From Candidatus Hadarchaeota archaeon (GTDB lineage Archaea > CAYQAE01 > CAYVLA01): a stretch of 64,000 nucleotides of DNA. The stretch is from the NCBI GenBank assembly GCA_964621445.1, contig CAZUNO010000013.1, positions 16,257-80,256 on the forward strand. The letters are read 5' to 3'. Shown one piece after another: positions 1 through 64,000 of the stretch (position 1 is the first letter of the stretch; each line of letters opens with the position of its first letter). The notes under the pieces are model-generated. The model did not search any database, was not told where the DNA came from, and was given only the letters and a program-made list of their open reading frames with translations. The position numbers and the translations under genes were made by a program.

Positions 1-654
1 CTGGCGGATGAGCCCACCCAGGATAACCTGGAGAGCTATCGATATCTGGCCCGGACTTTTCACAAATATGCTCCGGATATCAAGAGGATTGACGCCATTC
101 AGACCACCGATCTCATTGGTGACCTCGAAGTCTGGGTACCAGAACTTGACCATTTCCACGAAAATATGGATTTCTATATGGATCGCATGAAGCGAGGAGA
201 AAAGGTCTGGTTCTATACCTGCCTGAATCCAAAGGGACGATACCCGAACAGGTTTATTGACCTTCCGCTACTAAAGGTGAGAATTCTTCACTGGATCAAT
301 TTCAGATACCATCTACCCGGCTACCTCCACTGGGGGTATAACTACTGGACGGATGATCCATACAGGGATACCCAACCGGATTGGAGTAACGGTCAGCCAC
401 TCCCGGCGGGTGATATGTGCATAGTATACCCTGGAAAGGACGGGCCCCTAGAATCCTTGCGGTACGAGGCCATGAGGGACGGCATCCAGGATTACGAGCT
501 TTTAAACCTCCTTTCCAAACACGATACCAAGAAGGCCACCCAACTCTGTCAGAAGATTGTCCTAAATCCAACGGATTATGTAAGAGATGCCAGCAAATTT
601 CGGCGGATAAGGTCGGAGCTCCTGCGGTGCCTTGACAAAGCTATGGAAATCTAG
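1..654 (+). CDS. DUF4091/GH123-like glycoside hydrolase, C-terminal part (5'-truncated by window edge)
   Basis: Frame 1 is open from base 1 (LADEPTQDN..., with a DEP motif). It continues into ORF 166..654, which has WFYTC, GYLHWGYNYW, GD..IVYPG and SLRYEAMRDGIQDYE, typical of DUF4091. Confidence 0.75.
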   Translation: MADEPTQDNLESYRYLARTFHKYAPDIKRIDAIQTTDLIGDLEVWVPELDHFHENMDFYMDRMKRGEKVWFYTCLNPKGRYPNRFIDLPLLKVRILHWINFRYHLPGYLHWGYNYWTDDPYRDTQPDWSNGQPLPAGDMCIVYPGKDGPLESLRYEAMRDGIQDYELLNLLSKHDTKKATQLCQKIVLNPTDYVRDASKFRRIRSELLRCLDKAMEI

Positions 655-671
655 GTTTCAGGTCAAGAAGA

Positions 672-1757
672 TCATATTGATCTTTCCAGTTCCTCAAAGC
701 CCTCCTCGCTGTACTCGAAAAAGCGCCGATACGAGGGACAGAAATAGCTCCGGTCCGGATATCTCCAGCCCCTCCGATGATACTGGCACCCGCCATAACA
801 TAGGTCAACCCAGTCACAGTCGAGGCATTCCGCAGGTAACCTGGATTTATTTCTTTGAAAATTCCTTAGTTCCGTGCTCTCAACTATAGTGGATAGATCC
901 TCCTCCATGATATTTCCCAGGTATGTTTCTTCCTCAACGAAGAAATCGCACGGATATACATTACCGTTGTGTTCAATAACCACGTAGTGGGCACAAATTG
1001 GCCCGAAGGTGCATAACCCGGCCTCTCCTCCCACCTCAACCGAAAGGATCGAATTGAACATCCGGATATAGATGTCCGGAAAATCCCTCTTCCACAGGTC
1101 GAAAACTCGGCAGAGAAACTCGCCAAATCGTTCTTGGTCGACGTTAAAATCCTCCTGCTTTCCGGTTTCCGGATTCAATTCGTAGCAGGGAACGAACTGT
1201 AAATGGTGCAGGCCGTTATCGACCAGGAAATTGTATATCTCCTCCGGGTAGTCAACGTTAACATCATTAATGACCGTGAGGATGTTGAAATCCACATCGG
1301 AGTCCTTGAGAAGGTTTATTGACTCCATCACTTCCCCAAATGTTGGCCTGCCATCAGGCCTCTTTCTATAATGGTTGTGGAGCCTCCTGGGCCCGTCAAG
1401 GCTCACCCCTACCAGGAATTTGTATTCCTCGAAGAAATCTATCCAGTCCTCGTCGAGTAGAGTTCCATTGGTCATGAAGGCATTGGATACCACGTGGCCC
1501 CTGCCGTACTTCTCCTGTAGCTTCACCGCTCGCCGGAAGAAATCAAGTCCAGCCAGCAGAGGTTCGCCCCCCTGCCAACTGAAGGAGGCACTTCCCGCAC
1601 ACATATCCATGAACTGGGATATCATTGCCTCCAATACCTCCTCTGACATGAGCTTAGCATGGGGAAAGAGGTCGGATTTCATCCTATAGAAGCAGTAATC
1701 ACAGGCCAGATTACATCGCGCATTTACTGGCTTTACCAGAAGGCTCCGCGGAAGCAT
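672..1757 (-). CDS. Anaerobic sulfatase maturase (radical SAM/SPASM, AslB/AtsB family)
   Basis: LVKPVNARCNLACDYCFY (CxxxCxxC), WQGGEPLL, GNVYPCDF and the SPASM motif CLDCDWVDLCYGGC. Confidence 0.92.
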   Translation of the reverse strand: MLPRSLLVKPVNARCNLACDYCFYRMKSDLFPHAKLMSEEVLEAMISQFMDMCAGSASFSWQGGEPLLAGLDFFRRAVKLQEKYGRGHVVSNAFMTNGTLLDEDWIDFFEEYKFLVGVSLDGPRRLHNHYRKRPDGRPTFGEVMESINLLKDSDVDFNILTVINDVNVDYPEEIYNFLVDNGLHHLQFVPCYELNPETGKQEDFNVDQERFGEFLCRVFDLWKRDFPDIYIRMFNSILSVEVGGEAGLCTFGPICAHYVVIEHNGNVYPCDFFVEEETYLGNIMEEDLSTIVESTELRNFQRNKSRLPAECLDCDWVDLCYGGCQYHRRGWRYPDRSYFCPSYRRFFEYSEEGFEELERSI

Positions 1758-1862
1758 CGTATAGGCCTATATCCTTAACCTAAATCTATTACCCAAAAAG
1801 AGATATGGGAAGTATCGATGAGAAACGGAAGATCTAAGTGGATGAAACGGGAATCGGGAATC

Positions 1863-4800
1863 ATGGAGCAGCCCCGCCGCGGCATAAAAATCCCGGGCCA
1901 TGTGATTAGTTCACTAATGCTGGTCATTATATGGCTATGGGCAACCCAGTGTATCTCGGCCTATGAGGGCCACCTTCCACTCAACGGTGCATTCGAACGC
2001 CAGACACCATCAGGTACCCCATTGAACTGGTCCCTAAACACAATTCCAACCGGCGATGACTCGCGGACACTGGCAAAACTCTCTACGGTATCCTACAAAG
2101 GTGAAATGTCCCTGAAAATTACCAGTACGGGGAACGGTACATCTATGGCCATTCACGAGAGCGAGATTGGTTTCCCGGTGCTTAGAATGCTTCACCTGGG
2201 AACGGCCGAGTATCACTATAAGGTCCTTTCCTCGGAATTGGCAGGGAAAAATCTGGAGTTTAGGCTGGAATTACTTGATGGAGAGGGAAATCTGGTCCAC
2301 CAGGTGATACACTCCCCTCCAGCTGAACATGTGGGAGATGGCCAGTGGCACAGGGATACCTTTAACGTTGATATCCTGCAATCTCGCAGAGCAAAGTTCA
2401 TAAGAATCTCATTCTCGGTGAACGGGGAAGGAGAAATTGGGCCCGGTTCATGGCTCATCGATGAGGTGCAGGTGTATGACCGTCCAGCATCCATTCTAAT
2501 GGAAAAGGCCACCCTCCAGAAGGGGGTTTTCAGTCCAAGTCAGACCATCCGGGTCCAGCTCGTGGTTGAAAATCAAGGGGGCGCATTCTACTATGACCTA
2601 CACTCTAAAATGGAAGTACCAGAGGACCTTACCGTGTTGGGCAGCCCGGAGAAATCCATTAACGTTGTAGAGCCGGGGGTTGACTATACGATAAACTGGT
2701 CACTATCGGCCAGCCAAGAGGGAATATACCAGGTCGAAATCAATTCCTGGAGTCCACTAAACGAAAGCCTCCACGACCCCATGATTCTTGTCATATCCTC
2801 TGCCGATTTCTCCCATCCGGTTACCCGGCCCCCGGAGGCCAGGTGCACTATCTCCGAGTCGGAGATAGCCCTGGAAAATGAACATCTACGCATCGTTTTC
2901 CCCAGAACAGAGGGTGGCATGCCTCTTTTCGCAATCCAGAGTTGGAATGGCTCCTGGTTCACCATGGGAGTCGCTACCCCAATTGGACATGCCTTGAACC
3001 TACCTTCGGCAGGGCTTAGGGAACTGATTCTCCTCACACCAAGCCAATTCAAATCGGGAAATGAAACGGATGGTACCTGGTTAACTCTCAGCGGCAGCAC
3101 AAAGGACTCTGAAGGCGTCAACTGGGACTTCGATTATTATTTCCATCTTAATTCTTCCGGAACCCAGGTAGAAATGGAACTCCGAGTGGTTCCAAGTTCC
3201 AACAGAACGCTTCTCCGTCTTTCAGGTCCTCGTTTACTTGCAGGAGAAACCAGTTTTGGGGGACGAAGGAACCAAGGCCTTTTCCCGGGTATAGAATACC
3301 TTTTACCCAATGAGAGGTCCTCAGGGACCGATTTCGTCGACCCGCCGGATAATATGAGAATAGTTCCCCACCCGCTCAAGATCACGGCGCCGCTAATGGT
3401 AATTGAAAATGAGGGAAATGCGGTCGGCATGTTCTGGGATCCGCTCCAGGCCTGGGATGGCGAGAATTCATTGCCCTGTGCCAAGTACATCTCACCCAAT
3501 TGGGTAAACAAGCAGGATAACCACCTGATGTCCATCTTCGCGCCCTCCATCCCGCGATGGGTCAACGAGAATGAGGATCAGGCCGAGAATCCATATGATT
3601 TCGATGATCCAATAATACTCGAGATGAGCATATTTGCTCGATCAAATACCAGCGTGATTGATACCTACCAGTGGTGGCTAGAGCAACATGGAACCCCCGA
3701 ACCCCCCCAGAAGCCCAGAAGCTGGCAGGAGACCTTTGATCTCTGCACCACGTGCTACAATGATATATGCTGGGTTAGCGAGGACAAGGCCTGGAAACAT
3801 ACCCACCTCGACGACCCGAAATGGATATTCTGGGACCCCATGGTAGCAAATGCACTTTGGCATCATTCTGCCTATACGGATAACGCTACACTGAGATCTC
3901 AAATAAGGGATCAGGTTAACGAGGCGCTGGAGGCCAGGAAATGGAGGAACTCGGACGAGGACCTTGCCCTGCACATAGGTGGTTTGGAACGAGCCCTCAA
4001 CTCAAAATACGGATGGGTGGCCTCACTTGCGGACTCCCAGAACCCGGATGGTTCCTGGCCATACACCGGCAAGGGGTCCCTGGGTGAGACGGGGGATACC
4101 TCCTCCGGCTGGGTGGCCAGCAAGGCGAGATCGTTGCTCAAGTTTGGAAGGATAACCGGGGATCAGGAGGCCATAAGGACAGGATTTAAGGCCCTTGATT
4201 ACCTGGATTCCGAACTTAGGCCCGAGGGAGCACAGACCTGGGAACTCCAGCTCCACGTCCCGGATATCCTGGCTTCTTCTTACATATTGGAGTGCTACCT
4301 AGAGGCCTACGAGATATCCGGAAAGCCAAAATACCTTGAAAAGGCAAGGTACTGGGCTCTCACCGGCTTGCCCTTCGTATACATGTGGAACCCTACCGAA
4401 AGGCCCATAATGAGATATGGGTCCATACCCGTCTTCGGTGCAACCGCATATACCCATCCATGGTTCGGCATTATAGTACAGTGGAATGGCCTGGACTACG
4501 CGTATAACCTCTACAGGCTCTCCCAGTACGACGATTCGCTCCCCTGGCATAGGATAGCCGAGGGTATTACCGTGTGCGGAATGCAGATGCAGAGGTACCC
4601 CGGCGGGCCCCACGATGAGATGTTGGGGATGTATCCCGACGCTTTCAGCGCCGTTCTGGGCACGGATCCCTATTACTTCGATATTAACCCTAGATTCATA
4701 TCCCTCTGCGCATTTGCGCTAAGCGGCAGGGATGAGACCACGCGGACCAGGATAATCGAGGTTGATGGACGAACTGTGCACTTCAACACCGTCGGTAACC

Positions 4801-5546
4801 TGACCCAGGTTGGCCAGGAGGAGAACGGCTTTCACTTCAAGGTCCAATACCCCCAGGGGGATGTCTCCTATTCTCTGGTCAGTTGCATCTCCAAACCCTC
4901 CAAGGTTACCCTAAACCACCAGACGCTGCCCCCGGCAACCGAGCTTTCAAAGGTAGAGCAGGGGTGGAGATACCTCCCGGAGGGGGTACTTCTACTGAAG
5001 ATAAACCACACCCGAGAGGACCTAATAGATATCCAGGGGTCCAGGGCCATCACCCACCTGCGCTTCTCATCAAACTCCACCTGGGAATTCCCGGCATCCA
5101 ATCAGGGATGGGGAGAGCCTAACATGCTCGAGCCCTTGTCCGTCTCGGAGGGTAAAATCCAGGCGAGATCCACGGGGAATGACCCCTTCATCCTGGGACC
5201 ATCAATTAGGCTGAGGGCCAGCCATGATTGTACCGCACGTATAAACATGAGCATATCTAGGGGAGAGCGAGCCCAGCTGTTCTGGACAAGAAGCGATTCC
5301 AAAATGTACTCGGAATCCAAAAGCATATCATTTGACATTGTGGCCGATGGTAATTTCCATGAGTATATCCTGGATCTTGGAGAAAACCAGGAATGGAGCG
5401 GGGTCATAAGGGGCTTGAGGCTCGACCCCACGGACTCAACCGGCGCCGAAATATCGATAGATTCCATTAGAATACCCGAGCCCTGCCTGATTCCAGCCAT
5501 CCTGACCCTTCTTTCACTCTTGATCAGAGGTTGTTACCGTGGCTGA
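1863..5546 (+). CDS. Large secreted multidomain protein: CBM-like/Ig-like N-terminus, probable (alpha/alpha)-barrel core, C-terminal PEP sorting-like tail
   Basis: The ORF is 1242 aa from 1818, with a likely start at 1863. It has an N-terminal hydrophobic signal, LNGAFE..P.NW (CBM-like), SQNPDGSW and a C-terminal LRLDP beta-sandwich. It ends IPEP + hydrophobic stretch + basic residues. Confidence 0.65.
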   Translation: MEQPRRGIKIPGHVISSLMLVIIWLWATQCISAYEGHLPLNGAFERQTPSGTPLNWSLNTIPTGDDSRTLAKLSTVSYKGEMSLKITSTGNGTSMAIHESEIGFPVLRMLHLGTAEYHYKVLSSELAGKNLEFRLELLDGEGNLVHQVIHSPPAEHVGDGQWHRDTFNVDILQSRRAKFIRISFSVNGEGEIGPGSWLIDEVQVYDRPASILMEKATLQKGVFSPSQTIRVQLVVENQGGAFYYDLHSKMEVPEDLTVLGSPEKSINVVEPGVDYTINWSLSASQEGIYQVEINSWSPLNESLHDPMILVISSADFSHPVTRPPEARCTISESEIALENEHLRIVFPRTEGGMPLFAIQSWNGSWFTMGVATPIGHALNLPSAGLRELILLTPSQFKSGNETDGTWLTLSGSTKDSEGVNWDFDYYFHLNSSGTQVEMELRVVPSSNRTLLRLSGPRLLAGETSFGGRRNQGLFPGIEYLLPNERSSGTDFVDPPDNMRIVPHPLKITAPLMVIENEGNAVGMFWDPLQAWDGENSLPCAKYISPNWVNKQDNHLMSIFAPSIPRWVNENEDQAENPYDFDDPIILEMSIFARSNTSVIDTYQWWLEQHGTPEPPQKPRSWQETFDLCTTCYNDICWVSEDKAWKHTHLDDPKWIFWDPMVANALWHHSAYTDNATLRSQIRDQVNEALEARKWRNSDEDLALHIGGLERALNSKYGWVASLADSQNPDGSWPYTGKGSLGETGDTSSGWVASKARSLLKFGRITGDQEAIRTGFKALDYLDSELRPEGAQTWELQLHVPDILASSYILECYLEAYEISGKPKYLEKARYWALTGLPFVYMWNPTERPIMRYGSIPVFGATAYTHPWFGIIVQWNGLDYAYNLYRLSQYDDSLPWHRIAEGITVCGMQMQRYPGGPHDEMLGMYPDAFSAVLGTDPYYFDINPRFISLCAFALSGRDETTRTRIIEVDGRTVHFNTVGNLTQVGQEENGFHFKVQYPQGDVSYSLVSCISKPSKVTLNHQTLPPATELSKVEQGWRYLPEGVLLLKINHTREDLIDIQGSRAITHLRFSSNSTWEFPASNQGWGEPNMLEPLSVSEGKIQARSTGNDPFILGPSIRLRASHDCTARINMSISRGERAQLFWTRSDSKMYSESKSISFDIVADGNFHEYILDLGENQEWSGVIRGLRLDPTDSTGAEISIDSIRIPEPCLIPAILTLLSLLIRGCYRG

Positions 5547-7140
5547 AAACCCCCGCATTCTGGTTAATCAGGTCGGATATGACCTCGGTAAGGAGAAGAG
5601 CTTCCTGGTACAGCTCGAGAAGAGAGGACAGGAAACCGAGTTCCAGGTAATCGACCTGGGCGGTGAATTATACCTTACCGGAACTGCCCGCGATGTGGGG
5701 GAAGTAGACAAGTGGGGGCAGTGGTATCTGAGAGGGGACTTCACTCCGCTTCAGAGGGAGGGAAAATTCATGGTCACCATGGAGATAGAAGGTCAGACCC
5801 TGAATTCATTTCCCTTTCAAATATCGGAGGATCTTCTCCTTAACGAAACAGGTAGGCCGGCCTCGGACTTTTTCCGCTACCAGAGATGCGGGTGCCGGGT
5901 TGAAGGGTGGCACGGTTCGTGCCACCTGGATGATGGAAAAATGGGGAACGGATCCCATATCGATGTTTCGGGGGGCTGGCACGATGCCGGTGATTATAAC
6001 AAATACAACGGTTTTACACCTCTATCGGTTCTGGCCCTGACCTGGAGCTACCAGATGAAGCCGGGGTATTTCGGGAAATGGAGAGCCAATGAGGGCATTC
6101 CCACTATCATAGAAGAGGCATTATGGGGTGCCCAATGGCTGATGAAGATGCAACCCGAACCCGGTAAGCTTATGGATAGGGTTTTCTCCGGGTATTCCTT
6201 CTGGGGTAGACCGGAGAACGAGACCGATAATATCTGTGAAAATGAGGACGATAGACCTATAGAGGGCGAGGCAGGGGCATGTCCAGTTGCCCTGGCGGCT
6301 GCATCACTTTCCAAACTTTCTTCCTGGAGGCCGGATGATGGCTATCTCCAGGCGGCAAGGAATCTGTGGATGAGAAATAGGGAAAGGGAGAGGTTCCTGC
6401 AATCCGAAGCGGCCATGATCATCTGCGATCTGGCCCTAAAAGCCTCGGGGAGCGGAGATGTCTATATGGAGGATATGGAAAAAAGAATAGCCTTCATATT
6501 GGATTCACAGCAAAGCGAAGGATGGTTTTCAACCGGGCAGGGAGAACCCTTCAACTCCATAACCCAGATGGGACTTCCGGCAGCTGCCTTAGCCCAGTCG
6601 GCCCTGGAAACCGAAATAATGAAAGCGGATATCGAGAAGGGATTATCAAGATACTGGAATTTCTCCTTGAAGATGGCAAGTAACCCCTTTCGGATATCGA
6701 CCCTCTACCATGGTGATGGCTCAACCTCATTCTTCCACAGGTATCCTGATCAGGAAAGCTGGTATGTGGGCCAGAACAGCCAGTATCTATCCCAGGCCTG
6801 GGCCGCGCTATTGGCCCATAGATTAACTGGTAACTCCAGATACAGGCGTTACGCTCTATCCCAGATTAACTGGGTCCTGGGCATGAATCCCTTTGGCCTG
6901 TGCATGATGGAAGGTGAAGGCCGGGCCAACCCGGGGGTATACCACCACCGTTACGACACCATACCAGGAAGAAACAGGGGCGCGGTTCCCGGATGTATAC
7001 CTAATGGTATAGTCCGGTTATCTCCTGAAGAGGATATACCCCGGTTCGATCTCGGGGTTTCCGGGAGGGAGGATTACCACAGCAATGAGCCCTGGCTTCC
7101 CCATAACGCCTTCTACCTCCTGGCGGTATCCCATCTATAA
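5539..7140 (+). CDS. Glycoside hydrolase family 9 protein with N-terminal Ig-like domain
   Basis: ILVNQVGY (CelD_N-like), FFRYQRCG, GGWHDAGDYNKY, NWVLGMNPFGLCM and C-terminal catalytic-type SNEPW. Confidence 0.85.
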   Translation: MAENPRILVNQVGYDLGKEKSFLVQLEKRGQETEFQVIDLGGELYLTGTARDVGEVDKWGQWYLRGDFTPLQREGKFMVTMEIEGQTLNSFPFQISEDLLLNETGRPASDFFRYQRCGCRVEGWHGSCHLDDGKMGNGSHIDVSGGWHDAGDYNKYNGFTPLSVLALTWSYQMKPGYFGKWRANEGIPTIIEEALWGAQWLMKMQPEPGKLMDRVFSGYSFWGRPENETDNICENEDDRPIEGEAGACPVALAAASLSKLSSWRPDDGYLQAARNLWMRNRERERFLQSEAAMIICDLALKASGSGDVYMEDMEKRIAFILDSQQSEGWFSTGQGEPFNSITQMGLPAAALAQSALETEIMKADIEKGLSRYWNFSLKMASNPFRISTLYHGDGSTSFFHRYPDQESWYVGQNSQYLSQAWAALLAHRLTGNSRYRRYALSQINWVLGMNPFGLCMMEGEGRANPGVYHHRYDTIPGRNRGAVPGCIPNGIVRLSPEEDIPRFDLGVSGREDYHSNEPWLPHNAFYLLAVSHL

Positions 7141-8148
7141 GGGCAGGTCGATCCTACATCCTTCCTGGCTCGCTCTTATCGCGCCCAGACTCAGCTCGAC
7201 GGACCGCAGACCTTCATTGACATCGACGGCCGTTGGCTGCCCGATCTCCACGGCTGATAGAAATGCCCTTTCCTCAGCCACGTAGGGATTATTCTTTCCC
7301 TCGAATTCTGCCTTATGATCCTTCCACTCGATGATTACTTTGCTTGAATCATCGATATAATGCATGTCCCTGGACACCACCTCCAACCCCGCCCGAAAGG
7401 AAACGGAGGCATTGGTGGACGTAACCACTCCAAGCGCCCCGCTCTTGAACCTCATAAGGACGGCTGACACGTCCTCGATATCATATCCCTCGATATCGGT
7501 GTTTATCTCCGTGGCCAGCAGAGCCTGTAGGGACTCGACATCTCCTCCCAGCCATCTTGCCTGATCGAAGATGTGGGTGGTCTGTTCAGTGATCTGGCCT
7601 CCGCTCTTGTCCCTCTGGATCCACCAGGGTACGTGGTAAATTCCACCCCACCACCTGCCCTGGACCAGGGCGATGGGCCCTCCTTTCTGGAGGAGTAGGT
7701 CCCTAGCCTCGACCTTTCCATCATCAAATCGCCAGTGATAACCCATTTGATTGATTATTCCGGTCTTTTGGCAGATATCAACAATTTCCTTGGCCCTTTC
7801 GATTTTTGAATCCAGGGGTTTCTCCACAAATACCGGTAAGCCCCTCTCCGCCGCGGCCCTAATGGGCTCCAAATGAACGAAGGGAGGCGTGCAGATAAAG
7901 ACCGCCTCCAGGTCCTCATTATCCATCATCTCCTCGTAATCTGTATAACGATTGGGGATGTCAAACTTGTCCTGGATGCCCGATGCCTTTTCATCATCCA
8001 AGTCGGATATGGCAACCAGCTCGGCACCATCCATTTCCCGCAAGTTCCTGACGTGACTACTACCAATTCCTCCCACGCCTATAACGGCAACTCTCAAATA
8101 ATCACTTATTAAGGTCGATGGGGTGCCATTTGAAAAATGCTCCATCAC
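7135..8148 (-). CDS. Gfo/Idh/MocA family oxidoreductase
   Basis: VAVIGVGGIG Rossmann motif, VFVEKP and EQTTHIFD. Confidence 0.9.
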   Translation of the reverse strand: MMEHFSNGTPSTLISDYLRVAVIGVGGIGSSHVRNLREMDGAELVAISDLDDEKASGIQDKFDIPNRYTDYEEMMDNEDLEAVFICTPPFVHLEPIRAAAERGLPVFVEKPLDSKIERAKEIVDICQKTGIINQMGYHWRFDDGKVEARDLLLQKGGPIALVQGRWWGGIYHVPWWIQRDKSGGQITEQTTHIFDQARWLGGDVESLQALLATEINTDIEGYDIEDVSAVLMRFKSGALGVVTSTNASVSFRAGLEVVSRDMHYIDDSSKVIIEWKDHKAEFEGKNNPYVAEERAFLSAVEIGQPTAVDVNEGLRSVELSLGAIRASQEGCRIDLPL

Positions 8149-8447
8149 CTGCGAAGGTATCTAACCGAGGAGACAGTTCCCCAGGAAAGCAATAATACCC
8201 CAGGAATAACCGCCGCAATCCACAGGTAGAAGTTTTCCCAGGTCTGGTCCATCTCCCTTTCTAGCTGTTCCCTGAAGGCCGGGGGCCAGCGGGGATCGAT
8301 GGTTTGATTCATCCTCATCACGTTCCTGGTAGCGGTAACCGCCTGGGGAACCACCATTGCCAGGTATATGACTCCCAGCGCCATGGCAATCATGCCTTTC
8401 AAAAGAGGACGACGGGAGCGGGCAAGAATGAATTTCAGTTTACTCAC
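8145..8447 (-). CDS. Small hypothetical membrane protein (2 TM)
   Basis: Two hydrophobic helices. Its stop overlaps the next start (GTGA) on the same strand. Confidence 0.6.
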   Translation of the reverse strand: MSKLKFILARSRRPLLKGMIAMALGVIYLAMVVPQAVTATRNVMRMNQTIDPRWPPAFREQLEREMDQTWENFYLWIAAVIPGVLLLSWGTVSSVRYLRR

Positions 8448-8549
8448 TATGATTGGGGCAAACGCATGCTCTCAAATATCTTTTACCCCACATCCGGTAA
8501 TCAAGGGGGTTCATTTTTCAGCCAGGAGAGCAAGGAGAAAGAGATCAAA

Positions 8550-8819
8550 TTGGGAGATGAGGAGGAAGGCGGCGAAGCCAAGACCAGCGAGGGAAACCAG
8601 CTACCTCCGATAGATCTGGAAGATGCTGGTGTAGAGGAATATGATGCCGATGAGAGCACGGCCTACCTCGCCTACCTCCTGCGCGAGGCGGAAATCACCA
8701 GCAGGAGACTCGAGAGCATCAGCCGACAGGTAAGAATCATGATTGCCCTGCTGGCCCTAAATATCATAGTGCTCATAATATACTGGCTTGATATCACCGG
8801 GGCAATCAACTTTATTTAG
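8550..8819 (+). CDS. Small acidic hypothetical protein with C-terminal TM helix
   Basis: This is the 3' part of ORF 8304..8819. A TTG start at 8550 avoids overlap with the opposite-strand gene. It has an acidic N-terminus, a short coiled coil and IMIALLALNIIVLIIYWL. Confidence 0.5.
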   Translation: MGDEEEGGEAKTSEGNQLPPIDLEDAGVEEYDADESTAYLAYLLREAEITSRRLESISRQVRIMIALLALNIIVLIIYWLDITGAINFI

Positions 8820-8880
8820 GCAAGTCGTCGGAGGAACGATACATTCAAAACCGACCCCTTAGAGGGCAGAGAAAATTTGG

Positions 8881-9915
8881 GTGGTACCAGAGATGAAGAA
8901 AAAGAAGGTAAGATGCGGCGTTATTGGGCTAGGCTTCATTGGGACCAGAGTTCACGTGCCGAGTCTCAGGGGCATAAAGGGAGCCAAGCTGGTAGCTGTG
9001 GCCGACCTCGAGGAGAAGAGGGTAAAAAAGGCCGCCAAGAGAGGAGCGAAGGGCTACCATGATTACAAGGAGGTTCTTGAAAACCCTGATATAGATGCGG
9101 TGTGGGTTTGCCTACCAAATTTCCTACATGCAAAGGTAACCCTGGAAGCCCTGGAAGCCGGAAAACACGTCTTCTGCGAGATGCCCCTGTCTAACAAGGT
9201 TGAAGAGGCCAAGGAGGTTGTCTCCAAATCGAAAGAGGTGGACAGATTTGCAGTACCCGGGGCCACATTCAGGTACACACCGAACTTCAATAAGATGAAG
9301 AAACTGATGGATTCGGGCGAGGTTGGTAAACCAACGATGTTCTACGGTCGGGAATACATAGCACCTTCCATACTTGCCGATCAGTGGCCTGCCGGTAGTT
9401 GGGCCTGGGATAAGGAGAAGAGCGGGGGCACTAGCTTCACCCTCTCGGTGTGGGCCATAGATCTCATGAGGTGGCTGACCGAAAGCGAGGTTAAGAGGGT
9501 CTATGCCTCGATACAGCAGATCGAACAGCCCGAATACGGCGGTGTAACGCCCGAGAACTGCCAATTACACCTAAACTTCGAAAATGGGGTGAGCGGGGTG
9601 CTGGAGAGGAGTGAAAACAGTCCTCGATCCATGGAGGGTTCTGAGCTTCGGATGCTTTTCGATGATAACAGAGCGATCTACGCCAAGGAAAACGATATAA
9701 TCGAGCTACACCAGGAGGAATACGATAAGAGGGTCTGGAAGTTCTTCTCAACGGGAACCCGTGTATGGGGGCACCAACAGCTGGACCGGCATTTCGTTAA
9801 TTGCATCCGTAAGGATCAGACCCCCTCGGTTACCGCCGTGGATGGTCTGAGAGGTGTAGAGATAGCCACGGCCATGGTAGAATCAGCCGATACCGGACGA
9901 GCAATCGAGCTATGA
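8881..9915 (+). CDS. Gfo/Idh/MocA family oxidoreductase (atypical active-site motifs)
   Basis: GVIGLGFIG Rossmann motif. It has GKHVFCEMP in place of CEKP and SVWAID in place of xxH.xD. Confidence 0.85.
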   Translation: MVPEMKKKKVRCGVIGLGFIGTRVHVPSLRGIKGAKLVAVADLEEKRVKKAAKRGAKGYHDYKEVLENPDIDAVWVCLPNFLHAKVTLEALEAGKHVFCEMPLSNKVEEAKEVVSKSKEVDRFAVPGATFRYTPNFNKMKKLMDSGEVGKPTMFYGREYIAPSILADQWPAGSWAWDKEKSGGTSFTLSVWAIDLMRWLTESEVKRVYASIQQIEQPEYGGVTPENCQLHLNFENGVSGVLERSENSPRSMEGSELRMLFDDNRAIYAKENDIIELHQEEYDKRVWKFFSTGTRVWGHQQLDRHFVNCIRKDQTPSVTAVDGLRGVEIATAMVESADTGRAIEL

Positions 9916-9963
9916 TCTCAAGCACGAAATCCCAATCGTACGATGGGTAACCGGCGGGGCATA

Positions 9964-10782
9964 CTAGAGCAGGGGGTCCAGGATACGTTTAGCCTTCAGT
10001 ATATCCTTCCTCTGTTGAGGTCCCTTTATCTCCCGTTCTATGGTGACCGGTCCCCCAAAACCCGCGCCTTTTAGGCGTCTCATTAGGAGTTCGAACTCCA
10101 CCTCGCCCTCCCCCAGTGGCCTTTCATGACCCAGGTCCTCATCACGATTCGGCCAAACACCGTCCTTGGCATGCATGCCCCTGACGTATTCGCCGAATAT
10201 TTCCACTGCATCCAGAGGATTCGCCATCCCATACATTATAAGGTTGGCCGGGTCCAGGTTAACGCCCAGGTTGCCGGTGTCCACATCCTCTATGGTTCTC
10301 TTCAACGTGGAGGGCAACTCCTGGCCAGTCTCGAAACAGAAAATCTGATCGTTGCCCTTGCAGTGGAGAGCTAATTCACGCATTGCATCCACGAAACCCG
10401 AATATATCGGATCCTGCTCATCATCCGGTATGAACCCTATATGAGAGGTTATGCTGTCTATCCCCATATCGCGGGCCAGATCCGAGAATTTCTTGGCAAG
10501 CTCCAGCCTCCTCTTCCTGTGTTTGGGAGGCACAAGGCCCATGGTCTCAGGTCCCCGGTTTAGATTGAATACCTGTCCCTCGAATAGTAGGAACAAGGAA
10601 CTAATTCGGATGCCGGTCTTCTCCGCAGCCTCTTGAACCAGGTTGACATCAATCCTGTCCACCATCATTTCCGCAGTGCATGATAGCTGACAGGTAGGTA
10701 TCCCAAGGTCAAGGACCTTCCGGAAACTCTTCAGGGGATCATCCGATATGCCTACTATTAGACCAAGATCCATTTTTGGCAT
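9964..10782 (-). CDS. Sugar phosphate isomerase/epimerase (xylose isomerase-like TIM barrel)
   Basis: HIGFIP, FETGQE, NLDPANL, MHAKDG and TIERE metal-binding motifs. The start is probably ATG 10782 or 10773. Confidence 0.85.
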   Translation of the reverse strand: MPKMDLGLIVGISDDPLKSFRKVLDLGIPTCQLSCTAEMMVDRIDVNLVQEAAEKTGIRISSLFLLFEGQVFNLNRGPETMGLVPPKHRKRRLELAKKFSDLARDMGIDSITSHIGFIPDDEQDPIYSGFVDAMRELALHCKGNDQIFCFETGQELPSTLKRTIEDVDTGNLGVNLDPANLIMYGMANPLDAVEIFGEYVRGMHAKDGVWPNRDEDLGHERPLGEGEVEFELLMRRLKGAGFGGPVTIEREIKGPQQRKDILKAKRILDPLL

Positions 10783-10939
10783 AAGTCCACGCTCGATGCC
10801 CAATTGATAATGATATCCCATAAAATACTCGGAACGACTTTGGTCCTTCATTTCAACCTGCCTGAACTAGCAAAGATGCTTTCTTTGCTTATCTTCATAA
10901 TTGCCATAAATACATAAGACAAGAGCAGCAACGTCCCGT

Positions 10940-11941
10940 TTGGGCTGGAATATGGCGATGGAAACGGACAGGACCATCATTCCCCTTATGGCTCTGGTTT
11001 TTCTAGCACCCCTTATAGGGGAGGGCATATCCACATCGACCCCGGTTCATAAATTCTTCCAGCCCGTGACCCTCCTCTTGTTGATTGCTCTCTACGGATT
11101 TGGTGCCCTCCAAATCCGGGAGTCAATGGTTCGGTGGGGAAAGCAGGGAAATGCCTGGCGTTTCTTGCTTATCATGGGTGCGGCCTATGGGATAGTCGAG
11201 GAAGCTCTCTATCTCTTGAGTTTCTTCAATCCCCAATGGGTTGATCTGGGTCCCATGACCAATTACGGTCGTTGGTTAGGAGTCAATTGGCCCTGGGCAT
11301 TTGAATTGACCATCTTCCACGCCATCTATAGCATCACAATTCCCATTCTCGTAGTCCACACTATATTTCCATCCCTGCGGGATCGACCTTGGCTATCTGA
11401 GAAAGGCGACTTCACCTGTTTAGCCGTATTTCTCGTTAGTGGGCCTCTCTGGCTATTGTTCGTGACCGATAAGTACGGATATATCACGGGGGCAGCTCAA
11501 TATGGCGGATTTCTCCTCCTCGTATTGGTTCTGATTGCCATAGCACGAAGGGGAATCGGGGAAGATAATGGAACCCGACAGACCTCATCCCGGCCTAGAC
11601 CAGCTTTTCTCTTCATGTCGGGCTTGATATGGGCGATTTTATTCTTCCTGATCTTCGCCTGGCTTGTTCCTACCTGGGAGCAGCCCCCTATATTTTCCAT
11701 GACCGGCTTATTTGGAATCACCCTCCTTTGGGTGGTTCCAGTTGATCGCTGGCTAACCGGCAATCCATTCCGGGACCACATAACCATGACCTCCGCCGGT
11801 CTGGGGGCACTCTCATTTCTGATCATATTTCTCCTCCTGGTGGGCGAACCCCTAAGCAAGATAATATTTGGCATTCTGGGAGTGGCTATCATCCTGGTCA
11901 CGCTTCTGAAAATTGGGAAAAAAAGAGACCTTCCCGAATAG
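10940..11941 (+). CDS. Polytopic hypothetical membrane protein
   Basis: About 10 hydrophobic segments, with YGIVEE...SFFNP and FHAIYSI motifs typical of an uncharacterised membrane family. Confidence 0.75.
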   Translation: MGWNMAMETDRTIIPLMALVFLAPLIGEGISTSTPVHKFFQPVTLLLLIALYGFGALQIRESMVRWGKQGNAWRFLLIMGAAYGIVEEALYLLSFFNPQWVDLGPMTNYGRWLGVNWPWAFELTIFHAIYSITIPILVVHTIFPSLRDRPWLSEKGDFTCLAVFLVSGPLWLLFVTDKYGYITGAAQYGGFLLLVLVLIAIARRGIGEDNGTRQTSSRPRPAFLFMSGLIWAILFFLIFAWLVPTWEQPPIFSMTGLFGITLLWVVPVDRWLTGNPFRDHITMTSAGLGALSFLIIFLLLVGEPLSKIIFGILGVAIILVTLLKIGKKRDLPE

Positions 11942-12036
11942 GGTCACCAAAGTGTAGATCGGATTCCAAGTAAAAATATGGGCAATGCCAAAATCAAACA
12001 AAAACAAATAAGGAGACCCCTGTTGATCTTGGCGCC

Positions 12037-13020
12037 ATGCCGGATATTATCAGGACTGGTATCGTAGGTTTTGGCGGCATGGGACAGGGTCATGCTAGGA
12101 CGGTTTCGGATAACCCTGGAATGGATCTAGTGGGAGTCGCTGACCCCAGCCCTAAGACCCATAAATTAGCGGAGGATTTCGGGGTTATTGCCTTTAAAAA
12201 CTACGACGAGCTGATCGAAAAGGAGAACCCCCAGGCAATCATAGTGGCCTCTCCCTCCAATACCCATGGAGAGGTGGTAATGAAATGTTGTCAAGTCGGA
12301 ATACATGTTTTCTGCGAGAAGCCCTTTACAACCACATTCCAGGAATCCATAGAAGTAAGGGATGCCGTCAAGTCGTCCGACATAGTCTTTACCATAGGAT
12401 TGGTCCTCAGACATACGGAAACCTACGGAAGGGCAAAAGAGATGGTATCCCAGGGTCTTCTAGGCGGGATTGGAATGGCCGATTGCCGGTACTCCGGGAA
12501 CCTTTTGGGACGATATGAATACGTATTTTCAAAAAACCTGGGAAGGGGCCTCATCAATGAGCACACCATTCACATGATCGATGCCATGGAGTATATCCTG
12601 GGACCGGTAGAATCGGTGCTGGCCACCACCGACGCCTCCAAAATGCATACTGAATACAACGCGGCCATGATCCTCAAGCATAGGAGCGGTTCCTTTACCT
12701 CCATAACCGCCAGCGGAGTATCGACGCTATCAAGCCATGCCTGGATCACCGGTCAAGACCTGGAGATTCTGATCGAAAATAATACGGATCTTCTAACCAG
12801 AGAGGATGGGGAAGAGAAAAAAATTCTATCAACAAATCTGGGCTACGACAGGGAGATCGAGGACTTCAGGCGATCCATCGTTAGCGGTAAAAAGCCACTA
12901 ACCGGGATAGACGAGGCCTTCGCCTCCTCACGTCTAATCGAAGCTATCTACAGGTCTTCGGAAAACGGGGAACAGGTAGAGCCCCTGGAACTGGAATCCC
13001 AGGCAGCTCTGGACGAATGA
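12037..13020 (+). CDS. Gfo/Idh/MocA family oxidoreductase
   Basis: GIVGFGGMG, HVFCEKP and EHTIHMID. Confidence 0.9.
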   Translation: MPDIIRTGIVGFGGMGQGHARTVSDNPGMDLVGVADPSPKTHKLAEDFGVIAFKNYDELIEKENPQAIIVASPSNTHGEVVMKCCQVGIHVFCEKPFTTTFQESIEVRDAVKSSDIVFTIGLVLRHTETYGRAKEMVSQGLLGGIGMADCRYSGNLLGRYEYVFSKNLGRGLINEHTIHMIDAMEYILGPVESVLATTDASKMHTEYNAAMILKHRSGSFTSITASGVSTLSSHAWITGQDLEILIENNTDLLTREDGEEKKILSTNLGYDREIEDFRRSIVSGKKPLTGIDEAFASSRLIEAIYRSSENGEQVEPLELESQAALDE

Positions 13021-13040
13021 TTAACCTTTAATCCCGGAAA

Positions 13041-13892
13041 CTAGGTTTTGGGCTTCATGTAATTCTTCATGAAGCTCTCCATTTTCCCATTCTTGTAGAC
13101 CCTGATCAACTCAAGCATTCCGTTATGGGCAGGGATTGTCGTGCCTTTCAGGGAGAAGATCACGAACAGTCTGTCGTCCTTCTCCACCTCCTCGAACTTC
13201 ACGGTACCGTACATGGGGGCTTCCATGATCTGTTCGTATTTTCCTTCAACCTCTATCTCGCTGACCGCCCTGTAACGTTGGGACTGGTTGTTATGGGTCA
13301 AAGTAAGGTCCACAATGGTCCGGTTGCGGTTGAAGAAGTAGTCCGAGACACCCTCGAAATAGTAGAATACGGAGCCGTTGGTTTGGTTGAGCCAAACCAC
13401 ATAGGTGGAGGTGGCGCCCAATCCTGCCTTTCCGGGAGCGCTTGCCTTTAGAACATCGGTGAAGTCATACATATACATGTCGAATTCGTATGTACGGCTC
13501 TGGTTTCTCCACTCAACCGTCCCGTTCCACATGTCCGGATCCGCACCTATGTATCGGGCCTGATCCATCATTCTGTTTATCTTGGCCAGGTTCATTATGG
13601 TCTCTTCATGGGTATCCCCGGTGGTGACATTGCTATCCAGGTACGCAATATCCTCATCCCGAATCTTCTTGAGGGTATTGTACCTCACTTTCACCTGTTC
13701 AAGCGGCCTTCTGCTTATCATGCTCAACACGAAAGCATACTTCTGCTCCATTGTCGAGAGTGTGGAGGGGTACTCGTTCCTCAGTATGGTCACATCCTCC
13801 TCCGCGCTCTCACCAATGATGAACAGGGTTATCAGTGTCGAGAGCACGATTGCAATACCTATTACGCCGACAAGACTTCTATCAACCTTCAT
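13041..13892 (-). CDS. Unknown N-terminally membrane-anchored protein, paralog family A (copy 1)
   Basis: N-terminal TM helix ending LSTLI. It shares NEYP, ISR, YDF, YFEG.SD.F, VEKDD and IRVY.NG motifs with the ORFs at 15204, 27018 and 52723. Confidence 0.8.
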   Translation of the reverse strand: MKVDRSLVGVIGIAIVLSTLITLFIIGESAEEDVTILRNEYPSTLSTMEQKYAFVLSMISRRPLEQVKVRYNTLKKIRDEDIAYLDSNVTTGDTHEETIMNLAKINRMMDQARYIGADPDMWNGTVEWRNQSRTYEFDMYMYDFTDVLKASAPGKAGLGATSTYVVWLNQTNGSVFYYFEGVSDYFFNRNRTIVDLTLTHNNQSQRYRAVSEIEVEGKYEQIMEAPMYGTVKFEEVEKDDRLFVIFSLKGTTIPAHNGMLELIRVYKNGKMESFMKNYMKPKT

Positions 13893-13940
13893 TCTTGTCC
13901 CAACCTATCCTCATCAATTCGATGAATAATTGCCACCAAA

Positions 13941-15059
13941 CTATTCTTCCCCTTCAGCGGCTTCTTCCACTTCCTGATCCCTCTCCCTGGCAGGGACGAT
14001 GAAGCAGAAGTAGGAGATTATGGCTATCAGTATTACTCCCACCACTATCAGCAGCACTGACCTCATCAGACTGGAGCTCTTTTCCTGCTGTTGGCTTTCC
14101 TCAACCTCCTCCTGTAGCTGCTTCTCCTCTTCCTCCATCTGCTCGAACTTCTCTTCAGCATGGGCCATAGAATCCTCGTACTTGTTTTCCTGTTCCCATG
14201 CGTAGTATATGGAGTTCTGCAATATCTTCCGGAAGTTCTCGTCCTGGAGGAAGTTGCTGAAGTGCGTGGGGTCCTCCTCCTTCGTCGAAATCATGTCCGT
14301 TCCCGCAAAGGTAATCGAGGTTCCATTTCTCTCGTAAACGACCACCAAGGGGGCGCCCAGTTCCTGATCCTCATAAACCATGGTGTAATCGCCCTCCTCA
14401 GGCATGAGATGGGTAAATTCCTTGGTGCTCTCATTCAGGTGGGCAACGAATCTTTTGTCCTGAAGCGAGAACTCGTCAGCAACCCCTTCCGTGATCTGAT
14501 GGTCATCTGCCTCCACATAGAATGTTCTTCTGACCATTTCACGAACCTCGTTCTCCTCACACCTGGGGATTTCAACTACCCTCGTCTCCCCGGTTTCCGT
14601 ATTACGGCAAATGAATGTGGGGCTCACCGATTGGTATGAAGTGCCGAAGATGGGGAATATGGTCCCGTTCAATTCTAGGGTAATGTCCTCATGTCCCACG
14701 CTTCCCATACCAACTATTGAACCCCCCTGATTGAAGTACCACTCCAGGGCGGGAACCATCCTCTCAGCATTAAGCTCCCATGTCGTCAGGGCAACGACCA
14801 CGCACTTGACCTGGGGGAAATAGAGCAGGGTATTCATGAGATCCTGGTTCCCCACCAGCACGATTTCCGCTTTGCCCGAAAGTCTGGAATCGGCCTCAAT
14901 AAGGTCCTGCAGGGCCTCACCATAAAGACTGAGGTCCTGATCGCCCTTTTTCGGCCCATGATAAATCAAGATCACGGGCTTTTCCTCCTGAGCCAGGAGC
15001 ACAGGAGAAACCATTACGACCGCGAGCATTCCAATGATAAGTAGTCCCGACTTGTGCAT
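13941..15059 (-). CDS. Secreted ThuA/class I GATase-like domain protein with coiled coil and C-terminal TM, paralog family B (copy 1)
   Basis: Signal peptide, PVILIY, YFNQGGSIVG, HQITEGV..F and GAPLVV, followed by an E/Q-rich coiled coil and a TM helix. It is paralogous to the ORFs at 16076 and 51747. Confidence 0.75.
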   Translation of the reverse strand: MHKSGLLIIGMLAVVMVSPVLLAQEEKPVILIYHGPKKGDQDLSLYGEALQDLIEADSRLSGKAEIVLVGNQDLMNTLLYFPQVKCVVVALTTWELNAERMVPALEWYFNQGGSIVGMGSVGHEDITLELNGTIFPIFGTSYQSVSPTFICRNTETGETRVVEIPRCEENEVREMVRRTFYVEADDHQITEGVADEFSLQDKRFVAHLNESTKEFTHLMPEEGDYTMVYEDQELGAPLVVVYERNGTSITFAGTDMISTKEEDPTHFSNFLQDENFRKILQNSIYYAWEQENKYEDSMAHAEEKFEQMEEEEKQLQEEVEESQQQEKSSSLMRSVLLIVVGVILIAIISYFCFIVPARERDQEVEEAAEGEE

Positions 15060-15203
15060 CTAATTCACCAATCACTACGCACTTCCTATGTAATGGCGAA
15101 GGCCCCATATTTAAACTTTTTTATCCCACCAATACGCAAAAGCAATTTATAGGAGTAAATATAGAGTTCTTCCTACAGGAAAACACTCCAGGAGAGAAAA
15201 AAT
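15060..15203. promoter_or_regulatory. Divergent archaeal promoter region between two A/B modules
   Basis: AT-rich spacer between head-to-head genes. It has TATA-like TTTAAA (about 15110, for the minus-strand gene) and a purine-rich BRE-like stretch followed by TTTATA (about 15146, for the plus-strand gene). Confidence 0.5.
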
Positions 15204-16061
15204 ATGGTGGAAGTTGACAAAAGGGTAATCGGCCTGGCACTCTTGTCAGTTATCCTATCAACCCTAATTATGATCACGATTGCCGGCGAAGATATAGAAC
15301 AACCAGTTGAGATACTGAAGAACGAGTACCCAAGGAAGCTCGGTGGTCGGAAGACGACCTTTAGTTTTGCCATGGTTTCCAGGGAAAAGTTTGAAAATGT
15401 CGAGATGAGGTTCGCCATGCTGAGCCGGGAGTCCCTGAGGGCCGCAGATATGATTGACCCCCAGAAAGAGTTTAACGTTACTGATTCACCCCAGGATGTC
15501 CTGGATAACGTGGTAAAATTCGACTGGCTCATGAACCAGACCTCCCTGCTGGGAATAGAGGCGGAGAAATTCGAACGTGAATTCCAGTTCCAGGGAGTGC
15601 AGGGGGATATGGTACTGTATGACTATACTGCTATCTTAGGATCTCTCTCCGGCCAGGAGATAGCCGTCTCCGTTCCCCTGCTATACGCAGCGATAATTGA
15701 CGAGAATGGATACAGTTACTATTTTGAGGGAAAATCGGACTTTTTCTACGAACCGGAAATGAACCTCGTCTCCCTCACCACATCCCATAACGAAAACGAA
15801 ACCAGCTATCTGCCCGAGGATCAGGCCTGGGGAGACGTCAAGTTACCGATTTCGGAAGCCCCGACCGGGGTTCTGGAATACAGATCGGTGGATAAGGACG
15901 ACACCTTCAGCGTCATATTCACCGTGGAAATGACGGAAAGCCCCCCTGGATTCTCCATCCCCATTAAGGAGGAGGAAATGAACTTGGTTCTGATCCAAGT
16001 CATTAGGGCCTACCTGGACGGGGAGCTGTTCGAGGATCCAATATTCAATTTGATTGAGTGA
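15204..16061 (+). CDS. Unknown N-terminally membrane-anchored protein, paralog family A (copy 2)
   Basis: VILSTLI TM, KNEYP, YYFEGKSDFF, VDKDD and QVIRAYLDG. Confidence 0.8.
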   Translation: MVEVDKRVIGLALLSVILSTLIMITIAGEDIEQPVEILKNEYPRKLGGRKTTFSFAMVSREKFENVEMRFAMLSRESLRAADMIDPQKEFNVTDSPQDVLDNVVKFDWLMNQTSLLGIEAEKFEREFQFQGVQGDMVLYDYTAILGSLSGQEIAVSVPLLYAAIIDENGYSYYFEGKSDFFYEPEMNLVSLTTSHNENETSYLPEDQAWGDVKLPISEAPTGVLEYRSVDKDDTFSVIFTVEMTESPPGFSIPIKEEEMNLVLIQVIRAYLDGELFEDPIFNLIE

Positions 16062-16075
16062 TTGAGGTGATATCG

Positions 16076-17050
16076 ATGAAACGTTTGACGGCTCTGTTGG
16101 TTGCTTCTGTGTTGCTTTCGGTACTACCTGTATATGCACAATCCGAAGAGGTTAGACCGGTTATTTTGGTATATACCGGGATCGATCAGGGTTTTGCAGA
16201 GATGCTGGCACCCCTGATAGAGGAGAATGAGGATATAGATAGCGAGGTACAGGTGGTGACATCGCCTGAAACGCTTAGTATAGCCGCGGCCTTACCCCAG
16301 ACCGAGTGCATAATCATATACGCCTCAAACGAGGCTGAACTCGAGGGGCTGGAAGACGCCATTACGACCTTCTTCCTGCAGGGCGGTGGAGTTATAGGCA
16401 TTAGGGATGCATGCTACGAGCCCTATGCCGGCAAACTGGCAACCGAGGTTTTCCCGACTCATGCTAATGAGTCCAAAAGACAGATGAGCCCCAGGGAAAC
16501 CCGGGCCAGGACCTATGTGAAGCAGGAGGACACCAGCCTCACTGAGGGTCTTCCAGAGAAATTTGATCTCATCAGCATGGGGACCTATTACCCGGCCGAT
16601 TCAGAGGGCAACTATCTTGAAAGCATCGATCAGGATAAACACATCCCCTATAAGGATGAGGAGATCGGCTCGCCGCTGGTAATAGCTAACGACAATGAAA
16701 ATGGAGGCAAATCCATAGGTCTCCCTGGTATATGGACCATAGGCAACTCACGTGTGGATGTCTACTACGGCAACCTCGTTGCCCAGGAGGAATTCCAGAC
16801 CCTGTTCAGTAACATAGTGCAATGGACGGCGAAGGAAAGCTCTAGATTTAGGGATATTGAGGAAGGCCTCGAGGAGAAGATCGAAGAGGCCAAGGGCAAG
16901 GCCGAAAGACTGAAGGAAGAGGCCGAAGAGGCTCGTAGGAAGGAGGAAACCCAGAGATTGATCTTCTTGATAGGTGTATGGGCTGCAGGCCTTATCGTCT
17001 GCGGAGTGATAGTAAAGAAGATGATCCTGGTGCCTATAGAGCCTGAGTGA
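16076..17050 (+). CDS. Secreted ThuA/GATase-like protein with coiled coil and C-terminal TM, paralog family B (copy 2)
   Basis: GAGGTGA RBS lies 5 nt before ATG 16076. It has the signal peptide MKRLTALL..., PVILVY, FFLQGGGVIG and GSPLVIA, then a coiled coil and TM helix. Confidence 0.78.
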   Translation: MKRLTALLVASVLLSVLPVYAQSEEVRPVILVYTGIDQGFAEMLAPLIEENEDIDSEVQVVTSPETLSIAAALPQTECIIIYASNEAELEGLEDAITTFFLQGGGVIGIRDACYEPYAGKLATEVFPTHANESKRQMSPRETRARTYVKQEDTSLTEGLPEKFDLISMGTYYPADSEGNYLESIDQDKHIPYKDEEIGSPLVIANDNENGGKSIGLPGIWTIGNSRVDVYYGNLVAQEEFQTLFSNIVQWTAKESSRFRDIEEGLEEKIEEAKGKAERLKEEAEEARRKEETQRLIFLIGVWAAGLIVCGVIVKKMILVPIEPE

Positions 17051-17087
17051 AGGGGTTTACTGGTAAAGGCTAGTTAATTACCCGGAT

Positions 17088-17978
17088 TCACTCGCTGAGG
17101 CTATCGGCCAAGAGCTGGTCTATAGATACAACCCGCACACTACTGGGGACTGTATCGGTCCCAATTACCTCTAAAGCTCCCGCCTGGTGAATTAGACTAA
17201 GCGCTCCCCCGATTAGCAGGGGGTGGGTACACGCAGCAATGGTCATCTTCGCCCCTGCCTGTTTTGCCAGGGAAATGGCCTCTGCCATTGTTCCCCCTGT
17301 GCTGATGATATCATCGGCGATTACCACGTCCCTTCCCTTAACCTCCAGGTCTCCAGCAGATATCTCAACATCCTCGGGGCCCTTTCTAACCTTTTTCATG
17401 ACCGTGAAGTCAGCGTCTATCTCTTTGGCCATGGCCCTGGCCCACTGTTTCGCTTCCTCGTCAGGGGCGACAACCACCGGTTCGTCGAGGGAATAGTTAT
17501 TGAGTATGAAATCCCCAATTAAGGGCATTGCCGTCAGGTTATGGCATTCTATATTGAACATCTTGGCGACATCCGCAACCCGATGTAGGTGAATATCAAC
17601 GGTATACAGTTCCTCCAGTCCCGAGAATTCCAGTAGCTTGCTGACAACCCGGAAACTGACCACCTCTCCCGACTTGAAACTCACATCCTGCCTGGAGTAT
17701 GCAAAATAAGGAATAACACCCCGTATTTTTGCAGCTCCAAGTTCGGAAAGGGTATCCGTGAGAAATAGCATCTCCATTAGTAGGTTATCAGGCTGAAATC
17801 CCATGGTTTGTATCAGTATTACTTCCTCGTTCTCAACTGGAGTGTGGATTCGAAGGTATTTTTCTCCATCAGGGAAGGTCTTTATCTCAACGTTGCCAAA
17901 TGTGGCGTTCATCTTGTGGGCAACCCGGGCTGCTAGACCTTGAGAGCCAGAACCGCCGATTACAATCGGACCAGACAT
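17088..17978 (-). CDS. prs: Ribose-phosphate pyrophosphokinase
   Basis: FPDGEKYLR, PYFAYSRQD, VDIH and the PRPP-binding motif VIADDIISTGGT. Confidence 0.95.
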   Translation of the reverse strand: MSGPIVIGGSGSQGLAARVAHKMNATFGNVEIKTFPDGEKYLRIHTPVENEEVILIQTMGFQPDNLLMEMLFLTDTLSELGAAKIRGVIPYFAYSRQDVSFKSGEVVSFRVVSKLLEFSGLEELYTVDIHLHRVADVAKMFNIECHNLTAMPLIGDFILNNYSLDEPVVVAPDEEAKQWARAMAKEIDADFTVMKKVRKGPEDVEISAGDLEVKGRDVVIADDIISTGGTMAEAISLAKQAGAKMTIAACTHPLLIGGALSLIHQAGALEVIGTDTVPSSVRVVSIDQLLADSLSE

Positions 17979-18068
17979 ATAGGATATTCTCTTCTGGGTC
18001 AATATAAAGGTATTCGGGACTTAATAATCTTGAAAAATTAGCCCGGGTGTTATCAAGCAAGACCCTTC

Positions 18069-19409
18069 TTACTCAAGCTGGTCCCTGATCCTGGTCTGGG
18101 ATTTGAGGGAGATCACTCCACCGATCGCTATCAGTACCACCGATACGTAATAACCTCCGAATACGATCTGCCTGGTCATTACTATGAATGGGAGAGCAAA
18201 TAGGAAGAGGCCGATCATCACTCCACCGCCGTATGATTTACCGGGCTTAAAATAGGATAAAAAGGCTCCCAGGAGCCCGCAACAGGCAAATATGAGGCTC
18301 ACCGAGAGCAGAGTTCCACCAAAAAAGGAAACCTCGGTTGCCACGGGCAAGAGGTCGGCATTTATCATCAACCATGTGTAGGAACCGAGCGCTAAACCGG
18401 CACCCAGAAGCCCCAGGGCCACCACGACCTTGTGATCGATGGTCGGAAGTACCTCTGCCTCCCGGTAAACTGGTTTGGAGACCTGAGCAGGCTTCAGCCC
18501 CAGAACCCGATCAATATAGGGCAGCCGACCGAAGATCCTGACCCCTTCACGCTCTGAGTAATGCATCAGATAGGGTTTGCCGTAGTATTCTATCCGCATC
18601 ACCTTGTCCGATAGCCTGATTGGTCTCCCGCAGTAAGCGCATATGCCCCCCTCCCCCGAAGCGTCCTCGATACCCTCCACAAAACGGGAAACTGAGAGAA
18701 GCTTGCTACCTTTGGATGTTATGGTTATGCTCCCCCCGCTCACCCTGAGAACTCCCTGATCCATAAGGTCGGATAGGACCTCATCCATGGAAACCTCCGG
18801 CTCTTCCGCGAAAAACTCGGAAAGCTGATTCTTGGTAAAACTTCTGCCGTACTTGTGCCTAGCTTCTATCAGTGGCTGAACCGAGTGCGTTATCTCTCTG
18901 ACTTCCTTGGCCTTCGCCTTGGACAGTGGGCTGAGCATGGTGAATTGTTCCAGGTATATATCCCTGCCTAAAGCGATTCCCAGAAGGCCAAGCACTAGCG
19001 ATGCGGCAGTGGTCATCAAGCTGTCGGGATCGAATAAAGATTTGGCGACCCTCGTCAGGGCGGTTTCCAATGCAGTTCCCTTGACCAGCAGGGAGGAGGT
19101 ACCGGCTAAAAGTATTCCACCAATGAAGGCCACGGAGCATATGAGCCATAGCGTCACTCCCTGTTTAGTCTGAAAACTTATGTCCTTGCTATCTAGATCC
19201 TGGGAGAAATAGTATCCCGCTGCAGTTCCTGCAACCAGATGAGCGGCCAGAATGAGATATGAACGGAGCATGGCAAAGGGAGGGAAAAGATATCCAATTA
19301 AAACAAAAATTGCCATTATTAGGAAGGCGTAGCCGCCATTTCTGACATAGCCCTTTCTTAGAAGCAGGGCTCGTTCCTCTGAGGAAAGGTTGCTCTCGGG
19401 AGAGGACAT
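18069..19409 (-). CDS. Hypothetical membrane protein: TM block, winged-helix-like segment, CxxC metal-binding motif, second TM block
   Basis: About 4 TM helices at each end. The middle contains LSDLMDQGVLRV...ITITSKG (wHTH-like) and CAYCGRPI...YYGKPY (TRASH/YHS-like). Confidence 0.65.
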   Translation of the reverse strand: MSSPESNLSSEERALLLRKGYVRNGGYAFLIMAIFVLIGYLFPPFAMLRSYLILAAHLVAGTAAGYYFSQDLDSKDISFQTKQGVTLWLICSVAFIGGILLAGTSSLLVKGTALETALTRVAKSLFDPDSLMTTAASLVLGLLGIALGRDIYLEQFTMLSPLSKAKAKEVREITHSVQPLIEARHKYGRSFTKNQLSEFFAEEPEVSMDEVLSDLMDQGVLRVSGGSITITSKGSKLLSVSRFVEGIEDASGEGGICAYCGRPIRLSDKVMRIEYYGKPYLMHYSEREGVRIFGRLPYIDRVLGLKPAQVSKPVYREAEVLPTIDHKVVVALGLLGAGLALGSYTWLMINADLLPVATEVSFFGGTLLSVSLIFACCGLLGAFLSYFKPGKSYGGGVMIGLFLFALPFIVMTRQIVFGGYYVSVVLIAIGGVISLKSQTRIRDQLE

Positions 19410-19599
19410 CCAACCAGAGCCTCTGGCCGAAATTGTCTTAAATGTATCGGGATATTACTTCAATGTCTAATTTCCTACCTTCCAATGGATAAAATCAGGC
19501 TCAGCCTGGAAATACAATTCGATCATCATATTTCAAAGTAAAAGGGCTCAGGAATAGATTTACAAACTCCGCTGAGGTTCCTCTATACAAGGAGATCCC

Positions 19600-20472
19600 T
19601 TGAAAAATAGGCTTAAAATGGCCATCCCGACAGGAAGCTTACAAAAAGACGTACTTGACCTTCTGCGTGCCGCTGGATATGAAATGGAACTCCAGGAGCG
19701 TTCATATCGTCCGGACACAAATGACGACGAGCTCTGGGTGAAGATGCTCAGGCCCCAGGAGATCCCCTCACTCATTGACAGAGGTGTATACGATCTTGGA
19801 ATAAGCGGAATGGACTGGATCATGGAGACGGGATCGGACGTGGAGCGAATAATAGATCTAGGCATTGGGGGATTCACCATCGTGCTCGCCGTCTCGGAAG
19901 AATCCGATATGTTCAAGGTTGAGGATCTAAAGAACCTGGACCCGGCAAGGGTTTCCACCGAATATGTTAGTTTGGCCAAGTCCTATCTGGACGAGCAGGA
20001 CATAACACGAGCATCAATACATTTCTCCTGGGGCGCAACCGAGGCCAAACCTCCCGAGGACGCGGACGCCATTATAGACGGCTTCCAGACGGGTACCACC
20101 CTGGAGCAGAATAGGCTAAGGATTCTAGATGATGTATTGGATTCAAGTGCCTGGCTTTTTGCTAACAAGGAGGCCCTAAAGGATGACTGGAAGAAGCAGA
20201 AGATTGAGGGGGTAAGGATAATGATCGCCGGGGCAATTCTGGCCAAGGGAAAGGTGCTCATTAAACTCAATGTTCCCGCACACAAGTTGAAGGAGATCGC
20301 AGATCTGGTTCCGGCGATGGAACAGCCAACGATTAGCGAACTTTACGGGGAAGAATGGTACGCCCTGGAAACGGTGGTCGATGAAAAGGACCTCGTCCAA
20401 CTTATTCCAAGGATGAAGATGGCGGGGGCAAAGGACATAATCGAATATGACCTGAAGAAGGTAATACCCTAG
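19600..20472 (+). CDS. hisG: ATP phosphoribosyltransferase, long form
   Basis: AIPTGSL, RPQEIP, DLGISG.DW, WGATEAKPP and TGTTL, plus the C-terminal regulatory domain (PTISEL). Confidence 0.95.
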   Translation: MKNRLKMAIPTGSLQKDVLDLLRAAGYEMELQERSYRPDTNDDELWVKMLRPQEIPSLIDRGVYDLGISGMDWIMETGSDVERIIDLGIGGFTIVLAVSEESDMFKVEDLKNLDPARVSTEYVSLAKSYLDEQDITRASIHFSWGATEAKPPEDADAIIDGFQTGTTLEQNRLRILDDVLDSSAWLFANKEALKDDWKKQKIEGVRIMIAGAILAKGKVLIKLNVPAHKLKEIADLVPAMEQPTISELYGEEWYALETVVDEKDLVQLIPRMKMAGAKDIIEYDLKKVIP

Positions 20473-20481
20473 GGTAGTGAT

Positions 20482-21747
20482 ATGTTGAGCGAAGACTATG
20501 ACGTGGATAGGGAAAAGATATTGGACTGGCTGAGCATGGAGTTTGACGATGACTTGGGAGGTTACGTCAGCGATGAGACGGACCTTCCTCTCAGCCTATA
20601 CTATGATGATGATGCTGAAGAGCTCTGCCTGCTAAATCAGGTAAAATTGCCGTATGAAGTTGATATGTGGCGGACGGGTGACTGGGAAGAGGGAGCCCAG
20701 AAGGGAATTGCCGGAATGATAACCCGGGGAAGCCAGGCAATAGGCGTCACCGGTGCCTACTGCATGCTTCTGGTGGCTGCCAAATATAAGGACGAAACGA
20801 AGAAGGGTACGGTTGAGAAGGTTCTTAAAGCCGCGGATAAGATAAAGGAAGCCAGACCAACGGCCGCCAACCTGACCTGGGCCGTGGACCGCATGTCTAA
20901 GGCAGCCAAGGATGCTCTTAAGACGGCCGGGAAGGTCTATATGCACCTAAAGAACGAGGCAGACCTCATATTTGCCGAGGATATTTTCATCAGCAGGGCC
21001 CTGGCCGAGAACGGCACCCGACTGATAGATGACGGAGAGACCATACTTACCCATTGCAATGCTGGATCTCTGGCAACATCCTATGGTGGAAGTGCCCTGG
21101 GAATACTGGAGTATGCCTCATCACAGGGAAAGGAGGTGACCGTTGTCTCCAAGGAAACCCGTCCCAGATCTCAGGGATATAAGCTAACCCTCTGGGAACT
21201 ATCGACCGCCGGGATACCGGTCGCTGCCGTTACCGACAACATGGTTTCCAGCAGTTTTGAGGAGTTTGGAATCGATCGTGTTCTGGTGGGGGCTGATCGA
21301 ATCACCAAGGACGGTTGTGTGGCCAACAAGGTGGGAACCAAGGACATAGCTAGGATGGTTGCCTTTAATCAGGTGCCCTTCATCGTGGCTGCGTCGTATT
21401 CAACCCTGGATCTTGAAAACGAGGGAGACGATATCCCCATAGAACAGAGATCAACCGATGAAATCTCGCTTCCCTATCATTATGAGGCCCTAGCTAGGAA
21501 GAAGGATGGAGTCATAGCAGAGGACGGGCTGGAGTTCTGGCCTCCCAAAGAAATGGTCTCGGAGGAGCTTGAACCGGGCAAGATCATGCTGTTCAACCCC
21601 GCATTTGATGTCACTAGCTCTCGTCTAGTCAGCAATATCGTGCTAGAAATGGGGATTTACAGGCCGGAAAGAATTTCCACCCTGGACGAGGAAAAGATCC
21701 AAGAAAGCGTCTCAAAGATCATGGCCAAGTATATGGGGAAGATCTAG
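20482..21747 (+). CDS. mtnA: S-methyl-5-thioribose-1-phosphate isomerase (eIF-2B alpha-like family)
   Basis: LNQVKLP, RGSQAIG, RPTAANL, THCNAGSLAT, ETRPRSQG, GADRI...ANKVGT and NPAFDVT. Confidence 0.85.
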   Translation: MLSEDYDVDREKILDWLSMEFDDDLGGYVSDETDLPLSLYYDDDAEELCLLNQVKLPYEVDMWRTGDWEEGAQKGIAGMITRGSQAIGVTGAYCMLLVAAKYKDETKKGTVEKVLKAADKIKEARPTAANLTWAVDRMSKAAKDALKTAGKVYMHLKNEADLIFAEDIFISRALAENGTRLIDDGETILTHCNAGSLATSYGGSALGILEYASSQGKEVTVVSKETRPRSQGYKLTLWELSTAGIPVAAVTDNMVSSSFEEFGIDRVLVGADRITKDGCVANKVGTKDIARMVAFNQVPFIVAASYSTLDLENEGDDIPIEQRSTDEISLPYHYEALARKKDGVIAEDGLEFWPPKEMVSEELEPGKIMLFNPAFDVTSSRLVSNIVLEMGIYRPERISTLDEEKIQESVSKIMAKYMGKI

Positions 21748-22991
21748 GCTTTGTATTTCACGTAGTCCCCGCTCGAGACCTCTTCGCTTATTATTTCCTC
21801 CAGTTTTTGGGAGAGGATCTCCACCGGTATATCCTGGATGCTGACTCGGGTAGACATACCTCCAGTATCCTTAAGTCCGATCTCAGTCTTGGCCTCGACG
21901 AAACCCAGATTGCCCAGGTCCTTCAGGTAGGACGCGAATGAGGTGTATGATCTTGACGGTTCGTTGTATTGCTCACACAGGCTCTCATACTCCGAGAATA
22001 TATCTCCGGATAAAACGCTCTGCGAGTTACCCAATAAATTAGCCGCGGACAGGTATGTGAGCTTCTGGTGAAGATTCAGCTCCCGGAGCTCTGTCTCCGA
22101 AACTACGGGCAATACCTCTGCCTTGGCAGCCCTAACGTCCTCGAAAGATACTTCCGGGTTCTCGCCTCTATCCGCTCGTTTGCCCGCGTAGTACATCATT
22201 TCCAAAGCGAACCTGCAGTCTCCCGTCTGTGCCGCGATTTCGGACACGAAGTTCACCACATCATCCGACATGGCGCCCTCCATAAAGGCCTCGTTGGCCC
22301 GGTATCTCAATATATCGAAGAGTTGGGATGCGTTGTACTTGTCTAACTTGATCACGTTTTTCTTCAGGGAGCTACGGGTAGGTTCATCCAGCTTGTAGTA
22401 ATAGGAGAAATCCCTACTGATCAGGATCATGCTATATCTGGCAACGCTGTCAAGTCGGTGATTCTCAAGTGGTCTTGACAGGAAGTATATTATGTCCCTG
22501 CCATCTCTGCTCATATAGTAGTCTATCTCGTCCAGACATATGATAAGGATGGTATTAGAGTCCACGAGGATGTCATCGACCGCTCTCTGGACATATTCGG
22601 CCGGATAACCCCTAAGCTCTAGTTCGGGTTGGAGTTCCTTGGCCATGGAAGCCCATATCATGTAATCCGTGCGTTCCTTCCGACAGTTTATGTGGATATA
22701 CTTCAGGTTTATGTCACGTCTAGAGCCGGCCTGTTCTATGCTCTTACCAAATCTTTTGGCCAACATCGTTTTTCCGGTGCCAATACCCCCCAAAATGGTC
22801 ACCGTCTGTGCAACCGGTGCCGGGGATATCGAGCCCTTGAAGTACTCCACCAGCTCCTTTAGCTCATCCTCTCTGTGGGGAAGGTACTGAGGCACGTAGG
22901 CCGCATCCAACTTTGACTCTTCCCTAAAAATGGTGGACTTGCCCAGAATGTCCTCGACCATCGTGTCTACTTCGCCCATCCTCCCGTTCAT
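21744..22991 (-). CDS. cdc6: Orc1/Cdc6 replication initiator
   Basis: YVPQYLPHRE, Walker A GGIGTGKT, HINCR, Walker B LDEID and GDCRFA, with a C-terminal winged helix. Confidence 0.93.
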   Translation of the reverse strand: MNGRMGEVDTMVEDILGKSTIFREESKLDAAYVPQYLPHREDELKELVEYFKGSISPAPVAQTVTILGGIGTGKTMLAKRFGKSIEQAGSRRDINLKYIHINCRKERTDYMIWASMAKELQPELELRGYPAEYVQRAVDDILVDSNTILIICLDEIDYYMSRDGRDIIYFLSRPLENHRLDSVARYSMILISRDFSYYYKLDEPTRSSLKKNVIKLDKYNASQLFDILRYRANEAFMEGAMSDDVVNFVSEIAAQTGDCRFALEMMYYAGKRADRGENPEVSFEDVRAAKAEVLPVVSETELRELNLHQKLTYLSAANLLGNSQSVLSGDIFSEYESLCEQYNEPSRSYTSFASYLKDLGNLGFVEAKTEIGLKDTGGMSTRVSIQDIPVEILSQKLEEIISEEVSSGDYVKYKA

Positions 22992-23199
22992 AAGAGATTA
23001 ATAGCAGCAGCTGGAATATAAATGTAAGTGTAACCCCCTCCCCTACCTGTTAATTGTTATGACCTCCTATTTTTCCCTCAAAGGTCCCATGATTCCATTT
23101 CCCTTTAAATACAGACGGTTAATTAACAACTCACAGCAAGGGGGGGTCCAAAGAACGCTTATAAGCCTCTCCAGCCAAGCGCATATCGAAGTGAACATA

Positions 23200-24153
23200 A
23201 TGTCCACTGAGATAGAAGACCTTCCTGGAGTGGGGCCTAGAACTGCTAAAAACCTAGAGAATGCCGGCTACTACTCAGTCGAAAGTCTTGCTATTACCTC
23301 TCCCCATGAAATATGCGAAATCTCGGGGATTTCCGATACCATCGCGCTCAAGATAATATCCACGGCAAAGGAACACGCGGATCATCTGGTGAAATGGCAC
23401 CGCGGATCCGAGGTAATGAAAAGACGTAAGGACCTTCCAAGAATAACTACCGGTAGCAAGGAGATGGACGATATGGTTGCCGGCGGATTGGAACCGACAT
23501 CCATCACCGAGTTCTATGGAGAGTTCAGCTCGGGCAAATCCCAAATTTGTCATCAACTAGCAGTAGATGTGCAACTCCCACCGGAAGAGGGGGGTATCGA
23601 GGGCAAGGTCCTTTGGCTGGACACGGAGGCCACCTTCAGGCCGGAAAGGATACACGAAATGGCCATGGGAATGGGTCTCGATCCCGATGCTGTCCTGGAT
23701 AACATTCTGACCACGCGGGCGTATAATTCGGCGCATCAGATGCTACTTCTGGAAAATGCCGAGAAGATGATAAGGGAGGAGGACATCAAGATGCTCGTAA
23801 TTGACAGCTTGATGGTGCACTTCCGATCGGAATACCTGGGACGAGCAAAGCTGGCAGAAAGACAGCAGAAACTTGCCCAGCACCTTTCAAAACTACACAG
23901 ACTTACCGACATATACCAGCTGGTATCTGTCCTAACAAATCAGGTGCAATCCCGCCCTGACATACTCTTCGGAGACCCGACTGCCCCCATCGGAGGGAAT
24001 GTACTGGGGCACTCGACTACCACCCGGATCTATCTCCGCAAATCCAAGGGAGAAACCAGGGTTGCCAGAGTGGTTGACTCCCCCTGCTTGCCTCTAGGAG
24101 AGGCAAGATTCTTGATAACAACTGAAGGTATAAAGGACGTAGAAGCTTCCTAA
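23200..24153 (+). CDS. radA: DNA repair and recombination protein RadA
   Basis: HhH motif IEDLPGVGP, GEFSSGKSQ, DTEATFRPERI and RQQKL..HL. A TATA-like TTATAA at about 23159 supports the start at 23200. Confidence 0.96.
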   Translation: MSTEIEDLPGVGPRTAKNLENAGYYSVESLAITSPHEICEISGISDTIALKIISTAKEHADHLVKWHRGSEVMKRRKDLPRITTGSKEMDDMVAGGLEPTSITEFYGEFSSGKSQICHQLAVDVQLPPEEGGIEGKVLWLDTEATFRPERIHEMAMGMGLDPDAVLDNILTTRAYNSAHQMLLLENAEKMIREEDIKMLVIDSLMVHFRSEYLGRAKLAERQQKLAQHLSKLHRLTDIYQLVSVLTNQVQSRPDILFGDPTAPIGGNVLGHSTTTRIYLRKSKGETRVARVVDSPCLPLGEARFLITTEGIKDVEAS

Positions 24154-24154
24154 G

Positions 24155-24217
24155 TAAGGGGCTGGCCCCTGGCCCATATGCGGTCGGCCTTCGGTCAGGG
24201 GCCTTTAAATCCCCTTA
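24155..24217. terminator. Long GC-rich hairpin between convergent radA and leuB-like genes
   Basis: TAAGGGG (24155-24161) pairs with CCCCTTA (24211-24217). GGCCCCTGGCC (24164-24174) pairs with GGTCAGGGGCC (24193-24203). Confidence 0.45.
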
Positions 24218-25210
24218 TATTCTATCTGCTATTGCTCTCGCCATTTCTATGGTCCCAGCAGAGCCCCCGAGGTCGTAGGTTACGGTTTTTCCCTCGGCAA
24301 TTACCTCTGAAACCGCGGATACTATATTGTTTGCTTGGGTATCTTTATTCAGATGCTCCAACATCATTGCCGCTGAAAGAATCGTGGCGGTGGGATTTAC
24401 CTTGTTCATTCCCTTGTACTTCGGTGCCGAGCCGTGGACCGGCTCGAATACGGCGCAATCATCGCCAATATTACCGGAAGGAGCAACCCCAAGACCGCCG
24501 ACCAGACCTGCACACAGATCCGAAAGTATATCTCCGAATAAGTTGCTGGTCACGATAACATCATAAAGATGGGGCTTGACCACCAGCTGCATGGCCATGT
24601 TATCAACTATTCTCTCTTCATACTTAATTTCATCAAAATCCTCTGAAACTTCCCTCGCGGTCTCCAGAAATAGGCCACCCGTCACCTTCATTATATTGGC
24701 CTTGTGTACCACGGTGACCTTTTTACGTCCGTGTCGGGCTGCGTAGTTAAACGCGAATCTCACTATTCTTTCAGAGTTGGGACGAGTTATGATCCTGACG
24801 CTCTCTCCATGATCTTCATCTACACGTCTCTCCACGCCGGAATACAATCCCTCTATGTTTTCCCTCACCACAACCAGGTCCACGTCCTGGTACCTACTGC
24901 TAGCACCTATAAAAGACCTTGCCGGCCTGACATTTGCATAGAGATCCAACCTCTTTCTCAATTCCACGTTTACCGAACGAAAGCCTGACCCCACGGGAGT
25001 GGTTATGGGTCCCTTAAGGCCCACCTTGTTCCTGGATATGGAATCCAAAACCTCCTGCGGGAGAGGCGTGTCGTCCCTCTCCATGGTCTCTGCACCTGCC
25101 TTAACCATCTCAAATTCAAGGCTTGCTCCCGTCTTTTCCAGGACCAGAAGGGTGGCCTCGATGACCTCCGGCCCTATTCCATCCCCTGGGATGAGGGTTA
25201 TCTTCTTCAT
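24215..25210 (-). CDS. Isocitrate/isopropylmalate/homoisocitrate dehydrogenase family protein
   Basis: [38 protein letters not shown] and EPVHGSAP. Confidence 0.92.
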
Positions 25211-25710
25211 CTGCCTTTTCCCTCGGGTAAACGGCCGAATTTCTTTATATAGGGAGCCAGTCCTCCCTGGTCAAGTATTTCCTGCATTATATCCGGGAGT
25301 GGATTGAATTCTAGTGATAGACCACGTTGTTCGTCGATCAAGATACCCTTTCCCAGGTCAACTTCCAGCAAATCTCCATCCTCAATTCGGTCCGTGTTGC
25401 ATTCGATAGCCGGGAGACCCACGTTGATTGCATTACGGTAGAAGATCCTGGCAAAGCTTTTAGCGATTACACATGAAATGCCGGCCTCCCTTATGACCAG
25501 GGGAGCCTGTTCCCTTGACGAGCCGTATCCAAAATTATCGCCGGCCACAATGATATCTCCATTCTCAACCTTCTCGGAGAATTCCGGATCCAGGTCCTCA
25601 AAAAGGTGGGTGGCGAGCTCCTTCATATCCAGGGTCTTGAACTTGTATTTACCCGAAATTATGTAATCCGTATTCACGTCGTCATTAAATTTGTGAGCAA
25701 TGCCCTTCAT
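25207..25710 (-). CDS. 3-isopropylmalate dehydratase/homoaconitase small subunit (LeuD/HacB)
   Basis: [20 protein letters not shown] and [16 protein letters not shown]. Confidence 0.93.
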
Positions 25711-26954
25711 GTGAACTCCCTCGGATCGGTAATCTTTCCCTCCATTGCTGATGCGGCGACCGTGGCTGGGGACCCCAAGTAGATGAACGCCCGGTTATTC
25801 CCCATCCTCCCCTTGAAGTTTCTATTCGCGCTGGATATTACCACATCCCCATCCCCGGGCACACCAGCATGGGTCCCGACACAGGGGCCACATCCTGGGG
25901 TGACTGGAACCGCCCCCGCAGATACCAGTTTCTGGAAAACCCCGGTTTCCATTGCCTGCTTTAGGATCTTTCTTGAGGCCGGTGCCACTATGAACCTTAC
26001 CTCAGCATCTACCCTTTCCCCATTCAGGATCCGGGCCGCGATCTCTAGATCCTCAAGCCTGCCGTTGGTACAGGTACCTAGATAGGCCTGATCAATATCC
26101 TTCCCCTCCACTTCCTCCAGGGGGACCACATCATCCACCCTATGGGGCCGTGATATCCTGGGTCCGATATCCCCGACCTCCAATGTTCTGGACCATTCGT
26201 AATTTGCTCCCGGGTCGGGGGATGTCGGCATTCCCTTCTCGCCCGGCAGATATTCATTAACCTTGGTATCGAATTCCATTATGGCCGTTTTGGCCCCCAT
26301 CTCCACTGCCATATTACACATTGTTAACCTACCGTCGATTGACAGGTTTTCAACGGCCTCCCCGGTAAACTCCACCGACATGTAGGTTGCCCCGGACGCC
26401 CCCACCTGTCCAACAACCTCAAGGGTTGCATCCTTGGCATAGACCCCCTCTGGGAAATCGCCCTCAAGAACTATCATTCCCGATCTCGGAACCTTAAACC
26501 AGAGTTTCCCCGTCCTCATGGCAGCAGCCGCGTCCGTGCTGCCTACTCCCGTGGCAAAGGCATTGAGAGCACCATAGGTACAGGTATGTGAATCAGCACC
26601 GACTACCAGGTTTCCGGGAAGGACATGACCCTGTTCCGGCATTAGTTGATGGCAAACCCCACAGCCAACATCGTAGAGATTCGATATTCCATGTTCTGAA
26701 GCAAAATCCCTCATGCTAGCGTGAAGGCTTGACACCCCCTCGCTGGGGCTGGGGGCGTTATGATCGAGTACCAAAGCCACCCTATCGCCATCCCAGATCC
26801 TGCCCCCTCCCATATCATTGAATGCCTTTATGGCCAGAGGAGCGGTTCCGTCTTGAGCCATAACCAGGTCCACATCGGCTATGACCACATCGCCAGCGCT
26901 TGCATCCTGATTGCTCTTCTCGGAAAGTATGTTCTCTGCTAAGGTCTTTGGCAA
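25707..26954 (-). CDS. 3-isopropylmalate dehydratase/homoaconitase large subunit (LeuC/HacA)
   Basis: QDGTAP, GADSHTCTYG, the Fe-S ligand motifs GTCTNGR and PGCGPCVG, and NRNFKGRMG. The likely start is TTG at 26954. Confidence 0.93.
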   Translation of the reverse strand: MPKTLAENILSEKSNQDASAGDVVIADVDLVMAQDGTAPLAIKAFNDMGGGRIWDGDRVALVLDHNAPSPSEGVSSLHASMRDFASEHGISNLYDVGCGVCHQLMPEQGHVLPGNLVVGADSHTCTYGALNAFATGVGSTDAAAAMRTGKLWFKVPRSGMIVLEGDFPEGVYAKDATLEVVGQVGASGATYMSVEFTGEAVENLSIDGRLTMCNMAVEMGAKTAIMEFDTKVNEYLPGEKGMPTSPDPGANYEWSRTLEVGDIGPRISRPHRVDDVVPLEEVEGKDIDQAYLGTCTNGRLEDLEIAARILNGERVDAEVRFIVAPASRKILKQAMETGVFQKLVSAGAVPVTPGCGPCVGTHAGVPGDGDVVISSANRNFKGRMGNNRAFIYLGSPATVAASAMEGKITDPREFT

Positions 26955-27017
26955 CTCAATCAGCCTCGGGCTCCACCGGGCGGCAATAAAATCTTTCCTG
27001 GTTACCAATAATCTCAA

Positions 27018-27845
27018 TCAAGTGGGTGCTATCAGATTTATCGCATAATCGGCGAGCTGCCCGTTGCCGTAGACACGGATTACCTGAGCCAGGCCCTGGT
27101 GCTCGGGTACCGAGAGGCTACTCACCGCAAACAGGATATACATTCTGTCGTCCTTCTCCACGTCTTCATAGGTAACCGTCCCCAATCTTGGAGCGTCGGC
27201 AACCGTTGGCATCTCACTTGTCCCTGCCGAACCTTTGGCCGACCCAAAATTCGTCTCTTGGTCATTATGGCTGATGGACAGGCTCTCCATGGTCTCCTTC
27301 TTGTTAAGGAAAAAGTCCGAGCAGCCCTGATAGTATGTCAGGTTCTCATCCATCCACAGAAGAAAGCTTGTTGAGGCAAATGACATATCAATTCCCGATT
27401 GTCCAGAGGAGACCAGGGGGCCAAAATCGTAGAAAAGGGCCTCGTATGAGGTCCCATTGACCATGACTTTCACCGTTTCGTTATCGTAAGCAACCGGGAA
27501 GTCCTCCGCCATGGATAGGCATGCCTTTATTGGGGATATATCTCTCGCCATCTGGCTCAGCGGGACGTCCCGGTCTCCAATTTGGTTAGAGGCCGATAAG
27601 GGGGGATCCGTTTTCATTAGGAGATTGAACTTTATGTCAACCTGCTTATGGGGATCTCGGGATATGGTATTTACCGCGAACCTCTTGGTCTCTTGAATTG
27701 TGGTCTTTATCACGGATGGGTATTTGTTCTTGATTATCTCAACTTTCTTTTCCGCCTTTTCCACACTCACGAAACTCATGATGATGGTGGAAATAACTAT
27801 GGCTATCAGCAAAACACCAAGAAGTCCCCGATCCAATCTGACCAT
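27018..27845 (-). CDS. Unknown N-terminally membrane-anchored protein, paralog family A (copy 3)
   Basis: VISTII TM, KNKYP, ISRD, YDF, YYQGCSDFF, VEKDD and QVIRVYGNG. A GGAGGAGA RBS-like site lies upstream. Confidence 0.8.
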   Translation of the reverse strand: MVRLDRGLLGVLLIAIVISTIIMSFVSVEKAEKKVEIIKNKYPSVIKTTIQETKRFAVNTISRDPHKQVDIKFNLLMKTDPPLSASNQIGDRDVPLSQMARDISPIKACLSMAEDFPVAYDNETVKVMVNGTSYEALFYDFGPLVSSGQSGIDMSFASTSFLLWMDENLTYYQGCSDFFLNKKETMESLSISHNDQETNFGSAKGSAGTSEMPTVADAPRLGTVTYEDVEKDDRMYILFAVSSLSVPEHQGLAQVIRVYGNGQLADYAINLIAPT

Positions 27846-27904
27846 ATCGCTCTCCTCCTACGATGATCACCCTACCCTTAAATCTTCAGTCTTGTGATCA
27901 CCAA

Positions 27905-29134
27905 TCATTTCATTGATCTGGTTACTGATACCTCCCGATATAATTTTCTTCGGACCATCAGGGCCCAGATAAGCGAACCACACACGGCAAGAGTCCCAGT
28001 TACCGCCATCCATTCGGTTATATAAACCCACATTAGAGCATTTTCCTTTATCCTGACCGCCTCCTCGGATATGCGGTCGAACTCTTCCATTACCTTTTTC
28101 ATCGATTCCCAAGATTCCCCGTACTCCTCGCCCAGGTAAAGCTGCTCGGCAAGCTCCTTTTCAGCAGTTAGATCCGAGAGCATCCTCTCAACGGGCCTCG
28201 TGCTGGCCCCAAATTTGTCAATGAAATCCAGCAATCCGTTTGTCATTGCCATATGGTCAAAATACTCGTAGAACGCCGCCCTTAACCTGTGTATACGCTC
28301 GATATCCTCTGGAATCTCCACCTGGGCCAGGAAATAGGCGTGATTGAGGACAAAATCCACATAGTAGTACCATGACCTTTCCGTTTCGCGGGGAACGTTA
28401 TCCCATCCCATGGGTATCATCAGGGTGGTTCCTTCTCCAAACATCCCCGAGACGATGGCGTCCTCCTGGCCAACCCTCCAAACCGCATGAACGGTTGACC
28501 CCGGTCTTGCTACCTGTATGCCGTGGTGACCCACCTCGGTCAGAGGAGTCTGCTCGAACTGGGGAAGATCAACTAGGAGACTCGGCTCGCGATCCTGCCC
28601 CGGCTCCACTATATCCATGAATGCCGTCTCCTTGTTCTGCTTACCTAGCACTAGGTCTGCGGGATAGGCCTCGTAAAGTGAACTGGACTTCCAGGCTTCA
28701 GCGTCATTCCCGGTCCAATCCGTTACGTCGTACCACCCCATCTCGGTAAGACCGAGACCAACACCATCCTGCTGAACGACGTCCCTGATCCAATCGATGT
28801 GTCTTGCTTCCAGTACGTAGGGTACAAAATCGAAAAGCTCGACAACGTCATTTTCCAAGCGGAGCTCGTCCTTGGTTCTAGGGATATATATACGCACGAA
28901 CCTCTTGCTCGTCCTCACATCGGCGATATCCCCGGCGGGGATCAATGTGAGGTCCACCTTGGGGTCCGCGAACATGTGAGCTGTTGCTATCTGGTGCTGG
29001 GCCTTGATCTCCCCTATCATGAGAAGTCTAATCTTGCTTGTCTCCGGGTCAACCTTGCCTCCAACTCCCCCGGAGAAAATGGATATTAGAAGAAGCATAA
29101 ACATTCCAGTTGCCAAATAGCGCCCCGTTTTCAT
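27905..29134 (-). CDS. Secreted GATase-like domain protein with helical stalk and C-terminal TM, paralog family C (copy 1)
   Basis: Signal peptide, RFVRIYIPRT and a helical region, ending WVYITEW..TM..VRRKLYREVS.TR. It is paralogous to the ORF at 60335. Confidence 0.72.
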   Translation of the reverse strand: MKTGRYLATGMFMLLLISIFSGGVGGKVDPETSKIRLLMIGEIKAQHQIATAHMFADPKVDLTLIPAGDIADVRTSKRFVRIYIPRTKDELRLENDVVELFDFVPYVLEARHIDWIRDVVQQDGVGLGLTEMGWYDVTDWTGNDAEAWKSSSLYEAYPADLVLGKQNKETAFMDIVEPGQDREPSLLVDLPQFEQTPLTEVGHHGIQVARPGSTVHAVWRVGQEDAIVSGMFGEGTTLMIPMGWDNVPRETERSWYYYVDFVLNHAYFLAQVEIPEDIERIHRLRAAFYEYFDHMAMTNGLLDFIDKFGASTRPVERMLSDLTAEKELAEQLYLGEEYGESWESMKKVMEEFDRISEEAVRIKENALMWVYITEWMAVTGTLAVCGSLIWALMVRRKLYREVSVTRSMK

Positions 29135-29214
29135 GGCCTACTAGGAAGGGTCGCTGCTCTCTCTTAAATTTGCCGAACTTCAAAATTAATCAGGAAAAAA
29201 ATGAAATGGAACGG

Positions 29215-30300
29215 CTAGAATTCCTTTGTCTTCCTACTAACGTATACCAAAGATATAATTCCCGTAACCAGGACGATTACCGCTAGAATGATGAAATCCT
29301 GCCACACGTCTCCCCATTTGGCGCCCATCATGCTTATCTCCAGAATCGGATATATTATGTAATACGTGGGGAAGAACTTGGCTATCCATTGGGGAAGGCT
29401 GGGAAATAGGATCACCAAGGCAGGGGCAAAAAGCAGGAGATTCACTCCTTTTGCGGTCCCGAATAATTCGGTCGAATTATCCGTAAAAGCCCCGAAAATT
29501 ATACCCAGGAATACGGCAAAACCTCCTCCCAGTAATAGGAATGGCATAAGCAGTACAAGATATCCTGGGGATGTTATACCATTCAGGAAGAAGGTCAAGG
29601 TTGTGGCAGCTATGGCCATGAGATATCCTAAAATAGCCTTGGAGGACACGAAATCCGTCTTGCTCACCGGTGCAACCGATAGGGCCCTGACAGTTCCCTC
29701 CTCCCTTTCCTCTACTATCCCCAAGGAGGTTAGAAAATAGCCACTCACCATTATTACGGCCAGAAATATAAATGGAGTTATCCGGTCTCCCATGGTAAGT
29801 GATTGCTCGGTGCCAAGTACGGTGAGGTTGAATTCCACAGGTATCTCCTGTCCGGCCATCTCTCGTATGTGCTTTGAAATGGTATTTTGAATCATAATCC
29901 TGTGGGAAGCATAGCTCTTTCCTGAAAAACTAACGGTCATTTCCGGCGCCTCCCCGCGGGCGAGGGCAGAATCAAACCCCTGGCTTAGGACTACTCCGGC
30001 ATCAATCTTGTTTATCTCTAGGTCCTGGAGCAGATTCGATTCGCTATCATAAATGCTGGTTTCCAACCCCTTGGATTCCCCGAGGATCTGTACCAGGTCA
30101 GATTCGCCCATATCAACTATTCCCAAGCTCGGTTCATCCTGCATGAAACCTCCGAATATCATTCCCAGGAAGAAGGTGTAGATGAATGGGGATACCAGAA
30201 CGAATATGAAGATAGAACTCCTCAATCCCTGGCGTATGTCCTTTTGTATAATGGATGCAATGACCCGAAAATTCATCTTATCCTCCTCCTTAGTACCCAT
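29215..30300 (-). CDS. ABC-2 type transporter permease
   Basis: N-terminal TM, extracellular domain, IVEEREEGTVRAL and several C-terminal TMs. Confidence 0.9.
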   Translation of the reverse strand: MGTKEEDKMNFRVIASIIQKDIRQGLRSSIFIFVLVSPFIYTFFLGMIFGGFMQDEPSLGIVDMGESDLVQILGESKGLETSIYDSESNLLQDLEINKIDAGVVLSQGFDSALARGEAPEMTVSFSGKSYASHRIMIQNTISKHIREMAGQEIPVEFNLTVLGTEQSLTMGDRITPFIFLAVIMVSGYFLTSLGIVEEREEGTVRALSVAPVSKTDFVSSKAILGYLMAIAATTLTFFLNGITSPGYLVLLMPFLLLGGGFAVFLGIIFGAFTDNSTELFGTAKGVNLLLFAPALVILFPSLPQWIAKFFPTYYIIYPILEISMMGAKWGDVWQDFIILAVIVLVTGIISLVYVSRKTKEF

Positions 30301-31328
30301 GCACCGACCAGAAGTATGACTACATCAAAGGCCGCAAGTATGGCCAGATTCATCCAGACACCACCGAGCCCGGCTCCCTGATTCAGGACCTTGTTGAAGG
30401 TATCTGCAAGGTAGAAAGAAGGCAGTACCTTCACGAGAGGTGATGCCACTTGGGGATAGATCACGGTCATGGGTGGAACCATGAAAACGATATATGGTAT
30501 CATGATCCACGAAAAGGAAGATTTCAAATCCCTCGCCGGCGTGGCGATAAGAAAGGCAAACCCGGTCACAAGGATGGCTCCCAGAACAATATTCATCATT
30601 ACCGGAACAATTCCCGCTCCAATCTCCCCCATGAGCGTCAAAACCAACCCAGCTTCCACCGATGTCAGAACCGTGCCAACCACGGTTTTTGCAGTGAAGA
30701 CCTCAGAAGCCGTGGTCGGGGTTACCAATATCGCATTTATTGCGCCCGTCTGCTTTTCCTCAATAATCAGGAAGGCCAGAGCCATCATCTCAACCAGGAG
30801 AACGAGACTGATCCACAAGGGCTTGGCCTGGTCCCTAAATGGAAGTTGTTCGCCGGCATAGTCCTTGCCGATGATCTCCGTGTTGAGGGATACGGGCATT
30901 ACCTGTCCGGTCACCTTGAATGAAAGTTCCTCAAAAAGAGCCTTGATGGGCTCTCTCGCATCCTCGGGGACGACTGAAGAAAAGTAGAGGTCCACCTCAG
31001 GCTTTTCTCCCTTCAACAGAGTCTGAACGAAGTCCGGAGGAAGGATTATTCCTGCCATGACATCTCCGTTCTCCACTGCCCCTTTCAAGGCCTCAGTGTC
31101 ATTATATCGAGAGATCTGCAAAGCCTCGTCTGAAGCATTGATTTGATCAAATACTCCCTCAAGACCGGGAGCCCGGACGGCCAGGTGAAGGCTTTCCTCC
31201 ACCTCTGAAGGCATGAAATGGTACCAGAGAGGCAACATGATGATAATAAGGATGGTAATAACGAGGGTTAGTCTATTTCTAAATATCTCCCCGAAATCCT
31301 TACCGATTAACACCCCTATGGATCGCAA
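30273..31328 (-). CDS. ABC-2 type transporter permease
   Basis: IIEEKQTGAINAILVTP, with the same architecture as its neighbour. Confidence 0.9.
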   Translation of the reverse strand: MRSIGVLIGKDFGEIFRNRLTLVITILIIIMLPLWYHFMPSEVEESLHLAVRAPGLEGVFDQINASDEALQISRYNDTEALKGAVENGDVMAGIILPPDFVQTLLKGEKPEVDLYFSSVVPEDAREPIKALFEELSFKVTGQVMPVSLNTEIIGKDYAGEQLPFRDQAKPLWISLVLLVEMMALAFLIIEEKQTGAINAILVTPTTASEVFTAKTVVGTVLTSVEAGLVLTLMGEIGAGIVPVMMNIVLGAILVTGFAFLIATPARDLKSSFSWIMIPYIVFMVPPMTVIYPQVASPLVKVLPSFYLADTFNKVLNQGAGLGGVWMNLAILAAFDVVILLVGAWVLRRRIR

Positions 31329-31336
31329 AACCAGGT

Positions 31337-32188
31337 CTATAACCCCCTTCCCGTCACCTCAATGAAGATCTCTTCAAGGGTGGCCTCACTGGTATGGATG
31401 GTATCGAAATCTCCTTCCTGGAGTATTGACTTCACCCTCTCCGGGGTCTCCGGGTCATCGAGGTCCAACTCCTCTGCATCATCCTCCATTCCCCCCTTGG
31501 GCCTAACCTTGATTGATCTCCTACCGTATTTTAGTTTCAGATTCTCGGGAGTGTCCAAGGCATCTATCTTTCCTTCATTTATGAAAGCGACATGGTCCGA
31601 GAGCTTGTCCGCCTCCATCATATCATGTGTGGTGAGAAGTATCGATGCCCCTCTATCCCTCTCCTCTTCAATAACCCTTCTTATGTTCCTAGCTGACACA
31701 GGGTCCAATCCATCGGTGGGTTCATCCAGAAACAGAACATCGGGCTCGTTCACCAAGGCTCTGGCTATCATCAGCCTCTGCTTCATTCCCTTTGAGAAAT
31801 TCTCCACCCGTTCGTCGCCCCTGCCTTCCAGGTCCACTCGCTCTAGGATGCGATCCGTGTCCGCTTCAACCCCGAACAATTTTCCGAAAAACACGAGATT
31901 GGCCTTAGCGGTCATTCGGGGATATAGGTTCTTTTCCTCAAAACACACGCCTATCTTTGCCGCTGCTTTCTGAGCTTCATGCACCATGTCGAGTCCAAGC
32001 ACGCTGGCCTTCCCTTCCTCCGGTTTTAGTTGTCCCGTAAGCAACTTGACGGTCGTCGTTTTCCCTGCCCCATTTGGGCCTAGGAAACCTAAGATTTCAC
32101 CATCTTGAACCTCAAAACTAACGTGATCAACGGCCACTAGATCATCGTAAGAGAAGGTTAGATTATCGGCTATTATTGGAGCCTGCAA
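31337..32188 (-). CDS. ABC transporter ATP-binding protein
   Basis: GPNGAGKTT, FSKGMKQR, LFLDEPT and TTH. Confidence 0.95.
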   Translation of the reverse strand: MQAPIIADNLTFSYDDLVAVDHVSFEVQDGEILGFLGPNGAGKTTTVKLLTGQLKPEEGKASVLGLDMVHEAQKAAAKIGVCFEEKNLYPRMTAKANLVFFGKLFGVEADTDRILERVDLEGRGDERVENFSKGMKQRLMIARALVNEPDVLFLDEPTDGLDPVSARNIRRVIEEERDRGASILLTTHDMMEADKLSDHVAFINEGKIDALDTPENLKLKYGRRSIKVRPKGGMEDDAEELDLDDPETPERVKSILQEGDFDTIHTSEATLEEIFIEVTGRGL

Positions 32189-32272
32189 CTCAACACATCC
32201 TTCCTCATTTTGATTCCTTTGCCAATTGCTGAGTAATCATTTAAAGGACAACCTATATCTTTTCCGCCGTTA

Positions 32273-33010
32273 TTGTACGGGGAATTAAGGATGGAAGAGG
32301 AATACGGGCTCCGGAAGGTGGTTATTGAACTAAAACCCGAGGTGATATCCAAGTTTGGAATGGATTCCATTTTCGAAAAGGCCAAGTATATAGAACCAAA
32401 ACAATTCGTGAAGCTAGATTATGAGAGAGGACTGAAGGTTGTAGTTGCCGACATCATGATGAAGCCCGGACACGACCTTAAGAAACTTGAATTCCCTAAA
32501 GGAGCCACCATTCTTTACGTTCTCGGAGAAAAGGGAAGCAAATACACCTGCCTCCTCAAATCGGATGTCCAAGTATCTCTCAAGGGCCTGTTAGGCGTGG
32601 GCTGGCAAGCAATTAAAAAGGTGCCGCCATTTTCGGAGGCACTTGAACACCTGAAACAGCGGGTGGAATTCGTACCAGTGCCGCCATTTCTTATATCCGA
32701 GGAAAAGACCGTATTTAGTTTCATAGGAGATAAGAAAAGTACGGAGGCCATTCTTAACATATTCAGGTTTTTCAATGTGGTCAAAGCCGTCCGTTTTCTA
32801 GAGCCCTCATACGGGGAATTTGATTTGTTAGCATGCCTGACCGGGAGGGAAAGGGAGGTAATGATGACCGCCAGAAGACTGGGTTATTATCAGTATCCAC
32901 GGGCTGCATCAACTAAGGAAATCGCTCAGGAACTGGGTATAACTAAAACAACGTTAATTGAGCATCTAAGAAAGGCGGAAAACAAACTCGTTACCAGCGT
33001 AATCGCTTGA
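32273..33010 (+). CDS. Transcriptional regulator with C-terminal HTH_10 (Bat-like) domain
   Basis: LTGRERE...GYYQYPR...EIAQELGITKTTLIEHLRKAE. It is divergent from the ABC operon. Confidence 0.85.
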   Translation: MYGELRMEEEYGLRKVVIELKPEVISKFGMDSIFEKAKYIEPKQFVKLDYERGLKVVVADIMMKPGHDLKKLEFPKGATILYVLGEKGSKYTCLLKSDVQVSLKGLLGVGWQAIKKVPPFSEALEHLKQRVEFVPVPPFLISEEKTVFSFIGDKKSTEAILNIFRFFNVVKAVRFLEPSYGEFDLLACLTGREREVMMTARRLGYYQYPRAASTKEIAQELGITKTTLIEHLRKAENKLVTSVIA

Positions 33011-33073
33011 ATATTCCTACCCAGGTCAACACATTAATAGCACCCCTGGCTTATGATTATTCGGAGGTCCGAA

Positions 33074-33328
33074 ATGAGCGAGGAGAAGAAGATCGGAAGG
33101 GTGGCTCACTACTTCTCCAATATCGGAGTCGCCGTTATTGAACTGACAGATACAATCAGGGAAGGAGAGAATATACACATAAAGGGTGCTCACACGGATT
33201 TCGAGCAGCAAGCAAAAAGCATGCAGATCGAGCACGAAGATATTGAGGAGGCTGGAGCTGGCCAATCCATCGGCCTGAAGGTCAAGAGTCGAGTTCGGGA
33301 GAATGATGAGGTCTTCAAGGTTCTCTAG
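33074..33328 (+). CDS. Small translation-factor domain II-like beta-barrel protein
   Basis: IGRVAHYFSNIGVA...SMQIEH...AGQSIGLKV..RVRENDEVF, with a GGAGGT RBS. Confidence 0.8.
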   Translation: MSEEKKIGRVAHYFSNIGVAVIELTDTIREGENIHIKGAHTDFEQQAKSMQIEHEDIEEAGAGQSIGLKVKSRVRENDEVFKVL

Positions 33329-33422
33329 CCTGAAAATACTACTCATCTCCCAGTCATGAATCGGGGTCAAGGAATCCGTTCTGCTGGGAGCAATTTTTCT
33401 AGTCGTCGTTAAAGTCCGATAT

Positions 33423-34415
33423 ATGAGCCAAGGGAAGATAGGAATTGGCCTGATAGGAGCTGGAACGGTTGCTGACTATGGTCATCTGCCTGCGATAACA
33501 TCAAGGGATGATTGTAAGCTAACCATGGTCGCTGACATTTCGGAAAGCCGATTAAGTAGGGCCGAGGAAAAGTTCGGAGCAACTGGAACTCAAGATTATT
33601 CCGAATTACTAGATCGAGAGGATATCGACGCAGTCTCGGTTTGCACACCAGTAGAAACCCACAAGCAGATATCCCTAGATGCCCTCGAGGCCGGAAAGTA
33701 CGTTTTTTGCGAGAAGCCTCTAGCTTCGACGGTTGAGGATTGCCAGGCAATAGTTGAAGCGGTGGATAGAACTGACGGTTTTCTGGCCGTTGATTTTCAT
33801 CTTAGGCTATCCGAGGACGTGCTGGCGATGAAGGAGCATATAGAAAAGGGCGATATTGGAAGGCTCGAGATTCTTCGCTTCATTACCAATTGGGGATGCC
33901 ACGGCGTCGGGGGCGAGAAGGGGGAAAGGAGGGCCCGGTTCATGCGCAGTGGCGGTCCCATGCTTGACAACGGGGTACATTTCTTCGACCTGGCCCGCTA
34001 CTTGACAGGTATGGAAATAACGGATTTGGAGGCCGAGGGACAGTGGGTTGAACCACAATTTGACTACCCGGGGCATGTAATATGCACCTCTAGGCTGGAT
34101 TCCCGCGTACTATGCCTCATTGAGATGAGTTATGTATACGGACATACAACTAAGGAGCTTCCATCATCATCCAGAATAGAGATAATTGGATCAGACGGCT
34201 TGATAGCCGACAATAAGGTCTATGGCCCGGAGGGAAGCGTTCAACTGCCTCTTGGTGGTAAGAAGAGATTCGATCGTATCTATGATGCCTTTCTCAAGGT
34301 GGTCCGCACCGGAAGCTCCGAGGGCAATCCCATAGCCACCGCCACCGATGGCGCAAGGGCCACCGAGGCCTCGCTGAAAGCGGTAGAGAAAGCAATGGCC
34401 TCCAAGCCCTCATGA
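33423..34415 (+). CDS. Gfo/Idh/MocA family oxidoreductase
   Basis: GLIGAGTVA, VFCEKP and DNGVHFFD. Confidence 0.9.
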   Translation: MSQGKIGIGLIGAGTVADYGHLPAITSRDDCKLTMVADISESRLSRAEEKFGATGTQDYSELLDREDIDAVSVCTPVETHKQISLDALEAGKYVFCEKPLASTVEDCQAIVEAVDRTDGFLAVDFHLRLSEDVLAMKEHIEKGDIGRLEILRFITNWGCHGVGGEKGERRARFMRSGGPMLDNGVHFFDLARYLTGMEITDLEAEGQWVEPQFDYPGHVICTSRLDSRVLCLIEMSYVYGHTTKELPSSSRIEIIGSDGLIADNKVYGPEGSVQLPLGGKKRFDRIYDAFLKVVRTGSSEGNPIATATDGARATEASLKAVEKAMASKPS

Positions 34416-34426
34416 ACCCTAGGGTC

Positions 34427-35128
34427 TCATCTCTCGGTTATGGACACGTTCATGGTTACGTCCTCAGTTGGGGGTCCATCGTACCTCTCCGCGCTTGCGG
34501 GCACCAGGGAACTTATCTCATCCACGACATCGAAACCATCTATGACCTTGCCGAAGACTACAAAAGGTGGATCATAGTTATCGAGATTCTCGTTGTCCTT
34601 TAGGTTAATGAAGAATTGGCAGGATGCGGAATTTGGGTCGTTTCCCTTCCTGGCCATAGCAATGGTGTATTTCTTGTTCTTTAGCGTCGTGTTTTCCCAG
34701 GGAATGGTCTCGGTTCCCCCCGTCCCATCACCCTCCGGGTCTCCTCCCTGTATGACGAAATCCTCCGCCACCCGGTGGAAGGTCAAACCGTCATAAAAGC
34801 CGCTCTCGGCCAGGTCGATGAAATTCCCGGCGGTCACCGGAGCATTATCGGTATCCAGCTCCACCTCAAAGGAACCTAGATTTGTTTCAAATATCGCGAT
34901 CTTACTATTCTTCACCTTTGGTTCACCTCTTGAAAGAAAAAATGCCACTATCGCCACCAAAGCAACGATGACAACGATATATGGCAGATAACCCTTTATA
35001 TCCTCAAGTTGGTTCTCTTCTTCTCCACTTGAACCCATCCTATCTGGGTGATATTTACTCATATGTCGCCTGAACTTGCTCTTGCTGACGGCGTCTCCAC
35101 ATTCTGGGCAGATTTTCTTCTTTGGCAC
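34427..35128 (-). CDS. Membrane-anchored cyclophilin-type peptidyl-prolyl isomerase with N-terminal C2H2 zinc finger
   Basis: CPECG...HMSKYH, then a TM helix, then FYDGLTFHRV..FVIQGGDP, QFFINL and VFGKV. Confidence 0.9.
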   Translation of the reverse strand: MPKKKICPECGDAVSKSKFRRHMSKYHPDRMGSSGEEENQLEDIKGYLPYIVVIVALVAIVAFFLSRGEPKVKNSKIAIFETNLGSFEVELDTDNAPVTAGNFIDLAESGFYDGLTFHRVAEDFVIQGGDPEGDGTGGTETIPWENTTLKNKKYTIAMARKGNDPNSASCQFFINLKDNENLDNYDPPFVVFGKVIDGFDVVDEISSLVPASAERYDGPPTEDVTMNVSITER

Positions 35129-35248
35129 TTCACTATTCTATCGGGGCCCCGCTTAATAATTTGGCCACCTCGCGATGAGGGAATTACATGTTAGATTCAG
35201 ATAAGGAGAAAATCTTCGAGAGCCGAACCTTTTTCAGATCTAGCCGCA

Positions 35249-36502
35249 TTGACAACATCGGTAAGAAAAATGCACCCCAGCACCACCGCAAGTCAGCTAT
35301 ATTCCGAATTCAAGGATATGAAGGTAATAGATGCTCACGAACATCTGGCTCCTGAAAGAGTTAGGACCTCTCAAGAAATGGACGTATGCGATCTCTTTGT
35401 TCACTATACCAGGACGGACTTTCTTTGCTCGGGCATGTCGGAGGATGAATGGGAGGCCATGCACGACAAGGATAGACCCTTAAATAAACGCTGGAAAATC
35501 CTCCATAAATACCTAGAGCACATTAGATATGGGTCCTATGCACGACCTGCCTTCATATATGCCAAACACCTTGGATTTGATGATATTACCGAGGATAACT
35601 ATCAAGAGATATCACGAAGGCTCCAGGAGGAGAACCAGCCAGGGATATATCGTAAGGTTTTAGGGGATCTTTGCAACATCAAGGCCGCCCTGACCCAAGC
35701 CAACCGTACCGACTATGATCTTGACTTCATGATTCCCTTAATGCCCCTTGATAACTATGCGAGGGTGACAGGATGGAGCGATATCGAGGAAAGATCGCAG
35801 GAACTTGGTGGGGGCTCTGAGACCCTCGACGATTACCTGGAAACCACCCGTAGAGGCCTAAAAAGGTGGATTCGCAATGGTGCCGTGGGGATAAAGATGG
35901 TCTCCATGGATTACGGGAGGCCCGAAAGGACCAATGCTGTTGCTATTTTCGATGATTTGAAACGCAAACCTGAAAAAAAGCTTTCCGAGATGAACCCTCT
36001 TAGAGACTTCTTAATGGATGAAATGCTGGAAATCGCATGCGAGCTGGATCTCGTGGTTGCCGTCCACACCGGTGTGTGGGGGGACTTCCGTACCCTGGAC
36101 CCCAAATTCATGATTAACATCGTAGCCAGGCACCGACAGACCACCTTCGACATCTATCACATGGGAATGCCCTGGGTAAGGGAAGCTGGGCTTATAGGAA
36201 AGAACAACCCAAACGTGTATCTAAACCTTTGCTGGTCACATATCGTATCCCCGGAGATGACTTGTTCGGCCCTGGACGAATACCTGGATATGGTTCCTGT
36301 AAATAAGATTATCGGGTTTGGGGGAGATTACGGGAAGCCGGTCGAAAAGGTATATGGACATCTAAGGATGGCAAAGGAAAATATTGCCAGGGTTCTTGGT
36401 AGAAGGATTGATGCAGGGCTTCTCTCGCAGGATGATGCCTTGAGCATTGCCGAGAAATGGTTTTACGGGAACCCTAAGAAGGTTTATGATCTTAGCGTTT
36501 AG
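35249..36502 (+). CDS. Amidohydrolase family protein (uronate isomerase-like)
   Basis: IDAHEH, VHTG, YH.G.P, NVYLNLCW and GFGGDY. Confidence 0.85.
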   Translation: MTTSVRKMHPSTTASQLYSEFKDMKVIDAHEHLAPERVRTSQEMDVCDLFVHYTRTDFLCSGMSEDEWEAMHDKDRPLNKRWKILHKYLEHIRYGSYARPAFIYAKHLGFDDITEDNYQEISRRLQEENQPGIYRKVLGDLCNIKAALTQANRTDYDLDFMIPLMPLDNYARVTGWSDIEERSQELGGGSETLDDYLETTRRGLKRWIRNGAVGIKMVSMDYGRPERTNAVAIFDDLKRKPEKKLSEMNPLRDFLMDEMLEIACELDLVVAVHTGVWGDFRTLDPKFMINIVARHRQTTFDIYHMGMPWVREAGLIGKNNPNVYLNLCWSHIVSPEMTCSALDEYLDMVPVNKIIGFGGDYGKPVEKVYGHLRMAKENIARVLGRRIDAGLLSQDDALSIAEKWFYGNPKKVYDLSV

Positions 36503-36519
36503 TCCTAACTCAGGAGGAA

Positions 36520-37350
36520 TCAAGAGGTTCTCTCTTTTATTACTTCAAGCATCTTGCGATGATCCTCCATGGTCGGGCTTTCCGAAATTACGGTCGCATC
36601 CTTGATTTGCATTTCATCCAATGCATCCAGAAGGTGGTTCAGGTCCATATCTCCCTCGCCATATGGTAGATGCTTTCTCTCTTTCCCATCTTCGTATTTA
36701 ACCTCGGAGAACTGGTGCCTGGTTTTATCCAGGGCCTCACTACCCAGATTATCCTCTATATCCGAAAGTATCTCGATATATGATTCCTCATTTTCGAGGC
36801 ATCCGTTACACGTAGCCTGCACGTGACCCCAATCGATCAAGGGATAAATTATGTCGGAAAGACTACAGATGTCAATTATATCCTCCAAATACCCGCCGAA
36901 ATCCCGTTTATTCCCCATGTTTTCCACGCCCACGATAACGTCGGTTATCCCATTACTTTCAAGTCTCTCTTCCAGTTCCTTGCACCTCTTCTCCACCGTG
37001 GACATCACCTCCGATCGTGTCCTTTCCATGTAGAAGCCGGGATGAACCGTTATCCCATCCCCGCCCATGAGATGGACAAGATTTGCCGTGTGATGCATCA
37101 TGGCCACTGCCATCTTCCGTTTCTTGCTGTCCCCCTGGCTAAGAACCCCGTAAAACGGCGCATGGGCTCTTATGGTCATCCCCATTTCCGAGATCTCGTC
37201 CTTTGCCCGTGAGGCGTCTTCCTTTTCGACCCAAAATTCCTTGACGAAATCAAGCTCGCAGGCATCGAAACCTTGATCCTTCAAGTCGGAGAGGCTTTCA
37301 GTTAATCCTTGATCTCCAGGAAGTCCTGAGGGGCCAAATCGGATCCTCAT
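36520..37350 (-). CDS. Endonuclease IV-like AP endonuclease
   Basis: RFGPSG, HAPFY, VHPGFY, ENMG, IDWGH, EHLP-like ERKHLP and ISESP. Confidence 0.8.
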   Translation of the reverse strand: MRIRFGPSGLPGDQGLTESLSDLKDQGFDACELDFVKEFWVEKEDASRAKDEISEMGMTIRAHAPFYGVLSQGDSKKRKMAVAMMHHTANLVHLMGGDGITVHPGFYMERTRSEVMSTVEKRCKELEERLESNGITDVIVGVENMGNKRDFGGYLEDIIDICSLSDIIYPLIDWGHVQATCNGCLENEESYIEILSDIEDNLGSEALDKTRHQFSEVKYEDGKERKHLPYGEGDMDLNHLLDALDEMQIKDATVISESPTMEDHRKMLEVIKERTS

Positions 37351-37404
37351 CCATACCTAGGTTTAGAAGAATATCTTAATAATCCCTGCGTTTACCAGGA
37401 TTCG

Positions 37405-37977
37405 TTGACTAACGAGCTCGATTCGCTGGCGGATGAAATAAGGAATTGCCGTCGCTGTCCCTTATGGAAATCTCGAGATGAAGCCGTGCCGGGAGAGGGG
37501 CCGAGCTCCGCTTCATGTATGCTGATAGGAGAGAGCCCGGGAAAGGAAGAGAACAATACGGGAAGACCCTTCGTTGGAAGATCCGGAGATTTCCTCAATA
37601 AATCATTGGAGAAGTCGGGCTTGAGGCGCAAAGATTTCTTCATCACCGGGTCCGTTAAATGCCATCCTCCACAAAACCGAGATCCCAAGGCAGAGGAACT
37701 GGAATCCTGCAGACCCTACCTGGATAGACAGATCAAAATCATAGCTCCCCATATTCTAGTCCTTCTTGGACGAATCGCCACCAAAGGCTTTCTGGGTAGA
37801 AACAAGGTTACCGATATTCGAGGGCGGGTTGTGAAAGAGAACGATCGCCTGCTTCTGGCAACATTCCACCCCGCGGCTGCCATGAGATTCCCCTCAAGAA
37901 GAAAGCCCTTCCTGGAGGATATGGAAACCTTATCTTCCCTGCTCGAGGAACGGGATCTGAAAGGCGCATCTCTCTAG
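37405..37977 (+). CDS. Uracil-DNA glycosylase family 4
   Basis: CRRCPL, GESPG, GRPFVGRSG, KCHPP and TFHPAA. Confidence 0.93.
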   Translation: MTNELDSLADEIRNCRRCPLWKSRDEAVPGEGPSSASCMLIGESPGKEENNTGRPFVGRSGDFLNKSLEKSGLRRKDFFITGSVKCHPPQNRDPKAEELESCRPYLDRQIKIIAPHILVLLGRIATKGFLGRNKVTDIRGRVVKENDRLLLATFHPAAAMRFPSRRKPFLEDMETLSSLLEERDLKGASL

Positions 37978-38834
37978 AAGCTTGGTACCACCTTGCGGGC
38001 AAACTGGCGCATGGATGCCACCATCTCATCTACATTTTCGAATTCGAATCTGGGAATCATATGGGTCACTCCCCTGGAGAGGTATTTCTCCACGATATCA
38101 ATTGCTGACCCGTCTTTCATTTCGTCCATGGAGAATGTATAGTTACATGATATGGAAATCACATCAGCATCTCGGCCGGAATCCTCAGCAAATTCTCGTA
38201 TCTTCCCAATCTTTTTGGATAAATCCCCTGGGTCCAACTGCCCCATGGGAAGCCAGCCATCCCCCAGGGAAGCCACCCTGTTAAGGGCGGCATCACTATT
38301 ACCACCGACCCAGATGGGGATGCTTCCTTTAACTGGCCGGGGCTGAAAGTTATGAGCGGGGACCTTGATGAACCGGCCTTCATGGGCCTTTCCCTGCCAG
38401 AGGTCTCTGAGGCTCTCTATGTAATCATCCGATATCTTACCCCTGTCATCATAATTCACATTTGAAACTTGCATCTCCTCTTTCATCCATCCAATTCCTA
38501 TCCCCAGATCCAGTCTCCCCTGGGAAATCACGTCCAAGCTTGCCGTTGCCCTGGCAAGGAGCACGGGATTCCTCACAGGTAGGATCAGGACCTGTGTGCC
38601 AATTCGTATGGAGCTGGTTCTGCTGGCTATATGTGAAAGCGTAATTAGAGGCTCGAAGGCCGTTGGACTCCTCTTGCTCCAGGATTGGTTGGGCGGCTCC
38701 GGGACGAGGAGGCGCTCGGCAACCCAAAGGGAGTGGTATCCCAAGGATTCCGCTTCCGATGATATGCGATTGATGGTTTCCGAGGAGGCCAGCCTTCCGA
38801 AATTGGGGAGGGCTATTCCAAATTTCATGGACAT
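37974..38834 (-). CDS. LLM class (probably F420-dependent) oxidoreductase
   Basis: AESLGYHSLWVAE, RNPVLLAR..ASLDV.S.GRL.LG.G.GW and PIWVGG. Confidence 0.88.
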   Translation of the reverse strand: MSMKFGIALPNFGRLASSETINRISSEAESLGYHSLWVAERLLVPEPPNQSWSKRSPTAFEPLITLSHIASRTSSIRIGTQVLILPVRNPVLLARATASLDVISQGRLDLGIGIGWMKEEMQVSNVNYDDRGKISDDYIESLRDLWQGKAHEGRFIKVPAHNFQPRPVKGSIPIWVGGNSDAALNRVASLGDGWLPMGQLDPGDLSKKIGKIREFAEDSGRDADVISISCNYTFSMDEMKDGSAIDIVEKYLSRGVTHMIPRFEFENVDEMVASMRQFARKVVPSF

Positions 38835-38837
38835 GGC

Positions 38838-40373
38838 TTAGCACCTATCCTTATCCTGTTTTTGGGTATAGAAATTTTCCAGGGCCAGAGGAAGTTCTCG
38901 ATATCTCTCGTATAGCTTATCATAGATCCCGGAGTTCTCCGAGGGATGAAAAACCTGATGCTTGATATCTACGGCCTCAAGGCCCTCCTCGATGGTCGAA
39001 TAGATCCCGAGACCGGTAAAACCGGTTAAGGCCGCTCCAAGGACCGTCCCTTCGCTGTAACTACCCACAACTAAGGGAACTCCGGTAACGTCAGCCCTGA
39101 TCTGATTCCAGAGCCGATTTTTTGAACCCCCGCCTACAACCCTTATCCTCTTCGGTTTTACTCCCGTTGAATCAATAATGATGTCAAGAGCCTGTCTCAG
39201 CTGAAAACAGAGACCCTCCACTGACGCTCGGTACAGGGCCGATCTATCCGTATGGAGATCTAATCCCAGGACGGTACCCTTCGTATTGTGATGCTGGGTC
39301 GGTCCGCTGTCCTCGACAAAGCTGGGTATTACCGTGACTCCGCTCGACCCAGGAGGTTGTTCAGAACCTTCCTCTATCAGCTTTTGGTAACTCCCATCGG
39401 GCAGTTCGGGGTAGAAAGCCTTCTTAACCCACTCTAGGACCGCCGATCCCATCATCAATACCTGGGGGTCCCAAATTCCCTCCATTACATCGACCTCCCA
39501 TATCATCCCTCCATTGAACCCGCTCTTTGTCGGCCTGAACTCACCGGTTCTGAGAGCAAGTATCTCCCAGGTCCCGCTCGAGAGAGCCGCTTCCCGGGTG
39601 CTTGCACCGCTGGCCAGGATTGCAAACTGGGTGTCATGACCACCCACTAGAATTGGTAGACCTTCCGGGAGGCCCGTGTTTTCGGAGGCCTTCCTGCTAA
39701 CCTCGCCAGCTATTTCCCCGGGCGTCCGTAACTCCGGCAGAAACTCCGGCGTCAAATTCGCCAGAGAAAGGAGCTTAGATGACCATTCCCTCCGGGACAT
39801 ATCCATTATCATGGTGGTCGAGGCGGAGGTGGGGTCAATATGCATATCAGCTCCCAATCTTGATTCTATTAGTCCCGGCATCATCATCCACCTATTGCCT
39901 CCCTCAAGAGCCTCGGGGGCGTTTTTTCTCAGCCAAATTAGCTTGAATAGGGTGTTCATGGCCATCGTTTGGTTCCCGGAAATCCGATACATCTCCCAAC
40001 TATCCATTTGTTCCGTGACTTCCTCAACCACCTGGGCCATTCTATCACACTGCCAGGATATCACCGGATAGGCCAAGGTTCCTCCCCTTCTTACGGGTGC
40101 GCCATCAACGCCCCAGGTGGCCACGATAACACCTGCTATCCGTGATCTCGGTAAATCAGAGGTTACCTCTCTCATTGACCGAGACAGCTTATCCCAGATC
40201 TCGTCCAGGTTCCATATCCTCCATTCCGGATTCCCGGGCTGCTCGGTGGTACTATTGTGGTGTGAATGTTGAGAGATTATGTGGCCATATCTGTCGACCG
40301 CAATTGCTCTAAGATTGGTCGACCCACAGTCAAGAACGATGATAATTTCCTCTTCTGCCACTGTAATTCCCAT
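38838..40373 (-). CDS. fucK: L-fuculokinase (FGGY carbohydrate kinase)
   Basis: VLDCGSTNLRAIAVD, YPVISWQC, NTLFKLIWL, GHDTQFA, LSSGTWEIL and GGGSKN.LWNQIRAD. Confidence 0.8.
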   Translation of the reverse strand: MGITVAEEEIIIVLDCGSTNLRAIAVDRYGHIISQHSHHNSTTEQPGNPEWRIWNLDEIWDKLSRSMREVTSDLPRSRIAGVIVATWGVDGAPVRRGGTLAYPVISWQCDRMAQVVEEVTEQMDSWEMYRISGNQTMAMNTLFKLIWLRKNAPEALEGGNRWMMMPGLIESRLGADMHIDPTSASTTMIMDMSRREWSSKLLSLANLTPEFLPELRTPGEIAGEVSRKASENTGLPEGLPILVGGHDTQFAILASGASTREAALSSGTWEILALRTGEFRPTKSGFNGGMIWEVDVMEGIWDPQVLMMGSAVLEWVKKAFYPELPDGSYQKLIEEGSEQPPGSSGVTVIPSFVEDSGPTQHHNTKGTVLGLDLHTDRSALYRASVEGLCFQLRQALDIIIDSTGVKPKRIRVVGGGSKNRLWNQIRADVTGVPLVVGSYSEGTVLGAALTGFTGLGIYSTIEEGLEAVDIKHQVFHPSENSGIYDKLYERYRELPLALENFYTQKQDKDRC

Positions 40374-40661
40374 ATAAATCCCTCAGTCCATCTATAAAGT
40401 GATTTCGGCCTTTAGATAAAATCAAACTCTAAAAATACGTTAATCAGTTGGAGAGAAGGGAGGTTTAAAGGGAGTAAATCCTTTTTTCAGCTGTAGTTGA
40501 CCCGCCAATAAAAAGCTTGATTTGAATTAAGGTTATCGAAACTTCGATATTTATAGGAAAAACGGCAATCAAATTCCTGAAATAGATTAAAAATGAAGTC
40601 CAAGCACGAAGCAAACACAGATGGCAGGGTGTTTATCAAAAAGGCCTTACAACAGGACAAT

Positions 40662-41021
40662 ATGAATAACGAACTTTTCCTCCTTATAACCATCCTGGCC
40701 CTACGGCTTGCCGATGGAGTGCTCAGCTATATCCCGGCCCAGGGACTAATCGATGGGATAGGCGAGGCAAATCCCATAGCCGAAATATTAATAGAGAAAT
40801 GGGGGTTTATGTTGGGCTTTGCAATAATGTTGGGTATATCCATGCTATTCATAATCGCCTTTCTTGCCGCTACATATCTCGAGGAGATTAGGAAGGCAAA
40901 CCAGGCAGACCTGGAAGCGGTGAGAAGAATCAAAGAGATTCGTCTGACTGGTCTGGTAGTCATAACCCTGCTTTCATCTCTTCCCGTTTTCAATAACTTA
41001 GCACTAGCTCTTCATCTATAG
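40662..41021 (+). CDS. Small membrane protein (DUF5658-like)
   Basis: D..L.Y...G.GEANP motif and 3 TM helices. The likely start is ATG 40662. Confidence 0.6.
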   Translation: MNNELFLLITILALRLADGVLSYIPAQGLIDGIGEANPIAEILIEKWGFMLGFAIMLGISMLFIIAFLAATYLEEIRKANQADLEAVRRIKEIRLTGLVVITLLSSLPVFNNLALALHL

Positions 41022-41066
41022 GTAGGGAACCGATAAGATGGATTTCTGCAAAAAAAATCCCCAATA

Positions 41067-42563
41067 TTGAGTCTGGTGATGGCCATTACCAAACAAGCAG
41101 CAGTAGTATTTCCACATCAACTTCTTGCAAGCCACCCGGCCCTGGATTCCAAAACAGAGGTCTTTGTATGCGAGGAGAAGAGATATTTCACCGACTTTCG
41201 CTTTCATAAGAAAAAGCTGGTTTTTCATAAAGCCTCGATTTTGGCATACATCGACTACCTTAGGGACCGTGGGAACCAGGTCCACTTTGTTCCACTATCC
41301 GATAGAACAACCTACGATCTCCTTGGGGCCTTAGAGGCGGAAGGAATAGAAATAGCCCTGGTCGCTGATATTTCGGATCACCTCCTAAATTCAAAATTGT
41401 ATAATCTCTCCGATAAGCACGGCATTTTGATCAAGGAGCTTGAGACCCCCTCCTTTCTTACCTCAAGGAGATGGATAGAAGAAAAAATGGGTGGAAAAGA
41501 CAGTTATCGGTTTACCGAATTCTACATTGAGAGGAGAAAGGAACTTGGAATCCTAATTGAAGGTGAGCAACCGGCCGGTGGAAAATGGACATTTGACACC
41601 CAAAACCGCAAGAGCTTGCCTAGGGACAATTCCGTTCCCCAATTACCGTCCGTTACCAGGGCCCCACAAGTTTCCACGGCTATCGATTGGGTGGAGGACA
41701 AGTTCCCGGAAAATCCAGGAACGGTAAACCCCTTCAATTTTCCCGTTACACACGAAGACTCCAGGGCCTGGTTTGAATCCTTTCTCAATGAAAGGTTGGC
41801 CTTATTTGGGGATTACCAGGATTCCATTTCCGGGGAAGGACCCCTGCTCTTTCACTCTTTGATTTCCCCCCTGTTGAATATCGGACTGCTGACACCAGGA
41901 ATGGTCATATCCCGAACCCTAGAATTTGCTGAAGGGCATGACATCCCGATCAAATCTCTGGAGGGTTTCATTAGACAAATCATCGGCTGGAGAGAATATG
42001 TCAGGGCAATCTACATGCTTCGCGGAGAGGAGCAAAGAAATTCCAATTTTTGGAATCATTCTCGACCTCTGCCAGATTCCTTCTATGAAGCGAATACTGG
42101 TATCGATCCCGTGGACCTCGTCCTGAAACGGGTATTGGATTCGGGATATGCCCATCACATAGAGCGTCTAATGGTGCTAGGTAACTTTCTTCTGCTGTGC
42201 GAGATACGCCCCGAGGACTCCTATAGATGGTTCATGGAGATGTTCATCGATGCATATGACTGGGTCATGGTTCCAAACCTCTTTGGCATGAGCCAGTATG
42301 CAGACGGTGGGATGATGACCACAAAGCCCTACATATGCTCATCCAACTATATACTGAAGATGAGCGATCTCCCCTCGGGAGACTGGTGCAAGTACTTGGA
42401 TGCATTATTCTGGAGATTTGTTGACAAACACAGGGAATTCCTCAGGAAAAACCCACGCACAGCTCTAATTGTTAGCAATCTACAAAGAATGGACCAGGAC
42501 AGAAGGAGGGAACTGGTTAAAATGGCTGATGAGTTCCTCGAGAAATTGGACCAGGATATCTAG
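41067..42563 (+). CDS. Cryptochrome/photolyase family protein (prokaryotic (6-4) photolyase-like, COG3046)
   Basis: FPHQL, FHKKKL, GGKWTFD..NR, FHSLIS..LNIGLL, EGFIRQIIGWREY, HHIERLM and DAYDWVM.PN. Confidence 0.9.
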   Translation: MSLVMAITKQAAVVFPHQLLASHPALDSKTEVFVCEEKRYFTDFRFHKKKLVFHKASILAYIDYLRDRGNQVHFVPLSDRTTYDLLGALEAEGIEIALVADISDHLLNSKLYNLSDKHGILIKELETPSFLTSRRWIEEKMGGKDSYRFTEFYIERRKELGILIEGEQPAGGKWTFDTQNRKSLPRDNSVPQLPSVTRAPQVSTAIDWVEDKFPENPGTVNPFNFPVTHEDSRAWFESFLNERLALFGDYQDSISGEGPLLFHSLISPLLNIGLLTPGMVISRTLEFAEGHDIPIKSLEGFIRQIIGWREYVRAIYMLRGEEQRNSNFWNHSRPLPDSFYEANTGIDPVDLVLKRVLDSGYAHHIERLMVLGNFLLLCEIRPEDSYRWFMEMFIDAYDWVMVPNLFGMSQYADGGMMTTKPYICSSNYILKMSDLPSGDWCKYLDALFWRFVDKHREFLRKNPRTALIVSNLQRMDQDRRRELVKMADEFLEKLDQDI

Positions 42564-42565
42564 CC

Positions 42566-43837
42566 TTACTCCTCTGGAAATATGACCCTTAGCACCCCGT
42601 CATATGCCCTTAGCTTCCCTAGGGCCCTTTCCGCCTCCTCAGATGACAGTTCATCATCCATTTCCAATCTCATGAGCTGTTTAAGGTCCCCAAAGAGAGC
42701 ATCGAACGAACCTTCAACATCGAGGTCATCATTCATGTGATGGCTGAAATCATCATCAAGCTGGGAAATAATTCGTTCCGCTCGCTCATGGCTTCCTTTC
42801 CCATTCACATGTTCAAGCATTGATACAAATCTTCTGAACCTGCATAACCTCCCGGCAGCTCTTTCCAGGCCTTTCTCGGTAAGGTCAAGGGGTGAACGGT
42901 AATGTCCGCATATAAGGAAGAAACGGATTTCCTCTGGAGAGTATCCATCCGCCAGCAAATCATCAAGGTATACAACGTTTCCCTTGCTCTTTGACATCTT
43001 ATCCCCATCCAGAAACAGATGTTCCCCATGGAGCCAGTAATTTGCATACCTCTCGCCGGAAAGGGATTCAACGATAGCTATGGTATAGTCATGGTGCCGA
43101 TATAGATTGTCAATACCGCCACAGGCAATATCTATGCGGTGACCTAGATGCTTGATTACCATGGCAGCATCCTGAATATTCCAGGAAGGACGCCCCTTTC
43201 CGATATCCGTATCCCAGTATACCTTATCTCCTTCCTCATAGCCATGCCACAGGATAAAGTCCCCGCGGTTCCATCTCATTCCTGGATAGGTGTCTTTCTT
43301 GAATCTGATTTTCTTATCTGGCCACCGACTCATATCTAGTCCATAGAGCTTTCCGAAGTCATCGAATTTCAGCGGGTCAAAGAAAACGTCGCCCCCGTGC
43401 CAGTATGCGTAACCGTCATCAATCAGCTGCTTTGTTATCTCAACGCATTTGTCAACCGTCTCCGAGGCCCTCGGATTGACGCTCGGTTCCGCTATATGAA
43501 GCGTTTTGGCATTGTTGTGGAATCGCTCGCTAATGCCACCCGTTAACTCCCAGAGGGAAACTCCCTTCTTCTCGGCCTCCTCCATGGCCTTGTCCTCTAC
43601 ATCGGTAAAGACCAATACACGTTCTGCCTCATATCCAAGGAACTCGAGATATCTCTGGAGTATATCCTCGTAAAGAAAGGTTCGGAAATTGCCTATATGG
43701 GCTCTCTGATAGGTGGATGGTCCACAGGTAAACATCTTGACCTTTCCACATTCCAGGGGTCGGAATGGCTCCTTTCTATCATTAAGAGTGTTCATAAGAT
43801 TAAGCACGGTGTGTGCTTGTTCTTTCTTCTCGTCCAT
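42566..43837 (-). CDS. Cysteinyl-tRNA synthetase-like protein (divergent, lacks anticodon-binding domain)
   Basis: TCGPSTY, HIGN and KMSKS are present. It has GRPSWNIQDAAM and HHDYT instead of GRPGWHIEC and HHENE, and ends just after a DALR-like helical region. Confidence 0.8.
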   Translation of the reverse strand: MDEKKEQAHTVLNLMNTLNDRKEPFRPLECGKVKMFTCGPSTYQRAHIGNFRTFLYEDILQRYLEFLGYEAERVLVFTDVEDKAMEEAEKKGVSLWELTGGISERFHNNAKTLHIAEPSVNPRASETVDKCVEITKQLIDDGYAYWHGGDVFFDPLKFDDFGKLYGLDMSRWPDKKIRFKKDTYPGMRWNRGDFILWHGYEEGDKVYWDTDIGKGRPSWNIQDAAMVIKHLGHRIDIACGGIDNLYRHHDYTIAIVESLSGERYANYWLHGEHLFLDGDKMSKSKGNVVYLDDLLADGYSPEEIRFFLICGHYRSPLDLTEKGLERAAGRLCRFRRFVSMLEHVNGKGSHERAERIISQLDDDFSHHMNDDLDVEGSFDALFGDLKQLMRLEMDDELSSEEAERALGKLRAYDGVLRVIFPEE

Positions 43838-44032
43838 GCGGGCGGATTAAAATGGTAGAATAAATAACTTGAAAATTGCTCCAGAAACTGCGTGGTGTTG
43901 TCACCACCGATCCATCATACGAGACGGGGCCTGGATAATAGATGAATAGGTAAGTTACCGCTAACTAATCAGCCTTCAAAATTACGAGACCGAAAACCGT
44001 TATATTCAGCACACAGCGAGAAATAGAATGGT

Positions 44033-45382
44033 TTGTACAAACCGAACCTCCTCCTTATAGCCGTTGACAGCCTTAGAGCCGACCACATGAGCTGCTATGG
44101 TTACCACAGACTAACAACTCCTCACATTGATGGCATCGCTTCCAAAGGACTGCTCTTCGAAAATGCATTCAGCCCCCATATACCGACAATCCCTGGATAC
44201 ACGGCGATGCTGACAGGTACCGATGTTATCTCAAATCAAGCGGTAAGTCTAGCACCGGAAAGCCCCTTACCTCCATCAATCAAATTGCTGCCTGAGATTC
44301 TAGGGACTAAGGGCTATGTATCCGCATGTGTCGGTTTTGACGATTCATTCTTCCGAGGATTTGATACTTACAGGACCTATGAAATGTGGAGGTCCTGGGA
44401 AGACGCTCCCGCCAACAAAGCCGAGAATCTAAACAAGGAGGCAATTTCACTCCTGGAATCAATGGCAGGCCAACAATTCTTCCTGTTCCTACGGCATATG
44501 GACCCTCATGCCCCATACCTACCGCCACCCCCCTTTAGAGACATGTTTTACGGGGACGACCCATGCAATCCGGAGCTAGACACAATGGGATCTGTACTAG
44601 ATAGAAAGTCCTTCGGTGATTTCTTCAAATCCTGGATGCCCCCTGATATAACCGATATCAACTGGGTCGTGGCACAGTACGATTCCGCTCTAGCCTATAT
44701 GGATGTCTGTATCAATAGCCTTATTACAAAGCTCAAGGAACTGGGCGTCTTAGAGGACACCCTAATCGTAATTACCTCGGATCATGGCGAAACCCTGACA
44801 GAGCACGGCATATACTTTGATCATCATGGGCTATACGAACCAACAATCCATATTCCGTTAATACTGCACTTTCCGGGCAAGATTCCCCCCGGCGCAAGGA
44901 ATACGGAATTAGTGCTCCAGCAGGATCTCGCTCCAACCATATTGGATCTAATGGGGAGTAAGGAAGAAAACGATGAATCTCATATGGACGGGAGGAGCAT
45001 GAGGTCACTACTAGAAGGAGGGGAAACGGTAAGGGATTCAGGCTTCTACATGACGGAGTGTACTTGGATGAGAAAACAGGGCTGGCGTACGTCTCGATAC
45101 AAGCTCATACAGGCACTGGAAAATGACCTTTACGGACTTCCTTCCCTGGAACTCTATGACCTCAAGGAAGACCCTCAAGAAATGAACAATATTGCTCATG
45201 AGAGGCCCGAGATTGTTGAAATTCTCGCCGAGAGGATGGACAGGTGGAAGGCTAGAAGAATGAGAGAATCGGGGAAGCCCGACCCCATAGCAAATTCGAG
45301 ACCGTCCTTTCTCGCATCAGGCTATCACTTGCCAGGCCTAAAATCGAAACGCCGCAAGCAAGCCAACGATGATAAAAAATAA
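44033..45382 (+). CDS. Sulfatase/alkaline-phosphatase superfamily hydrolase (Thr at nucleophile position)
   Basis: VDSLRADH, PTIPGY, DPHAPY, TSDHGE and ELYDL..DP.E. Confidence 0.85.
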   Translation: MYKPNLLLIAVDSLRADHMSCYGYHRLTTPHIDGIASKGLLFENAFSPHIPTIPGYTAMLTGTDVISNQAVSLAPESPLPPSIKLLPEILGTKGYVSACVGFDDSFFRGFDTYRTYEMWRSWEDAPANKAENLNKEAISLLESMAGQQFFLFLRHMDPHAPYLPPPPFRDMFYGDDPCNPELDTMGSVLDRKSFGDFFKSWMPPDITDINWVVAQYDSALAYMDVCINSLITKLKELGVLEDTLIVITSDHGETLTEHGIYFDHHGLYEPTIHIPLILHFPGKIPPGARNTELVLQQDLAPTILDLMGSKEENDESHMDGRSMRSLLEGGETVRDSGFYMTECTWMRKQGWRTSRYKLIQALENDLYGLPSLELYDLKEDPQEMNNIAHERPEIVEILAERMDRWKARRMRESGKPDPIANSRPSFLASGYHLPGLKSKRRKQANDDKK

Positions 45383-45464
45383 GTTTGACCAAAAAAACAT
45401 ATTGGTCACTGGGATGAAAACTGAGGTACCCATTTATCACCCAAAGATATCTCAAAGTGACTAG

Positions 45465-46544
45465 ATGACCATGACACCACGAGAAAGGTTCCTTAAGGTA
45501 TTCCATTTTGAGGAAGTCGATCGCGTACCTGACTGTGAATTCGGGTACTGGGTAGATACCCTGGACCGATGGCACGGGGAAGGGCTGCCAATGTGGGTTA
45601 CGGATAACCATCTCGCCAATCTCTACTTCGGTTTCGAGCAGAGGCGCAATGTCCCCATTCATATTCCATTCCGAGAATTCCAGAGAGAAATACTTGAGGA
45701 AAACGACAGGTATGAGGTAGTTCGTGACCAGAAGGGAGTCGTCCAAAAAAGATGGAAGAAGGGCGTATCCAACTCCATACCCAGCTTCCTCGAATTTCCG
45801 GTTAAGGACAGGGAGAGCTGGGAATCCTATAGGGATCGATTTGACCTGGATGGAATTAGAAAACCGGAAAACTGGGAGGAATTGAAGGACGAGTGGGAGA
45901 ACCGTGACTATCCTCTGGGAGTGGGCGGTGGAGGATTCTTTGGCTGGATACGGGGCATGATGGGCGTTAAAACAGCGGTACGTACATTCTACTCTGACCC
46001 TGATCTGGTAAAGGATATATTCGACTTCAGGGCCAAGATGATGCGCAGGTCGGTTAAAGAAGCCGTATCAGAAGTTGATATTGATTTTTCCTCCTGGTGG
46101 GAGGATATGTGTTATAACAGCGGCCCTCTCATCTCCCCCAAACTATTCAAGGAGTTCATGGTGCCCCAATACAAGAAAATCACCCGCGTGCTTTACGATC
46201 ACGGGGTAGATATCAATTATCTCGATTGTGATGGCGATATAACTGCCCTGGTTCCTCTCTGGATTGAAGCCGGGATAAACTGTATGTTTCCCCTGGAAAT
46301 TCGTGGAGGGACCGATCCTGAGGGTCTACGTGAGGAATACGGAAGAAATGTCCTCCTCATGGGAGGAGTTGACAAGGTGGCACTGGCAAAGGGTAGAGAG
46401 GCTATTGATGCCGAGATCGAAAGGGTTAAGCCTCTGGTGGAGGACGGGGGATACGTTCCCCATGTCGACCATAGGGTTCCTGCAGATGTAGGTTACGAGG
46501 ATTACATCTACTATGTCAAGCGTAAAAGGGAACACTTGCTTTAA
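45465..46544 (+). CDS. Uroporphyrinogen decarboxylase/MtaA-CmuA family protein
   Basis: TPRERF....F..VDRVP, WEDMCYNSGPLISP, DCDG, GGVDK and PHVDHRVP. Confidence 0.85.
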   Translation: MTMTPRERFLKVFHFEEVDRVPDCEFGYWVDTLDRWHGEGLPMWVTDNHLANLYFGFEQRRNVPIHIPFREFQREILEENDRYEVVRDQKGVVQKRWKKGVSNSIPSFLEFPVKDRESWESYRDRFDLDGIRKPENWEELKDEWENRDYPLGVGGGGFFGWIRGMMGVKTAVRTFYSDPDLVKDIFDFRAKMMRRSVKEAVSEVDIDFSSWWEDMCYNSGPLISPKLFKEFMVPQYKKITRVLYDHGVDINYLDCDGDITALVPLWIEAGINCMFPLEIRGGTDPEGLREEYGRNVLLMGGVDKVALAKGREAIDAEIERVKPLVEDGGYVPHVDHRVPADVGYEDYIYYVKRKREHLL

Positions 46545-46561
46545 TTTCTGGGGAAAACCCC

Positions 46562-46867
46562 TTAGGGAGAATCAACCTCAACGGCCACCTCATTTTTCCT
46601 TAAAAACCACGGCACGTAAGGGGCGTTGTAAAGCATGGAGAATATGCCTTTGGCACCGAGCTTCATGGTTGGTACGAAGTAATGCAATTCGCTAGCGGTC
46701 ATGGGAACCTTATCATTTCGCCTATTGCCTCCATTTATGAACCTGAAGAGGATATTAAAGGCATCGTCCTTCTGACCTTCCACCTTAGCAATTATTAGAG
46801 GCGGATATCTTCTTATCTCAATGTCCCCGAGTTCCCGGATTTTAGAGTAATTTGCCTGCTCTACCAC
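46562..46867 (-). pseudogene. SOUL heme-binding protein, internally shortened
   Basis: The SOUL N-terminus (EQANY...EIRRYP...AF..LF.FI.G.N...VPMTA) and C-terminus (YNAP.VPWFLRKNEV) are only about 20 aa apart. GTG start at 46867. Confidence 0.65.
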
Positions 46868-47145
46868 GTTACTGGGCCCAGGATTTTTGAATATATAGTT
46901 ACCCAAAATCTTGGTAAAGAAACGATCCATGTCGATGGGTAAAGGTGTAGAACCTATTCCCACCGGCTATCGGGAACTAGTTTTTTGTATCTCTCGAGCA
47001 GATCGCGGTGATCCCCATTCAGAAACAGGATCACCCCCTCCTGCTTTGAGGTTTCTCCAGGCAATATCTCCTTTATGGACAGGTCACACCTCATTAGATA
47101 TCTTCCCGAAGAAGATGGTAGGGAAAAAAAGAAAAAAGAGAGGAT

Positions 47146-47622
47146 TCACTCATTCTCTACCGGCAGCGCCTCTTCCGAGCTTGGGTAAACCCGCCTTAGG
47201 CCGATTCGATACTTGTCCTCTCCCAGCTTCATGCCCCCAACGAAGGCCTTCCTCTTGTGAAGGTATCTTCCCCGCAGGGCACCGGTCCGCTCTCCATCCT
47301 TGTACAGAACGCCATGCCATACGCCGTTCTTATCTCTGCGGGCGACCAGGTCGTGTGTATCTCCATCAAAAGATAACTTGCCCTTGGCCCTACCCGCCGC
47401 TACGAATGCCCTGACCTTGACCTTTGGAAGACATTCAACGGCTTCGGTGGTTGGCTCCGCCCCGCAGGGCTCGGCGCGACCCAGGAAGAAGACCCACCTC
47501 CCCTTGATCTTCTCCGAGGTTTTTTCAATTTCTTCTTTCGGCTCGTTGACCTCGACGGCGAATGCCAGCGTTCCACACAGGGCGACCAACATGACCGTCA
47601 AGGCGGTAATTTTCTTCTTCGT
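47146..47622 (-). CDS. Secreted hypothetical protein (apparent ACG start codon)
   Basis: GAGGTGA RBS is 5 nt before an in-frame ACG. This gives (M)KKKITALTVMLVALCGTLAFA, a signal peptide, followed by a basic beta-rich domain. Confidence 0.55.
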   Translation of the reverse strand, partial: TKKKITALTVMLVALCGTLAFAVEVNEPKEEIEKTSEKIKGRWVFFLGRAEPCGAEPTTEAVECLPKVKVRAFVAAGRAKGKLSFDGDTHDLVARRDKNGVWHGVLYKDGERTGALRGRYLHKRKAFVGGMKLGEDKYRIGLRRVYPSSEEALPVENE

Positions 47623-47907
47623 CTAAATCACCTCGCCGTTGAGAGAGCCCGGAACGCTACTTCTGTGTTGGGCGGAATCGGACGGAACGCCTCGGGACCA
47701 AAACCGGATGATAACATTCCCTCCGCTCAAAATATATTGACGATGCCTCTAATGCCCTGATTGAGCCAACGCCATGGCCTCCTTCGCACATATCATATCT
47801 CCCAGGAACCGTCGAAATGCCCCATATGAGCTAGATTGTAAAGATTTTCAGTCAATCGTCGTTACTGAATCGAAAACTACATAAAGTAAGTTGTCATTCC
47901 TATTTAT

Positions 47908-48873
47908 ATGGAAGAGGGGAGTCGGCACCTAGGAAAGCTCATTCTTTGGGAGATCGTACTTCTTTTTCTACTTGTGGTGCTCGTTACCTATGCCCCCAAA
48001 CTGGTTGAAATTGAGTCCTTGAACCTGGACGAGATAGTCTCTGACATTCTCCCACCGGCACTTACGGTAATTTTCGTGTTGATGGTCACCAAGCTGTTTC
48101 TCTATGTCTTGCAGCCCGTTTTTAACCGGGCATTGCCACGGTACCTATCCTCCTCCTATGATGTAGAACACACCTGGCAGTTCGTCAGGTATATGGTGTG
48201 GATAGTCGCATTCATCCTCCTTTCCTTCCTGTTGCTGGGCAACATAGTCACCCTTACCGTTTTCCTGGGGTTGGTTGCCGCAGTTTTCATAATTCTATCA
48301 CATGAGGCGATAGCCAATTTCGCGGGATGGCTTCAAATCATATTCAGGAGTCCGATTCGCAGAGGCGAGCTCATCGAGATCGACGGGATAAAGGGAAGAA
48401 TATCTGAGGTAACTACAATGAATGTGGTGCTTGAGGAGATAAGCGATATGGCAGGTGAAATGAATAGAACCGGAAGAAAGGTTACCGTGCCCAACCGTTA
48501 TCTCTTTACTAAGCCAGTATTTTCCATTCGTTCGGAGAACGCGTTGATCTGGGACCAGATCAAGGTCATGCTGGCCTCCAAGGCAGATAACCAGTTGGCA
48601 GAGGAGATCGTCAGCCAGGTAGCGAAGAGTGCAGTTGGTCCGGTGATGAGAAAACACCGGCAGGCCATGATCCAGGAGCTGCCCGCAGGAGCAAAGGTCC
48701 CCTCCATACCCACCACTTCCACCTCCCTCGAGCCGGAGGGAGTTCAAATCACGCTAAGATACTTCTGCCCCGCATCGGAGAGACTCGAGATACGTTCCAC
48801 TATCTCACAGGCCATCCTTCGAGAATTCAAGGATGAGGGAATCGAGATAGTATCCAAATCGAGATCTGAGTAG
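47908..48873 (+). CDS. Small-conductance mechanosensitive channel (MscS family)
   Basis: N-terminal TMs, IANFAG..I....P...GE.IEIDG..G.I..V and VTVPN. Confidence 0.88.
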   Translation: MEEGSRHLGKLILWEIVLLFLLVVLVTYAPKLVEIESLNLDEIVSDILPPALTVIFVLMVTKLFLYVLQPVFNRALPRYLSSSYDVEHTWQFVRYMVWIVAFILLSFLLLGNIVTLTVFLGLVAAVFIILSHEAIANFAGWLQIIFRSPIRRGELIEIDGIKGRISEVTTMNVVLEEISDMAGEMNRTGRKVTVPNRYLFTKPVFSIRSENALIWDQIKVMLASKADNQLAEEIVSQVAKSAVGPVMRKHRQAMIQELPAGAKVPSIPTTSTSLEPEGVQITLRYFCPASERLEIRSTISQAILREFKDEGIEIVSKSRSE

Positions 48874-48885
48874 GAGCTGAAATGA

Positions 48886-50226
48886 TTGTACGTTGTCATC
48901 GGGGGAGCGGGCGATGCGGGAATTCAGCTAGGGAGATTGTTGAGGAGCGGTGGTCATGAGGTGGCATTTGTCGAGAGGGATCACAGTTCCGCTGAAGAAG
49001 CCAAGGATATTGACGCCCTGGTTGTAGAGGGCGACGTGTGCGATCCATCCAAACTTATTGATGCCGGCATCAGGAGCTGCGATTACTACGTGGGGCTGGT
49101 CACCGAGGACAGCGGTAACCTGGCCAGCTGTTCTCTGGCAAATTATTTCGGTTGCCAGACCATTGCCAGGATAAGGTCCTCATCACTCCTGCGTCAACCT
49201 TACTCTCGAAGATACGCCAGGATGGGGGTTGACGTGGCCCTTTGCCCGGCTCTAATCGCCGCTTCCCAGGTATCACACGTGCTGGCATTTCCATCCCAAC
49301 TAAGGGATATACAGAAGAAAGGGATAAATGCCCATCATGGGGTGGTCGAATCCACCTCTAACTGCTGCTCGACTCCCATATCGGACATTGAATTGCCCGG
49401 TAACTCGAGAATCGTGTCCGTATTCAGGGGGGTTGAACATATAATTCCCTCAAGCTCCCTGGTCCTGCGCCCGGAGGACGAGCTCTGTGTTTTTGTCGAC
49501 CGGAAGGGAGAACCCGAGAAGATAGGGGAGTCCCTGGGAATCAATCTGGAACCATACATGGAGTCCCAGGATGTCTTTATCGCTGGAATAACGGATACCG
49601 GAATGACCCTGGCACGGCGGCTGATGGAATCTGGAATCTCGGTCACTATCATGGCCCTTTCCGAGGAGAAATTAAGAGAGGCCGCAGATCAACTTCCCAA
49701 GGCCTCAATAATAAGAGCCGATCCCCTGGGGCATGACGTTCTAAAGAGGGAGGAGATCGAACATTTTGACGTTTTTCTAGCCATGGGCAGCAGCATGGAG
49801 AGGAACATGCTGATCTCCCTCCTGACCAAAAGGTTTGGAGTTCCCCGGGCGCTGGCCATGATTGATCGTATAGACCTCAAGGAATCCATAGAGGAGACCC
49901 TGGTGGACGACGTCATAGTTCCCGACCTGTTACTGGTAAAGACCCTGCTTACACTTCTCGAAGGTAGTGGCCCGCTGAGGAGGAGAAATCTCCAGACGGA
50001 TGAGATAATAATTACCGAAATTGAGGCTTTGTCCAAATCCCGCTGCGTTGGAAAGACCGTCGGCACCTTTACGCCCTCTACAATAGGCTTCCTCATCGCT
50101 GGGATTGTTCGAAAGGAGGATAGTATCGTGCCCGATGATGAATACATCATATCTGAAGGGGACGAGCTGATAGTTCTCTACAGGTCTAGGGAATACGACA
50201 CGGTGAAAAGATGGCTCGTGGGATGA
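48886..50226 (+). CDS. trkA: Trk system potassium uptake protein TrkA
   Basis: Two RCK_N/RCK_C repeats with GGAGDAG, directly upstream of trkH. Confidence 0.88.
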   Translation: MYVVIGGAGDAGIQLGRLLRSGGHEVAFVERDHSSAEEAKDIDALVVEGDVCDPSKLIDAGIRSCDYYVGLVTEDSGNLASCSLANYFGCQTIARIRSSSLLRQPYSRRYARMGVDVALCPALIAASQVSHVLAFPSQLRDIQKKGINAHHGVVESTSNCCSTPISDIELPGNSRIVSVFRGVEHIIPSSSLVLRPEDELCVFVDRKGEPEKIGESLGINLEPYMESQDVFIAGITDTGMTLARRLMESGISVTIMALSEEKLREAADQLPKASIIRADPLGHDVLKREEIEHFDVFLAMGSSMERNMLISLLTKRFGVPRALAMIDRIDLKESIEETLVDDVIVPDLLLVKTLLTLLEGSGPLRRRNLQTDEIIITEIEALSKSRCVGKTVGTFTPSTIGFLIAGIVRKEDSIVPDDEYIISEGDELIVLYRSREYDTVKRWLVG

Positions 50227-50233
50227 TCCAGAA

Positions 50234-51715
50234 TTGAGAGCTAAGGTAGTTCTTGGAACTGTGGGCGTTATTCTCAAATTCTTCTCCCTCGCCTTTCTCC
50301 TTCCGGTTATCGCTGCTTTCTACTTTGCCGAGCAGGGCTTTGACCTTGCCTGGGGCCGTCTGCCACTATCAGCTCTGATCTTTATCCTTTGCTTTGGCAT
50401 CTCAGTAATCACTGGATTCCTGTTTCAAAGTATAGGTAGCACCGAGGACTTCACGGACAAAGAGGGCTTTGCCATCGTCTCCGGTGGATGGCTGATTGTT
50501 GCTCTATTCTCATGTCTGCCATTCATACTCACCGGGACACTGGCATCCCTGCCCGATGCCTACTTCGAGTCGATGTCCGGCCTAACCACCACTGGAGCAA
50601 CCGTCCTCCCTTATCCCCTGGAACAACACCCACAGAGCGTTCTCTTCTGGCGAGCACTGCTTCAATGGCTGGGGGGAATGGGTATCATAGTACTCAGCGT
50701 CGCCGTTTTGACCAGGCTGACCAAGGGGGGGAGAAAACTTATGGAATCGGAGGCACCTGGCCCATCTCTTCACAAGCTCAAGCCAACTATAATGCAGACG
50801 GCAAAACTGCTCTGGCTGGTGTATGTATTTTTCACCGTGGGCGAGATACTCTGTCTACTCTTCCTGGGGGTCCCTCCATACGAGTCGGTCTATCACGCTT
50901 TCACTACCATGTCAACGGGTGGATTTTCCATTCACACCGAAAGCGTGGCTCATTATTCGGGGGCCGTACACTGGGTTATCATTGGGTTCATGATCATTGC
51001 TGGCTCCAATTTCACCATCCATTATCATGCCCTTCACGGCCGTTTTTCGGAATATAGAAAGGATCCGGAGTTCAGGTTCTACCTCTTGGTGATGGTGGTG
51101 GCCATAGCTCTGGTGGCCCTTGACTTAATATCAAGTGGATATGTCGACCTGGAGGGAATAAGATTGTCCGCTTTCCAGACCATATCCATTATGACCACCA
51201 CAGGGTTCACCACCGCCAACTATGAGACCTGGTCCAACCTTTCCAGGTTTATACTTTTCATGCTCATGTTCGTGGGAGGTTGCGCGGGGTCAACCAGCGG
51301 GGCAATGAAACAGGTCCGAATTCTATTGCTGCTAAAGATGCTCAACAAGAAGCTCCGCCAATTGCTCCATCCCCACGCGGTTCTCAACGTCAGGCTGGGG
51401 AAGACCCTCAGCGATGAGGCCCTGCACACGGTGAGCATGTTCTTCTTCGCCTATTTGCTCCTGTTCGTTCTTTCAACCGCTGCCCTACTTGGACTAGGAT
51501 TGGACCTCATCACCGGGGCATCTGCCGCCGCGTCCTGTCTGGGGAACGTGGGGCCAGCGCTCGGTATGCTAGGACCCGAGTTCAGTTACGCCGCCGTGCC
51601 GGGGCTTGCAAAGGGATGGCTGGCCATTTGTATGTGGCTGGGGAGACTGGAGATATTTGCGGCCCTGATTCTTTTTGTGCCCACGGCATACAAGCGGGAA
51701 AGCTTCCTTGAATGA
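50234..51715 (+). CDS. trkH: Trk system potassium uptake protein TrkH
   Basis: FESMSGLTTTGAT, QWLGGMGII, STGGFS, GGCAGSTSG, GNVGP and GRLEI. Confidence 0.95.
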   Translation: MRAKVVLGTVGVILKFFSLAFLLPVIAAFYFAEQGFDLAWGRLPLSALIFILCFGISVITGFLFQSIGSTEDFTDKEGFAIVSGGWLIVALFSCLPFILTGTLASLPDAYFESMSGLTTTGATVLPYPLEQHPQSVLFWRALLQWLGGMGIIVLSVAVLTRLTKGGRKLMESEAPGPSLHKLKPTIMQTAKLLWLVYVFFTVGEILCLLFLGVPPYESVYHAFTTMSTGGFSIHTESVAHYSGAVHWVIIGFMIIAGSNFTIHYHALHGRFSEYRKDPEFRFYLLVMVVAIALVALDLISSGYVDLEGIRLSAFQTISIMTTTGFTTANYETWSNLSRFILFMLMFVGGCAGSTSGAMKQVRILLLLKMLNKKLRQLLHPHAVLNVRLGKTLSDEALHTVSMFFFAYLLLFVLSTAALLGLGLDLITGASAAASCLGNVGPALGMLGPEFSYAAVPGLAKGWLAICMWLGRLEIFAALILFVPTAYKRESFLE

Positions 51716-51746
51716 TTTCTAGTGCGTTGGATGGGTTCCAGGTTTG

Positions 51747-52721
51747 TCAACTCTTGGTTCCACGAAAGCTCCTGTATATCAGGCCGATGCTGAGGGCTAG
51801 GCCCGCAATCCACCCAATTGAGAGCATTATTAACCTCCTGGTTTCGGCTTTTTCCTCTTTTTCATCCCTTTCCAGCCTAAGGTCCTGAATTCTTTCCCTA
51901 TGTTGGGAAATAATTTCCGGATAGGATGAACCGTACTTGGAGTTTCTGGTTGTACCATCTACTGTCCATTCTAGGGAATCCATCAACAACATCTGGAAGT
52001 TCTCATCTCCCAGTAGCTTACCGTAATAGTTCCTCGCATCCTCCCTGGACCTCACGAAACAGCCCGTGAAGGACACGGACCTTGACCCTCCATCTGACTC
52101 GTAGGCAATTACCAGGGGTGCCCCACTTTTCCTATCCCTGTAGAGCACTGACCTATCGCCGCCCTCGTGTTCAGGTTCGATAACCTCTCGAGAGGTTGTA
52201 CCCGAATAGGTGAAGAACTGGCCGACCAGGTCCATTTCCGTTGGCAGGTCGGTGAAGCCCTCCATTGATTCATCACGAACGTACTCGTTAACGCTCATCC
52301 CTTCCTTAATGGTTGGTGAACCCGTGGAGTTTCCATAGACCGGGAAAACATCCCGGGCTAGAGTGCCTACCTTGGATTGGCTACAGCAGCCTTGAAACCC
52401 TATTGCTGCACCACCACTCTGGAAGTAGGTTGTCATGGGTTCGACCAGGGTCTTAACTTCGGTGGCCATTAGAACCGGGAGGATAACGCATTCCACATCG
52501 GGCATGGGCAGCATGCAGGAGAGCACGCTGGCATCCTCCACCACCACTACTTCATAACCGTTCTCGGAACTATTAGCAATAATATCAGATATCCCCTGCG
52601 CGAAACCCGGCATCCGGGAACTGTAGATGAGGACCAGGCCTTCACCGCTTCCCCCCATGCAGGTATCGAGGAAGACAAGAGCCAGGAGAATGACCGCAAT
52701 TCTGAGAATGGATTTCATCAA
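51747..52721 (-). CDS. Secreted ThuA/GATase-like protein with coiled coil and C-terminal TM, paralog family B (copy 3)
   Basis: Signal peptide, LVLIY, YFQSGGAAIG, VFPVYG, GAPLVIAY and YYGKLLGDENFQ, then a coiled coil and TM helix. Confidence 0.75.
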   Translation of the reverse strand: MMKSILRIAVILLALVFLDTCMGGSGEGLVLIYSSRMPGFAQGISDIIANSSENGYEVVVVEDASVLSCMLPMPDVECVILPVLMATEVKTLVEPMTTYFQSGGAAIGFQGCCSQSKVGTLARDVFPVYGNSTGSPTIKEGMSVNEYVRDESMEGFTDLPTEMDLVGQFFTYSGTTSREVIEPEHEGGDRSVLYRDRKSGAPLVIAYESDGGSRSVSFTGCFVRSREDARNYYGKLLGDENFQMLLMDSLEWTVDGTTRNSKYGSSYPEIISQHRERIQDLRLERDEKEEKAETRRLIMLSIGWIAGLALSIGLIYRSFRGTKS

Positions 52722-52722
52722 G

Positions 52723-53562
52723 TCACCTACCTATTGGTATCCCCTTTACCTGGAGAAGGGTAAGATTGCCATCGGCGTATCCCTCTACCACCTGAATTAC
52801 CAGTCTTTCGGTGGCTCCCAGGGGAATTTCGGGCAGCTCCTCCACTTCCACCTGCACCTCAAAAATAACCGATATCTTCTGGTCCTTTTCCAGATCCTCA
52901 TATCTCAGTATGCCTATGGGGGCCGACTCCAGATCGAACCCAATATACTCGCTCCTATTCCCATCTTTGGATATCAGCAGGTAATCCAGGGTCTGGGGGG
53001 CACCCAGGAAGAAACCGGTTCGTCCCTCGAAGTACCTCACCGTCCTATTTGCCTTCAAGACAAGGAACAGTGACGGCCACTCCGATAGTTCCTGAACTGA
53101 ATTGCAGAAAAGCCCCAGGAAGCGGCTGAAGTCATAAAGAACTGCATCGTATCTCGTTTCGTTGATAACCAGGCTCCTGACGATTATCTCTGGACTCCCT
53201 CCTAGGGACTCAGTTCTCTCCCTCATGACCTCTATGGTTTTGATATGCTCAGCGAAATCTACCACATCGGCGGTTGGTTCCGAGGTCAGCTCACTCCAGT
53301 CATAACCCGGCTCCTTTTCGTAAAGGGATGCAAATCTTAGCTCCATCTCGCCGAGCTTACGTCCTGAAATCACGGCGAACGAGAACGAGGTGTCGACTCC
53401 TTTCTGGGCTGACTTCTTGACGAATATCTCTGGATACTGATTCCTAAGGAGAAGAATATCCTCCGTTTCTTCGAATTCGAAAATCGTTAATACTATAAGT
53501 GTCGATAGAATGACCGCGGTGACCAGGATACTGACAAGCCTGGGATCGATACCAGCCAACAC
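52723..53562 (-). CDS. Unknown N-terminally membrane-anchored protein, paralog family A (copy 4)
   Basis: VILSTLI TM, RNQYP, FSFAVIS, YDF, YFEGRTGFF, LEKDQ and IQVVEGYADG. Confidence 0.8.
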   Translation of the reverse strand: MLAGIDPRLVSILVTAVILSTLIVLTIFEFEETEDILLLRNQYPEIFVKKSAQKGVDTSFSFAVISGRKLGEMELRFASLYEKEPGYDWSELTSEPTADVVDFAEHIKTIEVMRERTESLGGSPEIIVRSLVINETRYDAVLYDFSRFLGLFCNSVQELSEWPSLFLVLKANRTVRYFEGRTGFFLGAPQTLDYLLISKDGNRSEYIGFDLESAPIGILRYEDLEKDQKISVIFEVQVEVEELPEIPLGATERLVIQVVEGYADGNLTLLQVKGIPIGR

Positions 53563-53701
53563 CAGGACTCGATCGTTTCTTTCTCTTATATTTTGCGATT
53601 GGAATATTCTTGGAAGGGAAAACCCAAGCCCTATCCCATTATAATTTAAGATTGCTGATTAATACCATTTTTCAACTTGTGGAGAACGAGATTCCCTGGT
53701 T

Positions 53702-54700
53702 ATGAATATGACCAAGGACATTGGATTTGGGATCGTTGGCCTCGGCATGGGAGCAAACAGGGCAAAAACCGCCGCAAACACTGATGGAGCTAACCTGGTT
53801 TGTGTATGTGACCTCCAGGAGGAAAAGGCAAAATCACTGTCCGAGAAACTAGATTGTGATTATTACACGGACCTCGATGAAGTCCTCCAAAGAGATGATG
53901 TGGATGTCGTGGGAGTCATGACCCCCAGTGGAACCCATGCAGATGTTGGCATCCAGGCATTGGAAGCAGGAAAGCACGTTTTCACCACCAAGCCAATGGA
54001 CATCAGCCTGGAGAAGTGCGATGCCTTTATCTCCGCGGCCAGGGATGCTGACAGAATACTTGCAGTGGACTTCCAGTGCCGCTATGATGATGACAATCGA
54101 AGACTCCACCAATTTCTATCCCAGGAGGGTCTGGGGGGACTGATACTTGGCGACCTCAGGATGAAATGGTTCAGAGACCAGGACTACTACGAGGGCGGCT
54201 TCCCCCGAGGCTGGAAAAAAGACGTCCAATACGAAGGAGGATCAGCAGCAAACCAAGGAGTACACTACATAGACCTTCTACAATGGTTCTGTGGACCCGT
54301 AAAAGAAGTCTACGGAAGAGCAGGCACCATGGGACACGACATATCCACAGAAGACATCAGCCTAGCAATACTCACCTTCCAAAACGGATCCTGGGGCATG
54401 ATAGAAACAACCACCTGCAGCTACCCAAGCCTAGGAACACGCATAGAAATAACCGGCGAGAAGGGAACTGCAATCTGGGATAGGAAGGGATCGAGCTTGG
54501 AGATCAAGGATTCCGCCGATTTCGAGATAGGGGACATATCCATTAAACCAGGACCGGACAATATAATCGAGGACATGATAGGGGCGATAAACGAAGGCAA
54601 ACCGGTAGCGGTATCCGGTGAGGAGGGAAAGAAATCCGTTAAGATCTTCAACGCCATATACGAATCCTCCAGCAAGGACAAGAAAGTCGAGATAAACTAA
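53702..54700 (+). CDS. Gfo/Idh/MocA family oxidoreductase
   Basis: GIVGLGMG, HVFTTKP and NQGVHYIDLL. Confidence 0.9.
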   Translation: MNMTKDIGFGIVGLGMGANRAKTAANTDGANLVCVCDLQEEKAKSLSEKLDCDYYTDLDEVLQRDDVDVVGVMTPSGTHADVGIQALEAGKHVFTTKPMDISLEKCDAFISAARDADRILAVDFQCRYDDDNRRLHQFLSQEGLGGLILGDLRMKWFRDQDYYEGGFPRGWKKDVQYEGGSAANQGVHYIDLLQWFCGPVKEVYGRAGTMGHDISTEDISLAILTFQNGSWGMIETTTCSYPSLGTRIEITGEKGTAIWDRKGSSLEIKDSADFEIGDISIKPGPDNIIEDMIGAINEGKPVAVSGEEGKKSVKIFNAIYESSSKDKKVEIN

Positions 54701-54803
54701 GCCCACCGGGAGTTGATGATCCCCATACCCATGAAACTTGCAGCTATAGCCGTCAACCCTCACCCCACAAAACCTTTTTGACTACGGCCAGTATGAGTCA
54801 CCC

Positions 54804-56240
54804 ATGAACGTTCTCTTTCTGATGTCCGATTCCCTTGCACCCCATTTCACCGGGGTCTATGGAGATGAGGCGGGCAGTACGCCCAATCTTGATCAGCTGG
54901 CCTCCCGGGGCGTCGTATTTGATAATGCCTACTGTAATTCACCGCTCTGCGTACCCTCCAGAGCGAGCTTGGTCACCGGGCGACACTGTTCAGACCTGAA
55001 CTGCTACGATAATGCCAGCGCGTTCTCATCCGAGTGGCCGACCATCGGCCACGCCCTAGGAGCTTCCGGGTTCGACGCTGACATCATCGGGAAGGCTCAT
55101 TTCGTTGGCCATGACCAGAAACACGGATTTGACTCAAGGATCTGTCTTCAAACCGATTACACAACCGAATATGACCCGCTCGAATACCTCTTGGCATATG
55201 ACTGGACCCAACCTTCAGGGGGCAACCCGGCCGGCCCAGAATGGATGGGCCCGAGCTACGTTAAATCAGAGGAATGGGATTACTACCCGAAACACTACGA
55301 CGCGGATGAGCAGATACATGAAGCAGCACTCTCATATCTAAAGAAGAAGAGCCCTGGTTCTGACCCCTTCTTCTGCTGCGTTTCCTACCACCAACCCCAC
55401 AACCCCTTTTGGATTCCGGAGGAGATTCGCGATCGCTTTAGTGACAAAGAGCTTCCCCTACCCCGAATCCCTGAAGAAGTCGAGACCCGGCACGGACCCA
55501 TGGACAAATGGCTGGATGACTTCCACTATGTGCCACAGGTCCGGGAGGAGATGATGGGGGAGGAAAACCTAAGGTGGCTATACGAGACCTATTATGGCAT
55601 GACATACGACATGGATCACAAGGTGGGCGAGGTTCTAGAACTATTGAAGCAGAGAGGGCTAGATCAAGACACCGCCATCGTTTTCTGTAGCGATCATGGA
55701 GATATGCTGGGCCATAGGGGGATGCTCCAGAAGAGATACTTCTACGAAAGGTCGGTGAGGGTGGTGCTGATTTTCTCCTTTCCGAATCATTGGAAGGAGG
55801 GGATTAGGATAAACACCCCGGTATCTTTGGTTGACCTTTACCCCACTGTGGCGGAAATGACCAGATCTGAGGCCCCGCCGGGACTTGCTGGCGAAAGCCT
55901 GATGCCCTCCATCGAGGAGGGAGAGGAGCCGGAGAAGAGGCCGGTTTTCTGTGAATATCACGGCGAAGGAGTTCATGCCCCCTGCATAATGACCAGATGG
56001 GGCGAATTCAAATATATCTACGTGCATGGCCACGAGGAAAGGCTCTACAACGTTGAAGAGGACCCGGACGAATATGTGAACCTGATTGATGATCATAGAT
56101 ACTCCAAGATAGTTTCTGATCTAAAACAGGTCACCCTCAAGCAGTTCGACCCGGACCGGATCACCGAACAGGCCCTTGCAAGCCAGCGTAATAGAAGATT
56201 CATCTATGAGCGGACGAAAGAGGAACAGAATCTGGACTAG
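54804..56240 (+). CDS. Cys-type (FGly) sulfatase, choline-sulfatase-like
   Basis: NVLFLMSD, SPLCVPSRAS (CxPxR), GKAHF and SDHGDMLG. Confidence 0.9.
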   Translation: MNVLFLMSDSLAPHFTGVYGDEAGSTPNLDQLASRGVVFDNAYCNSPLCVPSRASLVTGRHCSDLNCYDNASAFSSEWPTIGHALGASGFDADIIGKAHFVGHDQKHGFDSRICLQTDYTTEYDPLEYLLAYDWTQPSGGNPAGPEWMGPSYVKSEEWDYYPKHYDADEQIHEAALSYLKKKSPGSDPFFCCVSYHQPHNPFWIPEEIRDRFSDKELPLPRIPEEVETRHGPMDKWLDDFHYVPQVREEMMGEENLRWLYETYYGMTYDMDHKVGEVLELLKQRGLDQDTAIVFCSDHGDMLGHRGMLQKRYFYERSVRVVLIFSFPNHWKEGIRINTPVSLVDLYPTVAEMTRSEAPPGLAGESLMPSIEEGEEPEKRPVFCEYHGEGVHAPCIMTRWGEFKYIYVHGHEERLYNVEEDPDEYVNLIDDHRYSKIVSDLKQVTLKQFDPDRITEQALASQRNRRFIYERTKEEQNLD

Positions 56241-56251
56241 GACTCAATGGA

Positions 56252-57340
56252 TTATTGCTCCCAGCCCAGGTGCTTCTTCATAAGCCGGATGAAATGGCAG
56301 TAATTCGGGTAGCTAATGTCAGGGGGCATTCCGTGATCGCAACTTGGAATAAAACCTCCGTCCTCCACTAGCTGGGGAACCTTGCTTTCGAACTCCCTCT
56401 CCAGATGCTTTCCGCCCTTGGCGATCTTGGTTTTGTCTATTCCTCCCAGGAACGAAATCTTATGCCCGAGTTCCTCCCGTAATTTTAGAATATCATTTCC
56501 GGCCATTACTTCCACCGGACATGTGGAGTTGATTCCGGCCTCCAACCATACCGGTGCGATATCATGTATGTATCCGTCGGAGTCGAGCATGATTACTGGC
56601 ACGCCGTATTCTTTGAACCGTCTCACCCACTTCCTGTAGCCTGGAAGCATGAACTCCCTCATCATGTCCGGCGATATCATGGAACGTCCCTTATACGCCA
56701 TGTCCTCGTTGAGAATTATGTAGTCGACATCAACCTCTCTGAGTAATCTCCCGGTGACATCCAGGACGAATTCCGTCCAGAAATCCATCATCAAATGAAC
56801 TAGGTCGGGATCCTGGTGAAACATTATCGACAGGTTCTTTAGACCGGTCCAGTCCCTGGTACGCCAGAAAAGCGAGGGCAGGCTGAGACCAACGGGGTAA
56901 TCGCGATCCTCTAATGATTTGGCCTCCTGTTCCCAGAAATCCGGGTACCTGGCCGGGCTTCTTGGATTGTACCTCCACATCATATCCTCGAAATCTTCCC
57001 TCTTCTTCACGGGAAATTCATGCCATTTCCGGGTCACGAACCCTGGGGTAGCCGGTTCCTTCTCATATTCCACCACAGCCCCCATTTTATCCCTAATTAT
57101 CCTATGATTACCCTGGATCCGCAGAACCTTTTCCTCAAATGGGGGTAAAGGGTTGAAGTTCACGGGCAATCCCGAGGTTCGTTCCAGGCCGTGTATCCGG
57201 ATGTGACTATCATCCTCCGGAAGTCCCTCCTTATGCCAACGTCTAAGAGTCGACTCCCGAGGCCCGAAACGGTGGGTAAGAAACACCTTATCCGGATTTC
57301 CAAAATTCAGCGATCGGATAAACCGTTCTCTGCTATTCAT
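56252..57340 (-). CDS. Uroporphyrinogen decarboxylase/MtaA-CmuA family protein
   Basis: NSRERF, NEDMAYKGRSMISP, DSDG, GGIDK and PSCDHGMP. It is paralogous to the ORF at 45465. Confidence 0.85.
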   Translation of the reverse strand: MNSRERFIRSLNFGNPDKVFLTHRFGPRESTLRRWHKEGLPEDDSHIRIHGLERTSGLPVNFNPLPPFEEKVLRIQGNHRIIRDKMGAVVEYEKEPATPGFVTRKWHEFPVKKREDFEDMMWRYNPRSPARYPDFWEQEAKSLEDRDYPVGLSLPSLFWRTRDWTGLKNLSIMFHQDPDLVHLMMDFWTEFVLDVTGRLLREVDVDYIILNEDMAYKGRSMISPDMMREFMLPGYRKWVRRFKEYGVPVIMLDSDGYIHDIAPVWLEAGINSTCPVEVMAGNDILKLREELGHKISFLGGIDKTKIAKGGKHLEREFESKVPQLVEDGGFIPSCDHGMPPDISYPNYCHFIRLMKKHLGWEQ

Positions 57341-57441
57341 CCATGCAACAAATCACCCTCCCCTTTTAGTTCTTCCCCAAACCAGCGCCCAGCATTCCTA
57401 CAGAACACATATAGCTCCATTAACTACTCCTCAGGAGGAGA

Positions 57442-58293
57442 TTGGTCATCATGGAGAAGATGAAGGTTGCCGCCGTATCCACCCGGAACTGGATTGGAGA
57501 GCAGGATAGAAGCATAAAAAATATGGAAAAATGGGCCAAAAAGGCCGCCAAGAAGGGGGCCGAATTCATTCTTTTTCCTGAATTAGGGGTAAATGGATAT
57601 TTCCATTCTACGCACACATGGGATGTGGCTGAGCCGGTGCCCGGGCCATCCGTGAACCGGTTGATAGAGATGGCAGGGTGTCTGGACGTAATTCTCTGCT
57701 TCGGAATACTGGAAAAGGATGCCGACGTGGTCTATAACACCCAGGTCGTCGTTAACGGGGATGGTATCATGGGCAAGCAAAGGAAGATACACATGCCTGG
57801 AGACGAGTATCTATACTGGCGGGGGGGTTTTGAGATAGATACAATAGACATAGGAAAGGCCAGGATCGGGATAACCATCTGCTATGACTCCCTATTCAGC
57901 GAGATGGCCAGAACGCTGTTCTTCAAAGGCGCCGAGATTCTGGTCATGCCCTTCGCCTATAATACCGGGCCCCGGGCCCAATTTCCAGAGGAGGACCTGA
58001 CCGCTCTAACCTACAGGGTGCATTGCTATATCAACGGGGCATACGGCATACTGGCCAACAATGCCGGAAAACGGGAGAAAAGCGATATGGAGGACGAGGA
58101 GAGGACATTTCCGGGATGGGCGGGAATTATAGATCCCCACGGCAAGATCGCTGAATTCACCCGTGAAGACGGACGGGGGGAGGCCATGGCAATAGCGGAA
58201 TTAGATCCCGAAAAGATGGCGGAAAGGCGGAGAAACACATATTTCGTTCCCAGATGTCTAAGACCCGATCTTTATAGATCCATAAATGGGTGA
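57442..58293 (+). CDS. Carbon-nitrogen hydrolase (nitrilase superfamily)
   Basis: Catalytic triad motifs FPEL, RKIH and ICYD. Confidence 0.9.
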   Translation: MVIMEKMKVAAVSTRNWIGEQDRSIKNMEKWAKKAAKKGAEFILFPELGVNGYFHSTHTWDVAEPVPGPSVNRLIEMAGCLDVILCFGILEKDADVVYNTQVVVNGDGIMGKQRKIHMPGDEYLYWRGGFEIDTIDIGKARIGITICYDSLFSEMARTLFFKGAEILVMPFAYNTGPRAQFPEEDLTALTYRVHCYINGAYGILANNAGKREKSDMEDEERTFPGWAGIIDPHGKIAEFTREDGRGEAMAIAELDPEKMAERRRNTYFVPRCLRPDLYRSING

Positions 58294-58996
58294 TACCGTG
58301 TCCAGGAGAACAAAGATAGTTGCTCATCGTGGGGCCTCTACCCTGGCTCCCGAGAACACCATGTCCTCAATAGAAGCGGCTTTGAAATTGGACGTGGATA
58401 TGATCGAGGTTGATGTGAGAACAACGTGGGAAGGTGAAATCGTTCTAATGCATGATTCCGACGTCTCCAGGACTACCGACGGAAGCGGTCTGGTATCCGA
58501 GCTGACGATCCAGGATCTTGCCTCACTTGACGCTGGGTCCTGGTTTTCTCCTCGTTTCTTGAATGAGGAAATCCCGACCCTGGACCAGGCCCTAGAGGCG
58601 GTACGGGGAACCTGCGGGCTCTGTATCGAGGTCAAGGATGCGGCTCCCTCAGAAGTCCTGGCCCGGGTTCAGACCCACCAGTGTCTGGAACAGGTCGTGA
58701 TATTTGATTTTAATCATGAGCGTCTTTACGAGATGAGGGAGATATCCCCCGAAATCCAAACCCTGGCACTTGGTGTAACCCGGGAAAATCTTGGTGACCT
58801 AAACACGGATATTTTCGACGCCATCGGCTCCCATAAGTCCCAGGTTTGTAGTCCCCTGGTGGATTCCGCGCATGAACTTGGCCTAGAGGTTTTCGTGTAC
58901 ACCGTGGATGATGGGGTGAAGGCTAGGGAAATGATCTCAATGGGCGCGGACGCCATCATCACCAACGATCCCCAGAAAATTATGAAAACCCTCTAG
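58286..58996 (+). CDS. Glycerophosphodiester phosphodiesterase
   Basis: AHRGAS..APENT, IEVDV, MHD..V.RTTDG, IEVK and IITNDP. Confidence 0.93.
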   Translation: MGDTVSRRTKIVAHRGASTLAPENTMSSIEAALKLDVDMIEVDVRTTWEGEIVLMHDSDVSRTTDGSGLVSELTIQDLASLDAGSWFSPRFLNEEIPTLDQALEAVRGTCGLCIEVKDAAPSEVLARVQTHQCLEQVVIFDFNHERLYEMREISPEIQTLALGVTRENLGDLNTDIFDAIGSHKSQVCSPLVDSAHELGLEVFVYTVDDGVKAREMISMGADAIITNDPQKIMKTL

Positions 58997-59006
58997 GTAA
59001 AAACTG

Positions 59007-60299
59007 TCAATTTTCATACACTGCTATCTTGTTGCCGTCATCGAAGAAGGTGATTCGGGTACCTGGATCATCACCGATCCAGCGGTCAATGCACCGTTGA
59101 GGGTCATCGACCTTTCCCAGGTGGGCTCTCCGCAGGATCTCCCCGTCAAGAGCGGTGTATAATTCAATGGATTCAAGGCGCTGCAACATTCTAGCGAACT
59201 TATAGGCCTTGTGGCTATATAGCTGATATTCACCCTCAATTGATTTCAGCACATCCTCAATTGGTTCCGTTAATCGATCATAGAAATTCTGCCTGGCCTT
59301 CATGTTGGGTGCTATTCCATTCTCGCATTCCGACAGTAGAAGTACGCTCCCTGAATCCAATATGCAGTTCTTGGTCAATTCCAATGCCCTCTGGGCATTA
59401 TAAAGGCTGTCATCCTGTGGATATCCCCCCGGAGAGACAACGATGTGCCTACGGGGCTCCGCCTTGAAGGATGCTATCCGGTCAACAACCGAGATTCCAG
59501 CCCGGGTCACCTCATCGATACCTCCCGCCGAGGACCAAACCACGCCGTCATGGCTAGTGACCATGCCCAAGGTGAAAACCATCTTTTCCTTTGTGATCAT
59601 CCTCTCCGCCTCCAACATATCCGAGGCCAACGGATTGTCCCTTCTCTCGGCATCCGGGTGAAGGGGGTGAACTCCAAACGTTGAACGGGGGTCCAGAGCC
59701 ATGGAATGATTTGCCTCGATGGAACTGTAGCTGCATATTCCAGGAAGAAAGTCCTTGAGCGCGTTGGAATACCCCGCAAAGTAGTGATTCTTCATGTCAG
59801 CTGCTACAACATAGAGATCCGCCTCCAGGGCTACGGGATTAACCTCCACCGGGGTTCCCCTACTGGTTTCGCCCAAAAGCTCAAAATCGTTGGCCATGGC
59901 GTCATTAATACATAGCTCCGACAGGGAAACATCATTTAATTCGGCTAATCGCTCGATATCCGCCACGATCCTCCTGTTCCCCGGAGTCTGGGTATCATGG
60001 GACCCCGCAGCAACCAGGAAATTAACCTGTCTGGCACTGGACAGTCGACTGGTGAGTGCCGATATTATCTGGGCGTGTGGTTCAGCCCTGGTGTCGTCCT
60101 CTACCAGTACAACGACATCCAATCCATTACAGATATCCTCGAGTTTGCCTGTCCTGGAATTTTCGAGCGAACGTTCAAATGAGGTATGGGGTTCCTGGAC
60201 CTCCGACCCGGTCGGCTTCATTAACCCTCCAAAATTTTCCCGGGGTATCTCGAGATCAAGAGTCCCCCTTCCGTATTGAAGATTTACCTCCAAAAGCAA
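59007..60299 (-). CDS. Lactate racemase (LarA) family nickel-pincer enzyme
   Basis: DDTR, A.GSH, TSRGTPV, HYFAGYS..LK..LPG, GGYPQD..LY.AQRAL and EC..G. Confidence 0.85.
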   Translation of the reverse strand: MLLEVNLQYGRGTLDLEIPRENFGGLMKPTGSEVQEPHTSFERSLENSRTGKLEDICNGLDVVVLVEDDTRAEPHAQIISALTSRLSSARQVNFLVAAGSHDTQTPGNRRIVADIERLAELNDVSLSELCINDAMANDFELLGETSRGTPVEVNPVALEADLYVVAADMKNHYFAGYSNALKDFLPGICSYSSIEANHSMALDPRSTFGVHPLHPDAERRDNPLASDMLEAERMITKEKMVFTLGMVTSHDGVVWSSAGGIDEVTRAGISVVDRIASFKAEPRRHIVVSPGGYPQDDSLYNAQRALELTKNCILDSGSVLLLSECENGIAPNMKARQNFYDRLTEPIEDVLKSIEGEYQLYSHKAYKFARMLQRLESIELYTALDGEILRRAHLGKVDDPQRCIDRWIGDDPGTRITFFDDGNKIAVYEN

Positions 60300-60334
60300 A
60301 GATCTCCTATATTCTACTGCAGGATACTCCCTTT

Positions 60335-61633
60335 TTAAGGACTCCTTTTTTGACCTCTGGTCGTTGAAACCTCCCTAAAGGCCCTTCTTCGCACCATGAA
60401 GCTCCACAGAACGAACCCACAGATGAGGGTTGTTGAGGTAACCACGAGCCATTGAGTCACGTAGATCCATAGAAAGGTCCTGTCCTTGAGCTTCATTGCC
60501 TCCTCATTTACGGAATCGAGTTTTTCAAGGGCGATATCGATTTCCTCCTCCGCCCCTTCAAGGTCATTCCTCACGTACATTTCCTTGGACCTCTCCACGA
60601 ATCGATCGATTTCCCTTATGCTGGACTCCAATCCTGAGGTCTTTCCCCCGAACTTGGAGACGAAATCTATGATCGAGAAAGCCATGCTCCTCAATTCCTC
60701 ATAATTTCCATAGCTGACTCTCAGGTTGTGGAAAGCGGAAATGTCCTTTATGGGTTCCCTTCCAGTCGCGTACCTGATCCAGTTCACCAGAACATCCAGA
60801 CCATAGGGATTATCGCTGACATCATAGCCCTCACCTGGCATTTTCCAGCCCCACCACCCCATCCTCATGTTATCGCTCAGCGACCAGGTAATTCCCTTTC
60901 CGTACTCCCAGGAAATCAAGTAGGGCGTTTCGTGTGCCACATTCGGATGTGCTCCAACGGCCCACATCCATGTAAAAGCGCCCTGTCTCTTGAACATCAG
61001 GTATCCGCCACCCTTGGAGTACTTCTCCAAGCCCAAATCCAGAAAAGGGGTAAAAACCGGAGGGGCATCACGGTTAATCCTCACCTGAAAATTGCCGGAG
61101 TAGGCCATGCCGATTGCCGAACTCAGCTTCTCGCTATCGAGGCCGCCGCCGTATTCGACAACCTTCATTCCGTCCACCGGGAAGCACTGGGAGAGCTCCG
61201 ACAATACGAAGGGCAGAAACACAAAACGATGCTTGCTGAGGACACTGGCCATGGTTGTAGCACTCACCTCTCCTTCCTCTATTGCCTTTTGTACCCACCG
61301 TACACCATCGTCCCCGAAATAGGATATAACGGGCCCGTCGAGGATTAGAAAGTCGAACTCGGTGAGTCGGCTATAGCTTCGGGGAAAGTACATCCTGACC
61401 GATCGCCTTATCCTCTCCCCGAATTGGGCAGTCCATTCCCCGCTGAAAAAACGAGCCGGAACATAATGCCCTGTGATCCCGGGCTCAATTTTGAACCAGC
61501 TAATATATGGGGCCATGTCGCTTCCAACTGCCCCCAGGCACATCACCCTGATCGGAGGGGGTTCGGCCCAGCAAAGCACCGGATGAATTACCAGGGTAAT
61601 AATCAACGCCATTGCCAGGACATCATATCTCAT
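60335..61633 (-). CDS. Secreted GATase-like domain protein with helical stalk and C-terminal TM, paralog family C (copy 2)
   Basis: Signal peptide, RSVRMYFPRS, WEYGKG and FVSKFGG, ending WIYVTQW..TM..VRRRAFREVSTTR. Confidence 0.72.
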   Translation of the reverse strand: MRYDVLAMALIITLVIHPVLCWAEPPPIRVMCLGAVGSDMAPYISWFKIEPGITGHYVPARFFSGEWTAQFGERIRRSVRMYFPRSYSRLTEFDFLILDGPVISYFGDDGVRWVQKAIEEGEVSATTMASVLSKHRFVFLPFVLSELSQCFPVDGMKVVEYGGGLDSEKLSSAIGMAYSGNFQVRINRDAPPVFTPFLDLGLEKYSKGGGYLMFKRQGAFTWMWAVGAHPNVAHETPYLISWEYGKGITWSLSDNMRMGWWGWKMPGEGYDVSDNPYGLDVLVNWIRYATGREPIKDISAFHNLRVSYGNYEELRSMAFSIIDFVSKFGGKTSGLESSIREIDRFVERSKEMYVRNDLEGAEEEIDIALEKLDSVNEEAMKLKDRTFLWIYVTQWLVVTSTTLICGFVLWSFMVRRRAFREVSTTRGQKRSP

Positions 61634-61955
61634 TTCCCCTATCCCCGCTCCTCTCCCAGTATTAATTTCTAATTGCCGCGTCATCTCGACATTATCAATA
61701 TCCTGGTATCAAGAGGGAAAGCTTCCGCCTGCATAGCGGAACCCTTATTATCGACCTTTCCGGTTAGCAAATATTCAGCATCTTTCCAATCGCAAATTCA
61801 ACTCTTTAACACCGTTCGCCATGTTGGATCGAAAATTATGATGCGGTACCAAAATAAACCATCAAGCTCACCTGCAATAGCGCTTTTCCATCGCCAGCTT
61901 TCCAATTTCAGAGAGCCAAAAAGTCATGGACCAGTCCACAAATATGAATTGGAAA

Positions 61956-62609
61956 TTAATGGATATCCAGGGTGAGGCCGACGCCGCCCTTCATGGAGGA
62001 ATTCGGAAAACGGGTTAGGATCTCCTGTTTATGAACCGTGCAGTGGGTGGGAATTATGAGATCAAGACCCTCCAGAGCATCGTACTCCTCGAATTCGTGC
62101 ATGCCGCCAACAATTCCCCAGGGATCTCCAAAGGCGGATGCCGCCTCAAGGATCCGGGGTACACTGGGATGCGAGCAGCCGACAAGGACAAGAAGACCCT
62201 TTTTCGTCTCGATTACCAGCGACTGCTCCCTCGTTTCACTCCCCAACTCACCGGTTGTCCAAATTCCATCCCGTATACCCTGAGGTTCTTCAACCTCATG
62301 GATATCGAATCGGCAGGTTAGCTCCTTCTTCAAGTGGTTTGAGAATGACTTAGGTATCCACATCTCCCGATCCCTTATCTGAAGATGGCTGATTCCGCCG
62401 GCATGGTCCCAGTGAGAATGTGATAGCACCAGAAGGGTTATTTCCTCGGGGTTCTCCCCCATTTTCCTCATATTGGAAAGCAGGACACCGCCGTCCCAAC
62501 CGGTGTCAAATAAAATCTTCTCGTCTGGCATGGTTACCAGGGATGAGAAGCCCCACCCTCTTTTCAAACCCTCCCTTGCCTCGTTATCATACAGTATCTT
62601 CAGGTTCAA
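61956..62609 (-). CDS. MBL-fold metallo-hydrolase (COG1237-like)
   Basis: ILYDN, WGFS, LFDTG, SHSHWDHAGG, GCSHP, GGMH and PTHCT. Confidence 0.88.
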   Translation of the reverse strand: MNLKILYDNEAREGLKRGWGFSSLVTMPDEKILFDTGWDGGVLLSNMRKMGENPEEITLLVLSHSHWDHAGGISHLQIRDREMWIPKSFSNHLKKELTCRFDIHEVEEPQGIRDGIWTTGELGSETREQSLVIETKKGLLVLVGCSHPSVPRILEAASAFGDPWGIVGGMHEFEEYDALEGLDLIIPTHCTVHKQEILTRFPNSSMKGGVGLTLDIH

Positions 62610-62721
62610 ACTGCCACCAACTGGAAGTTGGAGATATACCAAATTCCATTTCTCACACACTTAAGTGTGCCTATGCACGTTATATGCCAAAAGCCTGCTA
62701 ATAAAACCCAGGGTCTACACC

Positions 62722-63507
62722 ATGATGAGCGTGTTATTGGCCTGCTTGGCCGTTATCCCACTAGCAGTAATCATGTCCATGGTTGGTAAGGGTGGAGGCA
62801 ACTTCTACGTGACCCTGCTTTTACTTGTAGGCATCTCCATCCACCAGGCGGCCACCTCGGCTCAATTCATGTTGATGACTACCTCCGCGGCTGCATTTCT
62901 GATTTACCAGAAAAACAAAACCGTGGACTGGAAGCTGGCCCTGGTGATAGATCCACCCACTGACATAATGGCATTTGTTGGCGGCTATTATGCCCATAAG
63001 GTTGGTGGCACGGAAATCAAGATTATTCTGGTATTTTTATTGGCAATATCGGGCTTCTTCATGCTACGACGCGTTAATTACAGGAAGAAAGATGAGGGGA
63101 AATTCGGGTATTGGTCCAGGAAATACGGTGAGCATGAATATACGGTCAATTTATGACTCGCCCTGCCGGTAACTACAGCTACTGGTTTCGTGGCTGGGAT
63201 GGTGGGAATATCCGGAGGTTCATTCAAAATCCCGCTCCTGGTTCTTGCATGCGGGGTCCCCATGCGCATAGCCGTTGGTACATCCTCTGCCATGGTTGCT
63301 GCGACAGCGCTTACCGGCTTCCTGGGACACACCATGGGTGTCGATCTAGATCTCAGCTTGGTCCTGCCGTTGGGCCTGGCCGCCCTTGTTGGTGGCCTTC
63401 TTGGTAGTCGATTCTCATTGGAGACCGACCCAAGAAGACTTAAGCAGATTTTTGCATATACGACATTGGCAGCCGCCATTCTCATCGCTTTTAAGACCCT
63501 TATCTAG
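62722..63507 (+). pseudogene. Sulfite exporter TauE/SafE family protein interrupted by in-frame TGA
   Basis: ORFs 62665..63156 and 63190..63507 are in the same frame and separated by one TGA (63154-63156). MVGKGGG and MVGISGG are the two TauE repeats. Confidence 0.75.
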
Positions 63508-63532
63508 TCACCCGAGAGTTTTCATGAATTGT

Positions 63533-63548
63533 GGGAAAATATTTAACT
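63533..63548 (+). promoter_or_regulatory. BRE/TATA-like promoter of the tRNA pair
   Basis: GGGAAAATATTTAACT lies about 30 nt upstream of the tRNA-Asn 5' end. Confidence 0.55.
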
Positions 63549-63576
63549 GACGTGGAAGAGGCATATATCTCGTGGT

Positions 63577-63765
63577 GCCGCCGTAGCTCAGTAGGTAGAG
63601 GGGTTCCAAGCTGGAACCCGCCTGAAGCGCATGGCTGTTACTCGGTTTCCATTTGGAGCCAAGCAGACACCATGTGGTCACGTGGGCAGGGTTTCCTTCC
63701 CACGCCACAAGCAGGTTCGAGCCCTACCGTTGGAGCGCTGTCTCGGCGGGGCTAAGCCGGCGGCG
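63577..63765 (+). tRNA. tRNA-Asn(GTT) with four introns (63599-63625, 63641-63668, 63680-63710, 63726-63755)
   Basis: The spliced exons give the 73-nt cloverleaf GCCGCCG TA GCTC AGTAGGTA GAGC G CATGG CTGTTAA CCATG TGGTC GCAGG TTCGAGC CCTGC CGGCGGC G. Each intron has BHB/BHL geometry. Confidence 0.93.
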
Positions 63766-63777
63766 CCTTTCGAGAAA

Positions 63778-63872
63778 GGGCCCGTAGCTTAGTTGGTAGA
63801 GCGCCAGGCTCATAACCTGGACGGTGCGATGCACCGGGGGAATGGTCTAGGGTTCAAGTCCCTGCGGGCCCA
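63778..63872 (+). tRNA. tRNA with CAT anticodon, probably tRNA-Ile2, with non-canonical intron (about 63821-63842, position 43/44)
   Basis: GGGCCCG TA GCTT AGTTGGTA GAGC G CCAGG CTCATAA CCTGG [intron] TGGTC TAGGG TTCAAGT CCCTG CGGGCCC A. The GGGCCCG acceptor stem is Ile-type. Confidence 0.88.
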
Positions 63873-64000
63873 CACTATCCTTAATTCAATAAAATATCAC
63901 CGGGCGTAACTCAGGATAAAAATGGGGAACTAGGGCCATACCCTACCTCTTCATTATAGAAGAAATCTGAATGGGAAGATCTTTAATAAACCTCCTAAAG

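What the first reader, a model, noticed from the sequence alone, without database searches (positions are those of the whole stretch)
63577..63765. tRNA-Asn(GTT) gene split into five exons by four BHB-type introns
Seen in sequence: exons 63577-63598, 63626-63640, 63669-63679, 63711-63725 and 63756-63765 (22+15+11+15+10 = 73 nt) join into a fully paired cloverleaf. The introns sit at 22/23, 37/38, 48/49 and 63/64 and are 27, 28, 31 and 30 nt, so 116 of 189 nt are intron. Each junction has a 4-bp exon-intron helix (AGGT/GCCT, CTGT/GCAG, GTGG/CCAC, AGCC/GGCT), 3-nt bulges cut after the second base, and an internal hairpin. Established: archaeal EndA cleaves BHB/BHL motifs, and the multi-intron tRNAs I know of (Thermofilum, Pyrobaculum) carry at most three introns. 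Inference: four introns may equal or exceed the reported maximum. Three of the helices use exon bases from the D-loop, the anticodon-stem/variable-loop junction and the T-arm, so splicing likely needs ordered refolding and a relaxed-specificity endonuclease. Standard annotation would probably miss this gene.
Basis: partly seen in the sequence, partly recalled or inferred. Interest (0 to 1): 0.88.

Follow-up and report, generated by a model that had tools for sequence, protein, structure and literature searches.

The report
Four-intron archaeal tRNA-Asn gene
This is a real and conserved tRNA-Asn gene cut into five pieces by four short introns of the archaeal cut-and-rejoin type, an unusually fragmented but not unprecedented tRNA gene from a barely studied archaeal lineage.

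Summary
Joining 63577-98, 63626-40, 63669-79, 63711-25 and 63756-65 gives 73 nt with 21 of 21 cloverleaf pairs, which ARAGORN calls tRNA-Asn(gtt). ARAGORN and Rfam miss the unspliced gene.

- My own genome-wide intron-aware search recovers the same four junctions with a perfect score. The reversed genome gives nothing at score 25 or more.
- All four junctions have a 4/4 central helix, 3-nt bulges and a flanking helix.
- Five other natural copies keep all four introns. Exon columns vary at 1 of 73 and intron columns at 60 of 119, with compensatory changes in the intron hairpins.
- 66 uninterrupted metagenomic tRNA-Asn genes match the joined exons without indels.
- It is the only Asn gene found in the genome.
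- The genome encodes two splicing endonucleases that carry the broad-specificity loops, plus RtcB.

The "record" claim is overtaken. Reviews say the maximum is three, but a 2026 preprint reports up to five in Asgard archaea. This genome's GTDB phylum, as held, has only five species genomes, so the lineage is new for such genes. Splicing itself was not observed.

The parts
63533..63546 (+). Likely archaeal promoter: a purine-rich BRE-like block followed by an A/T-rich TATA-like box. It ends 30 nt before the mature 5' end.
   Evidence: Read. The same 14-nt block stands 30 nt (G002) and 32 nt (G001) upstream of the orthologous genes, while the spacer between it and the gene differs. That it acts as a promoter is inferred from its position and conservation.
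63577..63598 (+). Exon 1: tRNA positions 1-22 (acceptor 5' strand, U8, D-stem 5' strand, D-loop, G22).
   Evidence: 21 of 22 columns are invariant in 6 natural copies; position 17 varies in G001.
63599..63625 (+). Intron 1 (27 nt) at 22/23, in the D-stem 3' strand.
   Evidence: Central helix 4/4, outer helix 2 bp, inner helix 3 bp in the strict register. Local motif energy -13.7 kcal/mol. The inner hairpin stays paired through one- and two-sided changes (helix 4).
63626..63640 (+). Exon 2: positions 23-37, including the whole anticodon GTT.
   Evidence: Invariant in 6 copies.
63641..63668 (+). Intron 2 (28 nt) at the canonical 37/38 site.
   Evidence: Central helix 4/4. The outer helix is the anticodon stem. 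Local energy -15.7 kcal/mol. The inner hairpin shows compensatory changes (helix 7). A variant strain contig differs here at 6 bases plus 1 insertion.
63669..63679 (+). Exon 3: positions 38-48 (anticodon-stem 3' strand and variable loop).
   Evidence: Invariant in 6 copies.
63680..63710 (+). Intron 3 (31 nt) at 48/49.
   Evidence: Central helix 4/4, no outer helix, inner helix 6 bp (an HBh' form). The motif fold equals the local MFE, -19.5 kcal/mol. Four inner-helix pairs change on both sides among the copies (helix 9).
63711..63725 (+). Exon 4: positions 49-63 (T-stem 5' strand, T-loop, three bases of the T-stem 3' strand).
   Evidence: Invariant in 6 copies.
63726..63755 (+). Intron 4 (30 nt) at 63/64, in the T-stem 3' strand.
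   Evidence: Central helix 4/4 in all 6 copies, outer helix 1 bp, inner helix 7 bp here (helix 10). Local energy -9.6 kcal/mol against -16.2 unconstrained, the weakest of the four motifs.
63756..63765 (+). Exon 5: positions 64-73 (end of the T-stem, acceptor 3' strand, discriminator G73). No CCA is encoded.
   Evidence: Invariant in 6 copies.
63766..63777 (+). 12-nt spacer to the next tRNA gene. The two genes are probably transcribed together.
   Evidence: The Asn-Met tandem is kept in G001 and G002. Co-transcription is inferred.
63778..63873 (+). Neighbouring tRNA-Met(CAT) gene, with one non-canonical 22-nt intron at 43/44 (about 63821-63842).
   Evidence: ARAGORN, Rfam 63.6 bits, my solver. 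The intron hairpin varies with compensatory changes among the orthologues.

Best explanation
This is the genome's functional tRNA-Asn(GUU) gene. It is probably transcribed from a conserved promoter about 30 nt upstream, likely together with the tRNA-Met gene 12 nt downstream, as a 189-nt precursor. In that precursor each of the four intervening sequences folds with the last bases of its upstream exon into a bulge-helix-bulge motif: a 4-bp central helix flanked by two 3-nt bulges on opposite strands.

The archaeal splicing endonuclease cuts in both bulges of each motif, eight cuts in all. The RtcB ligase then joins the five exons into a 73-nt tRNA. The D-arm and T-arm can form only after introns 1 and 4 are gone.

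The genome encodes two endonucleases of the kinds known to accept relaxed motifs at non-canonical sites, so either or both could do the cutting.

Shown here: the gene structure, the motifs, their conservation and covariation, and the presence of the enzymes. Inferred: transcription, the actual cuts and ligations, which enzyme acts, and any order of removal.
For: 1. The joined exons give 21 of 21 cloverleaf pairs and carry U8, A14, G18-G19, U33, T54-T55-C56, A58, G53-C61 and the G15-C48 pair. ARAGORN calls the joined sequence tRNA-Asn(gtt).

2. My genome-wide search allows jumps only at bulge-helix-bulge junctions. It finds exactly these four junctions with the top score of 26. The reversed genome gives 0 loci at 25 or more among its 14 loci.

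3. All four junctions have a 4/4 central helix plus a flanking helix. In the orthologues G001 and G002, together with the window, 11 of 12 central helices are 4/4.

4. Six natural copies exist: the window, G001, G002, L073, L147 and L148. All keep four introns at the same sites. Exon columns vary at 1 of 73 and intron columns at 60 of 119 (Fisher 7e-15; the copies are related, so this figure is descriptive). Pairwise intron identity is 66-92%.

5. 94.8% of structure cells pair, against 34-48% when partners are slid by 1-3 columns. Eight pairs change on both sides, and 0 of 500 shuffles reach this.

6. A variant contig from another study differs inside the gene at 7 bases plus 1 insertion. All of these lie in introns 2 and 3 and none in exons.

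7. 66 uninterrupted tRNA-Asn(GTT) genes from metagenomes differ from the joined exons at only 5-11 of 72 positions, with no indels. This is a motif-free check of every junction.

8. No other Asn gene was found in the 96%-complete genome: none by ARAGORN, by blastn of the joined sequence, among the 38 Rfam hits, or in two passes of my search.

9. Enzymes. One gene matches the epsilon-type endonuclease of ARMAN-2 (PDB 4fz2) over residues 16-387, E 6e-74. It keeps the catalytic Tyr/His/Lys, Arg275, Trp384 and the specificity-loop Lys161 (residue roles from PMC3488258). A second gene has a C-terminal unit like the Aeropyrum pernix catalytic subunit, with the catalytic triad and the Lys44-equivalent loop lysine. 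RtcB is present.

10. The promoter-like block is conserved in the orthologues.
Against: No RNA evidence exists: no RNA run is listed for this DNA, so transcription, cutting and ligation are unobserved.

The all-motif fold is not the predicted minimum-energy fold (-76.9 against -89.4 kcal/mol). The motif of intron 4 is 6.6 kcal/mol above its local optimum.

Intron 1's best inner hairpin is one base out of register with the strict motif.

In G001 the central helix of intron 1 has only 3 of 4 pairs.

My search uses the splicing motif to place introns, so it is partly circular. Items 4, 6 and 7 above are the motif-free checks.

The genome is a draft (89 contigs, 96% complete, 4% contamination) and 10 of 38 Rfam tRNA hits were not resolved. 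A second Asn gene in unassembled DNA cannot be excluded.
Confidence: 0.92

Rival explanations
1. It is a decaying or silent tRNA-Asn pseudogene. The interruptions are insertions that are no longer removed, and the working Asn tRNA is encoded elsewhere.
For: Splicing was not observed. The genome is a draft with 4% missing by marker count, and 10 of 38 Rfam tRNA hits were not resolved by my solver.
Against: The exons are invariant in 72 of 73 columns across six copies whose introns are only 66-92% identical. All 21 stem pairs are intact. The junction helices are kept in 23 of 24 cases and the intron hairpins covary. A promoter-like block is conserved. No other Asn gene was found by four methods.
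Confidence: 0.03
2. The locus encodes a different tRNA: a class II tRNA-Ser(GGA) with a long variable arm and three introns. My relaxed search also returned this reading with the top score.
For: One search lists a score-26, three-intron, 89-nt solution at the same ends. No Ser(GGA) gene was resolved elsewhere in my census.
Against: The reading needs an 11-nt D-loop, a D-stem with two G-U pairs and a 5-nt micro-exon. It places the invariant exon 2 inside an intron and the variable intron-1 hairpin in the anticodon arm. It exists only in the window's copy: the same search on G002 gives the Asn solution alone, and on G001 all score-26 solutions read GTT. ARAGORN on the joined Asn exons gives a standard tRNA.
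Confidence: 0.01
3. [quoted passage not shown] For example, intron 4, with its weak motif, might be removed by another route or removed inefficiently, so the gene yields little mature tRNA.
For: Intron 4's motif fold is 6.6 kcal/mol above the local optimum and its outer helix is 1 bp. Intron 3 has no outer helix.
Against: The central helix of intron 4 is 4/4 in all six copies (helix 10). Forms with a central helix and an inner helix only are accepted by the broad-specificity enzyme types (PMC3488258 and PMC6379350, passages read), and both types are encoded here. No group I or group II intron or other RNA family matches in the window.
Confidence: 0.03
4. It is a chance resemblance or an assembly artefact.
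For: None found.
Against: The reversed-genome control gives no solution at 25 or more. The junction motif rate is 56 of 7316. The same architecture occurs in contigs of independent assemblies and studies.
Confidence: 0.005

Closest known systems
Multiple-intron tRNA genes of Thermoproteales (Pyrobaculum, Thermofilum, Caldivirga and others; Sugahara et al. 2007/2008, as cited in PMC4033280 and PMC8450103)
   Same: Short introns at canonical and non-canonical sites. Each is bounded by a bulge-helix-bulge or relaxed motif, removed by a broad-specificity endonuclease, with several introns per gene.
   Different: The stated maximum there is three introns per gene (PMC4033280 passage; PMC8450103 passage); here there are four. 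Those organisms use a two-subunit (alpha-beta)2 enzyme. This genome has a single-chain enzyme with a crenarchaeal-type catalytic unit plus an epsilon-type enzyme. The lineage is also different: its GTDB phylum, as held, has five species genomes.
[quoted passage not shown]
   Same: Many non-canonical introns, several per gene, including D-arm introns that standard annotators miss. They sit at canonical bulge-helix-bulge motifs. Up to five intervening sequences in a single gene are reported, so four is within the known range.
   Different: The load is different here: about 1.2 introns per resolved tRNA gene (43 in 35) against 2.2 in those families. The lineage and the endonuclease set differ too; the preprint describes two paralogues consistent with (alpha-beta)2. 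Supplementary tables of both papers, which would list any individual four-intron genes, could not be opened.
Three-intron nuclear tRNA-Ile(UAU) of the red alga Cyanidioschyzon merolae (PMC3728597)
   Same: Introns in the D-stem, at 37/38 and in the T-loop, each with a bulge-helix-bulge motif. Partly spliced intermediates were shown by RT-PCR, with the D- and T-arm introns removed before the anticodon-loop intron (passages read). This is the best experimental model for how a multiply interrupted precursor is processed.
   Different: It is eukaryotic, has three introns and has experimental proof. Here there are four introns and no RNA data.
Epsilon2-type splicing endonuclease of Candidatus Micrarchaeum acidiphilum ARMAN-2 (PDB 4FZ2; PMC3488258, PMC12397907)
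   Same: The gene on contig C9 aligns over nearly the full length (E 6e-74) and keeps the catalytic triad, Arg275, Trp384 and the specificity-loop lysine.
   Different: The sequence has diverged and the lineage is different. It co-occurs with a second endonuclease gene. Neither activity nor dimer formation was tested.
Split and tri-split tRNA genes (Nanoarchaeum equitans, Caldivirga maquilingensis; named in PMC4033280)
   Same: The tRNA is assembled from several pieces through bulge-helix-bulge cuts.
   Different: Those pieces lie on separate transcripts. Here all five exons are collinear on one strand within 189 nt.

Membership tests
tRNA gene, isoacceptor Asn(GUU) | A cloverleaf of four stems with standard lengths after removal of the intervening sequences. 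| tested here: met
   21 of 21 Watson-Crick pairs in 7/4/5/5-bp stems, 73 nt. ARAGORN calls it tRNA-Asn.
tRNA gene, isoacceptor Asn(GUU) | The universally conserved tRNA bases (U8, A14, G18-G19, U33, G53, T54-T55-C56, A58, C61) and the anticodon GUU. | tested here: met
   All are present in the joined sequence. My solver's conserved-base score is the maximum. The anticodon lies whole within exon 2.
tRNA gene, isoacceptor Asn(GUU) | Sequence likeness to uninterrupted tRNA-Asn genes. | tested here: met
   66 intron-less Asn(GTT) genes from metagenomes differ at 5-11 of 72 positions with no indels.
tRNA gene, isoacceptor Asn(GUU) | The mature tRNA is made and charged with asparagine. | not testable with these tools
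   No RNA run is listed. This needs tRNA sequencing or a northern blot.
Archaeal bulge-helix-bulge (endonuclease-dependent) tRNA intron | A 4-bp central helix between the four exon bases before the 5' bulge and the four intron bases before the 3' bulge. | tested here: met
   4 of 4 pairs at all four junctions in the window. In six copies, 23 of 24 helices are fully paired (helices 3, 6, 8, 10).
Archaeal bulge-helix-bulge (endonuclease-dependent) tRNA intron | Two 3-nt bulges on opposite strands, each holding a cut site after its second base. | tested here: met
   One search lists the bulges for all four junctions. For intron 1 a 4-nt 5' bulge is an alternative if the longer inner hairpin forms.
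Archaeal bulge-helix-bulge (endonuclease-dependent) tRNA intron | At least one flanking helix of 2 bp or more (outer exon helix h or inner intron helix h'). | tested here: met
   Intron 1: h 2, h' 3. Intron 2: h is the anticodon stem. Intron 3: h' 6. Intron 4: h' 7. Introns 3 and 4 lack a usable outer helix, so they are the HBh' form.
Archaeal bulge-helix-bulge (endonuclease-dependent) tRNA intron | The organism encodes the splicing endonuclease and an RNA ligase. | tested here: met
   Two endonuclease genes. RtcB at 609 bits.
Archaeal bulge-helix-bulge (endonuclease-dependent) tRNA intron | The intron is actually excised at the predicted sites. | not testable with these tools
   This needs an in-vitro cleavage assay or RNA sequencing.
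Epsilon2-type splicing endonuclease (the gene on contig C9) | A three-unit protomer of about 390 residues that aligns over the whole ARMAN-2 enzyme. | tested here: met
   Query residues 4-383 align to chain residues 16-387 of 4fz2_A, E 6e-74.
Epsilon2-type splicing endonuclease (the gene on contig C9) | The catalytic Tyr236/His251/Lys282, the RNA-binding Arg275 and Trp384, and the specificity-loop Lys161. | tested here: met
   All six align to identical residues. The residue roles come from PMC3488258.
Epsilon2-type splicing endonuclease (the gene on contig C9) | Homodimer formation and cleavage of relaxed motifs. | not tested
   No complex prediction or assay was run.
Group I / group II intron or other catalogued RNA | A match to an Rfam family. 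| tested here: not met
   The only Rfam match in the window at gathering score is the neighbouring tRNA-Met. The introns are 27-31 nt, too short for self-splicing introns (established knowledge).
Split or permuted tRNA gene | The pieces lie on separate transcripts or in permuted order. | tested here: not met
   The five exons are collinear on one strand within 189 nt.

The most novel reading that the evidence does not exclude
This small, unnamed archaeal lineage holds five species genomes in its phylum as held here. NCBI labels for its closest records disagree: Hadarchaeota or Thermococci. It may be a further, independent hot spot of tRNA-intron accumulation beside Thermoproteales and Asgard archaea.

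Its tRNA-Asn gene would be the most fragmented cis-spliced tRNA gene known outside Asgard archaea, kept unchanged through the divergence of at least three genera. The tolerance may rest on an unusual pair of endonucleases in one genome: an epsilon-type enzyme and a single-chain enzyme with a crenarchaeal-type catalytic unit. Both enzymes are found in all four genomes of the family. The full-length epsilon-type gene was not found in the less interrupted sister family.
Probability: 0.45. Interest if true: 0.62.

Novelty: new member of a known kind. Interest (0 to 1): 0.5.

Why it matters
It matters for annotation. Two of the standard detectors available here miss the only tRNA-Asn gene of this genome, which would therefore look unable to decode AAC/AAU. 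At least six other tRNA genes of the same genome are also missed by the Rfam model.

It matters for biology in three ways.
- Very high fragmentation of a tRNA gene (61% intron) is stable over long times in a lineage outside the two known intron-rich groups.
- It provides a natural substrate with four different motif forms in one precursor, suited to testing how splicing endonucleases handle several sites and how five exons are kept together for ligation.
- It links this fragmentation to a genome that carries two broad-specificity endonuclease types, which bears on the proposed co-evolution of enzyme type and intron load.

It does not set a record for intron number.

Tried and rejected
**RNA evidence.** No RNA holder is listed for this DNA, so nothing can be said on expression. 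Laying four DNA runs showed no joint, meaning no intron-less DNA allele in those contigs. Contigs drop rare variants, so this shows presence only.

**Taxonomy.**
- The record titles of the closest endonuclease loci disagree: Hadarchaeota twice, Thermococci once.
- The protein atlas gave only endonuclease clusters from Methanobacteriota and Thermoplasmatota.
- The phylum as held has five genomes.
- I did not name the lineage.

**Sister family G004.**
- Its tRNA-Asn was not found among 24 of 30 resolved Rfam hits.
- It was not found upstream of that genome's tRNA-Met either.
- The intron state of Asn outside family f1 is therefore unknown.
- G003 has no match to exon 1 at up to 3 mismatches. It is a fragmented assembly, so this does not show absence.

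**Intron origin.** The four Asn introns resemble neither each other nor the 27 other introns compared. The best normalised alignment score involving an Asn intron was 0.23. The tRNA-His intron at the same site and of the same length (22/23, 27 nt) is unrelated in sequence. This gives no support for copying between genes.

**Rejected reading.** The class II Ser(GGA) reading of the locus is rejected.

- I rewrote them with a staged T-arm filter and per-locus time guards.
- 4 locus pairs in the strict pass, 12 in the relaxed pass and 8 in the reversed control hit the 2-second guard and were not resolved.

**Limits of the census.**
- 10 of 38 Rfam hits were not resolved.
- Several expected anticodons were not found, for example Cys GCA, Pro TGG and GGG, Ser GGA, and possibly Trp CCA.
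- More heavily interrupted genes may therefore remain hidden.

**Tools and papers not available.**
- tRNAscan-SE and SPLITS are not available here.
- Supplementary tables of PMC11291895 and of the 2026 preprint were closed; they may list individual four- or five-intron genes.
- Searches for prior reports.
- No peer-reviewed paper in the held library states an archaeal tRNA gene with four introns. The phrase search found none of its 15 listed papers (of 28 that held the terms) relevant.
Full report
**Observation.** Joining 63577-63598, 63626-63640, 63669-63679, 63711-63725 and 63756-63765 gives 73 nt. All 21 cloverleaf pairs are Watson-Crick, the anticodon loop carries GTT entirely inside exon 2, and the usual conserved tRNA bases are present. 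ARAGORN calls the joined sequence tRNA-Asn(gtt).

On the unspliced DNA, ARAGORN finds only the neighbouring tRNA-Met. The Rfam tRNA model finds only that gene in the window. In the whole genome it gives 38 hits at E up to 10, and none is this locus.

**More than chance.** I wrote a search that reads a tRNA cloverleaf through a "splice graph". A jump is allowed only where a canonical bulge-helix-bulge junction exists: a central helix of 4 of 4 pairs plus flanking helices, and an intron of 10-130 nt.

- Run over both strands of the 3.2-Mb genome, it returned solutions at 36 loci.
- 26 of them scored 25-26 of 26 with 0-4 introns and spans up to 188 nt. The other 10 scored 24 or less.
- The same pipeline on the reversed, uncomplemented genome gave 14 loci, all scoring 22-24, with 3-7 "introns" and spans of 285 nt or more. 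None reached 25.
- Within the 189-nt stretch, only 56 of 7316 arbitrary junction pairs meet the motif rule.

**The junctions.**

| Intron | Site | Central helix | Flanking helices | Local motif energy (kcal/mol) |
|---|---|---|---|---|
| 1 | 22/23 | 4 of 4 | outer 2 bp, inner 3 bp | -13.7 |
| 2 | 37/38 | 4 of 4 | outer = anticodon stem | -15.7 |
| 3 | 48/49 | 4 of 4 | inner 6 bp, no outer | -19.5 (equals the local MFE) |
| 4 | 63/64 | 4 of 4 | inner 7 bp, outer 1 bp | -9.6 (6.6 above the local optimum) |

Each junction also has 3-nt bulges cut after the second base. Intron 1 also has a longer, slipped inner hairpin that would make the 5' bulge 4 nt.

Each motif uses only its own upstream exon and its own intron. 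All four, plus the acceptor stem, fit into one nested fold of -76.9 kcal/mol, against an MFE of -89.4.

So no order of removal is forced by the structure. What is forced is that the D-stem (which needs 22-25) and the T-stem (which needs 61-65) form only after introns 1 and 4 are out.

My inference is that cutting and ligation happen one intron at a time. If all eight cuts were made at once, the inner exons would be held only by 2-5 bp. In Cyanidioschyzon merolae, a three-intron tRNA-Ile shows ordered intermediates (PMC3728597, passages read).

**Conservation.**
- Two genomes of the same family (G001, G002) carry the Asn-Met tandem with the same exon lengths, 21 of 21 cloverleaf pairs, and 4/4 central helices. 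The exception is intron 1 of G001, which has 3 of 4.
- Three of those loci are further copies with four introns at the same sites and an identical mature sequence: L073, L147 and L148.
- Over the six copies, 1 of 73 exon columns varies against 60 of 119 intron columns. Pairwise intron identity is 66-92%.
- On the all-motif structure, 94.8% of cells pair, against 34-48% for partners slid by 1-3 columns. Eight pairs change on both sides, mainly in the inner hairpins of introns 2 and 3, and 0 of 500 shuffles reach this.
- A variant contig from another study spans the gene. It differs inside the gene at 7 bases and 1 insertion, all in introns 2 and 3.
- A 14-nt BRE/TATA-like block at 63533-63546 recurs 30-32 nt upstream of the gene in G001 and G002, although the spacer differs.

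**A motif-free check.** The 80 metagenome loci break down as follows:

| Loci | What they are |
|---|---|
| 66 | Uninterrupted tRNA-Asn(GTT) genes, differing from the joined exons at 5-11 of 72 positions with no indels; in the closest copies listed the differences fall mainly in the anticodon and T stems |
| 3 | The four-intron copies |
| 1 | An Asn gene with one intron |
| 2 | tRNA-Thr genes |
| 8 | Not resolved (two of them truncated) |

This fixes every exon boundary without using the splicing motif.

**Uniqueness and genome context.** No other Asn gene was found by any of four routes:
- ARAGORN on the genome: 42 calls, none Asn.
- blastn of the joined sequence: it hits only its own exons.
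- The Rfam hits: 28 of 38 resolved, none GTT, and the other 10 read as other isotypes by ARAGORN.
- Two passes of my own search.

My search also found seven tRNA genes that the Rfam model misses: Asn, Ser(GCT) and Gln(TTG) with three introns each, and Pro(CGG), Gln(CTG), His(GTG) and Ala(GGC) with two each.

Among the 35 resolved genes there are 43 introns. The counts are 8 genes with none, 15 with one, 9 with two, 2 with three and 1 with four. Asn is the most interrupted gene found, and its introns (27-31 nt) are among the longest. The census is incomplete, as set out under Tried and rejected.

**A rejected alternative.** The relaxed pass also gave a class II "Ser(GGA)" reading of the same locus with three introns. 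It needs a 5-nt micro-exon and an 11-nt D-loop. It puts invariant sequence into introns, and it is absent from G001 and G002, where only the Asn reading scores 26.

**Enzymes.**
- Contig C9 encodes a protein that aligns over 16-387 of the ARMAN-2 epsilon-type endonuclease (4fz2_A, E 6e-74). It keeps Tyr236, His251, Lys282, Arg275, Trp384 and the specificity-loop Lys161. The residue roles are taken from PMC3488258 and from the abstract of PMC12397907.
- Contig C2 encodes a 373-residue two-unit protein. Its C-terminal unit matches the Aeropyrum pernix catalytic subunit (3p1z_B, E 4e-43), including the catalytic residues and the lysine aligned with Lys44 of the Crenarchaea-specific loop.
- Both loop lysines are tied to broad substrate range in the literature (PMC3488258, PMC6379350; passages read).
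- RtcB is present.
- Both endonuclease genes occur in all four genomes of the family. The sister-family genome G004 gave only one weak partial match to the epsilon-type query.

**Lineage.** The phylum as held contains five species genomes, G000-G004. It is therefore neither Asgardarchaeota nor Thermoproteota as sampled here. The record titles of the closest loci carry inconsistent labels. The DNA occurs in microbial-mat and hypersaline-lake metagenomes.

**Comparison with what is known.**
- Peer-reviewed sources give three as the maximum number of introns in an archaeal tRNA gene (PMC4033280; PMC8450103).
- Asgard genomes were reported in 2024 to have introns in 92-95% of tRNA genes, with over half of the genes holding several (PMC11291895, passages read).
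- A 2026 preprint reports 2.2 intervening sequences per gene in three Asgard families and "up to five in a single gene". It also finds D-arm insertions often missed by tRNAscan-SE (10.64898/2026.10.13.758758; abstract and sections 1, 2.1 and 2.6 read).

The finding is therefore a new member of a known kind. It is above the textbook maximum, within the newest reported range, and in a lineage where the phenomenon has not been described in the papers I could search.

**Verdict.** It is a real, conserved and probably essential tRNA-Asn gene with four endonuclease-type introns (confidence 0.92). Splicing itself is inferred, not shown. Interest is moderate (0.5). The record claim falls away, but three things are worth following up: the lineage, the six-fold conservation of all four introns, and the pair of endonucleases.

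Noticed in passing
window 63778-63873 (+): The neighbouring tRNA-Met(CAT) gene has a single non-canonical 22-nt intron at 43/44 (about 63821-63842), not at 37/38. ARAGORN reports the gene as 96 nt without marking an intron. The intron hairpin varies with compensatory changes in G001 and G002.
   Followed up: partly
G000 contigs C2:82.9-84.0 kb (-) and C9:28.6-29.8 kb (+); loci L021 and L022: One genome holds two different splicing-endonuclease genes. One is an epsilon-type three-unit protein. The other is a two-unit protein whose catalytic unit is of the crenarchaeal type with the specificity-loop lysine. Both occur in all four genomes of the family. The sister family gave only a weak partial hit to the epsilon-type query.
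   Followed up: partly
G000 C2:53323-53460 (-), C7:6787-6933 (-), C2:103575-103685 (-), C2:128851-128958 (-), C17:48520-48637 (+), C3:156738-156860 (+): Six further tRNA genes are missed by the Rfam tRNA model and were found only by the intron-aware search: Ser(GCT) and Gln(TTG) with three introns each, and Pro(CGG), Gln(CTG), His(GTG) and Ala(GGC) with two each. ARAGORN mis-called the Ala gene as Gly.
   Followed up: partly
G000 C17:48520-48637 (+): tRNA-His has an intron at the same site (22/23) and of the same length (27 nt) as Asn intron 1, but the two sequences are unrelated.
   Followed up: yes
G000 C3:156738-156860 and C19:3831-3953: The T-arm introns of tRNA-Ala(GGC) and tRNA-Ala(CGC), at 53/54 and 29-31 nt long, are the most similar intron pair in the genome (normalised score 0.48). 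They probably descend from one intron in a duplicated gene.
   Followed up: no
window 63533-63546 (+): A 14-nt BRE/TATA-like block is identical in three genera, while the 30-32 nt between it and the gene differ.
   Followed up: partly
G000 C25:27108-27198 (+): ARAGORN reads this tRNA as Trp(CCA) with an intron after position 37. My solver reads it as Arg(CCT) with the intron one base further on. The anticodon depends on the exact cut site, and it was not settled.
   Followed up: no
window 54804-63485: The genes upstream of the tRNA pair include a sulfatase, a carbon-nitrogen hydrolase, a glycerophosphodiester phosphodiesterase, a LarA-like protein and a metallo-beta-lactamase-fold protein. None is related to tRNA processing.
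   Followed up: no
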